A stretch of DNA of 63,989 bases, counting the filler, from Diploschistes diacapsis (Eukaryota), in the NCBI GenBank assembly GCA_023645945.1. It is 4 parts of 4 records of this genome, joined end to end, with 100 filler letters (N's around TTAATTAATTAA, not from the genome) between each part and the next. Parts side by side here need not be neighbours in the genome. Positions count along the whole stretch, not along the records: positions 33,557 to 50,194 come from JALAIB010000493.1; 3 more parts are not named here. One strand, written 5' to 3'. Made by a program: the position numbers and the translations under genes. Shown here one piece after another: positions 1 through 63,989 of this stretch; position 1 is the stretch's first letter, and each line of letters opens with the position of its first letter. The notes beneath the pieces are model-generated. The model had not been told where the DNA came from. It saw only the letters and a program-made list of their open reading frames with translations, and ran no database searches.

Positions 1-803
1 GGGTTGGGGCGAGGAGGCGTGCGGTATCAGAGTGTCTGGTGTGTGGGGGGAGAAGATTGACTACTCTTTTTGCTTGCTGAGATTCGTTCGGTGTGGTTTT
101 GGTTGGAACACTCGATGGTGTCTAGATACTCTGTGTCTCTACTTTCTCTTTCCTGGCTCTGTGCTCCAAGACAGGCAGCTCCATATCGGCCTTCACATCA
201 CCCAGCACTACCGTATATGCAAGGGCGTTCACAAGGCCTGAAGCCTCCCCTTGTAATATATATGCTGTACAATCCAGGGTTGCTAGGGAGAGCTTGGATG
301 GTGGAGCCTTAATTACTAGCGAGAGCGAGAGTGCTCAGCAGGGTCTCGAGTATCTCGAATGTCTTCGTGGCTATGCAAGGCACGAAGCAGCTGTCCGAAA
401 GACGTGGTGGTCTGGGAAAGTTGCACGGCAGGAACAGGAGCCATCCCATAGTCGGTGAACGCGTACACACTGCAACGTCAGTAGTTGATAGACTTGGCCG
501 TGGAGGGCCTGTCGTTTCCAATCAGAAATTCATGACGCGGCAATCACTCTCATTTGTCAGGAAAACTCTCGCTAAGATAGGCTCTTGTCATCGACTCCGA
601 ATTAGTGTCTTGCAGGTCTCGGCGTGTTTGCTAAGAAGGGATCAAAAAAGCGGAGGCTGCTGACTGAAGTATTTTTGGGGGCTTTTGTTCGGCCGCTAGT
701 AATGCCGCTAATGCCAGGTACAGAAACAGTCAACCTGAACTTGACGGGAAGCGGAGTGCAGCAATTGGACAGAAAGGCGAGCGTCAGGGTCCGTTTCGGG
801 TAT

Positions 804-864
804 GATACCAATACCGATACTGATAGCCGATACTGATACTGATACTGATACTGATACTGATATC
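804..864. repeat. (GATACT)n hexanucleotide microsatellite with degenerate flanking units
   Basis: Pure GATACT run at about 829-860, preceded by variant units GATACC/AATACC/GATAGCC. Confidence 0.9.
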
Positions 865-1652
865 GTGACCTGGTCGCAGATCCCCGAGTGCTTCTTGAAC
901 ATGAGGCACATCACCTAGGCACACTTAGCCTCGCATTCGCCTGCCTTCACGATACGAGAGCAGATTATCAAGCAGAATCGAGCACATGTGCTAAGTCTTT
1001 CCCAGCCGGTTGGCACTGACTGGCTGGGTCCTGGACTCCAAGTGAAAGGCCATGTCAGTAAAACCAGCATTCAGTCCCTATTGGTAGACTTGAAGCAGAT
1101 TCTCCAAATCCTTTGCCTCATTATTTACGAAGAAGATCAAGAGAGGAGCAAGCATGTTTAGGGAGCACCAGCCGATCCACTTGTTGCACAGCTTTTGTTA
1201 TCTTGACTGTTTCTTTTGAAGCATCAATACAATGTAGTGCAACGGTAGAACTCGCTTTGTTTGGTACTTCTATTGGCCAAGCTAAGAATAGGAGGTCACC
1301 GAGTCAAAAAGATCCGAAATTACAACGTTATTATGTATGGGTTCGAATACTCTGCCTGGCAGGCTGGGGCAACCACCACGACTAGGTAGACAAGGGTTTG
1401 CGCTTCTCCTTTCCTTCAAACAAACGCTTCGTCTCCGCGCTGAGTATCACCAATCCTCTGACCTTTAAGAACCCCTCATCCTTCCAAGTCAAGCTTTTTT
1501 TGATCTGCACCTCGTTCGTTTATCGGTCTTGCCAAGTCCTTCTAATTTACGCGTTTCCAACCTATTCAGTTATCTGCCAAGACGTTCTCAGTCTACCTTC
1601 ATCATCATTTAATCCTCTTCGACCTCATACCTCGAGATCCAAGTAATTCATA

Positions 1653-2453
1653 ATGAAGTTCTCTGCTGTTACTGTCGCCGTTGCGCTCGTCGCCGGCGCT
1701 TCCGCCGCTGGTCACCATGCCGATCACCACACCTCGGATTCCTCGTCCAACGTGACCTACACTACAGAAGTCGTGACTCAATTCACGACCTTCTGCCCTG
1801 GCGCCACCACCTTCTCGCACGGAAGCTCTACCTACACTGTCACCGCGGTAAGTCAAGCTTGATCGGTGTCGAAGAGCGCCACTCTAGGTCAGAATGGGAG
1901 GGCCTTCATATACGCAAACCAAGACGCCAGGAAGCAGTCCGCTAACGTTGTAACAGCCTACCACACTCACTATCACCAACTGCCCATGCACCATCACTAA
2001 GCCGGTACACTCCTCTGGCAGTACTTCTCGCCCGCCAACCGTCAGGTATGATAGATCCGCCAAGCGATCAACAAAACCTAGCTGACCTGTCACAGCAAAT
2101 CTGGTGCTCCCATCCCCATCATCAGCAGCAGCGCCGCTCCGGCAGCTCCTTCCGGCAGCGGCCACCATAGCCACACTGACAAGCTCACATCGTTCCCCGG
2201 CGGCTCTCAGCCTACTGGCAGCGCTCACCTCAGCCACCACTCCGGCAAGCCCACGTCGTCCCCCGTCGGCAGCACTGTGCCGTTCGGCAACGGTACCGCG
2301 CCAGGCGTTCCTTCCAAAACCATTGCTCCCTCCGGCAGCGTGGCCGCCACATCGAGCTCCGCCCCCTTCGCCACGGGTGCCGCGGACCGGAGCTTCGCCT
2401 CCTCTGGCGCAGGCTTTGCTGCCGTCCTCGGTCTGGCTGCTTACTTCCTGTAA
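1653..2453 (+). CDS. GPI-anchored Ser/Thr-rich cell wall protein (ccg-6/Sed1/Mmc-like), 3 exons
   Basis: Exons 1653-1847, 1957-2045, 2096-2453; introns GTAAGT..GCTAAC..CAG and GTATGA..GCTGAC..CAG. Signal peptide MKFSAVTVAVALVAGASA, motif YTTEVVTQFTTFCPGATTFSHG...PTTLTITNCPCTIT, and a GPI-type tail FATGAADRSFASSGAGFAAVLGLAAYFL*. Confidence 0.85.
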
Positions 2454-4194
2454 GCGCATCGTTTTGGCCTTGATGCGGTCATGAATCTGTGTACGACAAC
2501 GACAACGAAGCCGACCTGTACTCGTGCTGGCGTATCTAATGGGGGAAATAATTTGGACGGGCGTTTGGAAAAGGCTAGCACACCTGCTACTACTACCGTC
2601 TGTAATCATGCAATATTCTTGCAACAAAGCCGCCAGGGCGAGCCTCATGTCTGTCTATGTGGCATTATGAGGATTAGTATGGGTGCAAAAGCACGAGGAA
2701 GTCTGCTAGACTAGGAAACGAACTAAATTTAAAAGATCCCGAATACAGAGTGTCAACGTGACGTGTCCATCAAAGGGGGAAAACCTTTGTTGCTGATTCC
2801 ATGCTGAATATGAACATGGAGCGTGAAGTAGCGACTGACGAATCACAGCCGAGTCTTGGCGAAGAGGTTGCGGCCTTGCCGTTTGCAACTTTCCTCTCAC
2901 ACACACCCTGTTAACTGGAGCGAATGTTTTCTCGAACCCTTCAGCTCCCCCCGTTACGGGCCGGCAGTGTCCTTTGACTTCTTCTTCTTCGTGTGGTTGG
3001 TCAATTGGGCAAAAACCCTACACAAAGTCTCTCCACTGAGGAATTTGCAAAGTATCTCCAATTAAGTGTCTACTATAGCGCACACCTACCTCTCTGTATG
3101 TCTCTCACTGTTCATCGCAGAACCGGAACGGTTGTGTCAGTCAGGGGGTTGTTGGTCCTTTTTCGGTTACCAAGCCCGGGCCCAAGCTCAGGCGAAGGAT
3201 TCAAGAACACTTCGCTTAACCGGGGTCAGCCTGGGGGGGCTCCACTGCTGCTGCAGCAGCAGGCACCCCCCGGTCATCCGTGCCCCATCAGCCACCTGTC
3301 AGCGTCAGCAGTCAGCGTCAGCGGTCAGCGGTCGTCGGTCATCGGTCATACCCGTTGCATGTGTAATTGGATGATTAGGTAAGGGGGCAATCTCCGGGTT
3401 GGATAGTTTGATGGCCACTCGGGGAAGATCTAAAATCCACCTCTAGTAAAGGTCACTGGGATCACTTGGGTGCGGACTTCTCACAGCCCACGGGTCTACT
3501 GGAGCAAATGCGTCGCTGTCCAAGGTTGCCTGCTTCTAAGCTCTATAGCTATCTTTGCAGTGGGATGCAAACATCTGACCACTTGCAGTGATGCTAAGAC
3601 AGTTTTGGAGTCTCGCCGAGAATCTGCGCAGCAGCACCGTTCCCACCTTACGGCGCACGCATAGGGTTCCTCCGGGCTCCTCTTCATCTTAGAAGCTCTG
3701 CCGCTCGGACAAGGCGAACAGATACGAGTCGCCGATATCTGTTGGAGCAAAAGAGGTTACGGAGATATGCTCTTGGGTGGCATAGGAAGAGGGGAGCTCA
3801 GGGATACCGGCGAGTAAGGGCACTTGATGTCTGGCAGGCCGCGTGGGGGATCGGGGGCGATTGGATATGGAAGTTTTATTATATGCAGCAACCTCTTGTG
3901 AAGATTGGTGGCAATCGATTGAGATGTAAAATTAACTTGAAAAGTCCTTCACTTTTGCGGTCGGTACCTGGATCAGCGCCCTCCCATCAAAACGGGGTCC
4001 CCCCTTCCCAACTGCGCGTGTGGGGGGGAGTCGAATGATGACACGCTGGCTGCGGCCCATATCCGTACCTGGCAGATTTGTGGGAAAGTGAAAAGGGGGA
4101 ACAAGCGAAGGGATTTAGTTTGTCTCAGATACCGACGATGGCACGCATTGGCGAAATTTGCTAGTCAGGGGAACGAACTTTGTCCTTCTGCTTG

Positions 4195-4254
4195 TCGACG
4201 ATGATGACGACGACGACGATGATGACGACGACGACGATGACGATGACGATGACG
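4195..4254. repeat. (GAC/GAT)n compound trinucleotide microsatellite
   Basis: Mixed gacgatgatgacgacgac... run in intergenic DNA. Confidence 0.85.
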
Positions 4255-5259
4255 GTATTCTCTGCAACAACGCCTTTTCATGAATCTGAGATGCACTTTG
4301 ATCCGTTTCGTGAGTGCTTGTCTCTCTCTCTCCAACATGGCAAATTCAGATGCTACAAGCGTCTGCCCCTCTTTGAGGCTTGGCCGACCCCGACCTCGTT
4401 TGCATCCGAGCCTGCCAAAGGCCAGCCCAAGGCTGTTAGCTTTGTTTTGTACTGCCCCTATCTATCTATACACTACAACTATAACTTATATGAAGAGGTC
4501 ACTAATAATCAGGCACACAAGTCGCCACAATCTGCTGTAAAACATTACGAACCCGAAACGTTTTCTATCTCATTCAATCGAGGCTGGTAATCAACAGACA
4601 GTAGTACCCTTTTATCAAACGTCATCTGCCGTAAGTGCAGAGGTAATTTCTCGTCTATAAACAACCTGGGCCACTCAAGAAGCGAAACGTTATTGCTGGT
4701 TTTAGCTTTCCGTAAAGGAAATTGGTAGCCCTTTTTTTACGGCCAACCCACAATCCGATCATGGTGGGTATCCTGTGTCAGATTCGTATAAGCCAATTAG
4801 TTCGTTTCTCTCTAGCCGTCACCTATCTAGGCCCGTTGTTCTCCCGGATGTCGCCCTCCCACTGCCACCCACGTACCCTGTCTGGACGCTATGTTCAAAA
4901 CATGACTCTCCAAAACAGAGCCTCGCTCCTAGTTGAGGTACGGACATCATAGCCAGAACAGTTGTGATGGAAGCTACTAATTTTATCCCCATAAGGCTTC
5001 CTTCCGGTGTGGCATCCAATCCTCTCGAGACGAGACGAGGCTCTGTCACCGTCTCCGACAGCCTGCTCTCGCACCTTGTCATATAAAGACGAAGCTTTCC
5101 CGCTCCACAGCAAAATTTCCCATCCATCCAGCACGCCATCAGTCAATCGCTAAGGATTTCCTTCCTCTCTTCACCGTCACTCACTAAAACTTGATTGGGT
5201 TCTTCTCACTAATCTACTTTCACATCCATCATTTCTTAGGATCCACGCTCACCGTGAAA

Positions 5260-6096
5260 ATGAAGTACAGCATCATCACCGCCTCCCTCTTGGCCGCTAC
5301 GGCTTTTGCCCGCCCTCATGGCTCTGCCGTCTCGGAGCGTGCTGCTCGCCGCGCTGTTCAGGGCCGCAAGACTCACCCCTTGATCCCCGCCACCGGCACC
5401 ACTGACGCTCCCGCCAACGCCGCAAACACTACGAGCTACTCCACCAACTGGTCTGGCGCTGTTCTGACTGCTCCTCCCGCTGGTACCACCTTCGACAGCG
5501 TCTCTGCTCAGTTCACCGTCCCCTCCGTCGCTCCTCCCTCCTCTGCCTCTGGCGCGGGCTCCTGGTCCGCCGCCGCCTGGGTCGGCATCGACGGTGACAC
5601 CTATGGCAAGGCCATCCTCCAGGCCGGTATCGACTTCACTGCCACCCGCGCCTCGGGCGGCGGAGTTTCGCAGAGCTACCACGCTTGGTACGAGTGGTAC
5701 CCCGCCGTCTCCCACGACTTCAGCGGTATCACCATGAAGGCCGGCGATACCATCTCCGTCTCGTGCACCAGCTCCTCTCCCAGCCAGGGTGTCTGCAAGA
5801 TCGAGAACACCTCCAACGGCCAGACCGTCTCCAAGACGATGAGTGCACCCTCCGCCACCGCAACCCTCGGCGGAAAGAACGCCGAATGGATCGTCGAGGA
5901 CTTCGAGCAGGGCTCCTCGCTCGTTCCTCTCGCCCACTTCGGTGATGTCACCTTCAGCAACGCTCAGGCTTCTGCCGGCGGCCAAACCGTTGGCCTCAAC
6001 GGCGCCCAGATGATCGATATCCGCCAGAGCGGCAAGGTCGAGACTTCCGTTCAAATCCTGAGCGGCAGCTCCCTCAAGGTCTCCTCCCTCGACTAG
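5260..6096 (+). CDS. Secreted glutamic peptidase, family G1 (aspergillopepsin II/scytalidoglutamic peptidase, Peptidase_A4)
   Basis: ATG at 5260 with signal peptide MKYSIITASLLAATAFA; motifs YSTNWSGAVL, AWVGIDGDT, ILQAGID (catalytic Gln), AWYEWYP, NAEWIVEDF (catalytic Glu). Single coding exon. Confidence 0.95.
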   Translation: MKYSIITASLLAATAFARPHGSAVSERAARRAVQGRKTHPLIPATGTTDAPANAANTTSYSTNWSGAVLTAPPAGTTFDSVSAQFTVPSVAPPSSASGAGSWSAAAWVGIDGDTYGKAILQAGIDFTATRASGGGVSQSYHAWYEWYPAVSHDFSGITMKAGDTISVSCTSSSPSQGVCKIENTSNGQTVSKTMSAPSATATLGGKNAEWIVEDFEQGSSLVPLAHFGDVTFSNAQASAGGQTVGLNGAQMIDIRQSGKVETSVQILSGSSLKVSSLD

Positions 6097-7499
6097 AGTG
6101 TCGGCGCTCAGTTGGAGAGACTGGGTTGTTCTTATTGGGGTGGTAGAACGACGGTGATGACGGCAGCGGCATAGGGTGGGGTTGTTTGTTGGTCCTTTTC
6201 GGGACGCGAGGCGCATTCTCAACCGGGTGTGTTCATGCGATATTTCTGGTTCAACTAACTTTCGTGCTCATACTATTTTCCCCGTCGATGCTGCTTGGAT
6301 CCCTCTCTGTATATATTCACGACGACAGTTACATAATTTTGCGTGCATATAGACCGTTCTTTTCAATCCCCGAGTTTCCCCTTCTGCCTTGCTTGTGATG
6401 GTGAAAAGTAGATGCTTGTCCCTTCTGAAGTAGATCTCGGAGTCTTAGATGCAAATTGAGTATACCTTCCATTAGGGCACGGTGGCCTGCCATTGCAGTT
6501 TGAATTGCGTATCCCCCCGAACATCTCCCCAGTTTTCTCAAGACACTTTCCAAGTTCTACAGACCCGCTTCGAACGCCATCCTTATCCGCAAACCCAACG
6601 TAAAATATATCCATGAGAGCATCTCCCCCTCCGTTGTCGTCCGCGCCCGCAAAGCATCCCTCAGCCCGACGGCTCTGCGTGCCAAGATCAACCTCCCTTG
6701 GTGGTTAGCACCGCGATGTTCGATGCGCTGACATGGCTGGCTGAAAGGGGAGGTCGTGTACATGGAATAATGCTGCACATCATATACGCGTTTGCAACAG
6801 ATGTTCGAACCCGGAATAGAAGGAGGTAGGTAGGTGCGGAATCGGGGATATATATTTCCTGGCCCGCCCCCATGACCTCGGGATTTCTGTACGCTCTGTC
6901 GGGGAATTTGTTGATCATGATGAAAGCTATTTTACGTAGGCGGAATGAGAGAATCAAATGCACCAGACAACTGTCTTAGAGGGCCGGAATCGAAGTCAGA
7001 TGTTTTACTTTATCCCTGCACTTTTGAGGCGCTTTGAGGAAGTCGCGGCTTTTACCACGTGCCTCGCAGCTGTCACGCAACCCAGGCCATGAGGTTCCTC
7101 CTTCCCGAACCCATTTCTAGTTTCATGATTCTAAAGTTTTTGCTGCAGGCCACAACGATATAGGGAAGCCTGGATCTTCTCGATTTTCCATTCATGGCAT
7201 TCGGGCGACAGATGCCGAGGCCTGTGCAAAGACAGCAAACGTCATCCAAAGCACACCACTACGTGTAGAGCACTTTCCCCTACGGATCCCCTTTGTTCTT
7301 GCTGTGCGACCATCGTCCTTGACAACATGTCTCCAAGCAGGGGCATGGGGTACAAAATATGTCCACCTTCTCGGCTCGATCTTCGCTTCTATGATTCTCA
7401 CCTTCCTCATATCGACGCAGGCTGGGTGCTAAATACTGCAGCGTGAAGCTATCTTGCTGAGCCTTGAAAAGTTGATCGAAGCCTCTTCAGCTTCCCACA

Positions 7500-8546
7500 A
7501 TGGCATCTCCGTCACAGAGCCACTACAAGGACCGCATCATCCACCCAAGAGCTCTTCTTTTCGATGTAAGTCAAACCAACGCTCCCACATGCATCTACTA
7601 TCTCCCCGTCATCCGACCTGGGCTGCCAAGTCGAGCTTCATGTCTAGTATGGAAATTGCAATCCTGGACGGACGACGCTACCGTTGAGCCTGGTGGCCTG
7701 TAGAAGGACGATCCATGACTGACCTGTCTCAAGATCTTGGGCACTTGCCTCGATTGGCGCGGCCCAGTCTCGGCCTTCATGTCCCGTCAAGCTCATGTCA
7801 AACTCGTCACCCCAGAACTCGAAGTCCACCCCAGCGTCCGAAGGGCGGCCGAGAACATGTCTTGGGCCGCCTTCGTCGACGAATGGCGTCAGTCCTACTA
7901 TGGCTTCTGCTCGTCGTGCTCCTCAAAGACCATCGAACAGCTCGAAGAGGAATCTGGCTTCCCCACGGTGACCCAGCACATGCTCACGTCATTGGAGACG
8001 TTGCTGGTCAAGCACAACGTGCGCGCCCTCTTCAACGACCATGACGTTCCCATCATGGCCCGCAGCTGGCGAATGCTCGTGCCGTGGCCTGACGCGGTAA
8101 CGGGCATGCTGAAGCTGCACGACGAGTGCGGAATGGAGATTGCGAGCCTCTCAAACGCCGACGAGTCAATGATGAAAGAGCTGGCTATTAACACGGGCCT
8201 GCCACTGCAGCACCTTTTCACGGCCGAGAGTCTCGGGGCTTATAAACCGAACCCAGCGGCCTACCTGGGCGCCGTCGAGACGCTGGGCCTGAAAGCGGAG
8301 GAGGTAGCACTCGTCGCGGCACATCTGGCGGATCTGGAGGCGGCGAATAAATGCGGGCTGAAAACCATCTATGTGGAAAGAGGCGGGGAGGAGCAGTGGG
8401 AAGCCAAGAAGGTGCAGAAGGCAAAAGACGAGGGGTGGGTCGATATCTGGGTCAGTAGCGAAGATGGTGGAGAAAGGGGAGGCTTTTTGGAGCTGTGGAG
8501 GAGGATGGCGGCGATCACTCCTGGCGTTGCGGCGAAGGCTGCTTAG
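7500..8546 (+). CDS. Haloacid dehalogenase type II (HAD superfamily hydrolase), 2 exons
   Basis: Exon 1 7500-7565, intron GTAAGT..ACTGAC..AAG 7566-7733, exon 2 7734-8546. Splicing restores motif I LLFD|ILGTCLDW; also LSNA, YKPNP and LVAAHLADLEAA motifs. Confidence 0.9.
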
Positions 8547-9246
8547 GTGGCATGGACGGCCTTGAAGCATGGGGAACCTGGGAGCGGACGGCACAGAGAA
8601 AAGGGGACGAGAATTGCATTATGAGGAAGCATGGGTTTCTGGTAACATACCTCTGAGCTAAATTGCTCGTATGGACCCTCGCTGGCGGGAGTATTGATGG
8701 ACGCTCCGCTCAAAAGGCTGCTTGCATTTTTGGAGGCCACGATCACCAATATAGCTTTCGTTGAAGGAAGGTTCAGAAGACACATAGGTAGCTTGTTTAG
8801 CTATGAACATGGTTCTCTCTCAACATTATTGTCAAAATATTTTCCAAAAAAGCATATAGCACAAAGCGACAAAGGAAGAAGCCAAGCGACGAGAGCTGCG
8901 ATATCAAGAATAGCTTTCGCACAACCCCCCGTTCATATACCTCGTGGGGATCACCATTCTTCCCCGCGGGGGGGGGATTTTTCTGCTTTCGAGAGAGAGG
9001 TTGCTCTGGGAAGCTTGAAAGCCTTGTTATGTTTGGAAGATTATCGATTACCCTGGAGATAGATAATAACCGAATAATAATAATAATCGAATAGTAAACC
9101 GATTACTTCCCCTAGAACTATATGGTTTTTTTGTATGCGATGCCGATGCCGAGAGCCCCCCCCCCGGCGGAGGAGGAGTTTTAAGTGTTTTTGCACAACC
9201 AACTAGCTTTTCTACCGAGGCCCCCGATCGGACCCCCTTTACAGTG

Positions 9247-9286
<40 letters not shown>

Positions 9287-9291
9287 GCTGC
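9247..9291. repeat. (TAC)n microsatellite ending in TGC units
   Basis: About 13 perfect TAC units. Confidence 0.9.
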
Positions 9292-10371
9292 AGGTACGGG
9301 GAAGAAAAGCAACGAAACGGACCGGCACGCGGATGGGACGTGTTAGTGGTGCACTTACGGGGTTGTTGGGGTATTTGTACTTTTTTGTAGGCCGGGCTAT
9401 CTTTCGCTGTGGCGGTGGTACCTCGGCTATGAGACAGGGCGAAACTGTGCTGCTCTCTACGTTGTTGACGATTTTTGTTTTTATCACGGATATCTCTTTC
9501 GGAGCTGCTGAATCGTCCAGGGCATATCTTTCTTGATATGAGGACCAAGAGGCTTGATTCTTCTTCTTCTTGTTCTTGTTCTTGTTCTTTTAAGTTGCTG
9601 TTCTATTAGCGAGAGCTCTCGATTGATTCGCTCGTACTGAGTAAGTTGGTCTACTACTACTGGATGTCTTGCGTTCTCTCACTTTTTTTTGGGACGTTAG
9701 TTATCGGCATGTGCGTGTGCAGCAAAGGCTAAAAAAATAAAGCGAGCACGGGAAAAAAAGGCGGTGGAAGTTGGGAAGGTCAGACCAAGTGCCAGCTCTG
9801 CAGGTCAGCGAAGCAGATGCTTGGCAATTAATGTACTCAATTAATGTACTGTACGCTGTACGCAATAATAGAAAACCCAGTTGTATCCGCTGCAATAACA
9901 ACTCGGGCTTCGCTGCAGCAGTAGCAAGCTGGTAATAGGCTCTACGGGATTCTTCCCTGGCTTCTGGGTACATGGTGCATGCTGCATGGAATGTGCGGTG
10001 CAGCTGTTCAATATTCGCTGCAGGAATAATTCGTCGTACATAGGCACGAATAAAGTGCAGAGTGCAGCGGGAAGTGGGGATTACGTGGTGGTTGTGGGAT
10101 GCTGCTGGGGAACAACAAGCTCCCGACGATGATGATTCGTATCGGGTACTGGTTTAGACTATCACATCAGGGTATTAGAGTTAATATCCATAACCTCGGA
10201 CTGCAGTTAACCCTTTTCTCACGCCTTGTCTGATCCAGGAAGCTTTGACCGCTTTGACCGCTTTGAGGGGTTGCGGTCCAGTGCGGTGGAAAGGAAAGCT
10301 CCAGCAACTGACAGCTGTGCGGTTGCGGCACGGATGGAGGGGGACGTGGGTACAGAGTAGGAAGACTGGGA

Positions 10372-10406
<35 letters not shown>

Positions 10407-10408
10407 GA
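10372..10408. repeat. (GA)n microsatellite
   Basis: GA run with one interruption. Confidence 0.9.
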
Positions 10409-12284
10409 TACAGCAAGTCCTCCTCTTCTTCTCTTGTAGTCTCAGCGCTAGTACCCCCAGAATAAAGGGTTAGCGCCGAGTTAGTGAGCGCCACACAAGC
10501 AGGGGCGTTTTGCCCTACCCAAAAAAACTCAACGCATTATCCTCTTATTAAAGGATTCAGGATCCAGGACATGTCGACCGTTTTTTTTTTTAAATAAAAT
10601 ATAGCGCCACAGCGCCACGGCTAATCAGCGCTAACTACAATTCTGTGGAGTACAAGTCATCCTGAAACAACTACCTCTACTTCTGCCAATGTTTTTGTAC
10701 AGAGGATCTGAGCTTTCACTGGTGAACACCGTGCGTGAATAAAGAGCGTCTACACTGAATCAATAATACAAACAACTTGGTTAAATCGCCAGTATGATTG
10801 TACAAGAAAACCAAAAAAAAAGACCCAGCTCGAAGGAGTAGAAGGCTAGGCTTGCCGGACCTATGAGCCGAACGCTATGGCTCGGGCTTGTATCTTGTCT
10901 CTCTAATTTACTTTGATGGGAAAATTCGGTCAACTTGATTGGGCCCCCGGAGCTTCAAATGGGGCAGCAAAGCATTCCTAGTGCTGCTTTTTCCGTACAA
11001 GTACATCCGTAGTGGAAGAAGCTCTCAGCCACTCAGTCATTAACCATTATTACCACCCGCCAGTCAAGCCCAGTCAAAGCCCAACGTCTTCTCCTTCTTT
11101 GGGCCCAACGCAGCGCACCAGCGCAACCTCAAACCTCCCACCCATCACAGACTGCCCGTTGACATTTTCGTGATGGATGGATCACTTACCTTCCCCCTGG
11201 GCCCCTGGCATCCCATCCCCTTTTCGACACCACTGCAGCTGGTTCAAGCCGTACCTTGTCTTGGCTTCGACTGCATGTCGAACAGCTTCGACCTTGTTCG
11301 TTGTTGTTGTTGTTTTTGTTGTCTGTTGTCGTATATCCTACAGTTGATTACTTGATTGGCGTGCAATCTGTCTATACAGGGTTCAAGTTCCACTTCAAAC
11401 GCTCCTTCCAAAGACTGGTCCGTCGTCGACTTGGTTCTCTTTGCTAGCTTTCATACGGCATAGTCTGCTACCGTTAACAAATTTCCTGGATTAGAGGCTC
11501 AGTGAGAGTTTCACACTTTCTTCTTTCCATTTGACACTTCATTGGGGATCTCGAAGTCCACTTGACCTCTGATTTATCTTTGCAAGCGCTTTTACTATCC
11601 TTTTCCGAACACATCTGAGATACATTGCTTGATCATTGCTGGCGCCATCCGATCTCCTCTTGTCTTTAATTCTCACTCTCGTCTCCGTTGACCGTGACAC
11701 CGAGCCATCTTCGCCTGATATATCCCATCTTCTGACGCAGTTGACCGCTCTCCTTACGAGACGGACCTTTCAGTATACTACCTTTTTGCATCAGACTGTT
11801 GGAAGAATCCACACCAACCCCACTCCCCATCTCAGACACAGGTCTCGGCTGTGCTTGACTCCGCAACTGCTGAGATCCTCAACCTCAAGCGCCAACGTTG
11901 CAAGCTTCGACCCTCCTCACCAGCTACGCGTGCGCCCCCTCTGGCTACACTGCCTCGTTGAGGAAAGAAGGCTGCTCCGAAAGAGTAGTACGTCTCACAC
12001 GTGCTCAATCCTCGAGGCTGTCCAACATTCAATCCTTTTTGAACGGCGTTTCCTATACTAACGTAGCACATGGTCAGGGCTGTGGATCATCAAACGCCTC
12101 TCAGCTCCCGCACTCGGCCCTAAGCTTTCTCGACTCGTCGTTTTTGACTCATCCATGGGCATACGATCCGTGACGCGGTGAAAGGATAGCTTGGTGGAGG
12201 GGAGTTGGCTGGTGTTGCTCAAATTTCCACAGAACCGAGACACTCGGGTCGTACGACGGGGGCTTCGTCTCCCCACACGGAACG

Positions 12285-15200
12285 ATGGCACTCAATGTTG
12301 ACTCCATGTACGAGCCCTACTTTCACCCTCCTCTCACCGACACGGATTATCGGACGGCTTCGCGAGCGGTTTCGCGCAGAACCTCGCGAAGAGGCACTCC
12401 CTCTCCGATGGCTTCGAGCACCGCGCTCCCACCGGGAGAGGACCTGGGCGATCCGAAGGAAGAGATTTCCGTGCTCGATCCGAGAAGGTTCACACCGACC
12501 TTGCACGCCAATCTCGTCTCCGAAATACTCTCCTTGCGTCGCGAACTCGAAAACAAGAATGGTCTTGTGCTGAGCCTGGAGGAGGAAGTGGCCTCGGTCA
12601 AGGACGAAAACACCAGGCTGCAAGACGGTATAGCAAACCACACGAAAGAGAACAGGTCCATGAAGCGTCAAATGGATGCATTGGAGGGAGGAACTTTCTC
12701 GGCCATAGAAGAGCTGGCGAGGGAGCGGGACAAAGCATCCGAAAGCCTGGCAGAGTCTAAGCAACGGCTCGAGGCTTCCCAGAAGAAGGTCCGCGCACAG
12801 CGAGCCGACGCCGAACGCGCCCAGGCCATCTACGAGCGAGATCGCGATGGATGGGACGCCGAACGACGCATCCTGGAACGCAGGGTCCATGTCGTCGAAG
12901 GCCGGCTGAAGACCGTTCTCTTCGAGGTCGAGAGCGTCCAGACTCACGGCCACCGGAGGACGGCTGGCCACGATGCTGCTGCTGCTGCTGCTGCTGCTGC
13001 TGGGAGACCATGTTCGAGCGAGAGGCCCGTCAGCCGAGCAAGTGGGGCACGAAGCGTTGCTTCGCGGCATCGCGACAGTTTTGCAAACGAAAGCGTTTCC
13101 GGTGCGCATGGCTCCGGGCCGGCCTCCAAGACGCTGGCCGATGAACTCGATTTCGATGACGGCTCCGACAGGGGAAGCGAAGGAGGATACATATCTGCAG
13201 AGGCACTCCCAGAAGAGCGGCCGAGACCTTTTTCCGTTCAGTCCCACCGTCAATCGACCAAAGCTCGAAAGCTTCTTGGCTTGGCAGTTGATGGAGAGGA
13301 TGAAGAAGAGGAAGAAGAAGATGGGAAGGAGATTGGCAAGGATGTTGCGCAAGAATTTCCTGCACAAGCTGCGGAGAGGCTTGACGCGAGCGGCATGCCG
13401 CTGCCCGTCTACGCGGACAGCTCGACGCAGTACTCGTCTCCATCTTTGTCTACCGAGCCGGATCAGCAGAGGCTGTCGACGATAACCGAAATCGAGAATG
13501 ACCATGTTCTCGACGCAGCAGCTGTCTCCGAGCAAGGCGATCCGGCATCGCTCTTCCGCCAACCCACGCCCGTGGTGATGGTTTCCTGCGCCTGTCAAAC
13601 CATCGAGGTACCGCCAAGCCCACCAGAGACGCCGACGAAGGACAGAGAGCTTGAACGAACCGCTGAACGAACCGAGATGGTCGCTGCGTCGACCCAGACA
13701 GTTCAGGATGATCTGTATTACCAACGCTCTGTGACTACCCGCGATGCAGGGTCCGCCACCACCGCGACCATCCCGACCATTGCCATACATGCGGTAGCTT
13801 CCGAGTCTGACCGATCCAGCGTGGTGCTGCCTCCGCATACCAGCAACGCTTCTTGTCAAGCTTCCATTCGAGCTCCCGCTGTGTCGGTCTCGGTGCAGAC
13901 CGAGGGTATTCGGATCGACGAGCGACTGGAAAAGCTCCCGGCTCACCTGCATCCTTCCGTCATCCAACCCTTTTCTCCCTCCCCGTCGCCTTCGCCCGAA
14001 CCATCGAAGATCGGGAATTCTTCGTCCCTCGCTCCGCGGAGTAGCCTGCAAGTACGTGCGCGCTCGCGTCCTAGCTCGTTGCGCCGAAGCATTATCGAAG
14101 ACCAGGTGCCTGGCCGCAATTCCGTGGACGATGGTCGAGTGTGGAGCGAAGACGAGGATGGCCATGTTAGCGACGATAGCTTCCTGCGAAGGTCACCGAT
14201 GAAGAGAACGCTCGGAAAGGTGCAAGATTCATGGAAGTTGGTGTCGACCGACGGCGAAGAGGGTGAAGCGGAATCGGAGGCCGAAGAAGAAACGCCCAAG
14301 CTACCGCCACTAGGCTTTGGCCGGTTTGGACGCTCGGATCGTAGCGCAAGAGTGCCGAAGAGTCCACAAAGGAAATTCGAGGAACGCTCTGGAAAGATTC
14401 TGGAGCCGATTGTCACGGAAAGGCCGAACGACTTGAAGCGAACCGCGCTAATCTCCAGCGGATCCGCCGCGCATCTTCAACGAGGCGGGAGCCCGGGTGA
14501 CCCATCAAAGCCCCTTCGTCCTACTGCCCAGGATCCGCCTTTTCCGGTGCCAGATCGATCAAGCTCGAGAAAGTTGCCCTGGTCCCCCGGTGAAGGAAGT
14601 GGAAGCCCGACCCCACGAGATTCGCGAGAGAAAATACACGGTCAAGGAAGGCTTCCGACAAAGAGACCAGCCATGCGTAAGACTAGGCCAGAGCCTGGCT
14701 CGAGCCAACGTAGCGGAAACCGATCGCGAAGTCGGTCGCCGCCGCCTTTCGAGTCGTTCGCAGACAGCCTGTCCAGCATACCTCCACCCCTTCCGGAGAA
14801 CGGGATCACCTCGCGCTATGCGCCTTCGTTCAACCCGGCGAAGTCTGCGCACGAACACCACAAGTCGGTCACCTCAGCCGCCGAGACCGTGAGCTCGGAC
14901 TCGACCAACGTTGTGGATGCGATTGCCCAAACAATGATTGGCGAGTGGATGTGGAAGTACGTCAGGAGGCGGAAGTCCTTTGGTCTGCCGGATACCGGGA
15001 AGGACGAATTCGACAGCGCGCAAGGGAAAGACGGGATGATGACCGGGGGCAACAGACACCAGCGCTGGGTTTGGATAGCGCCGTACGAGAGAGCCGTAAT
15101 GTGGAGCAGCAAGCAGCCGACGTCAGGGTCTGCCCTGATGGGCAAAAGTGGCAGGAAACGTATGTGTCGTCCCGTTGGCGAGACGATGCACCGGCTAATC

Positions 15201-16688
15201 TTTTCCCCAGTAACGATCACCTCCGTCCTGGACGTACGAGACGACACACCGATGCCCAAAGGAGCACCCGCATCGTCGTTTTTTGGCCGTTCAATGCTGA
15301 TCCTTACTCCACAACGTGCTCTCAAGTTCACCGCAAAGTCTCTCGAGCGCCACCATGTCTGGCTCAGCGCCCTCTCTTTCCTCTCCCACACAGCGGTAGA
15401 AGCCAAAGAGACGCGAGGCGTTCAGTCCGCCATGCCGGTTCCGCCGGCCAACGAAGCTGCTCCCCCGAACATCGTTGGCTATCGCCAAGTCTCGCACCCT
15501 ACCGTTCCGATACTTCGGCGTCACCGCATCCAAGATTCGATCCGCGTCGCCAAAGGCAAAGACCGCCCGGGCCCGGCCGCAAAGCGGGCCTTTGCCAACC
15601 CCTCGGTGACGAGCGTTAACGAATGGCAGAGCAGGCCTTCCGAGGAACTTGTAGCCCATGGTGCCGAAGCTCCGCAGGTGCCTCGTAGGACCGTCGGCGC
15701 GAGCAAGAGATGGAACACCGCTCCCAAGTCCAATCCGTCCAAGTCCCTCCGCAGTTTCTCCTCGAGTCAAAAGCCGAGCCTGTATTCGATACGCAGCCGA
15801 CGCGATAGTGCCGGCGAAGTCCCTCCGCCGCCTGCAGCGGTCCAGGCCGACGCGCCTCTTGCATCTTCGAACGGAGACCACGGAAGCAACAACCCCAACG
15901 GCCGCGAAGGCGGACTCGACAGCAGCAGCCGACGAGGCACCAACCGGAACGCCTCCGTGCACCCCAGGAGCGGGGAAAGCCCAAATTTCTTCGAGGCCGT
16001 GGGAACCGTTAGAATGGAGGCTTTTGTGCGTGACGGTGCAAAAGCGACCGGCAGCAAGGCGCACGGCTCGCATTCGCTCAAGGACTCGGTCGCGTCGGGC
16101 AATACCATCGTCGGCAGCGATGATGCGAAAGGCGCGAGATCCGTGTCCGGAGCACCGTCCGCTTCCCGACCGAGCGCTGTGCGGAGGCACCCAACCGACG
16201 GGCCGCCTCAACCCATCGTTCCGGCGCGGCGTCCGATCCGGTCCAACACCTTTGACGCCTTTACCTCTCCGGGCAGCGGCGGCTCAGGCTCGCTCGCCCC
16301 GTCCCATGCGCTTGGCGCATCATCTCACGCCCCACCGACGGCGCCCGCTGCCGGAGCGGTAGGTAGCGGAGCGAACATGGCGAACACGTCCGCCAAACGC
16401 GAGGGCAAGCCGCCAGGCTCCAGGAAACGCGGAGGCGGCACGCACGGCCGGTTCGATCACGGCAACGGCAGCCAAGCCAGCGTGGAGACGAACGATGCGA
16501 CAAGTCCGGTCAGCACGGTGGCGAGCTCGGTGTTCGGCGCAGGGGCAGCAGGCGCCGGCGGAACAGGCATGGGCACGGGCACGGGCACGGGGGTGGCGGG
16601 CGATCCGTTTGTGGGATTCGAGAGCGGACCGCTGGTTTACAGGGAGTCAGGGGGATGGGGATGTGGATGGGGAGACGGGGAAGAATAG
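12285..16688 (+). CDS. Coiled-coil protein with a Num1/ApsA/Mcp5-type PH domain (cortical nuclear-migration family paralog)
   Basis: 1467-aa ORF. N-terminal coiled coil after DPRRFTPTLHANLVSEILSLRRE; PH-like block IAQTMIGEWMWKYVRRR...HQRWVWIAPYERAVMWS...ILTPQRALKFTA...H.VW..AL. Probable 51-nt intron at 15160-15210. Confidence 0.8.
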   Translation: MALNVDSMYEPYFHPPLTDTDYRTASRAVSRRTSRRGTPSPMASSTALPPGEDLGDPKEEISVLDPRRFTPTLHANLVSEILSLRRELENKNGLVLSLEEEVASVKDENTRLQDGIANHTKENRSMKRQMDALEGGTFSAIEELARERDKASESLAESKQRLEASQKKVRAQRADAERAQAIYERDRDGWDAERRILERRVHVVEGRLKTVLFEVESVQTHGHRRTAGHDAAAAAAAAAGRPCSSERPVSRASGARSVASRHRDSFANESVSGAHGSGPASKTLADELDFDDGSDRGSEGGYISAEALPEERPRPFSVQSHRQSTKARKLLGLAVDGEDEEEEEEDGKEIGKDVAQEFPAQAAERLDASGMPLPVYADSSTQYSSPSLSTEPDQQRLSTITEIENDHVLDAAAVSEQGDPASLFRQPTPVVMVSCACQTIEVPPSPPETPTKDRELERTAERTEMVAASTQTVQDDLYYQRSVTTRDAGSATTATIPTIAIHAVASESDRSSVVLPPHTSNASCQASIRAPAVSVSVQTEGIRIDERLEKLPAHLHPSVIQPFSPSPSPSPEPSKIGNSSSLAPRSSLQVRARSRPSSLRRSIIEDQVPGRNSVDDGRVWSEDEDGHVSDDSFLRRSPMKRTLGKVQDSWKLVSTDGEEGEAESEAEEETPKLPPLGFGRFGRSDRSARVPKSPQRKFEERSGKILEPIVTERPNDLKRTALISSGSAAHLQRGGSPGDPSKPLRPTAQDPPFPVPDRSSSRKLPWSPGEGSGSPTPRDSREKIHGQGRLPTKRPAMRKTRPEPGSSQRSGNRSRSRSPPPFESFADSLSSIPPPLPENGITSRYAPSFNPAKSAHEHHKSVTSAAETVSSDSTNVVDAIAQTMIGEWMWKYVRRRKSFGLPDTGKDEFDSAQGKDGMMTGGNRHQRWVWIAPYERAVMWSSKQPTSGSALMGKSGRKRMCRPVGETMHRLIFSPVTITSVLDVRDDTPMPKGAPASSFFGRSMLILTPQRALKFTAKSLERHHVWLSALSFLSHTAVEAKETRGVQSAMPVPPANEAAPPNIVGYRQVSHPTVPILRRHRIQDSIRVAKGKDRPGPAAKRAFANPSVTSVNEWQSRPSEELVAHGAEAPQVPRRTVGASKRWNTAPKSNPSKSLRSFSSSQKPSLYSIRSRRDSAGEVPPPPAAVQADAPLASSNGDHGSNNPNGREGGLDSSSRRGTNRNASVHPRSGESPNFFEAVGTVRMEAFVRDGAKATGSKAHGSHSLKDSVASGNTIVGSDDAKGARSVSGAPSASRPSAVRRHPTDGPPQPIVPARRPIRSNTFDAFTSPGSGGSGSLAPSHALGASSHAPPTAPAAGAVGSGANMANTSAKREGKPPGSRKRGGGTHGRFDHGNGSQASVETNDATSPVSTVASSVFGAGAAGAGGTGMGTGTGTGVAGDPFVGFESGPLVYRESGGWGCGWGDGEE

Positions 16689-16691
16689 AGA

Positions 16692-16791
16692 NNNNNNNNN
16701 NNNNNNNNNNNNNNNNNNNNNNNNNNNNNNNNNNNTTAATTAATTAANNNNNNNNNNNNNNNNNNNNNNNNNNNNNNNNNNNNNNNNNNNN
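16692..16791. other. Assembly gap / artificial spacer N44-TTAATTAATTAA-N44
   Basis: Identical 100-nt spacer with stops in all six frames occurs three times in the window. Confidence 0.97.
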
Positions 16792-19700
16792 CCCCCGGCT
16801 CGGGCGAGCGTGCCCGCGCCCCCAGCCCCAGGCGGCGCAGGCGCGTCTCCAGCACGTCGACGTCGCCGCTCTTGCGCTCCGCCATGGCGGTCATTTTGCG
16901 GATCGTGTTCTCGACGGCTTCGACGGTGGGCACCTTGTGCTTCTGCTTCTGCGGGGACCTGCGCTTCGAAGGTGCAGAAGCGGACGTGGACGCCAGCTTG
17001 GCTCGCAGCACGGAGATGGCTTCTTCGGTTCTGCACAGGCTGGCCTGGAAGGAGGCGAAGGCGCGGCGGAGATCGTGCCGCTGGATGCTCTGCTCCGCGG
17101 AGAGGGGCATGGCGCGCTGGGCGTCGAGGTTGTCTGGGTCGGTGCGCGAGTCGACGGTGCGCTTGAGGTCGTTCTGGCGCGCGCGCAGTTTGGCGAGGTC
17201 TCTCTGCAGGGCCTGGATGTCGGCGATTTTGTCGTCGACGCTGCGCAGGCGGCCGGATTCGAGTTCGTGCAAGAGGCTCGTTTCGAGGGTCGAGAGGTCT
17301 TCGATTTCCACGAGGGTCCATTTTCGGGGGGTGCTCAGGTCTTCCTTGTCGCGACCGTTCTCGTTGACGTGCACGTACTGGCCTTGGGTGAATTCTTGGA
17401 GGGTGCGGCTGTTGTAGCCGAGGGTGTCGATCATAGAGTTGATGTCACGGTAGAGGCGCTCGATCTGGCCGGGGATGCCGGGCTTGGCGCTCTCGCCGAC
17501 GTAGTCTGTGTGAGCGACAAAAGCTTCGAGCTCGAGTTTTGGTTCGAGCGGCGCGGCTAGCCTCTCCCTGATGAATTCGTCTTCCTGGTCGCTGAGGGAT
17601 TGTTCCTCTTCTTGGCGTTGTCTTTCTTTTTCCCGAGCTCTCCGCTCTTGTTCTTCCCGTTTTCGCTCCTCAAAAGACTTGTCGGGCTTCGCCGCTTGTA
17701 TCATCGATCGTCGCAGCCCTCGCCCTACCGGCACTCCTGGTGCACTTACAGACCTCTGGTTGTCAGGTCTGAGCATTTCGCTAGGAATCAAGGAGCGGAC
17801 AGGACTGGGCGATCGAGGGCTCTCCTGGAGCTTCGAAGGTGGAGGAAAGACAGGCATCTTACCCTTGCCAGCCTCGCCAAACAATGACTTCTGTACTGGT
17901 TGAGGTCGTGGTTGAGCGATTTCCGTGAATGGTCCGTCAATTGGACTTGCATCTTGCTTGGCTCCGAAAGAGCTCTCAGGAGTGATCTTCGGGCTTGAAC
18001 TTTCAGTAATCTCTTTTGCAACATCAACCCCACTGTCCTCATCACCCAGGCTTTCATTGTCGTCAGGAAGCGCCGTTGCTTCGCCCGAGGATTCTTCAGG
18101 TTCATCGGCTTTTGGTTTGGGAGACAAGAAAGACGGAGGAGCATCTGTTGGTGTTTGCGGAGGCTGGTCTTTCCGTTTTGGCCTCATAAAGTCAGGCGGC
18201 AGCGGCGCAACTTCTGCAGCCGGAAGCGGTGCTTTGTCGGCTGCAGCTTCAGTCTCGGGTTTACCGCTGGGTTTCAACGAGTCTGGCAGTGAAGGTGCTT
18301 CATCTGCTGACTGCTTCGAGTCGCTTGCTGAAGATGCTGCAGAAGATGTTCCAGCTGTGTAACTAGCCTTACTCGTTGATACCGGTGGCAAAGGAGACTG
18401 ACCAGGTGTCTTGGAGGCCGAGAGGTAATTGTTGTCTTCATCAACCGGTTCCTTCTTGATGATAGGGGCTGAATCGGTAGCTATATCTTCGGGTTTGCTC
18501 AATGGTGCTCCGAATATGGAAGTAGCGGGCGCGCTCTTCTGAACTTCTGCGGCAGGTGTGTCCTGGCTCTGAGCTTGCGTACCGAAAAGACCACTGTCAG
18601 CTGGGGGTACCGAGAAAACCTTCGATGGAGCAGGGGTATCTGCGGGTGTGGTTGTTTCGCGAGCGGATTCTTTTGGCCGTTCTGGCGTTTCATCCTTATC
18701 CGCCTCCTTTGGTTTTTCTAGATCGCTTATGTCACCCATGTCGGCTTCTTTGGATTGTGGTGCAGTTGCTTGTGTTGATGCCTCGCCCAAAGCCTTGCCA
18801 AAGTCTCCTCCAAAGAGATTTCCTCCTGCGTTCTGTGATGCAGACTTAGGGGTCCGGTCCTTTCCGGCAATCTCGTTTTTCCAAGCACTACCCAACTGGA
18901 AAGGGACTGAGCCAAAGCCACTTGACCCACTGGCTGGTAAGTCTTCTTTCCCCGGCGGTGCGCCAAATGACGATCCTGTATCCATGTCCGATCCGAGTGA
19001 CTTGTTAGGAGTCGACTGCTGCAGGAAGCTGCCCCCTCCAACCTTAGCGGCTGCCGCAAAACCACCGCCATTTGCAAAAGATGCAAAACCGGCCCCAGAG
19101 CCTGCGACGGGGGTCGCAGCCGAGCCGAAGGTAAACTTTGGTGTCGAAGCTGCAAAAGCCGAACTCTGCCCCCCAAAACTAGAAGGCTGCCCAAATACTG
19201 AAGCTTGTCCACCTAGACTCGAAGTCTGTCCAAACGTAGTTCCAGTACCAGTAGAGGACGCACCCCACAAGGAGGGTTTTTGCCCTAAGCTGCCTGTGCT
19301 GCCAAACGACGGCTGACCGAAGGCGATTCCGCCTGTTGTTTGTGATGCATTGGAGCTCCATGGCAAGGAGCGGTTTCCGAGACCGGAGGCAGCTCCAAAA
19401 GTAAGCGGTGCACCCCCACCCAGTGCGCTTGGACTACCAAATGTTGGCTTAGAGGCTCCCATCGAGCTTGGACTTCCGAATGTCGGTGCAGATCCTCCTA
19501 AAGTGCCTGTGTTGCTAAATGTTGGAGTTGCAGCTTTGCCGGGTGCATCAAATGTCGAATTAACCGTTGGGCTCCCAAACGAACTTTGGCTACCGACCGG
19601 TTGGCTAAATGCGGAAGTCGTTGCTAAGGTCTGGGGCTGTGATTGACTTAGAGTTTGCTGCTGACCGGCGTACATGGCTAATCCCGGATAAAGAGTGCCG

Positions 19701-21178
19701 CTCCGGATCGACTCTTTGTATACAATCCACCAAGCTGAGAGAACACCGAGGTGATTGAGAACCATCAAACCAGGCAAAGGTCCCTGGGATTCCTCCATCT
19801 CTTCTCCCTGAAGAGGCCGATGCACGTTGGATTTACTTGATAGATCGAGTGCCATACCAATCGGTGAGGTTTCCGACGTCATATCTTCGGACATTGGCAT
19901 CGCCGCCCTTCGAGAATCATCGGCCATACCCGTTGTAGTAAAGACGTTCGTAAATCGGGAAGGATCGTTTTCAGTAGCCAGGGCTTTCTTTGACCGAGTG
20001 AAAAGACCGAGCTCGGACGAAGCAGTAGAAGCGACAATGACAATATCCTGGATGTCTGGTGGGAAGTCGCTTAATCTCTGGATGAATTGGAAAGGCGGTG
20101 ATCGATTGAACCCGTAGGGACTGCACACCTCCGGAAGCTTCTGGAAGATGCATCTCCCGGAGCCCTTTTCCCGCGTAATAACATGATATGTGGTTGTGGG
20201 GGCCACTCCAGAGCTATCGTCGTTGGTGGGTGTGTGAGCCACGATGAACAGGTCGTTTTCAAGCCATGAAATCGCGGAGACTACGTGCATTAGCCACGAA
20301 GAGCCCAAGGACGGGATAACATCTTACCATGTTGATCGCCTCCAATATTGGAAGGTCTTGGTAATTCTTTCTGTATCTGGCCGTCCGGCTTCATCTGAGA
20401 AGCGGTACCGTCTCCCAAACCCGCCACAAGCTGCTTTCCCTTGTTGCTCCACGACACGTAGCTAACCCCTTCCTTCAATATTTCGCCATTCGCTCCACTC
20501 ACGAACTTGCGCTCTTTCAAATTTGCCATCAGTAGTTGCCCTTGAGTTGTAACGACCGCCAAGAGTTCAGCATGCTCAGCTGCGGGATTCGGAACGAGAG
20601 CGCGCACGGAGATTTGGTTCGTTGGCAATTGAAATGCCGCCTGCTGATTTCCCTGCATCAGATCATCGGTGCTGTAGATCGCAAGCCCGCCCCCTTGCTC
20701 CGCCGAGATGACTAGCACACTTTCATCTGATGAAAACGCGACCTGAGATATCCTTGTGCCGGGGTCGAGTGACAACTGCGGGCTGTAAGGCTTAACATCG
20801 CCTCCGTCACCGCCGAAAGCTTGTCGCACAGACTCTGTACTTGCTATGATGACCGAGCTGGGCCCTGCAGCCGCAAGCAGGCCTTTCTTCGAGGCGACAG
20901 CAAGAAGGGAAGAGGTCGGCGAGGGCAGGGCATCGGCAGGCCATGCTGATGGGAGAAGTTGAACTCTACTTTCGCCAGCAAGCGCATGAAATCCTAGTGC
21001 CTAGGTCAAGTATGAGGTCCGGAATCGCCTGAACGGGGTGAGTAGGGTTTACCTCTGTTTGGATCTCGTCAAGATCAGGACCTGTTTGGGTTTGCGCGTT
21101 TCCCGAAGAGATGCCCAAAGATGCAAACCCGCTACCCCCAAAAGCCGATCCGCCAGAATTACCGAGCGAGAGCGCCAT
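16792..21178 (-). CDS. NUP159: FG-nucleoporin Nup159/Nup146 (Nup214 family), 3' end lost in gap
   Basis: Exons 21178-21053, 21000-20328, 20280-gap. N-terminal beta-propeller (QTGPDLDEIQTE|ALGF...SSLLAVASKKGLLAAAGP, VSWSNKGKQLVAG), FG repeats (PTFGSPS, SLFG, FGQPS), C-terminal coiled coil (QIERLYRDINSMIDTLG, PTVEAVENTIRKMTAMAE). Confidence 0.9.
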
Positions 21179-21713
21179 GCCGAAGTCGTGGGATATTGGA
21201 GCAGAAGAAGATCGGACTTCGCGTCCTAGCGCGATCCCGGTAGCATTACCATTAGTAGATGATTCAAAGGAGTGACTGAGCCGAAGAGCGCTCGAAAGCG
21301 GGATAAAGTATTTGGAGCGTTGATCCACCGTAACAGGGGAAGACTTCTCCCAGAGAGAAGCTTGTTACCGGTCCAACACGCAAACACTCAGCGCATTCCC
21401 AAGTCACGAGTTCACGGCCATTGCAATTGTAGTGCCAAGAAACGTAGGGCAGGGCGTCGTTACTATAGACGCGTTGCAGTTGCAGGGGGTAGCTGTGAAC
21501 TTGAAGCTCCGGACAGGCATCCAAAAGCCCGCGTAACCTCGAGCATTAGGCCATCTTCAAGAAAAAGCACCAAGTGTCAACCAACAACTCTTTTGGAACA
21601 AAAGCTCACTGCCTGCCCAAATACTCTTCCCCCCCCCCCCGGAAAACGCTTTTACAGAAGTAAAGGACACAGCACCCAACACCGCCCGTCCACCTCCTCC
21701 ACCAGCCGTCGGC

Positions 21714-22651
21714 ATGGGCGGCTTCGACTTCACAAACTACAACCGCAACGCCGCCCTCCACGCCCAAGGCGTTCCTCTTCCAAAAGCCACCAGCACCGGC
21801 ACGACGATCGTGGGCTGCATATTCGATGGCGGCGTCGTCATAGCGGCCGACACACGAGCGACGTCCGGGCCCATAGTAGCAGACAAGGTGCGCCTCCCCC
21901 CTTTCCCACCCAACAGCCTTGCACGAACCCTCTCTCCTATCAATCCCCGCTTTTCCCATTACATACGCTAACTTTCCAATCCCACCTCTTTCCATTCTAG
22001 AACTGCGAAAAACTGCACTACATCGCCCCCCAAATCTGGTGCGCGGGCGCCGGCACCGCCGCCGACACGGAATTCACCACGGCGCTGATCTCGTCCAACC
22101 TGGAGCTGCACTCGCTCTCGACGGGCCGCAAGCCGCGCGTGGTCACGTGCATGACGATGTTGAAGCAGCACCTGTTCCGGTACCAGGGCTACATCGGCGC
22201 CTACCTGGTCGTGGCGGGGGTGGACCCGACGGGGGTGAGCCTGTTCACCGTGCACGCGCACGGCTCGACGGACAAGCTGCCGTACGTGACGATGGGGTCC
22301 GGCAGCATGGCGGCCATGGCGACCTTCGAGGCCAAGTGGAAGGGCAAGCTGAGCCGGGACGAGGCCGTGGAGCTGTGCGCCGAGGCGATCAAGGCCGGCA
22401 TCTTCAACGACCTGGGCAGCGGGAGCAACGTGGACGTGTGCGTCATCACGGCGGACAAGGCGACGCTGCTGAGGAATTATCTCAAGCCGAACGTGAGGGG
22501 CAGGAAGGAGAGGGATTATAAGTTTCCCAAGGGCACGACGGCGGTGTTGAACGAGAAGGTCATCACGAGGGAGGAGATTAGCAAGTACGTCATCGTGCAG
22601 GAGCTGGAGAGTGAGGATGTGGTTGTGGAGAAGATGGATATTGATGGATGA
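21714..22651 (+). CDS. PUP1: 20S proteasome subunit beta 2
   Basis: Exons 21714-21887 and 22001-22651. Propeptide FDFTNYNRN...ATSTG followed by catalytic [38 protein letters not shown]. Confidence 0.97.
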
Positions 22652-23111
22652 GGAGGCGGGGGTGTGTGGGCCGGCCGGCGTGAAGTAGAGATGGCGTCTG
22701 ATGGGTGGCAGGTGTATAACAACCCTGGAGTTTTGAACAGAGAGGCTAGATAGAATAAGCAGCATTTTTTGCATAATTGCCTCGCAAGAAGAACGTTGCT
22801 GTTTATTTGATTTTTGGCAGGCGATATCAACAAACGCTGGCACACAGAATACCACTCTATGCCTACGCAAGATTCGCTCTCGAAGAAGGCATCAGATTAA
22901 CTACGAAATGAACCTGAAACTTCAGGGAAGAGCTTCGAATATCTCAGGTCTTGTTTTCTTCGTCTCAAGCATCTTTCAAGCTCTTGCGTGGGCACGGAGT
23001 AGTAGAGGCGATGCCAGGTCTATCAACTGTTTAACATTATCGCCTGCTGGGTATCATATTCCTCCAATTCGGAAACGCTTTGCACAGAATTCGCAACACC
23101 CCTCGGCGGCT

Positions 23112-25758
23112 CTAATTCTTCCCCTTCACAATCCTGTAGCTCCCCCCCACCATCTCCACCTTCCCCTCCTCCACCCTCCTTCGCAGGAAGCTCCTCAGCT
23201 CCTCGTTGCTGTAAGGAAACCCCCCCGGCACCGCAATCCCCAGCATCATCACGATCCGCTGCAGCGGCATGGCACCCTGATTCGTCAGCATGCCGACTAT
23301 AAACTGCCAGAACACGACCATCTTCTCTTCCGCGACTTCCTCCTCGCCTTTGACCGCCGGCGCGGCCGACGCTGCGGCTGCCGATGCGGCCACCGCGGCC
23401 GCCAGGGTGGTGGAATCGCTTGCTTTGCTCACGGCTGGGGCCGAGACGTCCTGGATGGCGGCCTCCGGCAGGCGTTCGAGGACGGAGTAGCCGCCGTCCT
23501 GGGGGGACTTGACGAGGACGAGCTTGCCGACCCAGAAGGTCAGGGCTGTGGTGACGAGGTCCTCGTCCATCTGCAGCTGCTGCTCTAGCTGCTCTGCGGT
23601 TTTGGAGACGGCCTGCTGTGCGCCGTCAACGTCCTGGAAGGCGTAGATGACGCTGGCGTGCGCCGTCGATACGGTTTCCTGGATCGTGCGGTCTTCGAGC
23701 TCGAGCTCCACGTCTACTTGGCCCAGAACATCGAGCCAGGTGAGCTTGCGGGAGCTCTTGTAGTGTTCGAAGCCTTGCGAGTAGGCTTCTTGCAGTGCTT
23801 GCAGCTCGGGTGGGAGGCGGAAGGTTTCTTCGTGCAAGGCCGGCCAGTAGAGGCGGGAGAGAATCTTTGCAGAGACTTGAGGGCCGCGGCCTTCGATGTC
23901 CTGCTCTCGCTTGATCCAGGCGTTGGTCCGTACGGAATCGGCCACGTCGCGCATCATGACCTCGCAGGCCTGCAGTGGGGCTTCACCGAAGCGCAGCTTG
24001 AGGAGCTCGAGCACGCGTTCTTCCTTGTCGTACTCGCAGTCTGGTTTGAGCAGTCGTTCGCCAAGGATGTTCTGGAATTCTTTGACGAAGACGTCTTTTG
24101 TTTCGAAGAGACTTACGAGAGTTTCGATGACGTCCGTGGATTTTGACTTCTTGTATTCAGGACCTACGTCTACTGGATCCGGCTGCCAGTTCATGTCCTC
24201 AAAGTCCAGGTCGGCCCAGTCATCCTCGCTTGCACTTTCAATCACCTTATTCAGCTCCGTAGCAAGTTCGACTAGTGTATCGGTTGATGATGTCTCATCG
24301 TCAGGGTCTGCCAGCAGACCGGTGACTATGATCTTTACGGTATCATCACGATCACGAAGGTAGCGTCTGATCGGCCGTGCCAAACGATCAAGAAGGACGC
24401 CTTTTGGATCAAGTACCGCAAATGCTCTTATGATGCAAATGTAAACCTGTAGTATCTCGAGGGTCGATGCTCCTGGATGAAGAAGCCTTTGCGAGATGAC
24501 CTCCGAGAAGTACACTACAAGATGAGCCCTCGTACCCGTAGACGTGGCACATTGCTTCAGATCCTCGACAGCGCCGCGGCTGTTGTCCCAATCAACGACA
24601 ACGTCAAATAGCTCTCTGAGACGCAATGCTCCCAGATCGTCGATGATACGTTGCTGCAGATTCGACACATCTTCGAATGACATCTTCGTTTGCGAGGCTT
24701 CAACAATGTCTCGGCTACCTAAGAGGTAAGATACCATCTCATTGACAAAATCAGAGAAGTCTCCTTGGGCCCAGTCTTGCAGATACTTCAGGGCCAGCGA
24801 AGGCGCAGCCCATTTGCCAGCATAGTTCTTGTCCACGAAGGCCGTCAAGAGTCTACTTACAACCTCTGCGAAGATTCGTTGCGCCTCGGACCCTCCAAGA
24901 CCGACCTCGTCCATGGCAATCATGAGACTGGCACACTTCCTTCGGGCTTCGTCTGCTCGATCTTGAGAGCTGCTGATCTTCATCGAGTCTTCATCATCGA
25001 GCTCATCTTCCTCTGAGTCTTCCTTATCGACGTGAAGGACAGTGGAGCACAATTCCATAAGACGGTCTCGCGTAAGCAGTTTGTATCTAGTTTCCGACAG
25101 TGACGTGCGTATCATGGCATGCAACTTGACCTGAAATCGTTGTAGCTCGGCCTGAGCTTGATCTGAAGGTAGCCTTGGGAGGACATGCTCTTCGATTGGA
25201 GACATGTAAACGAATTGCACAAGCTGCAAGGTGCGTACAAGAGCATCTAGAGGGTGAACATCTCCGTTGCGAGACACAATCTGCAAAGGACTTAGAATAC
25301 CCATGAGTCGAGCTTTTGACAATCATGCTCACTTCGATCAAAACGCCAAGCTGGTGATCAAGGTAGTGCCGTCCAACTTCTTGCGAATACCACTGCAGTA
25401 GATCGTCCAGCCCAGCCTCTCCCTCGACCCGTTGCCGATGGGACAACACATATGCAACAGCTTCTGAGACGGTATGTGAGGGCAGTTTGTAGAATTTGGC
25501 GCGGCCGTTCCCTTTACTCCAATAAGCGTCTTCAAGGGTGACGGGGCCATGTCTAATAGCCAGGAATTCTGTCGCGTAATGCCATGCTCGTTCCCACCTG
25601 ATGCTCGCTGTTGCGGCATCTTCTTGTGACTGAGAGTCATCTGCGAATGGGCCGCCAAAAGAGCCTTGTTGTATAACTGGGGTAGCGGTTGGAGTTGGCA
25701 GAGACTTTTGACTTGGAGGTGGAAAAACCGCTTCGAAGAGCCTCCTACGGGCTGCCAT
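23112..25758 (-). CDS. APC2: Anaphase-promoting complex subunit 2 (cullin-like)
   Basis: ATG 25758, intron 25332-25281. Motifs RLLHPGASTLEILQVYI, LDPKGVLL..RPIRRYLR.R.DT, WQPDPVD, LELLKLRFGE, KILSRLYWP, SRKLTWL..LG, FIVGMLTN. Confidence 0.93.
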
Positions 25759-26177
25759 TGTCCTTGACTGGCCTACCCATAGAGATGCTCCATCCACTTA
25801 AGCTCCAGCGATACCAAGGGATCCTATCTTTTGTGGACGTGCATCTCACACCGGATATCACACTAGAGAACGAGATGTACTTATATAAGAAGTAGTACCG
25901 ATCTGCATCTAACAAACGGTAATACTTCAAGCGAGAATCAATATTTACTTTGTGACAAGTTCGGCTAAGAGAAGACAGCAACCGTGGACGAGCAGATGGA
26001 TAGAAAAAGGCTTGGGAAGTTTTGAAAAAGTCTCAAGTAGTGCATATGTACTTTTCTACCCTAGTCAAGAACCGCACCGCGTTCTACATAAGGTATTAAG
26101 CAGCACCGATACCGGGTTGAGCCCACGAGAAGTGGTATCTCTATTGTGAACGCCTTTGCACATACGTCTTAAGCTAC

Positions 26178-27666
26178 CTATCCCTCCCATTCCTCGAACA
26201 ACCACTTGATCTTCGCCATTACCTCACTCTTCACAACCGGCTGTCTACTCATCCCGCTCAGACCACCCAGACTACAACCCTTCCACCTCTCACCCGTGAC
26301 TACTCTCTTGATCTTTGTCAAATCCTCTTCCCTCTCCAAGCCTTGCCCGCCTCCATCCACTCCTCTCCCGAGCACATCAAGCACAACTTCGCAAATCCTC
26401 CTCGCATTCCCCGCATTGGCCGCCATGTTCCCCATCACCATCTCGACACTCACATCCCCCTCCCCCTCACCCTCCCTCCAGCAATCATAATCCGTACTCA
26501 TACAAATCATCGCATAACCAATCTCCGCCTCCCTCGCCAGCTTCGCCTCCGGCAGGCACGACATGTTAATCACGCTCGCCCCCCACGACCGATACAAATG
26601 CGACTCCGCCCTCGTCGAGAACTGCGGGCCCTCCATGCATATGAGTAAGCCAGTTGGATGTATCTTCGGCGGCGCGGCCTCGCTCGCCGGACCACCCGTC
26701 GCTACCGCCGCCTCGGTAGTCGAAGAGAGCGTAGAGCTCATGACTTCCGGATTACTGGCCAGGGTAGCGAGCAGGATGTTCCTCAGCTCTGTATCGAAGG
26801 GGTCTGCGAAGGGCACATGGCTCACGATTCCGCCCTCGAAGAACGTCCAGGGCCTGACCCCCTTCGTTCGATCGATGACCTGGTCCGGCAACAAGAAATC
26901 CCGTGGCCGGACTTTCTCTTGCAGGCTTCCTACTGCTGAAAAAGCGACTATGCATCTCACCCCTAGCTTTCTCAGCGCGGCGATGTTCGCGCGGGAGTTC
27001 ACTTCGTGTGGGGCGAATTCGTGGTGCAAGCCGTGCCGCGACAGAAAGGCGACGTTTAGCGGAGGCGGAGAAGCGGACGTGGCTGTAGTAGCTGTGGAGA
27101 GCGGGTTTGTTGGCGCGCAACGTGGGTGAGTGAGGATCGTTATGGGGGATGATGGAGGGCCCCAGGGCGTGAGGAGGGAGGGGTGCGTAAGGGGGAGTTG
27201 GGCGATGGGCGTGAAGTGTGGGAGAGAAGTAAGGCCAGTGCCGCCTATTATCGCTATCTGGATAGGGCCTGCGGAACATTAGGGAAGACATCGAGACTTG
27301 AAAGTAAGAAGGCAGAAGCGGATCTAGAAGCGGGACCTGGAAGTAGACAGAGGGGCAGGCGATATTAAGAATAATTTGCACGCTAAGCACCCTCTTCCAC
27401 CAGTTTGTGCCTTTACAAGAGCTTTTGCTTCAGATCAAGTACAAAATAGGCCTGAGCTACTTGGAGCTCTTCTTAGAACGTTCAGAATCGGGTTTTAATT
27501 GGTCTGAAGCATCTCTCGAGCTCTTGTGTGGGCCTCAAATGGCGGAAGAGGTGTTTGGTGTGTATATCATTCTTGGTATCGGCCGAGGGGGCACTCTCAG
27601 TGGTCTTTGACGGAGAAGGGAGGGAATTGGGAGCGTACCATCAAAAGACTCTGGAAGGGCTGCCAT
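26178..27666 (-). CDS. MEU1: S-methyl-5'-thioadenosine phosphorylase, 2 exons
   Basis: Exon 1 27666-27639 (MAALPESFDG), 370-nt intron GTACGC..CTAAT..CAG 27638-27269, exon 2 27268-26178 (PIQIAIIGGTGL, AFLSRHG, ANIAAL, SAVGSL, CMEGPQFSTRAES, NMSCLPEAKLAREAE, TDYDCW). Confidence 0.92.
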
Positions 27667-28681
27667 TCTCTTTTGTCGCAAGGGAAAGATCGCATGAGAA
27701 ACGCGCGTTTGATAGCACAATGGCCAGTTGAACAAGGCCTGTGTGATCTTGTAAGAGGGGCAGCTTTATGTAGGTAAAGAAAACATGGGTTCGAAGAGGA
27801 GGGCGGGGAAACCAACGGATTTCGAATCCCGTCAGGGCGGATATTTATTCCGTACTCAGGTTCCAGAACTCCGTATTGCGCCGAAGCTGAAGGGTCCCCA
27901 GTGGGATGGTGGTCTGGGTTTCTGGGGGAGTGGAGGTTGGGTTGTGGGTTATGATATACGAGATTGATCAATGGCTTTGCCTGGGCTTCAAAGGATATGT
28001 ATTTTCAGGGATTGCGGGCTATTCTTTCCACCTTCCACGTGAAGATGGCTTTCAACTAATGTAAGATGGTTTCATTCTTCAAGAATAAGTCTTGACAAGT
28101 GCTTGGTATTGAAACGCTTCTTGATGCTCCGCCAAATGCCCATATTTCACTCACGATTTCTATCGACCACTGCAGTTGAAACCAGGAATAAGCGAATGCA
28201 TCTTCCCACACGTCGGCCTGAATTGGGTGCCAGCCTGTTATAACAAGCTCAGCTAGGACTCGCCGTCCTAGGACGTTGGGGCGCGGAAGACCCCATTCAA
28301 TCTAGGTCAGTGGACTAATCCTACAAGCTGCAAAACATCATAAACGAACCTGTCTCAACACCATACGGCAACACGAAGTATGTACTGAACACCGTGTGCA
28401 ATGGGGAATATGGGAGAAGAATATTCGAAAATCCTGAATTTCTTGCTTGATGGGTATCAAATATCTATGGAAAAGTCCTCCGAGAAGAAAGAAATCAGCA
28501 TCCGAAGCCACAAACACCAGAAAATCGCTCGCTTGCTCGAGTCGAGGAACAAATATCAGAAAGTTGAAATCCAACAAAAGTTAAAGAAAAAGAGACATTC
28601 AGTCTACTAGCCTAGTTCCTGTGAACTAAACGCTTGAAGAATTCTCTCGGGTGGGAGCGCCTGCCGAGGGGTTAGTAACGC

Positions 28682-30028
28682 TCAAGTATCTGGAGGAGGA
28701 TCATTCAATACTGACTTTTGCGAGCCCGAAGCGTTCGAAGTGTAAGGACCCGATGCTCCCGAGTTGCTGGGGTCCATTGGCGTCGTGGTGATTGGGCTGC
28801 TTTCCAAGCTTCCGCTTGGCATGGGCTCGCCCGATGGAATCACACCAGTGGGTGAGACTCCGGTGGGAGCTGTCCCAGTTGGTGTGGTGTCAATCGGAGC
28901 GATGCCGCTCGCAGCAGTGCCGGTAGGACCGACCGGAGAGCTATCGGATGGTGTGGGGAATGGAGCTACCGTCAGGCTGCCGGATGACGAGGGAGATGGA
29001 GGAAGAGCAGTGGCGGTGTTATCGCTCGCCGCGAAGCTGGCCACGACAGTTGGAGCGGGGTTCGTGCCGGTTGGGGCAACACCAGATGATGGCAAAACAT
29101 CAGCGGGGATGGAACTGGCCACGGCAGTTGGAACTGGGCTTGTGCCGGTTGGGGCAGTGCCAGATGGTGGCAAAACACCAGCGGGGATGGAGCTGGCCAC
29201 GGCAGTTGGGACTGGGTTCGTGCCCGTTGGGGCAAGGCCAGATGGTGGCAAAACACCAGCGGGGATGGAGCTGGATATGGCAATTGGGGCTGGGTTTGTG
29301 CCGGTTGGGGCAACGCCAGATGGGGGCAAAACACCAGCCGGAGTGGAGCTGGGCTCGGTGTTGATAATGCTAGCAGCGGTCTCGATAGGAGCCAGAAGCG
29401 AGGAGATCTCGCTCTGGATGGGGCCAAGGAGACCGGTGGGTAACGTGGGAGCACCAGTGCCGGTGGGCAACGGCATGCTGCTGCCGGATGGAACAATAGC
29501 ACCGGACGGAAAAACACCAGCTGGGATCGAAGTGGGGGTCGGAATCACGACTGGGGTGCTCGAAGGAGTCGGTACAGAAACCTGGACTGGAGCGGTAGTG
29601 TTTGGAGCGCTGGTCGGTAGAGTGGTAGCCATGACGCCGGACATGGTCGAGGGAACGCAGACCACGTTCTGTGAAGCAGTGACGGTGACGGTAGCGGGAG
29701 CGACGTTGGCCGGGACCGTAACCGTGACAGTCTGCGTGAGGTAGGGAAGGCTGACCAGTACACCTTGAGGAGTTGAGACAGAAGCGGATGGCGAGGGAGC
29801 AACTAGTGGCGTTGCGACAGGACCGGTCGGGCCAACGGTTCCGGTTGGAACGCAAGCGGAGCCGCTGCAGCCGACGAAGTCCGAGGGGCTGATGCCATCG
29901 AAGATGCCGATGGTTAGTGTCTCGAAGAGCTGTGCTTGAGGTTCCCTTGGCAGAAGAGGCTTTGCATTAACTGAGGCAGACAAAAACAAGGAGAGTGCGG
30001 CTCCGATGGTGAAGTATGAGGCAACCAT
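28682..30028 (-). CDS. Secreted Pro/Ser/Thr-rich protein with internal tandem repeats
   Basis: 448-aa ORF; signal peptide MVASYFTIGAALSLFLSASVNA and PRE kexin-like site; mucin-like composition; no recognisable catalytic domain or GPI tail. Confidence 0.75.
   Translation of the reverse strand: MVASYFTIGAALSLFLSASVNAKPLLPREPQAQLFETLTIGIFDGISPSDFVGCSGSACVPTGTVGPTGPVATPLVAPSPSASVSTPQGVLVSLPYLTQTVTVTVPANVAPATVTVTASQNVVCVPSTMSGVMATTLPTSAPNTTAPVQVSVPTPSSTPVVIPTPTSIPAGVFPSGAIVPSGSSMPLPTGTGAPTLPTGLLGPIQSEISSLLAPIETAASIINTEPSSTPAGVLPPSGVAPTGTNPAPIAISSSIPAGVLPPSGLAPTGTNPVPTAVASSIPAGVLPPSGTAPTGTSPVPTAVASSIPADVLPSSGVAPTGTNPAPTVVASFAASDNTATALPPSPSSSGSLTVAPFPTPSDSSPVGPTGTAASGIAPIDTTPTGTAPTGVSPTGVIPSGEPMPSGSLESSPITTTPMDPSNSGASGPYTSNASGSQKSVLNDPPPDT
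29039..29350 (-). repeat. 4 x 78-bp coding tandem repeat (26 aa, SSIPAGVLPPSGxAPTGTNPxPTAVA)
   Basis: Four near-identical units visible in both DNA and protein. Confidence 0.9.
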
Positions 30029-31107
30029 TTTGATGTTTGGAGGGGTAGTAGTAGCAGGGTATTAGATAATAAGGATATTAATCAAAAGACCCGCTTGTAT
30101 AGCTGCTACCGGAGCAAGTGAATGGACTAAGGCACTGCCTTGCAAAGAAAGGAATTAAAGAAGAAGAAGAAGAGAAAAACAAGGCACTAGGCCTGTGGAA
30201 CAGAAAATGCAAAGCTAGGAAAGGGAAGGGATGAAGCTGTGAGCAGGCGCTGAAGAAGCCATAAGACGAGCAGACCGATACGGTGATATATACTGAGCGA
30301 TCTTGCTCCTAACAAGATAACATAGTATGATAACATTGGATAAATGTTAGTTCAACAAGGTTGGGAGATTAGCTTGATTGTTTCCACCGCTTCCAATTAC
30401 TAACAGCGTGGATACGGGCAAACAACAAGGGCAACAACGTCGGAGTAGAGGCTGGTTGCGCTTAGGAACAGAGAAACAAGACGGTTGGGGTCGAGATCAA
30501 GCGTTGTCGAAATATGAGGCCAGTAGGCTGAGCTCCCTCAACAGTGTGCCGTTGTGGGTTGTTGCTCCTAGTAGGGCCAACGCAGACGCAACACACGCCA
30601 AAGCCAACTGAGGGATCTAATCACGTAAGCCCCGGGCAGTTGCAAGCCACTTCTTAGTTATGATTATGATCTGATGCAAGTTTAGATCATAGACATCTCG
30701 TTTCAGAAGCTTCAGCTTCATCTTCATGCTTCTTGAGAGCTGCTGAACAACTCAAAGGAGGAAGAGAAGAGAAGGAAGGGTTTTTTGGCCTTTAAGCTGA
30801 CTAAGCACTGTGCTAAGTCCGTTAAGTCCCGCTCTGGAACTTTAAAGACTTGGGATCCCTACAATCCAGTCATCAGCTTACCTTGGATAGATGCCATGCT
30901 CGAAGGAGATCCGGTAGTGAAAAAGCTGTCGTTTCTACATCTACTTCTTGCGCATATGTGCCCTGCTCATCCCGAGCTTCAACCACCATGCATCTGCCAT
31001 CCATCTGAGAACGCATAATCAAGCAAACTGTCTACACCCTAACAGAAATTCAACGAACAGAGCTCCCCTCTACACCAAACACCACACTCCTAAGCCGGCT
31101 GCCCCCT

Positions 31108-32606
31108 CTATCTCTCAGGTCTCACTATCTCGCCTTCACAGCCTCCAGTCCCTCCATCAACCTCCCCAAACCTCGCCTCCCACAGATCCAAAATATAATT
31201 CCTTCTCGGCCTCCACGGCGCCTTGTCCCCCGCCCTCGGTATATCCCCCTTCGCCCTCTCCACGTACGTACTATTCAGGTTTATAACGTCCATCTCCTTC
31301 ATCCCGCTAGTATCCTCCTTGCTGATCCGCGGCACGAGCGCCCCAATGCCGTTCCTGCGCATGGGCTTGAGCAGGCGGCAGACGTGCTGGGCCGTCGCGT
31401 CGGCGCCGAGCGTCCAGGAGGCGTTGGTGCAGCCCATGACCGTGACGGCGTTGGGGACGGAGGAGAGCATGGGGCCCTTGCAGGGATGGCAGGAGGCGAT
31501 AGATATCGGGACGGAGTTGACGGATATGGAGGTGCCGCTTGCTAAGAGGAAGCGGAGGCGCGTTGCGGTTATGGTGATGTCGGCGGGAATGGAGCGCGTG
31601 GGGTGGGTTTGCGTGGCCGCTTGCGTGGCGTTGGGCTGCTCTTCGGCGGGCTTGGAGAAATTGGGTTGAGCAGGCGTGCATACGATGGAGTCTGATGTCA
31701 CAGGGTGGATGATGCCCGTCGCAACAGAGGCGTCGCCGGCGCGAATAATCTTCCAGAAGTCACCGTCCGGGCAATTCCTTCTCCGTTTGCTTTTTTTACA
31801 CCTTTCCTCGCTGCCTTGGGAAATGTAGAACAGATTGATAGAACAGGAACCGGAGGATAAGGAAATTGAGCCGTATGAGCGCGTGGGCGAACTATCTGGG
31901 AAACCAGTCCGAGGCCCATTGAACTGTGTTGTGTCATGCCGGGGCGAGTCAAGACATAGCCTGGCGAGCGCTGCAGCATGGCCACGTGTGCAGCTTTCTG
32001 GGCGAGAACAGGAAGCAGAGTCATCGCCATGGCCCCGAATCCCACTATCACCACCCGTTTACCTTCGTAGTCGAGATCTTCCGGCCAGAATCGAGGACGT
32101 ACAATCCGACCGGAGAAGTTCGAGAGAGCCAAGGATGTCGGTCTGCAAAGGACGATCGTAGTCGTAGTGGCCGGTGCTTAGGACTGGGAAGCACGATCGA
32201 TCGATCGAACTTCTTCGCCGATTTCTCGTCTTCCTTGCTTGAACCGTCCATCTCCACGGTCAACGTCCAGGCCTGCTTGTCCGATGACCGCTCCATAGCT
32301 ACGAGTTTGTGATGATAGCTGATCTTCCTTCAGTCCCGTACTCGGCTGCCGATTCCCTCACGTAGTCGCATATTGATGCGCTGTCGAATATTATTCTCGT
32401 GCTACCTGAGTACTTGAAGAGGTCCCATGTTCCCTCCTATGGCGTCACGAGCCTCCAGTATACAGTATGATGCGTCGGGTAACTCAGAACTAAACACGAT
32501 ATGTGCAGTTGATGCCAGAGATGCCAGCACCAGTTATGACCACATCGTATATGGAATTATCAGGGGTTAAGTTTTGCTCGTTCAAAGGGGACCTTTTTTC
32601 AGCCAT
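31108..32606 (-). pseudogene. Degraded FAD-dependent monooxygenase (EthA-like Baeyer-Villiger/FMO family)
   Basis: From ATG 32606: YDVVITGAGISGIN (FAD motif), then an in-frame TAG and frameshifts before GGTWDLFKY. Further fragments in other frames: FSGRIVRPRFWPEDLDYEGKRVVIVGFGAMAMTLLP, MLQRSPGY, MLSSVPNA..VMGCTNASWTLGAD, NLNSTYV.RA...PRAGDKAPW. Confidence 0.85.
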
Positions 32607-33243
32607 GCTCGTGGAAAGCGTGAAGAAGGCCTATGTATCCTCGAGACTGGAAGATGATGAGAGAATCAAACGCTCATATTATTCTAACAAAATGGAACGG
32701 CATCTTAAAGAAAAGCGATACTCGCAAGGCTCCTCACTGTCGCCCAATTGGCCACCAAAAAGAGATGGCGCGGCTCTCTAGACATGGTTCGATCGCCCTC
32801 GCGGTGTAAGCTTTAAGCTTCAAGCGAAGTCTGACCGCATGCAGGCTCCACTCAGGGCAACTGGGGCCTCTGGAATGTTCAATCATCCTGAAATAGGTAG
32901 CGAACAGTGAATAGCGTATACATGTACACTGGATGACGCATGTAGCTCAAACGATACGATAGAGCGCCCGGGAGTTCTCCCGCCCCCCAAAACCGGGCTG
33001 TTTGCCCCTTGACGTCATACTCCATCACCTTTGTACTCCAGCCTTGTTTGTATAGGTTGCGAGCGGCGGCCGGATCTCTCTTCGCAGTTCAGATAAATCC
33101 ATACTGCACTTCTGTAGACCTTGATTCCAAAACCCCCCTTCACCAAAGAACACACTCTACAAAAACGCAACTACAACTCTACCATCCCAAGTCCCAAAGA
33201 ACCCCCCTTCAAACCAACCCCCATAAAAACAAGGAATCAAAAA

Positions 33244-33412
33244 ATGAGCAACCTCACCAGCTCGGCCTCGCACCTCCTGCAATCCATCCTGGACATCTAC
33301 AAGGCCTTCTTCAACACCCTGCTCTCCGTCTTCGGGGGCGTCTTCTCCGTCTTCGGCACCGTGGTCGAGGACGCCGCCGGCCTGGCCAAGGGGCTCGTCA
33401 ATCTCGTTCTCG
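33244..33412 (+). CDS. First exon of a small amphipathic/membrane protein; remainder lost in gap
   Basis: AAAATG context, strong codon bias (MSNLTSSASHLLQSILDIYKAFFNTLLSVFGG...NLVL) and GTATGC donor at 33413. Confidence 0.6.
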
Positions 33413-33456
33413 GTATGCTTTTCCCCCTTGCTCCCCTTGCCTCCTCCTCCTCCTCC

Positions 33457-33556
33457 NNNNNNNNNNNNNNNNNNNNNNNNNNNNNNNNNNNNNNNNNNNN
33501 TTAATTAATTAANNNNNNNNNNNNNNNNNNNNNNNNNNNNNNNNNNNNNNNNNNNN
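33457..33556. other. Assembly gap / artificial spacer
   Basis: N44-TTAATTAATTAA-N44. Confidence 0.97.
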
Positions 33557-33847
33557 CCCCCGGCATGACCCCAAGTGCTGGCTGGCCAAGTGGGTGGAAT
33601 CTGATACCATCCTCTCCTCTTTTGATCGCTCGCTCGCTTGGAAGCCGGAACTTCGCGCCGTGTACGAGGCACTGCGGTTTGGGCTCCACACAGGGTCGCT
33701 GGAACTCGCACAGCTGGAAAAGGAGGGAAGTGGGCCGAGATGCGCTCACACTTGAAATCTTGAGGAAGAAGTTTTTCAACTCTTCTTGTCGCGTAAGGTC
33801 TAGGAGCTGGAGATGATATAACCTTTTTGGGGTTCATCTGTGCTAGT

Positions 33848-33978
33848 GGAAATATTAAGCAACGGTAGCGCGTCGGATTCCGGCGTGGACTTCCCGAAGG
33901 TAAACAATGATCAACCCCAAACATATTTCGTGTCTAATTATTAAATCTAGGTTCTGCGTTCGAATCGCAGTATTTTCA
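33848..33978 (+). tRNA. tRNA gene or pseudogene with Trp-like body and CCG anticodon, interrupted by an ~8-nt anticodon-loop intron and a 51-nt GT-AG intron in the variable loop
   Basis: Acceptor stem GGAAATA (33848-54)/TATTTTC (33971-77) + A73; D-loop AACGGTA; anticodon arm TCGGA-TTCCGG..T-CCCGA; variable loop AG|GTT; T-arm CTGCG-TTCGAAT-CGCAG; T-runs from about 33993. The D-stem is only half paired. Confidence 0.75.
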
Positions 33979-34789
33979 CTTCCATTCCCGTCTTTTTCTT
34001 TTTCGTGACTTTTTCTTTTTTATCAAGCTTTTTTCGAGATGCATTCATTAATTGATTTTTATTTCAGGGCTGTGCATACGATGATCAGTGTGTCAAACAA
34101 CCCCCCTAGGCACTGTTTTATGAATGTAATCATGCACTAGCCAGCTATACAACCAATATTCACGCCCTCACTGCGCAGCTTAGACTCGTGACGAACAAAG
34201 AATATTGCACCATCAAAAGGGATTGCAAGCGCTCCCTTGCATTACAGGAGGGTGCACCATAGCCCTTCTTCGAAGATCGACAAATGTACTCTGCATCAAT
34301 AGTATACCAAGGGAAAGCATCATCGAGCAGGGCGTGCTCCACACTTACTACATTTTCATGTAACAGGTCGCTCTTTCGTGTTATTTCCCATGCACTTAGA
34401 TATCTGTCCAAGTCCTCGGATACTAGTGAAATATTCAATCGCAAATTTGAGGGAAACATCGTGGACCCCGAAGTTCTTGAGTTGCTTGAATGTGGGTTTT
34501 ATGATCTCTTTGCATGATGCACCATATGGAGTTCTGCGGTCGAAGCTGTAGGACTCCATCGATCATCAAAGAGGTCTGCAGCCAAGTCTGGAGCCCAGAA
34601 GGCATATTTAACCATTCGCGAAGTGATTTGCGGCTGAAAGCAACGTCTTGCCGGCAAATTTGTAGGGCTTCTCCGTTTCCTAAACCGGCCCCAATCATCT
34701 CGGTGAGAAGGCAGTCTGAACCACCCGTTGGCCTCTCCCATTTCATCTCTTGAACTTCTGGTCCTGCTGTTGCTTTCTCAAACGCTGTG

Positions 34790-36600
34790 TCACGCAACAA
34801 GCTTCTTCTGTGCACGAGGCTTTATCGGATTCTTTGAACTCGGTGGCCTTTTATCAAGCAATTTTGCTTGAAGAGAGGTGGGAAAGGTGCCAAATTCCTT
34901 CACAGATACCGTGAGCTGGTTTGTTTTTATAGAAGGAATATCTGGATCCCTTGGGACGAACCTGCCAGAATTCTGACCCATATCCTGACAGCGTCTACAT
35001 ATCGGTTGTCTTTCAAAGTACAGCGGCCGAAACTCTCCAATATTCCACCTGGGAGATGCGTCGACAAAGAATACGACTGAGTTGTTCCATTTCAACTGGG
35101 GTTTTCTTTGCACCGTATGCACCAAGTTTCAGCAACATCTAATGTAGAAGGGCTCGCGGCATCTGACGGCCTTACCAATTTCCCCAGAGTGCGGCTTCAC
35201 GAGACTAAAATGAAAGCCAAGCATTATAATGATCATATCCATGGAATGTTTGCACCATTGAGAGGAATAGCTTCGTTTGCCATGACAGTCCTTTGCATTG
35301 CAATAGCGGACACATCGAGCTGAATAAACACCAGGACGCCTAATATGCCATCGAGTTGATCCGTCGAGTCGTCTTGTGTTGCAGTTCAAACAGGACGTAA
35401 CCAGGCGCTCATTGTTGAAACTGTGCCAAAGGTTTTGATGCGTTTGACAATAGGGAAGATTTGAGTTTGTTTCCCCATCATTTTCCTAAACATGATAGCA
35501 ATAGGCATAGTCTCCGTGATTGTAGATGACGTGCTGATATAATTTTCAAGACCAGAAGCAATGGCAGAACGTCCCAGATTGCTGCAGTGGAGTAGAATTC
35601 CCTATTGGCCCTGAACCACTCCAAAACGACTGGCGGGAATTCATATGGATGGGTCCAATTGGAGCTTGGATTGCCAGAGAGGTGATGGTCAATTTCCTGC
35701 ATTGCTCTTGGAAGAATTCTTCTAGGTGCGTCATTACCATGGAGTGTTTCATTGAAATATCCATCCCATACCTCGATTTGCAGAATCATTAGAATGTTTC
35801 TCGGAGCTACGGTGGGAATCACTGTACCCTCGGTTGATTATGGATAAGGTCGAGGATAAAGGCTAATGAAGCAGATTAGGAAGATCAACAAGATCTGGAA
35901 TTCACTTATGGGTATTTCGCTGGAGCAATCTCTGTTGCTTCGTTCGAAAATACTCAGGATGCAAAGGAGTATCGGTTGCACCGGTAGATTTCACTGCCGC
36001 AGCAACGATTTGCTCCTGTGTGGTTGTAAAAGGGTCGCCCACCCTTACGAAAGATAATGATTCTCCGAGACTTGTATCGCTTCTCCCAATTCTTGTAATT
36101 CCGCTCATGGCAAAGGATTGGAGCTATCCCAGCGGTACTATTGTGTATTCTGCGCAGTCAATATTCATCATCCTTTATTGAACAGCAAAACCATGAATAA
36201 TCTCAACTTTGGTAGCAGATGATTCGCGGACCAATTGAGTAAACTCCTCGTGGCAAGACAAGACAGGTGGTGGATATTCTCGGAAACCGTTTGACTCTGG
36301 GGACCTCCCATGTAGGTGATCGAAAAGGAGAGCCTCATTGGCCTTGTAAGCGTTTCCCATAACCATTATAACACACCCGTTAGTCCAATCGGCGACCTCT
36401 TCATCCTCCAGGTAATTTGTTGTGTAGGACGGCTGATGCAGTGATGACAAAGAATAGATTCTAGATGACCCGAAGGCTTGACAAGGAGGCTTTGAGACTG
36501 AGCTGCCATACCAGATGCTTCCAACTCTTTTGCTCCTTTCCTTTAATAACATTCCAAGTTCCATCTAGGTTCTCGATAGGCCTTTCCAGACCTACAAAAT
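34790..36600 (-). pseudogene. Fragmented gene for an unknown protein with two C-terminal Cys-rich (CxxC...D..RW...Y..R..C..C) modules
   Basis: Consecutive minus-strand ORF pieces (36564-36175, 36108-35902, 35822-35478, 35389-35129, 35125-34790) separated by stops and frameshifts; the two modules resemble each other. Confidence 0.5.
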
Positions 36601-38240
36601 AGAAATCTCGCCGCCGAAACTGCGAGGTGTGGAATAGCATTCCAATAAGCCGAAGATGATGTTGATCAAGGCCGGATTTGAGAGGGTGAGCCAGCGTAAT
36701 ATTTCCGAAAATGACAAAGTCCTGAGAAAACAGTGTACTAGCAAGGCTTTGCTCATTGAGGACGAAATAGGCTGAAGCGATCGAGCTATTTTCCGGACTC
36801 TCCTGGAGGCATGCAGGAATTGGTCAGGTCAGTGGTGTTTCCTGACGATCAATAGTCACTTAACTCAGGATTTGGCGGTGTATCGGATACTCCCAAGGTC
36901 TCCTTGGAGCGTGGGCAGTCAGCATTTCACAGGCAAGAAATGCAGGAGGAATTTCTCCATAAGACAGACAGGGGCCATCATACAGCTTTCAAGATTACAC
37001 TTGTGGACCAGAATAATAGCAATTTGCACAGCGATTTCACATGAAGTCATTTTTGATCGCGCACATGGAAAAGATTTCAAGACCTGATCGACAGTTCGAG
37101 CAAGCCTCCGACGATAGTTCCCCATGAGTTTGCCAAACCGCTGCTACCTTCTTCACCTGGGTGTCAAGCAATGTTCTTGGACCTGTCCAGCTGCCGTTCA
37201 TCAATGGCTGATTGTGATTTCTGGAGGCCGCAACGGATTTCTTTTGATGCGCTACGGCAAGCTAAGCCGTCAAAAAAGTCTCGAAGGGGTCAAGGCTGTG
37301 TTGGAGATATGATGATTTCCTGCTTTCAATGCCTGAGTCCGCCATGAGGGTCGTAAGAATTTCATTCCTTTCGAAGCAACAATTCTCGAGATCAGGAATT
37401 TTGGAGCTCTTCCTAGGAGTATGTAGGTATAACAATCACAGTACGGAACCATATAAAAGAAGAGAACAGGAAGGTAGAAGGTACGGAAATACTGTTTTGT
37501 ATTAGAGTGTATCTAGACTAAAAACTTCTCAGTTCAATCCACCTTTCTGTGTTAGTGTTTGCACTAAAGCCCTAAACCTAGATCTTATAAGCGTAGCTGG
37601 ACTGACCGATCCAGCTCAAGGTTCCAGAAGTAGTACGTTCGTAGTAGTATGTATTAGGGCGTTAGCTGGTGGCTGATAGATTTTAGAACTCGTGAAGATC
37701 CTCATGCTATGTAGACTTAAGGTAGTTTGAACCAATGCGGCTGTTGCTTCGGATGCCTCGATGTGCCCTTTTGAACAGGAGGGGGACGAGCATAGCAGGC
37801 TGAGGCTCTGTTTGCTCACATGGCCAGGGGATTTGATATTCGCCACTGAGGCTCTGCTATTCACTACGGGGCTAGCGTACGAGATGGAAGGAAGAGAAGG
37901 CAGGAACGGTGCCCAGTTTTGTAGGCTCCGGCTATGGCTGTTCATTCAAGAGCCAGCGGTAAGCCGGAATAGATACCGTCTGATGTCTGCTGTTTGCTGA
38001 AAGATACCACTCTCTCTCTGAAAGATGAACATATTGTAAACGGTTTCGAACGAGGAGCAGAAGGCAGAAGGCAGTTGAGGAAAATCACCTCCACAGGATT
38101 AACAAAAGTAATGACGTAGGTTATTTGACAGCTCTACCGGCAACAACGTGAGTTATGTGTACCTATTCATTGCTGCTTTCACAATTGGCCTCACCGTAGC
38201 AAAATATCGAGCCTTCATATGTGGTATCCATGACCTCTTC

Positions 38241-39380
38241 ATGCAAAAGACCTTTATGCGAATACCCTACACGGGCCCCCTTCCACCACCGCAGATAGTC
38301 CCTCGAAGCGCAAATACCCCTGTTGGTGCCATTCATGCTCTCCAGCAATTCCTGACCGCTCCGTCCACCGATGGAAGCCTCTTTGTCAGGGACGGTGCCT
38401 CTAAGACGGTTCTGCTCACCGGCGCTGGCCTCTCGGTAGCCTCCGGCCTCGCCGACTACCGCGGAACAGCCGGCACCTACACCCTCAACAAAACCTACCG
38501 ACCCATCTACTATAGCGAGTTTCTAGCCTCCCACGAAGCACGCAAGCGCTACTGGGCCCGGAGCTTCCTGGGCTGGACGAATCTACATCGAGCCCGTCCC
38601 AACGCCGCGCACCATGCTGTCGGCGACCTGTCCCGACTAGGCCTTCTGAGCAGCGTCATCACGCAGAATGTCGACAGCTTCCACTTGCACGCGCATCCGG
38701 AGCTGCCGACGCTCGAGTTGCATGGGTATCTGCGTTCGCTCGTTTGCGTGCATTGCCGTACCGAGCTACCCAGAGATGAATTCCAGGAGAGCCTCTCGAA
38801 TCTGAACCCGGCGTGGGCGGCCTTCTTGGCGGAAATGCTGGAGGTCGGCGCGCTGGAGACGGAGAACCCGGACGAGAGGAGGAAGAAGGGCTTGAAGACG
38901 AATCCGGACGGGGACGTCGATTTGCCGGATGCGCCATACTCGACGTTCAGATACCCGGCTTGTCCGACGTGCCTTGCGAATCCGCCTAAGCTGGCTGATG
39001 GCTCGAAGGGGAGAGTGGAGGTGGATGCTGACGGTGCTTGGACGGCGCAGTCGACGGCCGGCGTGCTCAAGCCCGCGGTCATCATGTTTGGGGAGTCGAT
39101 CAGCGCTCAGGTCAAAGAGGCGGCGGAGAGAGCGATTGACGATGCTGGAAGGATGCTGGTGGTAGGTAGTAGTCTGGCTACGTATTCGGCTTGGAGGCTG
39201 GTGAAGCGAGCGCATGAGCAGAAGATGCCCCTTGCTGTGTTGAATATAGGAGGGGTGCGGGGCGAGGAGAACTTCTTTGAGGCGGTCGACTCTGGAAACA
39301 AGGGAGAGTTGGGAGTAAGGTGTAGCGAGAAAGCCGAGAAGGTGCTGCCTGATCTTGTCACAATTCTACGTACTGGGTAA
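38241..39380 (+). CDS. NAD-dependent protein deacylase, Sir2 family class II (SIRT4-like)
   Basis: LLTGAGLSVASGLADYRG, RKRYWARSFLGW, ITQNVDSFH, ELHG.L...VCVHC, NPDGDV, LKPAVIMFGE, VGSSLATYSAWR. Likely ATG 38241 (MQKTFMRIPY). Confidence 0.93.
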   Translation: MQKTFMRIPYTGPLPPPQIVPRSANTPVGAIHALQQFLTAPSTDGSLFVRDGASKTVLLTGAGLSVASGLADYRGTAGTYTLNKTYRPIYYSEFLASHEARKRYWARSFLGWTNLHRARPNAAHHAVGDLSRLGLLSSVITQNVDSFHLHAHPELPTLELHGYLRSLVCVHCRTELPRDEFQESLSNLNPAWAAFLAEMLEVGALETENPDERRKKGLKTNPDGDVDLPDAPYSTFRYPACPTCLANPPKLADGSKGRVEVDADGAWTAQSTAGVLKPAVIMFGESISAQVKEAAERAIDDAGRMLVVGSSLATYSAWRLVKRAHEQKMPLAVLNIGGVRGEENFFEAVDSGNKGELGVRCSEKAEKVLPDLVTILRTG

Positions 39381-39665
39381 AGAAGGCCAGGCACCCCGGA
39401 TGATTCTGCTAGAAGAGACAAGCAGGTCGCTCGACAAAGAGAGCAAGCATTCAATCGCATGGAGTGAGATAGACAGGTTCACATATGGGCCTAACTTGTA
39501 CATATGATTGCTGAAAATTAAAGCGTTAATATTTCCTCCATTGTCTGCTCTATCTCTTTTGGTTTCTGCCATGGCCTATAAATTGGGTATCTTCCATTGC
39601 GCCACGCTCAAAAAAGGTCTTGCAAATGACCATACCATTGTCCTATCAATCAGCCGAATGATCGC

Positions 39666-40340
39666 CTATAGAATCAGCTCTTCCACGCGCCAATCCTCAT
39701 AGCTAACCATCGAATTAGCGCCCGTGTAGTGAGAGGTGCACAAACGACTCACAAGCCACCGGGCAACGGTCGTCGAACAATAATCGGAAGTTTCTTCTGC
39801 TTGAGCTCCTTCTCCGCAATCCTGACCGGATCAGTCTCACCTTCCAGATCGACCAGAACCGGCGCATTGTTTCTGTAGAGAAGCCACTGTTAGCCACACA
39901 CCCACAACCCTTCCTCCTATCTCCGTCGCGCATCCACTCACGCAATCTGAGTCGCCCTGCTCCCCAGCACACGAGCCTTCTCGTACTTCGTCAAGTAGGG
40001 AGAAGTACTGCGCTCATTATCCGGAATCCGAATCTCCTTGTACTGGACCGGCGCGTTCTTCCCTTCGACAGGGGCGCGCACAACCTGGCGCTCACTGCCA
40101 TTCGCACCCGCGGCGGCCGCGTCAACGCCTGCGCCGGCGTTGTTGTCGTTGTCGCCATCATCGCCCTCGTGGGGCGGTGTCCCATCAACTTCAGGCTCTA
40201 AGGGCCCTTCAGGCATGAAGTCACCCTCGCCCCCGAAGCTGGGAAAGGGTCAGTGAGGGGCACCGCTTTTTTTGGTGTGAAAGGGAAGAGGGGATAGGGA
40301 GTTGAGATACGTACTTATCGTCGTATCCGTCGTCGGACAT
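39666..40340 (-). CDS. RPB6: RNA polymerase I/II/III shared subunit Rpb6 (RPABC2), 4 exons
   Basis: Exons 40340-40315, 40238-39942, 39872-39753, 39702-39666. Acidic N-terminus; [35 protein letters not shown]...KEL...[19 protein letters not shown]. Confidence 0.92.
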
Positions 40341-40777
40341 TGTAAGGTGTTGAAGTTTTGAGAGCGATTAGGGCTATGGTGTCCACGAGTCCAAGATTCT
40401 CGCAATAGTATGATCTCGTTTGATGGCGATGAGGGTTGCTGTCAAGCGTTATAGAGCCTAGAACTGTAACGAAGTAGGATTAGCGTGGAAGTGCTCCGTG
40501 ACGTCATGGGAACAAGTCTGGAAAGCTTTAGAAAACTCGGAATGCTGATTGGGTCGTTTAACCTGTCATTATCAAACCGCATCTTGCCCTAAGTTTGCAA
40601 GATGGATATACAGGAAATCAAGACAATTTGGGAGGATCTAAATTACCTGTGCTATGATCATATGATCTGGACTACATAGTCAAAGTCCATAGGGGCGAAT
40701 CAGCACGATATCCTTGACCATTAACCTGACGTAGCTTTGAAACATTGCACTGGCATAAGCACCCATCTCCAGCAAAC

Positions 40778-42635
40778 ATGGATGGGCCCTTAGCCATTCG
40801 GAAGAGGAGGGCAAATAGTCAAACGGCTCCTGTGGTCAAAAGGGCACGTCTTGCTTGCAATAATATCCCAGAAGAAGGTTGGATATTTATATCTATCTTC
40901 CACAAAAAAGCGTACATGCTGATCAGATCCAGCTCCTACCCCAAATCGTGGACCTGATGATTTTTCAGAAGAATCTCTTTCAGAGGAAGAAGACATCGAG
41001 CCGGCAACTACCTTGTCAACGCCAATGTCAATGTCGGCTCCTTCGACACCAAAGCCTCTGCCACCATGCCGCTCGAAGCATCTTCCATGCCCCTATCCTG
41101 GATGCGACAAGTTATTCAACCGCCCTACGAGACTAGAGGAACATAAACGCTCACATACTAATGACCGTATCTTCAAGTGCAACGTGCCCAAATGTGGCAA
41201 GGATTTTCTCCGTGACAGCCATCTGAAGCGCCATGTGCTTTCTGCTCATACTGACCAAAGAGACTACATCTGCACCTTTGAAGACTGCGACAAGGGCTTT
41301 GCAACAGCACAACGCCTCAAGCGCCACCTCTCCCTCCATGAAGGCCGTGAGAAGTATCGCTGCCGCATAGACGGCTGCGGCCAAACCTTCCGCAAGCATG
41401 CGACGCTCGACAAGCACCAACGCACTGCGCACGAAGGCGGTGACGCATTTCCTTGCCATGAACCCACCAAAGACGGCATTCCATGTCCCAAGGGCTTTGA
41501 CACGGCTTACGCCCTGAAACTCCACAAAGGCCGCTGTCACGGTGCAAAAAGCTACTTTTGCACCCTCTGCCCTGGCACCCTCTCTGAAGACCCTTCCTCC
41601 CAACAATCCCTTGGCCTCGGCTTCGGCACCTACGCCGACCTCCAGGCCCACAACGCCCTCGTGCACCCACCTACGTGCCCCAGTTGCTCCTTCGCAGCGC
41701 GCACCCAGAAGGAACTCCAACACCACATCTCTCAGCGCCACATCTCCGGCCCTCCCAACCCTTCACAAAGCTACATCTGCCCCCACGACATTTGCCGCGG
41801 CCAAACCTTCGCCCGCAAAACGAACCTTACCACCCACCTCAAAACTGTCCACTCCAGCACAAGGGCCTTCGTCTGCGGCACCCTTCCCCCAAGCGCACTG
41901 AACAACATCCCTACCTGGACCGGCGCCGACGCCTGCGGCCGCGCGTTCAAAGCCAAACAGGGGCTGGAAGAACACATTCGCACCGCACACCTCGGCCTCG
42001 ACAACAGGACCACGGCAAGGCAGAAGCGGCTCGGTACACACATCGTGCCCGTGGACAAAAACCTTGCAAATGCGAATCAAAGAGGAAAAGACACGACGCT
42101 CGGCAAACTCACAGGCACCGCATACGCCGAGAACCCGAAGCGCACGATACCCTGCGCAGTGCTGGGCTGCGCGTACTTGTTCACGCGGCATTATGACCAC
42201 GAGCTGCATTTGCGCTGCAAGCATGGCGTCAGTCCCGAGGACGTGCCGGGGCTCGTGGGGCAGAGGGAACCGGAGTGGCTGTCTGCCACTGCCACTGCTA
42301 CTTTCTCCGCGGACCTGGCGGCGGATAACCATCATAATAACAATCACGACGATTGGGCCGCCGAGTTCGAAGCGGGTGCGCGGCACGGCGGCAGCTTTTG
42401 GATCGGGGGCGTGGGTCAGGCGGAGGAGTTTGGGGGCGACGAGGATGATGGACAGTCGGGCTTCTCTGGCGTTGCTGGAAACTTTGCAAAGGATAGAGTC
42501 TGGGATGGCGAGGCGAGGGAGATGTTTGATCTCGTGGACGGGACGTTTGGGGACGATGACGAGGCGTTGGCTCAGGATGGGAATGACTTTGAAGGAGATG
42601 CGGCGATGCAGCCGATTGATCCTATGCTTTTCTGA
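40778..42635 (+). CDS. PZF1: Transcription factor IIIA (multi-C2H2 zinc finger)
   Basis: Exon 1 40778-40877, intron 40878-40926, exon 2 40927-42635. About 10 C2H2 fingers starting CPYPGCDKLFNRPTRLEEHKRSH; head-to-head with RPB6 as for yeast RPO26/PZF1. Confidence 0.85.
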
Positions 42636-42769
42636 GCTCGATTTGGGACGAAAAAAGGTATGGTAGTTTATTGAGTGGTGTTACTGTTGCTTGAGGTTGC
42701 TGGATTGGGAAGTACTTGCATGCAATGGTGTACTGTGTCTGATTACAGTGGGAAGAAGAAAGAGGGAGC

Positions 42770-42795
42770 GAGAGAGAGAGAGAGAGAGAGAGAGA
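42770..42795. repeat. (GA)n microsatellite
   Basis: Perfect GA run downstream of TFIIIA. Confidence 0.85.
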
Positions 42796-43328
42796 TTGCA
42801 GATTCGGAATCTTTCGTAGCGTTAGAAGCGATCTACAGCGGTATTCAATTGCAGATTTATGTCACTGTGCTAGTATCTGGGCTGCGGAGCTTCAATCTAT
42901 AATGCTAACAGATCAACAGACTACCAGATGTGTTTTTCGGAATTCCAATCGCAAAGGTGAAGCTCATTTCCGGACAATGGTAGAAAACTTTTCGCTTGTC
43001 CAAGGTGCTAGTCAACGGCCTATCAATCTTGAAAGAGTTGTCCCATGTCAAGAACACATTGGATGCACCGGTTATGATGTGATTATTGGCTAAAGCTATG
43101 TGCTAGCATAACGTGTCAATAATCCAATAAGTGACACCCAGGAAAATGATATGACCCCCCGGCTAGACACAATACTGGAGCTGAAGCTGGACATTGTGTG
43201 TAAACAAAGAGCGCCACGACTCCATATCGCCTGATGTGGGTATCCAGTCCCATAGTCCGACACCGTCAATAATACACCAGCTTACAGTTCCTGTAATTCC
43301 CTTTTGGTCATGTATGTTTCACCCATCT

Positions 43329-46300
43329 CTATCCCTGGAAGCAGCCCGCTCCGATCCCCAAGTTCATCCGCGTAAACTTCACAAACATAACCGGCGTCTG
43401 CTTCGTTGGGAAAGCAGAGACCTGGTCCCCACTGACCGCGGGCCCTTTGCCCTTTTTCTTGCTCCCGCCCGAGCTCGCACCACTCCCACTAGCAGCCGCG
43501 CTTACGGTCGTCGTGGAAGATCCTCCCTGTCCATCAACTCGAGTTCCCATACCGCCTTCGCCTACGATCTTACCTTGGCCCATGCCGTCCGTTTTATTGG
43601 TATCCCAGAGACGCACGGTCCCGTCGCTGCCACCGGTCAGTAATAAAGAGCCTTCGACATTCCAAGAAATTGACCAAATTCCGCCGCGGTCGTGGCCGCG
43701 CATTCGCTTGATTAGTCTGCCCTGCGCGAGGTCCCAAAGTATAATGATACCATGATCATCGGCTGTGGCGAGGACTTTGCCTGTCGGGCTGCACGCCATG
43801 GAGGTGATATAGCCCGTGTGGCCAGTAAATAGGCGTACACAGTTGCCGTTCGTGCAGGCAAACATGCGTACTGTACGGTCGGAGGCGGCTGTGAAAGTGT
43901 ACGCACCGTTGGGGTGGAAACAGACGCAGTCCAGTGGCTGATCATGGCCAACGAACCAGCGCAGGGGGGCCCCCTTGGCGGTGCTCCAGAGATGAGCTTT
44001 CTTGTCATGGCCAGCGGAAAGGAAATAGTAGCCGAATGGGCCCCAGGTGACGTCGAATACTGGGCCAAGGTGCGACTTGTAGACCATCATCTGTTTCATG
44101 AGACCGAGGTGCCACATACGAATCGTATGGTCGGCAGAGCAGGATAGAAGCCACTCTGTACCCATGTAGGGATGGTTTGAACGTTCTTCAAAGCTTTGTT
44201 CGGCTCTATCTGGTTGATCGATGGCGGGTGAAAAGGAAAGGCCGTAGACGGGGCCCGAGTGTCCGATCAGACGTTCGCTGGCGACTTTTTGGCCTTTGCG
44301 CATAGTCTTCAACGGAGTGCCATCCATCGTAAAGATACGAATGTAATGTTCCAAAGTCCCAATGGCGATCAGATTGTTGTCTTCGGAAATCGCCATGCAG
44401 GTAACGCTTTCCACAAATTAGCTTTCAGGGTCGTTTAGAGGAATGGGATCTTACCTGTCCTGCGTGTTGTGAAAAGTGTACATGCAGACTGAAAGCTTAT
44501 CCTTTTGCGGCTCGATCTTGAACCTATCGCGATATTCCTTGATCTTGAGCACTTCCATTTCAACGTCTCTAGCTTTTGACGGGGGATATGGGAGCTCGGT
44601 ACGGCTTGGGGCGTCATCAGTTTCCTCCTGTTTGATTCGACTGGTGAATTCACTGGTGAGCGTAGGACGACCGTCTACCGCAGGGTTCTTAGAGTCTTCT
44701 TCCTGTAACTCTGCGAGGACATCTTCGAAGAGAGTCGGCTCCATTGGGAGTGGTCCAAGCTTCAAGCGTGTCAGATTCGAAGACGCAGTTCCAGTGTTCT
44801 GACCAGGGTTATGTCCAGGAATGCCTTCATCCTCGGTAGGCCAATTAGAATCCACGCTAGTCCGGCCCAGTATTTTCTCGATGGCATTCGCGTCAGAAGT
44901 AACTCTATCAACAGTCTTGAGATCCATGTTTTCGGTCATGATTTGCAGAGCGCCAAGTCCTCCAGAGTACAGCTTGGATTCCAGAAAGGTTGTCAGTTGC
45001 TCATATGCAGCATTAGACAGCGTGAGCCGGTATTTATCAGACATGAAGGTTTTGGCGATCGAGGAGTCCTTGAGGTGCTCAGGCAAGCCCAGCATCTCCA
45101 AATTGCGGACATCTTCAGGGTGATCGAGTACGAACTTTTCCTTGTACTTCTTAAAAAGGTCCGTTGCGGGTTCAGTGAACCCTTCAGAAAATGTTCTGAG
45201 GAATGAATAGACGAATATGGGCCATAAGAGGCGTTTGAATTCTCCCTTTGACAATTATTTAGAGTCGGAAGATAGGGGAAAGTGTAAGGAACCTTATAGA
45301 TATCCAGCACCGTCCCTGAGAACTGATCGAGTAGCTCTGGAGCCTCTATAAGCGATAATAGCCAAGCTGGACGGATTTACTTACGCAACGCGTTGGCATA
45401 CTTGGTGGCGGCGGCATGAGAACCACTAATCAATGGTCGACCTTCATTTTCCTGCGCGGCTGATTCTATTCTAAGCATAGCTTCCGTCCTACTATATCCC
45501 TTTTTGGAAAGATATTCGATAACCTGTTGGAATCTTCTGTCAGCATGCCAGCGGTACAGTATTCTTTGGGAATGGAAATCCATGCTAGATGAATATTGTG
45601 CTGGTGATTGCAAGGACAAGGGAACACTAGGTATGAAAACCCCAGATCTAGACAGTGTAAAATAATCCATCTTGGGCCAGCGTGTGCATGCCAGTGAGCC
45701 AGAACTGTGTATGCGTGTACGCCGTTGGTTAAAGGAAAGGGGGACGAGAAGGGATGCAATACAAATCAAGCAAAAGTGCTGTTGTCATACCGTCTCCGTG
45801 AGTGGGTGGCTCTTAACCAAAGTGGAAGTCACAGTAGAAGTAACAATAGAAGGCGCGATTGAAGTCACAGCAGGGCCTGGCGGCATACTTCCTATTAACG
45901 TTGGAGGGGAACCTATTAACGTCGTAGGGGAATCCATATGGGAATTATGCTCGACCTTGAGCGCATGGTCTTGGGTCGATGGATGAGGGGGTCCGGCATT
46001 TGCATCAAGCTCAACCTTAATCGGAGAGTAACCCGCATCAGAATCACGCTCGACCTTAATCCGGGTGTAGTCCATATCTGAATCACGCTCGACCTTGATC
46101 GGAGGAGAGTCCGCACCTAGGTTGGGCTCGATAGACTCGATGGCATTGTGTTGTGCCGCCGGAGGGTAGTCCACAGCGGAGCATGGCTCGATCTGAATCG
46201 CGTGGTCTTGGGCCCATTGCAAAACGGACTGATACTGCTGGCGTCCTTCTGGCGTTTGGTCCCACGGGTGACAGCCCTCACATGAGCAGGCAGTATGCGG

Positions 46301-46455
46301 CATGGTGTCCGAGCATATAAAGTACTTCGGAATAAAAAAAAATAGTAGAGAAAGCTTACAATTTGATTAAGATTCTGCTGTGACATCTGCCCTGTCTGAG
46401 CTCCAGATGCCACTGGCGTTGCCGGGACTCCATCACTGCGAGCCTGAGCCGACAT
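43329..46455 (-). CDS. TAF5: TFIID/SAGA subunit Taf5 (LisH, NTD2, WD40)
   Basis: Exon 1 46455-46360 (..MSQQNLNQI), 836-nt intron to 45524, then VIEYLSKKGYSRTEAMLR, EFKRLLWPIFVYSFL, SVCMYTFHNT and WD40 repeats (LIGHSGPVY, CVCFHPNGAY, FTGHTG), ending TKQTPVMFVKFTRMNL. Further short introns near 45.3 and 44.4 kb. Confidence 0.93.
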
Positions 46456-46922
46456 AGTTCTTTCCTTGTCGTTCTTTCTTGATGATGATGCTCACCGCAC
46501 CTTACCCCAAATTCTACCTCTCAGTTCCTGCTGAATTTGGCATATCCCGTGGCACAAGCGCTACTGCAAGCAATCAGGAGACCAGACTTGTTGGCATTCT
46601 AGATTTCAAGCTGTGGCAGAAATGGGATGAAATTTGGGCTAAAAACACGAAAGCAACAAATTTTGGGGTGACTAAGCATCTCCTTGCACATGCGCAATCA
46701 TGTGACTGTAACTTTATTATGGAATTGAGCCGTGTTTAGGAACAACTCATCGACGGAGCGATACGTCAAAGAGCACCCAAGTGATATTAAAAAAACATAC
46801 ATGACCTGCTTGGAATAGTTGCTTGTCTATTCGTGGTCATGTCCCGGCAAGAAAAAGTCTCATATTCCTTACTGTCTGCCGAATTTCTCCAATATATACA
46901 CATTGTCTGCATGTGAAGAGAA

Positions 46923-47514
46923 ATGGATGTAGCGGGCGATAATGCTGAGAACGGGGCTAAAACCTCTTGCACTGGAATTTCACGATCTCGGAGAATCCTA
47001 GAACTTAACGAGATCGATCAGGCTAGTCACGTCACCACTTACGCTACGAGCGAGGCAACTAACATCACTATAGAACATAGCCAACGTTCTCAAGTTAGCG
47101 GGGCAGGCTATCAAAACGCTCGGCACCTTCTCTAACGAAGGGGGCGACCCTCAGCCTCTCTCGGCGGGTGAACGAAAGAAAGCTTTCACCGACGCAGTCT
47201 CCGAGTTCTACAGGCTACTGAGCGTGGTAGACGTCAACCTCCGCCGGCAGATACTTGCTCTCGAAGAAGCTGGAATCATTCCCTTCGGAAAGAGAGACAT
47301 ACCTGGCGAAGGTGACGCTTCAGCTGGCCAGGGCAAGGCTGTCAGGGAATCGGGAGGGCTCGGGAACCTGGACGTTGGCTGGCTGAACAGTAGGAATGAT
47401 AAGGTTGGGAAGGAGATGGAGGCAGAGCTTTGGATGCAGGCACGTGAACTAGTGGATAGTCTGGTTGCTGACAAGAGGGAAAATTCTAGCACAGAAGAGA
47501 TGGATAGGTCATGA
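46923..47514 (+). CDS. MED11: Mediator subunit Med11, 2 exons
   Basis: Exon 1 46923-47021 (..RILELNEIDQ), exon 2 47074-47514 (NIANVLKLAGQAI..VDVNLRRQILALEEAGII..LGNLDVGWLNSR.DKVGKEMEAELW). Confidence 0.85.
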
Positions 47515-48061
47515 GTATTGTGATACCCCGGCAAATGGAGCGCTTGAACCGCTGCCAAAAGGCCCAACGTTGCTCGTTCTAGGAACCCCACCATCTAGTG
47601 GAATCTTGAGACCCAAATCTATCTATTGCTCCTGGCGGACAGTCACAAGCATCGCACTGAAACTTGGAGAATGGAAGAGCCTAATGTTTCTTATGCTTTG
47701 AGACTAGTAAGGTAGATGGGAGGCACCTGCCATAGTAGTCAGTGATAGCTCGCTGCCTGCCTCATATATCGAGACTATTGAGTCGTCCCTCCAACATTAA
47801 CGCGTATTTTCTGTGTCCTTCAACATCTCAATTTTTCGTAATAGTAAGAAGTGCTTTCAGTAGCAGCTAAAGAGATGGGAAAGTCAAAAAGAGCTTCAGA
47901 CCTTGCTGAAAAAGCGGGCCAAGCGCTCGCCTGTAAGATCGGAGATGGCGCCCGTGGATTACCGAGATCAACAACCCAAGCTTTCTTCTTCACCTCAATG
48001 GTCAATTACCACTCTTAGGAGCTTCGACATACAGAGCGACGTTTCAAGTGCGGTCGCAAGG

Positions 48062-50194
48062 ATGGACACTGAGGACTCGCCTTGGGGAGGTCAGTTCATG
48101 TTTCAAGTCGACTTTGTGTCTATTTGCTAAACTCGACCAGATATGCCATCAAGGGGTTCGCAACAGGACCTCGCAGCAGCTAAGGAAAATGAAGAGTCGG
48201 GTATAGTTAAAACTGTAGCTTTCAGAGAAGCAAGGCTAAAATATGGAAGGAGAAGCGCAAAAAATAAAACCGACACCCTCGAATCTATCTTCATCCAACC
48301 CGCCCCGTTCTCCTGCCGGCCGCGGCCCTCGAACTCCCCGAACACCCCGTCGAGCTGAGCTGCAGCCTACTCGCCTAGAAGCTTTGGATGGTGGACAAGG
48401 GCCGTTAGGACCTCTAGGCGAAGAATCGCTGGCGCCGGATACAGGCCCTACGCCACCATTGAAAGAGCAAAACCTGCCCACGAGAACAAACCAGCAACCA
48501 AGAGGCCGAGCCCCAAATGCAGGCGCAGGTGCAGGCGCAGGAGTAGAAACTGGAGCTGGAGCAGCAGCTAGACCAGACACATTTGGCGCCGATGCGCCCC
48601 AAAACTTGAGAAGAGGCCCGCCACCTGTACGGCCCCCACCGTCAGTTCTTGAGAACAGGCGACAAGCGCAACCGAGCGTGAGCGTGGAGCAAGCTGCAAA
48701 GCCCTCCTTCAGCATTACAGTCGGTGACCCGCACAAAGTGGGGGACCTAACGAGCAGCCATATCGTCTATCAAGTCGGAACAAAGGTAAAGCTCCTCATC
48801 CCCCCATCATCCGTCTTATCTTATCGTCATTACTACCCGGACCTCGCCTGAACTAACGTACTTTCCTTTGGCAGACCTCATCTAAAGCTTACAAACTCTC
48901 CGAATTTACCGTCTCCCGTCGCTACCGGGATTTCCTCTGGTTATACACATCCCTGCACACCAACAACCCCGGCATCGTTGTTCCCCCACCCCCAGAAAAA
49001 CAAGCCGTTGGCCGCTTCGACACGAATTTTGTCGAGTCCCGACGCTCAGCCCTCGAGCGCATGCTCAACAAGGTCGCCACCCACCCTATTCTACAACACG
49101 ATTCGGACCTGAAGATATTTCTTGAAAGCGACGCCTTTGCCATGGATGTCAAGCACCGTGAGCACAAGGAGCCCCTAGCTCTGGGAGACGGGTCTGGGAA
49201 GTCGGGCGGCATGTTTTCGAGCCTGGGACTAGGTGGCGGAGGCGGCGGCAAGTTCGTAGAGCACGACGACTGGTTCCACGACCGTCGGATATATCTCGAC
49301 GCGCTAGAGAACCAGTTGAAGGCGCTCCTCAAGTCCATCGACACCGTCGCCGCGCAGCGCAAGATGCTCGCCGAGGCCGCGGGCGACTTCTCCGCCTCCC
49401 TGCACGCTCTGGCGGCAGTCGAGCTAAGCCCCAGCCTCTCCGGCCCGCTGGAGGGCCTGAGCGACATCCAGCTGCGCATCCGTGAGCTGTACGAGCGACA
49501 GGCGCAGACGGACGTGTTGACGCTCGGCATCACCATCGACGAGTACATCCGCCTTATATCTTCCATTAAGACGGCCTTCCAGCAGCGCCAGAAGGCCTAC
49601 CACACCTGGCACGCCGCCGAGTCGGAGCTCGCCAAGCGCAAGGCGACGCAGGACAAGGTGCTGCGCAGCGGCAAGACGCAGCAGGACAGGTTGAACCAGC
49701 TGCAGGCCGACGTGGGCGAGGGCGAGCGGAGGTACCACCAGGCGAGACTGCTGTACGAAGACATGGGGCAGCTGATGCGCGGAGAGCTGGAGCGGTTCGA
49801 GCGGGAGAAGGTGGAGGACTTCAAGGCCGGACTGGAAACGTTCCTCGAAGGCCAGGTCGAGGCTCAGAAGGAGGTGAGCAGACGTTCCTTAGCCCAAGCT
49901 TCCTTTCCTCGTTCCTTCTTTTCCCCAATCCAAACCCAACATCCAGCACCCTCAACCCCTATCATTCATTCCTTCCTTCCTTCCTTGCCTCCCCTCGGCA
50001 CAAAGTACCCTGTACATTCCACCGGGCTAACTCCACCCCCACGGGGGCCGTGCAAAAAACAGCTCATCGAGCTCTGGGAAACATACCTCATGCAGCTCGA
50101 CGCCGACGGCGGCGCCGCCGCCGACCAGCCCTTTTTCAGACCCCACGTCATGCAGACCGAGCCCCTGATCCCTCGGACTGGGGCTGGGGCTGGG
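48062..50194 (+). CDS. VPS5: Retromer sorting nexin (PX-BAR); runs into gap
   Basis: MDTEDSPWG first exon; PX domain FSITVGDPHKVGDLTSSHIVYQV..VSRRYRDFLWL..PGIVVPPPPEKQAVGRFDTNFVESRR; BAR domain ..ELERFEREKVEDFK..EAQKE|LIELWETY. Confidence 0.93.
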
Positions 50195-50294
50195 NNNNNN
50201 NNNNNNNNNNNNNNNNNNNNNNNNNNNNNNNNNNNNNNTTAATTAATTAANNNNNNNNNNNNNNNNNNNNNNNNNNNNNNNNNNNNNNNNNNNN
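50195..50294. other. Assembly gap / artificial spacer
   Basis: N44-TTAATTAATTAA-N44. Confidence 0.97.
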
Positions 50295-50816
50295 CCCCTC
50301 GTCACCCTCACCTACTTCGCCTCCAACGCCAGCTACTCCCTCTCCTCCTACAAGGCGCCGACGCAGAGCAAGCTATCCGCCACCACCCGCACCCCTTCCC
50401 ACGCCCGCCTCGGTATCCTCGGGCCCTCGAAGGCCTCCCTATCCTCGCGCTCCACGACGCTCACCCTCCTCTCCACGCTCGCCGACCCGGAACGGGCGAT
50501 AATACGGCTCGCCCTCGAGCCCAACGGCTCGGTACTCAGCGTCGGCGCTACCCCCGCCGGTGACCTCGAGAGCGCCTCGGCGCGGCAGGGGGGCGAGAAG
50601 GGGCTGCCGAGGTTGGAGGTTGTGCCTGCCGCGCCGGAGCCGCGGGCGCTGCTGAATAAGCCGGTGCAGCTGAACAAGGAAGGGAAGATGGTGAAGGATG
50701 AGGAGCAGGGGGAAAAGACGCTCTTGGCTAGGTATTGGTGGGTTGCGGCGCTGTTGTTGCTTGTTACCATGGTTGGGGGCGGAGGTGGGGAAGAAGGGGG
50801 TGGAGAGAGGAAGTAG
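50295..50816 (+). CDS. EMC10: ER membrane protein complex subunit 10-like, 5' part lost in gap
   Basis: Frame open from the gap to TAG; typical C-terminus LNKPVQLNKEGK...EKTLLARYWW + transmembrane segment + GGGG. Confidence 0.7.
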   Translation, partial: PLVTLTYFASNASYSLSSYKAPTQSKLSATTRTPSHARLGILGPSKASLSSRSTTLTLLSTLADPERAIIRLALEPNGSVLSVGATPAGDLESASARQGGEKGLPRLEVVPAAPEPRALLNKPVQLNKEGKMVKDEEQGEKTLLARYWWVAALLLLVTMVGGGGGEEGGGERK

Positions 50817-51139
50817 GTGCGTTTGAAGTTTGTATGAAGATATCATGGGGGCTCTGGATTCAGGTCTTGAACCAAAGGTCGGTGGAAAGCTACGGATAGA
50901 TAGGGGACTTCTGTGTGATCCTTCCCGCGGAGATAGCCTGAAAGGGGCATTTGGTAGAGCCAACGTACTGATGACCGTCCTGATATCAACAGTAGCATAA
51001 ATAAGCGGCAGTTTCTTCTGCCTCCATGTAGCGCGCGACTTGCAGCACCTGGATGGCAGAAGAGTAGCATACATGTATGTTTAGAATTCACGCTGTCCAA
51101 CGCCCCAATCAAGCTTTCTTTGACTCCAACTCATCATGC

Positions 51140-53113
51140 TCATTGGGATCTGAACATCTGTTCAGAGTAAGCTTCTGGGTCGCTTTCCAGCGGCGCTGAG
51201 CTCAATAATTCCATAGCTCGTACCAAACCCACTCTCTTTTCTTCCGGGTTCGAGGTACTCTTCCACACCTTGACGGTGCGGGAGCTTATCTCTTCGACGA
51301 ACCGTACAACAGCCCAAGCCAGTTCGAGCCTATCGCGCTGTAGGTTGATCCTTACTTGATGATAGTAGCCGTCCTTTGGCGAAGTTTCCAATTCACCCCA
51401 TAGCGGCGTTTCAGCATGCCATATGCCCCTGGACTGAGAGTCGATACTCTTAACAAGATCTGCCTGCAAAGCCTCTACTAGAGTACTTAAAAGGTCTGAC
51501 TGATCAGTGTAAATGGTATCTTCTGAGAGCATAAGATCCACTTTTGGGTCCAAAGAACTAGCAGCTGATCGAATAAGTTTATACTGAGTCCCTAGTGCAT
51601 GAGTTCGACTCTGGATAGTCAACTCGGTACCCTGTGAAGGTGCCTTGATCGTAATGGATACTTGAAGATGTCCAGACAAAGCCTCTACCACCTCATATAC
51701 ATATTCGCTTGAATCTACGGCTTCCAGGTGGAAGATCTTCTCCCAATCGATCTGATCAGTTGGCGAGGCCACTTCAAATTCAAGTTTGGCATTGACGAAA
51801 ACCCGTCTGATCTGCTCAAGAGCGTGCTCCAGAGTTGAGATAGCGGCTCGATGTTGGAGATATGATAACACTGGTCGAAGGATCGATGGTGGCGCCCACT
51901 GAGCACGTCGCTCAGAAATTGCAAGAGGCTTTTCCATTCGGCGCCGGTAGGTCTGTCGATGTGAATGTGAGAGAAGTATGCGTAGTATAACAAGAATGAG
52001 TGCTGGAGTCTTCTCAAGCGTCGTATGCGTGTGTTCAGGAAGCAGTACATCCACTTTGCTGGACCGGTCAACCAGCTCAACTAGCACAGATGTAGTATCC
52101 TCCAACGGAATCAAGATCCCATTGTCCAGACATCGAACATCTCGGTTTGCAGAGTTTCGACCTTCTCGGTAGATTTCAGCAAAGAGCTCTGAATCGAAGA
52201 TGCTATCCCTTGCCCTTAATAAGTCCGACTCTAATGAGTCATCATCCATTTTGTCACCATGGCCCAACGAAGAAGCAAGAAATTTTCCATTATGCAGGAC
52301 ACGAGCCCTAAGAATCTTCGGACGAACTCTATTGATACTAAGGTCCAGTTCAACAGATCCGTTCTCCCCGCGCCTAAGGGGAGCTAGGCCTTTGTCACGA
52401 AACTCTGCTGGGGATTCAAGGAAACCGAAACGAACTCCGAGCGTCTGCTTTTCTTTCGGTACCCGGGATATGCACCAACCCTTCTCACTGACTGAGAGAA
52501 CTTGCTTCCAGTACTTGGCCTCAAGCTTCATTTCATTTTCCAATTTAGTAGCGGACTTTAAGATCGTGTCGGCTGCAGAACATAGTGATTGCAGTTTACA
52601 GCCCATGGAAGCAAACTCATCATTTTGCTTCTGACTCTTAGGATATGCAGGCTGGCTGATGACTTCTGTACCCAAGCTCGCAGTGGGCACCGTTTCCTTG
52701 AGAAACGGCGAGAGGGTTACTTCTGCCTGCCTCACTTTATACTTTGTTAGCACCAGAGACATATAGTCTAGAGTGTGGTGCGTATCCGTGAACGCTTGCC
52801 TGGCCTATTTCAGCAAAATGAACCATGAGAGGCTCCAGTTTACGCACTGTGTGAATTTCCATATGTCTTGTCTTGCGGCTTGAAGTTGCTCAGGGCGAGG
52901 CTTCTCATCTTCCTCGGCTTTGTCCACGGGGCTTTCGACATCCTCAACACCAGATTCACCAGTCACTATCTCCCCCTGCAGACTTTCCTCTGATATATTT
53001 CTGAAACCTCCTTTCTGTTCCAGGATCCTGGAAATAAGAAACGGAACCGCTTTCTTTTCGGGATCCTCGGTAGTCCACAGACTAACAGAGAGCTGTCCAT
53101 GAGTGGCCATCAT
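51140..53113 (-). CDS. MED17: Mediator subunit Med17 (Srb4), 2 exons
   Basis: Exon 1 (ISRILEQKGGFRNISEESLQ), intron 52847-52800; LDYMSL, EAKYWKQVL...GW.I.RVP.EKQTLGVRFGF.ES..EFRDKGLAPLRR, ARDSIFDSELF.EI.RE. Confidence 0.88.
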
Positions 53114-53743
53114 AGATGCCAATACTGCATGCAGGATATCTCAAACTCGAAGAACTATCGATATGGAACAAAGAGAAATTGCGTCTTAAACAATCCAGAT
53201 TAACATAAACTTAGAAAATGCGAAAGAGACTGATATCTATCGTTAGCCGTATATCCTAAGGAGTTGAGGCCTAATGAATTTCAGGCAATCAATGCATGGT
53301 AGCACAACTGCAAGCTTCAGGTAGGTTGTATTTCGAGAACACAGTGTACGTAGTACTAGTTGGACTGTATCGAACCTTTGCCTACTGACATAGGCCCCAT
53401 GAACCTGAAATATCGGCCCGAGAGTACCACGAACTAAGCCAGCCATAGTGCAGCTTTGTCGGCCCGATGGTCTCGGAAGCCAAGCTCACGATATGTGGGA
53501 AGTTTCCCTGCAGCTTTCCGTTTGACTTTACAGACAAAAGTTGCATAATGGTGTGAATTGGCAGGTCAACTACTAGGTAAATTTAAGTCTACACTAAAGG
53601 GATAGAGTAATTGGAAGCACGCAAGTTCCTAAACCAGCAGAGAGAACTCCAGCCAAGCACTTCCCTCACTCCTCCCAAAAGCGCCTTCGATATCCTTTCC
53701 AAAGTCGATACGTCCTCCTATCTCCTCCGATTCATCCTCCTAT

Positions 53744-56700
53744 CTACATATCCCCAACCAACGCCCACTCTGCAACCGTCGTGCCCACCGCATCAGCACT
53801 ACTATCATTCCCATTCCCCACGACTATCAGCGTCGCCCAATCCCCACTCCACACCTTCCGCCCCATCGCCGTTAGATCGACCGTCGTACTATTACTCCTG
53901 TACGGCCCTACCTTCGCCACAGCGCTCGCATCGTAGGGCACGCTCGGCTGGATATTGGTCAACGTTATTGTCGCTCTCCCCGGGCTTGTGTGGGGGCAGG
54001 AACCGTTGTGCAGTATCACCGTGGCATTGATGGGCGGAAGGGAAGCCCAGTCGAAGAAGAGGGATGTAAGGCGCTGGAAAGGGATGGAGGAGGTGTCGAC
54101 TGTTATCGACGACGGGATTGAGGCGTTGCTGGGCTGCCAGATTGTGGAGATAGCGCCGTCGATGGCGGCGAGAGGGAATTGTCCGGGCCGGTAGGCCTGC
54201 GGAGATGTGACGCCTGAGAGGCATTGTAGGATGTTTCCGGGTACTGTCTTGTTGGTTTGGAAGGCGCGGTTGGAGATGACGATGGTACCATTGGGAGGGA
54301 GCGAGAGGAGGGTCGAGTTGCCACTGGCCTTGCCGACGGCGACGGGAATGGGGCTTGTGGCGAAGGCAGCATTTGCGCCTGCAAGGGGTGTCGAGAGGCG
54401 GGTGAGGGTCGTGGTCGTGCTGTTAGCAACGGCTTTGACGGGCCACCCGTGATGGTAAAAGGTTGGGTAGGCGAGATGCGGGATCTGTGGAGGAAGCGTG
54501 GGATTGACGCGAAGGGTGAAATTTATGCTGTAGCGCAGGCCAAGGTAGCCGTAGAGATCGACTTGCAGGAAGCCGCCATGGCCTGTCAGAAAGGGAAAGG
54601 CCGGATTGGTGCCGCCATTAAGGGTGTAATCATCTATCAGCTGCTCCGAGAAGGAGAACCAAGGCTCCCGCACATATGGAGACCAAGAGTCGAGGTCGTA
54701 GGTGTACGCAGAGCAACCGGAAGGGCTGATGTCGCTCGCATCTATACTGAAGATAGCGTACGTCATGCCTGGCCCGTCTTGCGACTGCCTGCCTGCATAG
54801 TAGTCAAGATCGGCGAGCTGAGCTGCCAAAGTGTAGTTCTCTTCTACATCCAAGGGGTAGATTTTCAGCACAACGTCTGCTTGTTTCACGTCGATTGTGC
54901 CGTTCATTCCTTTGTACTCAAGACTGATGTCCCCAGCGGCGGGGATCAGAAGATTTGACATTTGCTCGTCCCATTGAGTATTGCGACTCTTGCCCATTAT
55001 TTCACGAAACCAATTCGCACTATTCATGGTATATGCCACTAACGGCATGGTGAATCCTCCGTCATCAACGTGGTTGGCATACTCATCAGGATCGGTAGAG
55101 TTGGTGAGCTCGTAAAGCGAGCCATTTCTCTCTAGGAGGTCTGAAAAGAGAGTTGCAATGGATTGCAAGGGGTCGTAGAGGTTGTTCCTGAAGTACTCGG
55201 TATCCCCTGAGCTAGCCCACAGTGTGACGAACGATTGTGCGATGTCGCCATTCAGATGATACTCGTAATCGAAGCAAGGGCCAGTGGCCGTGCAGTTTGC
55301 GTCCCGCCCACTGGTCCATGAATAGATCGCGCTGTTGTTAGAGAATTGAGTCTGATTTTTTGAAGATTGATATGCGGTTTTGATGTTCGCCTTAGCCTGA
55401 GGATATTGCTGGACGCGGTTGTTCGCAATCTGTTTCGCCTGAAAAGGGAATGAAGCAGTGAGGAAGGGTTGCATCCAGGTATTCTCATCCCAGAACCTCT
55501 GCCCTCCGTAACAGTCAGACGTCAATCCGCATACACTAATTCCGTTGGCGTTGACAGATGCATTGTTCGCTAGAACCAGAGCATTCTCGCCGACTGTATT
55601 CATGAGCAACCCAAACGCGCTAACCACTTGCACCAAACTCTTCTCGATCAAGGCAGGAGTTGGGGGAAGTATGCCAGTTGCCGGATTGGAATAGTCTGAA
55701 ACAGAACTCTTTGGTAGAATGTGCTCCCACTCGTCGCAATGCGCTTGTAGACTCTTCGAGTATCCATCTGCCATAGCCTGTGTCACCGCCGTCTTTGCTT
55801 GGTCTTGAGGATTAACGAAAGAATCTGAAGATGCGATTCCTACATATTTAGTGAAAGCTGCGGTTTTGCCGGCTTTCAGGGCCGCCGTCGCACTCTGCGC
55901 AATAGTCGCAGGCACAGCACTGACATATGGCTTTTGCTTCACCAACTGCATATTACTCAAGCCGGTGCCGTTGGAGGATTCCATGCCCGCGTATACCCAA
56001 GCCGTCACTTCGTCGACACCAAATGGAGTGACAGCAGAATAGATCAAGTTACCATCTGATCCCTGCTTTCTAGAATTGGTACGCAGTGCGCTAGAACCAT
56101 CCAGGATGTTAACCACAGACACATTACAGTCTTGGGACGGCTGAACTTCGAGCTGTACATAGGCTCTGTTAATGTGTAGTTTATCGGCAAAGGCTGCGTA
56201 TGATATGCTCAAAGAGAGGCCATGAGAGCGGCTTGGTGTCCACGTATACTGCCATTTAGCTAGACCTTTTCGGAAATCCTGCGTAAGCGTGACATTAGAA
56301 AGCTCTGACAAGCTTGTGTTTGCGTCCAGGTATTGCCCGTTCGCCAATTCAAGAATAAGTGGACCCCAACTTGGAAGCCCACTGATCACGCTGTCCCAGC
56401 CATACTGCCCAAGCCAGGCAAAGTTGGTACCGTTCGTAGTAGGTTGGCGATCAAAGAACCCGCTGACCGTTCCAAATGTTTGCCTTTGATCAAAAACTGG
56501 CCAACCGCTGGACTCTGAAAAGGTCTGGACAAACGGTCCGTTCGAGGCCATGCTCAATCCGAAGTAGCCATTGGCTGTGTACGCGACTGAGCGGAAATCC
56601 TCTGGTCGGACAGTCGTAGTAGTTAAGGTCCAGGCATCGTTATCCCAAACAACATCCTCAAATCTCGTAGAGTAAAGTGACTGTCCTTTTGCCCTTGGAA

Positions 56701-56815
56701 AATTAGTGGCTGACTGGTTGTCACTATGCTGGTCGATAACAACTTGCACACTATCGGCATGAACGCAATGAGTATAAAGATATAAGCCGAAAACAGGCAA
56801 GACTAAGGAGAACAT
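53744..56815 (-). CDS. ATH1: Secreted acid trehalase (glycoside hydrolase family 65)
   Basis: Single exon with signal peptide; ANGYFGL, SGWPVFDQR, GLTSDCYGGQRFWDE, NCTATGPCFDYEYHLNGDIA, TDPDEYANHVD, VKQADVVL, GPGMTYAIFS, GGTNPAFPFLTGHGG. Confidence 0.95.
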   Translation of the reverse strand: MFSLVLPVFGLYLYTHCVHADSVQVVIDQHSDNQSATNFPRAKGQSLYSTRFEDVVWDNDAWTLTTTTVRPEDFRSVAYTANGYFGLSMASNGPFVQTFSESSGWPVFDQRQTFGTVSGFFDRQPTTNGTNFAWLGQYGWDSVISGLPSWGPLILELANGQYLDANTSLSELSNVTLTQDFRKGLAKWQYTWTPSRSHGLSLSISYAAFADKLHINRAYVQLEVQPSQDCNVSVVNILDGSSALRTNSRKQGSDGNLIYSAVTPFGVDEVTAWVYAGMESSNGTGLSNMQLVKQKPYVSAVPATIAQSATAALKAGKTAAFTKYVGIASSDSFVNPQDQAKTAVTQAMADGYSKSLQAHCDEWEHILPKSSVSDYSNPATGILPPTPALIEKSLVQVVSAFGLLMNTVGENALVLANNASVNANGISVCGLTSDCYGGQRFWDENTWMQPFLTASFPFQAKQIANNRVQQYPQAKANIKTAYQSSKNQTQFSNNSAIYSWTSGRDANCTATGPCFDYEYHLNGDIAQSFVTLWASSGDTEYFRNNLYDPLQSIATLFSDLLERNGSLYELTNSTDPDEYANHVDDGGFTMPLVAYTMNSANWFREIMGKSRNTQWDEQMSNLLIPAAGDISLEYKGMNGTIDVKQADVVLKIYPLDVEENYTLAAQLADLDYYAGRQSQDGPGMTYAIFSIDASDISPSGCSAYTYDLDSWSPYVREPWFSFSEQLIDDYTLNGGTNPAFPFLTGHGGFLQVDLYGYLGLRYSINFTLRVNPTLPPQIPHLAYPTFYHHGWPVKAVANSTTTTLTRLSTPLAGANAAFATSPIPVAVGKASGNSTLLSLPPNGTIVISNRAFQTNKTVPGNILQCLSGVTSPQAYRPGQFPLAAIDGAISTIWQPSNASIPSSITVDTSSIPFQRLTSLFFDWASLPPINATVILHNGSCPHTSPGRATITLTNIQPSVPYDASAVAKVGPYRSNSTTVDLTAMGRKVWSGDWATLIVVGNGNDSSADAVGTTVAEWALVGDM

Positions 56816-57440
56816 GGTGACCTCCGGCAAAGAAATCTAGGATTGTTGATTTATTGTCTATATGGAGCAACAACAGACAGAGAGAACGACCGTCGAACAC
56901 AAGCGAAACACTTTTAGACTGTATCTTTAAGTCTCACTCGATTTCTGCGTCCCTCTACCAGGCAATGTGGAGCAGCAGGCAGATACCCTTTTCTCATGAT
57001 GCTTTTAGAATAGCTCTTCGTGACGTTGCCGAAGAGAAATCCGGTATCACCGCGGGAACGTGGACTGCGTCACGGTTGTAACGTTTGACGTAGGTTCAGA
57101 GGTTCTACTATCTATCTATCTATCTACACCTAACAGAAGCATGGCTCGCCAATGCTTATGTTGGATATTCTACTCCAGACGTGCTTCGAATTGTACCTTG
57201 CATGTATGTACGCTAGTGTAAAATGAAAGGATAAATTATTGCACCAGCGTTTGTTTTCCCCCCATCCACCGAACGTGGTTCTAATTCTATGCGTTTTTCC
57301 AGAATGTACAGTAGTAATACTTGCTGGAACCCAGGCAAAAGGTTGAACTCCGAAAAGTTATCGCATATTAACTGCTCGCTGCTGGGTATCATCAAGAAAT
57401 ATAGCAACAATCCCGCCTATCCGTAAAGCAGCTTCTGCTG

Positions 57441-58546
57441 TCAATCGGAGTCACCCAAACCACCATTGGTACGATCATCGTTCTGAATATCTTCGCCATC
57501 TTCTTCTACTTCCTCATCGACGTGGTGTCTTGGTCTGCTGGTGCTGGAGCGCCGGTTGGAAGCCGTCGGCGCTGCCCTTTCGCCTACAAAGTCTTCGCTA
57601 CTCCAGTCCAGCTTGCAAATAGGGCACTTTCGGGATTTTTGGACCCGAAAGAAGTTTTGAGTGCAAATGTCGTGTAATCGGCACGGACAGGACCGCTTGA
57701 CGCACCTTTGGCCCTGATGTACGATCAGTTCTTTCCTTGCAAGAATCATGCTGGATCATACAGTTGTAATTATCTCCTTACAGGCGAAGCATGCCTTGAT
57801 TTTCAAATGTTGATTCCGATCACTCCCCTCATCGCTCTCTTCATCGTTGTATGTCTCTATAAGCCAGCCGCGTAATTCCATTAATGCTCTTGGGCTCAAG
57901 CTGTAGAATTCTTTCCTGCTCCTCTCAAACCACCCCTGCTCAACGAGCGACTTCAGGACTTTCTCGGCTTGCATCTGACTGATGCCTTGGCCAGAGCTTC
58001 CCTGAGTCTCTGATTCATTTAGGGTTTCCCTCCGGTTCGAGGCCGGTTTGTGGAGCCTAGTCGCTTGTATAGGCCTTATAGCCATAATCTCGTGGCCAGG
58101 GGTGTTATTTGTCTCGAACATTGCATCAAGCACTCGCTTAACGAAACTGATCTCATCTGGGGAGAAAGAGGTTGCTAGTTGCGTGATGGGGTCGCTGGTG
58201 GAATTTACAAGCGCGTATATGCGCTTGCGCGTAAGTTGATGGTATGTGCTTCGGATTTCTAAATCAAAGGGGGTAATAGCATCATTGGCCGTTGTTACAT
58301 AGAAATTGAGATCTGCTTCTGTTACATCTCCAGGCAGAACATCTCGCTCTTCTACCAATCGATCTCGTTAGCTGGCGTTGGTTTCATTGACTTACGAAGC
58401 AGACTCATCTTACCATGCGCGGTCAAAATCGCTGATAAGATCGGTTGCGCCTCCTGGAACGTAAGCGTGGATCTGGCAATAAACGCCTGTAAAAAGGCTC
58501 GATTGGAATCATTGTATGCAGACACGTCTTCTGCATGTCGAGACAT
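57441..58546 (-). CDS. NSE1: Smc5/6 complex subunit Nse1 (winged helix + RING), 3 exons
   Basis: YNDSNRAFLQAFIAR, PFDLEIRST.HQ, YALVNSTSDPITQLAT, GWFERS...YSLSPRALMEL, RING CFACKEIIT|GQRC...C.CRLHDIC...CPICK..W. Confidence 0.92.
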
Positions 58547-58904
58547 CGGGAGATTGTTAGCTGCAACTTGTGTTCGTGTCTTTGTGTCAAATCGAAGTTG
58601 AGTTGCAGTACCTGCTATAGATCAGGCGTTCGCGATGTCATGTCACGTGCTCTCGCGACTGAGGCTAAGCTTATTTTGGCTAACTTATCTGACGGTACTA
58701 TACGCTAGCTAGGAGTGGGTTAGCGCTTAATGCTCCCTGCAGGTTAGCATCTAGGGCAACTTAACTTGATGTCTAAATTTATATTCTACATATTTGCATG
58801 TATTCTTGCTTGCAGTGCAGCTGGGAATCCGAGCCCCATCTGATGACAGTGTCGTCCCATACCAGGGCGAGTTAACAAACTTCATTCTCGGCTTTTATAC
58901 ATAC

Positions 58905-61900
58905 ATGGAGCTGACACTCAATGCCGGCAAAGCTCTGGTCGATCAAATCACAGCTCTCGATCGCAGCACAGCACCGTTTCACGAACAGATCGTGGAAGCA
59001 TTCAGCCTCGTAAAACTCGACTACCTCGAAGAAGATCGTCTGTTCTCTTATGAACCCTTCAGCGATTCCCTCTTGTCCGATTATAATCCTATCGATGAAT
59101 GGACGCTGCGATGGCTACTGAAAAGGCTCAGCGCTGGAACAGCAGATGCCGAAAGTGCTCGTGCTACGTATGGCACTTGGCTTCTACTCACCCAGCTGGC
59201 TGTTAAGCTGCCAGTTAAGGTTATAGCCCGTCTTCTGCAGCCAAGTAGTCTCGTTTCTGCCACATTACAAGCCTTGGAATGGCTAAAGGCGAGGACGGCT
59301 CATGCTCAGTGGACTGACAGTGGTAATGGCAATGCGCAAAGGGCATCTGATACAAAAGTACCGAATTTGCAAGCCGAAAAAAAGGACCCGATGGCTGGTA
59401 AGAAGCGAAAGAGAGATTTTAATATCTTTCCTGAACAGCACGGCAATGATCTATTTCTGGCGCCTGCGAAGGCTGGGCAACTCTTGTTCTCAATTTCTCT
59501 TACATTGAAGACTTTGCACAGAAAGATCGACCAAAACGCTACGGGATCAGGGGCATTCGCGGCTCAGCATATTAAAGTAGCGATCCAGTTTCCTAACGAA
59601 GCTGCCGCTAAAGCCCTTGGTGCTTCTGCATACTGCCTTGTGCATCTCGGCCATAGTTTCCAACCTATTAGTATCTTGTTTACATTGGTTCTAGAGTCTC
59701 TATTCGAAGCATGGCAAAATCGAAGGTCTGTAATGGAAGAGGGCGTTGCACTATCAGAAGCGGTAAGTGAAATCCTCTATGCATGATTCCGTATTTATAA
59801 GGGCAGCGCCTTGTCTCGAAGTATTGTCTATTGTCCCTCTTAGAGCTTCGCGGTCTCGCTAAGCTAGAGACAAAAACGCCAGAGATGATTGAAGCCTTCA
59901 TTGCTGGAGCTTGCCTGATGCCGTACCATGAGAGTGCCATACTAAAGTTAAGGGCGGAAGTAGCAGATCAACGCCATGTTCGTGAGACTATCGACGAGTT
60001 AGTAGATGTCTCGTTAATAGACCTTGAAGAAGCAAATGAAGCAAAAAACAAAGCAAGTTTCAGTGATCCTCAAACTAGGGAAGGGCAGCGCGTTCTGCTT
60101 GATAAGCACGGTAATCATAAGTTACTAGAAATTGCTAAGCGCGCGAGGGCTTGCGCTGCTGCTCCCATCTTGTTTGAACTCGCAGCTAAACTGTTCTTCA
60201 CTGAGAAGAAAAAGTTGAGCGTTAAGGAAAGTACCTGGGTTCAAGAAATGTTCAAAGCTCTTTCATTGTCTGTAGGTCTGGATCTTGACGAACCAGCCAA
60301 ATCCGCCATTACCTTGTCGGGTCTAGAGGTTCTTGACAAAATGTTGCTTGTCTTCCAATCTCAAAATCTCTCACCAGGAGTTTCTATTCTTGAAACAATT
60401 GTCTTGCATTTCTCTGCTCTTTCAGATGGTGACAGGACCGAAAAAGACTGGAAACGAATGAAACATTGTATCGACATTGAATACAGACTTGTTGCCCAAA
60501 TTGGAGAGACTACACATCAGCCAAGCTCAAGTGTCCTAAAATCGCTCTTGTTTACGTTGTCCTCAAGTGGTGGCCATGGGCGGAAAAGCCAGAACGGAGT
60601 GTTCAATTCTCTTATCCAATCGATTGCAGATGCCTTCGTCAAAGCTCGTATATTTGCCCGGTTCCTTGACATGTGGGAGGCACAGGTTGCAGTACAATTC
60701 AAGGGCATATCGGACGCTGAGCTGCAGGACTTTAAGGAGACAATTTGGGACAATGCAGATCTTTTCCAGCAAATGTCAGAAAGGCTCAAACTTCTTACAA
60801 GTTCTCAAAGACTTGCGCTACTCGAGAAATACCTTCTTTCACTGGAACCATACTCGGTTTCCAGAGTTGAAGACCAATACGCAGCCATTTTGGTCTCCTC
60901 CTGCCTCCTAGACAGCCTTTGGAGCCTGAAGGCAACTGTTATTCCTCTTAAAACTGCACTTAGCTTTAGAGCAATCCTCACTTCTCGCCTGGCTGATCAA
61001 TCATTTCATAGCAGGTATAAACAAGCTCTTTGGAGACCTTTGACTATTTTATATCAAATGTGTCCCCAGATTATGACCACAGGGGAGGGTGTCGCAGTTT
61101 TGAATGATCTATATGCCTCTGCAGTAGTGACTGTCATTGCAACACTCAATGGACCCAAGACCCGCTCCACCGTCGAGAATGGTCTGTCTATGCTAAGATT
61201 CTTGGTTGGTACTTGGTCTTTAATTGAAACGCTCGAAGACGAGGATCGTCATATAGTTTCAAATTCGCTAAAGACACTATTCGATAACGTCAAGATGTTA
61301 CTACGGGATTTTTGGGACGATGACTCGAAGATCAAGCACTCGATCCTAGGGGCTCTCAATACACAAACATGGCGGAGGCAGAAGTTCTCAGTCGTCTCTG
61401 AATATCAATATTTGATTGCCGTCTATTGGATCATTGCGGACCAACCGTCGGCCCTCAAGTAAGCTTTCTCCCTTGACGGACGCGAGCCACAGGCTGATCA
61501 CGCTCGTAGAATTCTTCAACCATCTTCCTTGGTAGAGTTTGCGAGATGTCTCCAGACGGCTGCTTTCCTCGACTTTGCTGCTCGTGGGGAACAGCCACGC
61601 CTCGAAGTTTCCCCAGAGGATGAGACAACCTGGCTTGACATTTGGGATTCTTTTAGAAAATCTCAAGGTACTAGTGAAGAACCTGCTGTTTTCAGTACGA
61701 TGCCTGCCATTATGCATGTCATTCAATTACTGATGGTTGTGTAGAAGCAATCCAGCATGCCCAGCTCCAAGCATTCTGTGATGATGCCTATGTAGTGATT
61801 CATGGATTCTCCGCGGAGGAAGACTTCCCCTCAGAGATTGAAGAATTTCCTTCAGAAAAGGAGCAATCCCTCTCAATGAAGGGCTTTGGCCGATTTTCAA

Positions 61901-63989
61901 TTTACTTTTGTGTTCGTGGTTTGGTAGATCTTGACTTTTCTAGCCTATCTAAAGGCGACCGGACTGATCTAGCAAACCATATCTCCATCAAACTTGGACA
62001 AAGCGTCCGCGACGTTAGCTGCAGACAGTCTCTCCTTTACATTTTAGTGCGATGCTTGGAGAAGCCCAACAAGACCATAGACATAGTAAGCAACCTCTGG
62101 TCGGAAGTTCCAGCAGCCGCTGACATTCACAGGTTGCCGACCCACGCCTGCTCATGGCCACGGCAGTATGTTTAGATGAATATGTAGAAGAATTCGGAAC
62201 GCAGTTGTCCTTGCTACAAGCACTCACAAGGAGCATCATTAAGTACAAACACCCAGTCTTGACGCAGGTCCTGAACTGATATGTACAGGTATAATATTGA
62301 GGCTTCGAAAAAGACCCTTGAATTTACAGTTCTGAAAGATTTTGAGGCAGAAGCTTGGGGCGTAGTTGAGCAATTCAAGTTAGAAAGGCCGCAGGTTGCA
62401 GTATCTACCGCTATTGCATGTGCAATCTCATGCTGTAGAAAGCCGAGCTTCGAGGCCTTCCAATTCGACGATATCCTGCTGTACAAGCTGGTGGGAAATC
62501 AAGTTCAGGTCATCGCAGATGCTCAGAGGAGGGCGGCATACGACGAGAGAGCTGTTGCTGCTATTGAGATCGTTGCTTCCTTAGTAGGATCTCTGGACCC
62601 CCTCTCAGCTTTCTACGTGGAAACATGGCACATATTGATCGACGTAGCAAACTCTCTGCAGAAGAAAGCCTTGACATGGACCCGTGACGGAACACATGTT
62701 ACGGAAGGCGAGTCCAGAAGTGCGATAGTTCACGCCTGGGTGGCGGTCAGAGCAGCCCATGACCAGGGAAAGGAGAAGAGAGGGAAAACGGATGTTGCTG
62801 AATTGTTTAGTGATAGAGAGTTGGAAACTGGTGAGTGCCTCAATGCTGCAGAAAACGAGGCTCATAAGAACAGTCCAAGACACACTTGAGTTTCCCAAGC
62901 GGATAAGAACCCTAAGCAAAATATTTCGTTCCATGGACCCTGATCACCGAAGTGACATTCTTCATGGGCTTGTTCCAACAAGGGACAGCCTCCAACAGAT
63001 GCATGTCTGTCGGCTTCGTCTGTTGAGGAACCTTGTTGGGCGGAATATCCGTATGTTAAGGAACCCTAGTGTCTCGGTATAAACCTCTAAGCTCATAGCT
63101 AGACCTGCTCCAAGACCGTACCGAAGCTCTCAAAGCCGCCTTCAGTCACGTCTACACAGCACTGCTCGAATCCTGCGAAGAGGAAAAAATGCTGGGCTCT
63201 ACCCTTCCGAAACTATCCATCCTCAGGACTGTCCTAAGCAATAACGTAGGATACCCTCCACCTTGAACCAACTACGCCCCCACTAACCCCCCTCGTTCAG
63301 CCCTGGATAATAAACCAATCCCACATCGACTCCACCCTGGCCCTCGTCTCGATCCTGACCTCCATCTCAAGCCCCCTCCAACCCGGCGCCCCAACCCGCA
63401 AAACATACCAAGCCCTCACCTCGCTCCTCCGCACAATCTTCACCCACCACCGCCGCAAGACCGGCGGGCGCTACCACCTCGTCGTCGAGGCCCTAAAGGG
63501 GCTCCTCCGCTGCCTCTACACGCCCTACCCCAGCACAAAGGACTTCCCGCACCCGGGCTGGATAAAAGGCGCCCTTGCCAACCCGCACCCCGTTTCAAAC
63601 CCCCCCTGTGCCGAGCCCGACGTGCCCGCCCTCGAAGAAGCCCGCTCCTTCTCCCGCCTCCTCACAACCCTCTGCGAGCCCTCGGCCTCGACCCTCGAGC
63701 CCGGCAAGAAACAGAAAAACAAGCACTCTTCCTCCTTCAGCACCAGCGGGGGAGGACCACCCGGCACGCCCCTCCCCCTCCTCCTCCTCAACGACCCGGC
63801 GAAAAAGGCCCGCGCGCTCGCGGGCCAGCACCTGCAGTATCTGGCCATGGAGTACTGCGTGCTGCAGCTGCACGGGCACATGGCGGCGGAGGAGGCGCGA
63901 CGGGAGGTGGTGCAGGTGGGGCTCTGGAGCGTGCTGCGGGCCATGAGCGGCAATGTGCGGCAGGTTGTTGGCGACGCGCTGGATCGGGG
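58905..63989 (+). CDS. URB2: Nucleolar pre-ribosomal protein Urb2/Npa2, multi-exon, runs off window end
   Basis: Chain of + strand ORFs joined by short introns; N-terminal EWTLRWLLKRL; C-terminal Urb2 domain HRRKTGGRYHLVVEALKGLLRCL...ARSFSRLLTTLCEPS...KKARALAGQHLQYLAMEY. Start codon uncertain. Confidence 0.8.

Follow-up and report, generated by a model that had tools for sequence, protein, structure and literature searches.

A probably dead tRNA-Arg(CCG) gene copy with an intron-like insertion in its variable loop in Diploschistes diacapsis

Fungal snRNA genes and lichen rDNA are known to harbor introns of the spliceosomal type, although they are not mRNA genes, and these introns provide the main natural evidence that introns, once excised, can be reverse spliced into abundant RNAs and then returned to the genome. 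Ectopic spliceosomal introns of this kind are borne by the rDNA of lichen fungi, and an intron of this sort was spliced out of Pol I transcripts by yeast, as summarized in PMC8527467, which cites Bhattacharya et al. 2000 for the rDNA introns of lichen-forming ascomycetes. The U6 gene of fission yeast, which is transcribed by Pol III, contains an intron which the spliceosome excises and which has been ascribed to reverse splicing. Unrelated U6 introns occur in many fungi (Tani and Ohshima 1989, 1991; Canzler et al. 2016; reviewed in PMC5855946), and the same review describes spliceosomal introns in the genes for U1 and rRNA. Among tRNA genes, noncanonical and multiple introns are described for Archaea, Cyanidioschyzon, and nucleomorphs (PMC4033280). 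In the titles and abstract openings listed by literature searches, no report of a spliceosomal intron in a tRNA gene was found.

The window analyzed here is a stretch of 63,989 nt of Diploschistes diacapsis DNA, made up of four ~16.6-kb pieces with artificial spacers (N44-TTAATTAATTAA-N44) at 16692-16791, 33457-33556, and 50195-50294. A tRNA-Arg(CCG)-type locus occupies positions 33848-33978 on the plus strand, beginning 290 nt into the third piece (33557-50194). A sequence-only reading had described this locus as a tRNA gene with a spliceosomal-type intron in its variable loop and a second, short insert in the anticodon loop. It had proposed a working Pol III tRNA that needs two splicing machineries, with the caveat that the copy might be a decaying pseudogene. 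The anatomy and the intron-like insert between nucleotides 45 and 46 were borne out, but the working two-machinery tRNA was not. We consider the locus to be a nonfunctional, decaying tRNA-Arg(CCG) relic that carries an ectopic intron-type insertion, a reading of the sequence to which we assign a probability of about 0.55. The features of the locus are as follows.

33848-33883, plus strand: 5' part of the tRNA, defined by the RF00005 alignment, the ARAGORN cloverleaf after in-silico deletions, and the sequence.
33848-33854, plus strand: 5' strand of the acceptor stem, GGAAATA, pairing with TATTTTC at 33971-33977 (seven pairs, including one G-T).
33857-33871, plus strand: defective D-arm, preceded by T8 and T9, with D-loop AACGGTA and D-stem AAGC/GCGC (2 of 4 pairs).
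33873-33877, plus strand: 5' strand of the anticodon stem, TCGGA, preceded by G26; in TCGGA/CCCGA, 4 of the 5 positions pair and the other is an A·C mismatch.
33880-33882, plus strand: anticodon CCG in the loop TT-CCG-G, from the sequence.
33884-33891, plus strand: 8-nt insert at the canonical 37/38 tRNA intron position, reported by ARAGORN as an 8-nt intron, with a register ambiguous by one base.
33892-33899, plus strand: nucleotide 38, 3' strand of the anticodon stem CCCGA (A31·C39 mismatch), and variable-loop nucleotides A44 and G45, from the sequence, RF00005, and ARAGORN.
33900-33950, plus strand: intron-like insert of 51 nt between tRNA nucleotides 45 and 46, as placed by cmscan.
33900-33905, plus strand: 5' splice-site-like GTAAAC preceded by exon AAG, in which A takes the place of the customary G at +5; the same in relative X2.
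33934-33938, plus strand: CTAAT resembling a branch site, its branch A lying 13 nt from the 3' end of the insert; the same in X2.
33948-33950, plus strand: 3' splice-site-like TAG followed by exon G; CAG in X2, which is still YAG.
33898-33901 (left) and 33949-33952 (right), plus strand: direct repeat AGGT bracketing the insert, from the sequence.
33951-33978, plus strand: 3' part of the tRNA, with variable-loop GTT, T-arm, 3' strand of the acceptor stem, and discriminator A, from the sequence and RF00005.
33954-33970, plus strand: perfect T-arm CTGCG-TTCGAAT-CGCAG with the B-box-like GTTCGAATC, from the sequence.
33971-33977, plus strand: 3' strand of the acceptor stem, TATTTTC, which holds a T4 run at 33973-33976.
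33993-34034, plus strand: cluster of T5/T6 runs resembling a Pol III terminator and starting 15 nt past the discriminator.

The acceptor, D-loop, anticodon stem, T-arm, and T runs of the sequence-only reading were thus all found, together with its 8-nt insert at 37/38 and its 51-nt insert running from GTAAAC through CTAAT to TAG. Removal of 33900-33950 leaves a variable region of five nucleotides, AG|GTT. The two inserts lengthen the spacing between the A and B boxes by 59 nt. Downstream, T5 or T6 runs are present at 33993, 33999, 34010, 34016, and 34029.

With the introns of lichen rDNA the locus shares its kind of host, a lichen mycobiont, and an intron-like segment in the size class of ~50 to 60 nt, with mRNA-type signals, at an AG|G-type site of a gene outside the Pol II class. 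The rDNA introns have been shown to be removed from rRNA, whereas the tRNA locus is one defective-looking Pol III-type gene with a candidate intron recognized by sequence alone. With the fungal U6 introns it has in common a spliceosomal-type intron in a small RNA gene of Pol III, for which reverse splicing, reverse transcription, and recombination have been proposed. However, the U6 genes are essential, conserved, and functional, and their introns are known to be spliced; U6 is targeted because it sits in the spliceosome's active site, where a tRNA does not. The 8-nt insert has the position and length of the canonical 37/38 tRNA introns, and a TGG within it is able to pair with the anticodon CCG. 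In contrast, the site of the 51-nt insert, 45/46, is not the position measured by the eukaryotic tRNA splicing endonuclease. Bulge-helix-bulge tRNA introns are similar in that a tRNA gene may have two introns, one of them noncanonical, but the present locus lacks the motif, has GT-AG ends and a branch motif, and is from a fungal host. With tRNA pseudogenes and SINE heads the locus shares a D-arm and an A box that are degraded, a divergence that looks neutral, and a score that falls short of the family threshold. The locus differs from these in being single copy and in keeping a terminator and a 37/38 intron of its own; these last two indicate that it is the original gene locus and not a retro-copy.

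All 71 positions of the RF00005 model (1-71) aligned with the plus strand at 33848-33978, with a score of 20.9 bits against a gathering score of 29 (E = 0.041 for 261 nt searched). The inserts were left in place for this score; the alignment puts an insertion of 51/52 nt in the variable loop, and cmscan treats the anticodon-loop region at 37/38 as a local gap of 14 nt. At the gathering score, Rfam gave no match in the whole window, and ARAGORN in its default mode reported no gene. That standard finders would miss it had been predicted. When 33900-33950 was deleted in silico, a deletion that had been proposed along with the intron, ARAGORN reported, at 97% of its threshold, a tRNA-Arg(CCG) containing an intron of 8 nt, and when both inserts were deleted the same tRNA was called at the default threshold. 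In a control of 60 block-shuffles of the window (3.82 Mb), ARAGORN gave 1 match at default and 43 when run with relaxed thresholds and introns allowed (-i -ps97). The full-length RF00005 alignment and the ARAGORN call after the deletions indicate that the locus is tRNA derived and that the insert lies between nucleotides 45 and 46.

Other identities were considered for the locus and set aside. With lowered thresholds, ARAGORN also proposed a tRNA-Ile(TAT) with a single 57-nt intron, which was rejected because it ignores the anticodon arm aligned by RF00005. A mitochondrial (NUMT) origin of the AT-rich acceptor stem appears improbable on the basis of an exon GC content of 51% and the CCG anticodon. 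A tRNA-derived SINE was rejected on copy number, which is single both in the window and by the sequencing depth of X2, and on the complete tRNA 3' end followed directly by T runs.

Intact parts are the T-arm with its B box, the acceptor stem of 7 bp, and the T runs that resemble a terminator. Otherwise the tRNA body looks defective. In the D-stem, positions 10-25 (A·C) and 11-24 (A·G) do not pair and the near-universal G10 is missing, and the anticodon-stem pair 31-39 is A·C. The familiar A-box consensus is TRGCNNAGTGG, from which tRNA nucleotides 9-11 (T, A, and A) deviate. The minimum free energy (MFE) of the precursor fold was -28.4 kcal/mol, compared to -18.3 kcal/mol with the cloverleaf enforced, and a strong hairpin of this fold, between 33869 and 33887, is in competition with the anticodon arm. 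For the in-silico mature RNA, the cloverleaf had -13.2 kcal/mol and the MFE was -17.3 kcal/mol, a difference of 4.1 kcal/mol. The broken D-stem pairs, the degenerate A box, the A31·C39 mismatch, and the disfavored cloverleaf, together with a break in the T-stem of X2, make the tRNA look defective.

These observations bear directly on the proposal of a functional Pol III tRNA-Arg(CCG), in which the tRNA splicing endonuclease would remove the 8 nt at 37/38 and the spliceosome the 51 nt at 45/46. Such a tRNA would account for the complete model match and the ARAGORN call as well as for the intact B box, acceptor stem, and terminator. It would also have precedents, as precursors of U6 (Pol III) and of rRNA (Pol I) are known substrates of the spliceosome in fungi and the host comes from a group known for ectopic rDNA introns. 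However, it is difficult to reconcile with a D-stem of 2 of 4 pairs that has lost G10, with the degenerate A box and A31·C39, with the T4 run inside the gene (33973-33976), and with a cloverleaf that is thermodynamically disfavored in precursor and mature form alike. The RF00005 score of 20.9, below the gathering threshold of 29, also argues against it.

Folding is equally relevant to a noncanonical endonuclease-type intron processed at a bulge-helix-bulge, as in Archaea, red algae, and nucleomorphs. Noncanonical tRNA intron positions are described outside fungi (PMC4033280), but neither the MFE fold nor the cloverleaf-constrained fold of our precursor has a bulge-helix-bulge (3-nt bulges and a 4-bp helix, the 3-4-3 motif) at the two insert junctions. 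The precursor was also no more stable than its shuffles (z = -0.54), 55 of 200 of which folded at least as well. An intron of this type is exceedingly improbable.

The 51-nt insert agrees in sequence with a U2-type intron, defined by GT...AG ends, a 5' site that pairs with U1, CTRAY 9-20 nt from the end, YAG, and a length of ~44-90 nt: it has the donor AAG|GTAAAC, CTAAT, the acceptor TAG|G, and 51 nt. Its GC content is 29%, compared to 51% for the tRNA exons. Among the 18 deletions that leave a variable loop of 4-6 nt, GT-AG ends are found in one, 33900-33950. Candidate mRNA introns of the window were collected by joining open reading frames (ORFs), which gave 551 candidates in 64 clusters and was noisy in GC-rich regions. 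Since ORF joining by itself was too noisy, the comparison was made with a list filtered to 19 candidates at 10 acceptor sites and with one homology-verified intron. The ORF-joining candidates range from 44 to 89 nt, which includes the 51 nt of the insert. A candidate donor with G at +5 is present at 8 of the 10 acceptor sites. The verified intron (48786-48874), in a Vps5/sorting-nexin gene, has the donor AAG|GTAAAG; its verification comes from exon 1 ending at residue 30 and exon 2 starting at residue 31 of PDB chain 6h7w. The Pfam PX profile begins inside exon 2 of this gene, which has no bearing on the continuity of the intron. As judged from these comparisons, the larger insert carries the signals, size, and AG|G exon context of the mRNA introns of D. 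diacapsis, in agreement with the earlier description.

A resemblance of this kind could also arise by coincidence, if an ordinary tRNA pseudogene had received 51 bp of unrelated DNA, for instance filler DNA or the footprint of a transposon that duplicated 4 bp, AGGT. Once AGGT is duplicated, the GT-AG ends are automatic, and CTAAT and TAG would be left to chance. The AGGT direct repeat that brackets the insert is what such an event would leave behind. The repeat is compatible with an AG|GT proto-splice site as well as with a 4-bp target duplication or microhomology, and it therefore cannot separate the two origins. Intron-like segments are also common in this DNA: the window contains 23,786 GT..AG segments with a length of 40-90 nt, YAG and CTRAY 9-20 nt from the end are present in 311 of them (1.3%), and in the gene-poor 4.5 kb around the locus GT..CTRAY..YAG segments end at 9 distinct acceptor-like sites. 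Because the insert is AT rich, the chance of CTAAT is raised, and the motif appeared in 8.8% of insert shuffles. The absence of G at +5 of the donor and the look-elsewhere effect of scanning very many windows likewise favor coincidence. However, YAG together with CTRAY at the right distance was found in 4.5% of composition-matched insert shuffles (2.2% if a purine at +3 is required), and by our own rough estimate a random insert would look intron-like with a joint chance of ~0.3% (18/256 x 0.045), before correction for the look-elsewhere effect. The intron-range size, the AAG|G exon context, and the persistence of the signals through five substitutions in X2 are further points against coincidence. 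By its sequence, it is improbable that the insert resembles an intron purely by chance, and an unrelated insertion, although far from negligible, is on balance an unlikely origin.

Relative X2 differs from the window at 117 of 2,931 nt, or 4.0% (roughly 95% identical). A 175-nt contig of X2 covers 33860-34034 without gaps and has 11 differences, 8 of which are listed; the three unlisted ones are probably within ~30 nt of the contig ends (33860-33889 or 34005-34034). Five of the 51 nt of the insert are substituted, at 33918, 33926, 33930, 33941, and 33948 (T>C). GT, CTAAT, and AG are unchanged, and the change at 33948 leaves YAG, so that the intron signals are kept in the sole relative compared. 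Two of the outcomes named beforehand as refuting the proposal, a missing tRNA model score and the loss of GT, CTRAY, and AG in homologous copies, were thus looked for, and neither was observed. By our own estimate, the splice signals would survive five substitutions by chance about 1 time in 3, and their conservation in X2 is therefore weak support for an intron. The 3' part of the tRNA has two changes: T-stem pair 50-64 is lost through A>C at 33969, and an acceptor T-A pair becomes T-G, with pairing kept, through A>G at 33972. The remaining listed difference, at 33979, is just downstream of the tRNA. Upstream of the tRNA, the stretch 33804-33841 is highly variable in X2, and no differences are listed between 33612 and 33808.

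The exons thus have at least 2 changes in 68 visible nucleotides, both in the 28-nt 3' half, which is close to the background of 4.0%. A working tRNA would be expected to be identical at 4% neutral divergence. Purifying selection on the tRNA exons was not seen in X2, the sole relative, given these changes and the broken T-stem pair. The excess of substitutions in the insert (5/51) over the exons (at least 2/68) is not statistically significant and comes from one relative only. For a functional tRNA, the kept splice signals and the higher count in the insert would be favorable signs, but the T-stem break and an exon divergence near the neutral rate oppose it. Taken with the defects of the D-stem and A box, the A31·C39 mismatch, and the fold, they leave the working two-machinery tRNA unsupported and, in our judgment, very improbable. 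The caveat that the copy might be a decaying pseudogene fits best, with 2 of 4 D-stem pairs, a degenerate A box, and exon drift in X2 at about the background rate.

The genomic surroundings were examined for the nature of the host and for transcription units that might include the locus. A sirtuin-4-like gene lies 4 kb downstream; its top named relative is from Thelotrema lepadinum (85% identity), and its other named matches are mostly from lichen-forming ascomycetes. The one sequencing run that contains every sampled word of the window is labeled lichen metagenome. The host of the locus is therefore a lichen mycobiont. Between 33557 and 38100, no recognizable coding gene was found, with Pfam matches for 0 of 11 ORFs. 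Dinucleotide indices gave no signature of repeat-induced point mutation around the locus, and no repeats of note were found there. A transposon relic or a region affected by repeat-induced point mutation was rejected on the flat indices, the lack of notable repeats, and the Pfam result for the 11 ORFs.

An ordinary spliced intron might also have been gained at the AG|GT of a tRNA relic that had become exonic in a Pol II transcript, either a noncoding RNA or an untranslated region. Intron gain is far more common in Pol II transcripts, a transcript of this type would be at home in a stretch devoid of recognizable coding genes, and the interval just upstream (33612-33808) is free of listed X2 differences. 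However, no plus-strand ORF crosses the locus, and the upstream frame at 33558-33752 had no Pfam match in 4 translations and no homologue among longer proteins, which is weak evidence. The T5/T6 cluster directly downstream resembles a Pol III terminator, and the contig begins 290 nt upstream, so that any upstream gene is out of view. A Pol II transcript finds no positive support in the surroundings and is a distinctly unlikely explanation.

Copies of the locus and of the insert were sought in the window. There is no second copy of the tRNA locus in the 64 kb, and the X2 contig that covers it has a depth of 64.6, similar to the 74-93 of its neighbors, indicating that the locus is single copy. 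The 51-nt insert also has no second copy in the 64-kb window, where the best other match is 13 nt. Near-identical copies of an introner-like mobile family are absent from the same 64 kb, and the X2 depth over the insert equals that of its flanks. Against metagenomes, a 25-nt stretch of the tRNA 5' half had no match. A 17-nt sub-stretch matched at least 118 loci, and none of the 118 listed was called as a tRNA when ARAGORN was run with introns permitted; the stretches inspected among these are GC rich and without tRNA features. The 17-nt matches are chance matches, and there is no orthologue or parent tRNA-Arg(CCG) among the matches listed. In run X3, a contig diverges from the window upstream of 34133 (96 unlike letters), and no X3 contig spans 33570-34059; this run is mute on the presence or absence of the locus.

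The preferred reading, a decaying tRNA relic with an ectopic intron-type insertion, can be outlined as follows. The locus would be a single-copy, decaying nuclear tRNA-Arg(CCG) gene copy of a lichen-forming lecanoromycete fungus, still bearing a short endonuclease-type intron at 37/38. It would have acquired the 51-bp insertion between nucleotides 45 and 46 at an AGGT site. This insertion is most likely of the ectopic intron type, resembling the spliceosomal introns of the host in size, composition, donor, branch motif, and acceptor. The tRNA is most likely nonfunctional, since the insertion or from an earlier time, and would be drifting at a roughly neutral rate. The anatomy, the excess of splice signals over chance, the structural defects, the single-copy status, and the substitutions in one relative are observed, and from them we infer the origin of the insert, the loss of tRNA function, and the absence of splicing. 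A weaker form of the two-machinery proposal, that the insert is the true footprint of a spliceosomal intron that entered a pre-tRNA by reverse splicing, whatever the fate of the gene, is held tentatively, at slightly below even odds.

Several observations run counter to the decaying relic. In X2 the exons change less than the insert, a T-A pair becomes T-G with pairing kept, and the splice signals are kept; this is the pattern of a functional intron-containing gene, although it is not significant. The T-arm, B box, acceptor stem, and T runs are intact, and the donor is without G at +5. Within 64 kb there is no donor intron or other copy of the insert.

The tRNA locus is most likely a dead gene copy, as far as its sequence indicates, and for that reason it is of use in guiding a targeted survey of lichen-fungus genomes and does not demonstrate a new pathway. 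If the gene were functional, the spliceosome would be able to serve Pol III tRNA precursors, and a working tRNA that needs both machineries would be the first case of a spliceosomal intron in a tRNA gene, missed by standard finders. If the insert is a genuine intron footprint, annotation pipelines that accept tRNA introns at no position but 37/38 may pass over loci of this kind, and the reverse-splicing mechanism would reach tRNAs, in a lineage known for its ectopic rDNA introns.

A strong 8-bp hairpin was predicted at 33869-33887 (+) in the precursor of the tRNA-like element, a probable relic of tRNA-Arg(CCG), in which CGCGTCGG pairs with CCGGCGTG. This hairpin pairs the 3' strand of the D-stem and the 5' strand of the anticodon stem with the anticodon plus the first bases of the 8-nt insert, which lies at the canonical 37/38 tRNA-intron position. 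In the modeled fold of the precursor, inserts included, the hairpin dominates, with the anticodon arm as its competitor.

The window consists of four pieces of ~16.6 kb rather than one contiguous sequence. These pieces are joined by spacers, and the neighbors across each spacer are uninformative on genome order. The element lies in a 4.5-kb stretch (33557-38100) of lower GC content (44 to 49%), in which none of the 11 ORFs was recognizable by Pfam and no repeat-induced point mutation signature was found. The spacers, the ORFs within this stretch, and the genes and intron in the same piece are as follows.

16692-16791, 33457-33556, and 50195-50294: spacers, N44-TTAATTAATTAA-N44, an all-frame stop linker
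34160-36823 (-): run of adjacent ORFs of 110 to 130 aa each, without a family match
38241-39377 (+): sirtuin-4-like deacetylase (Pfam SIR2)
40923-42635 (+): multi-C2H2 zinc-finger protein that weakly matches TFIIIA fingers
43329-45784 (-): putative TAF5-like WD40 gene interrupted by short introns, an identity judged by eye from its translation only
48786-48874 (+): 89-nt intron of a Vps5/sorting-nexin gene, supported by exon contiguity with PDB chain 6h7w

The bounds of the Vps5/sorting-nexin intron are fixed, as its two exons are contiguous with residues 30|31 of that chain. Its donor, AAG|GTAAAG, is nonconsensus, with A at +5.

The 33557-38100 stretch is kept at about 95% in both relatives, X2 and the rock-metagenome relative X3. 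The X3 contig diverges from the window upstream of 34133, where it carries 96 unlike letters, and no X3 contig joins across. The X3 locus may have undergone rearrangement, or the tRNA-like element may be missing from it. In X2, the segment immediately preceding the tRNA 5' end (33804-33841) is hypervariable. One X2 contig has seven substitutions and two indels there, and another has five other letters in place of 36 nt, at a depth of 27 versus 64. This variant contig and its depth suggest that two haplotypes or strains are present in X2 at 33804-33841.
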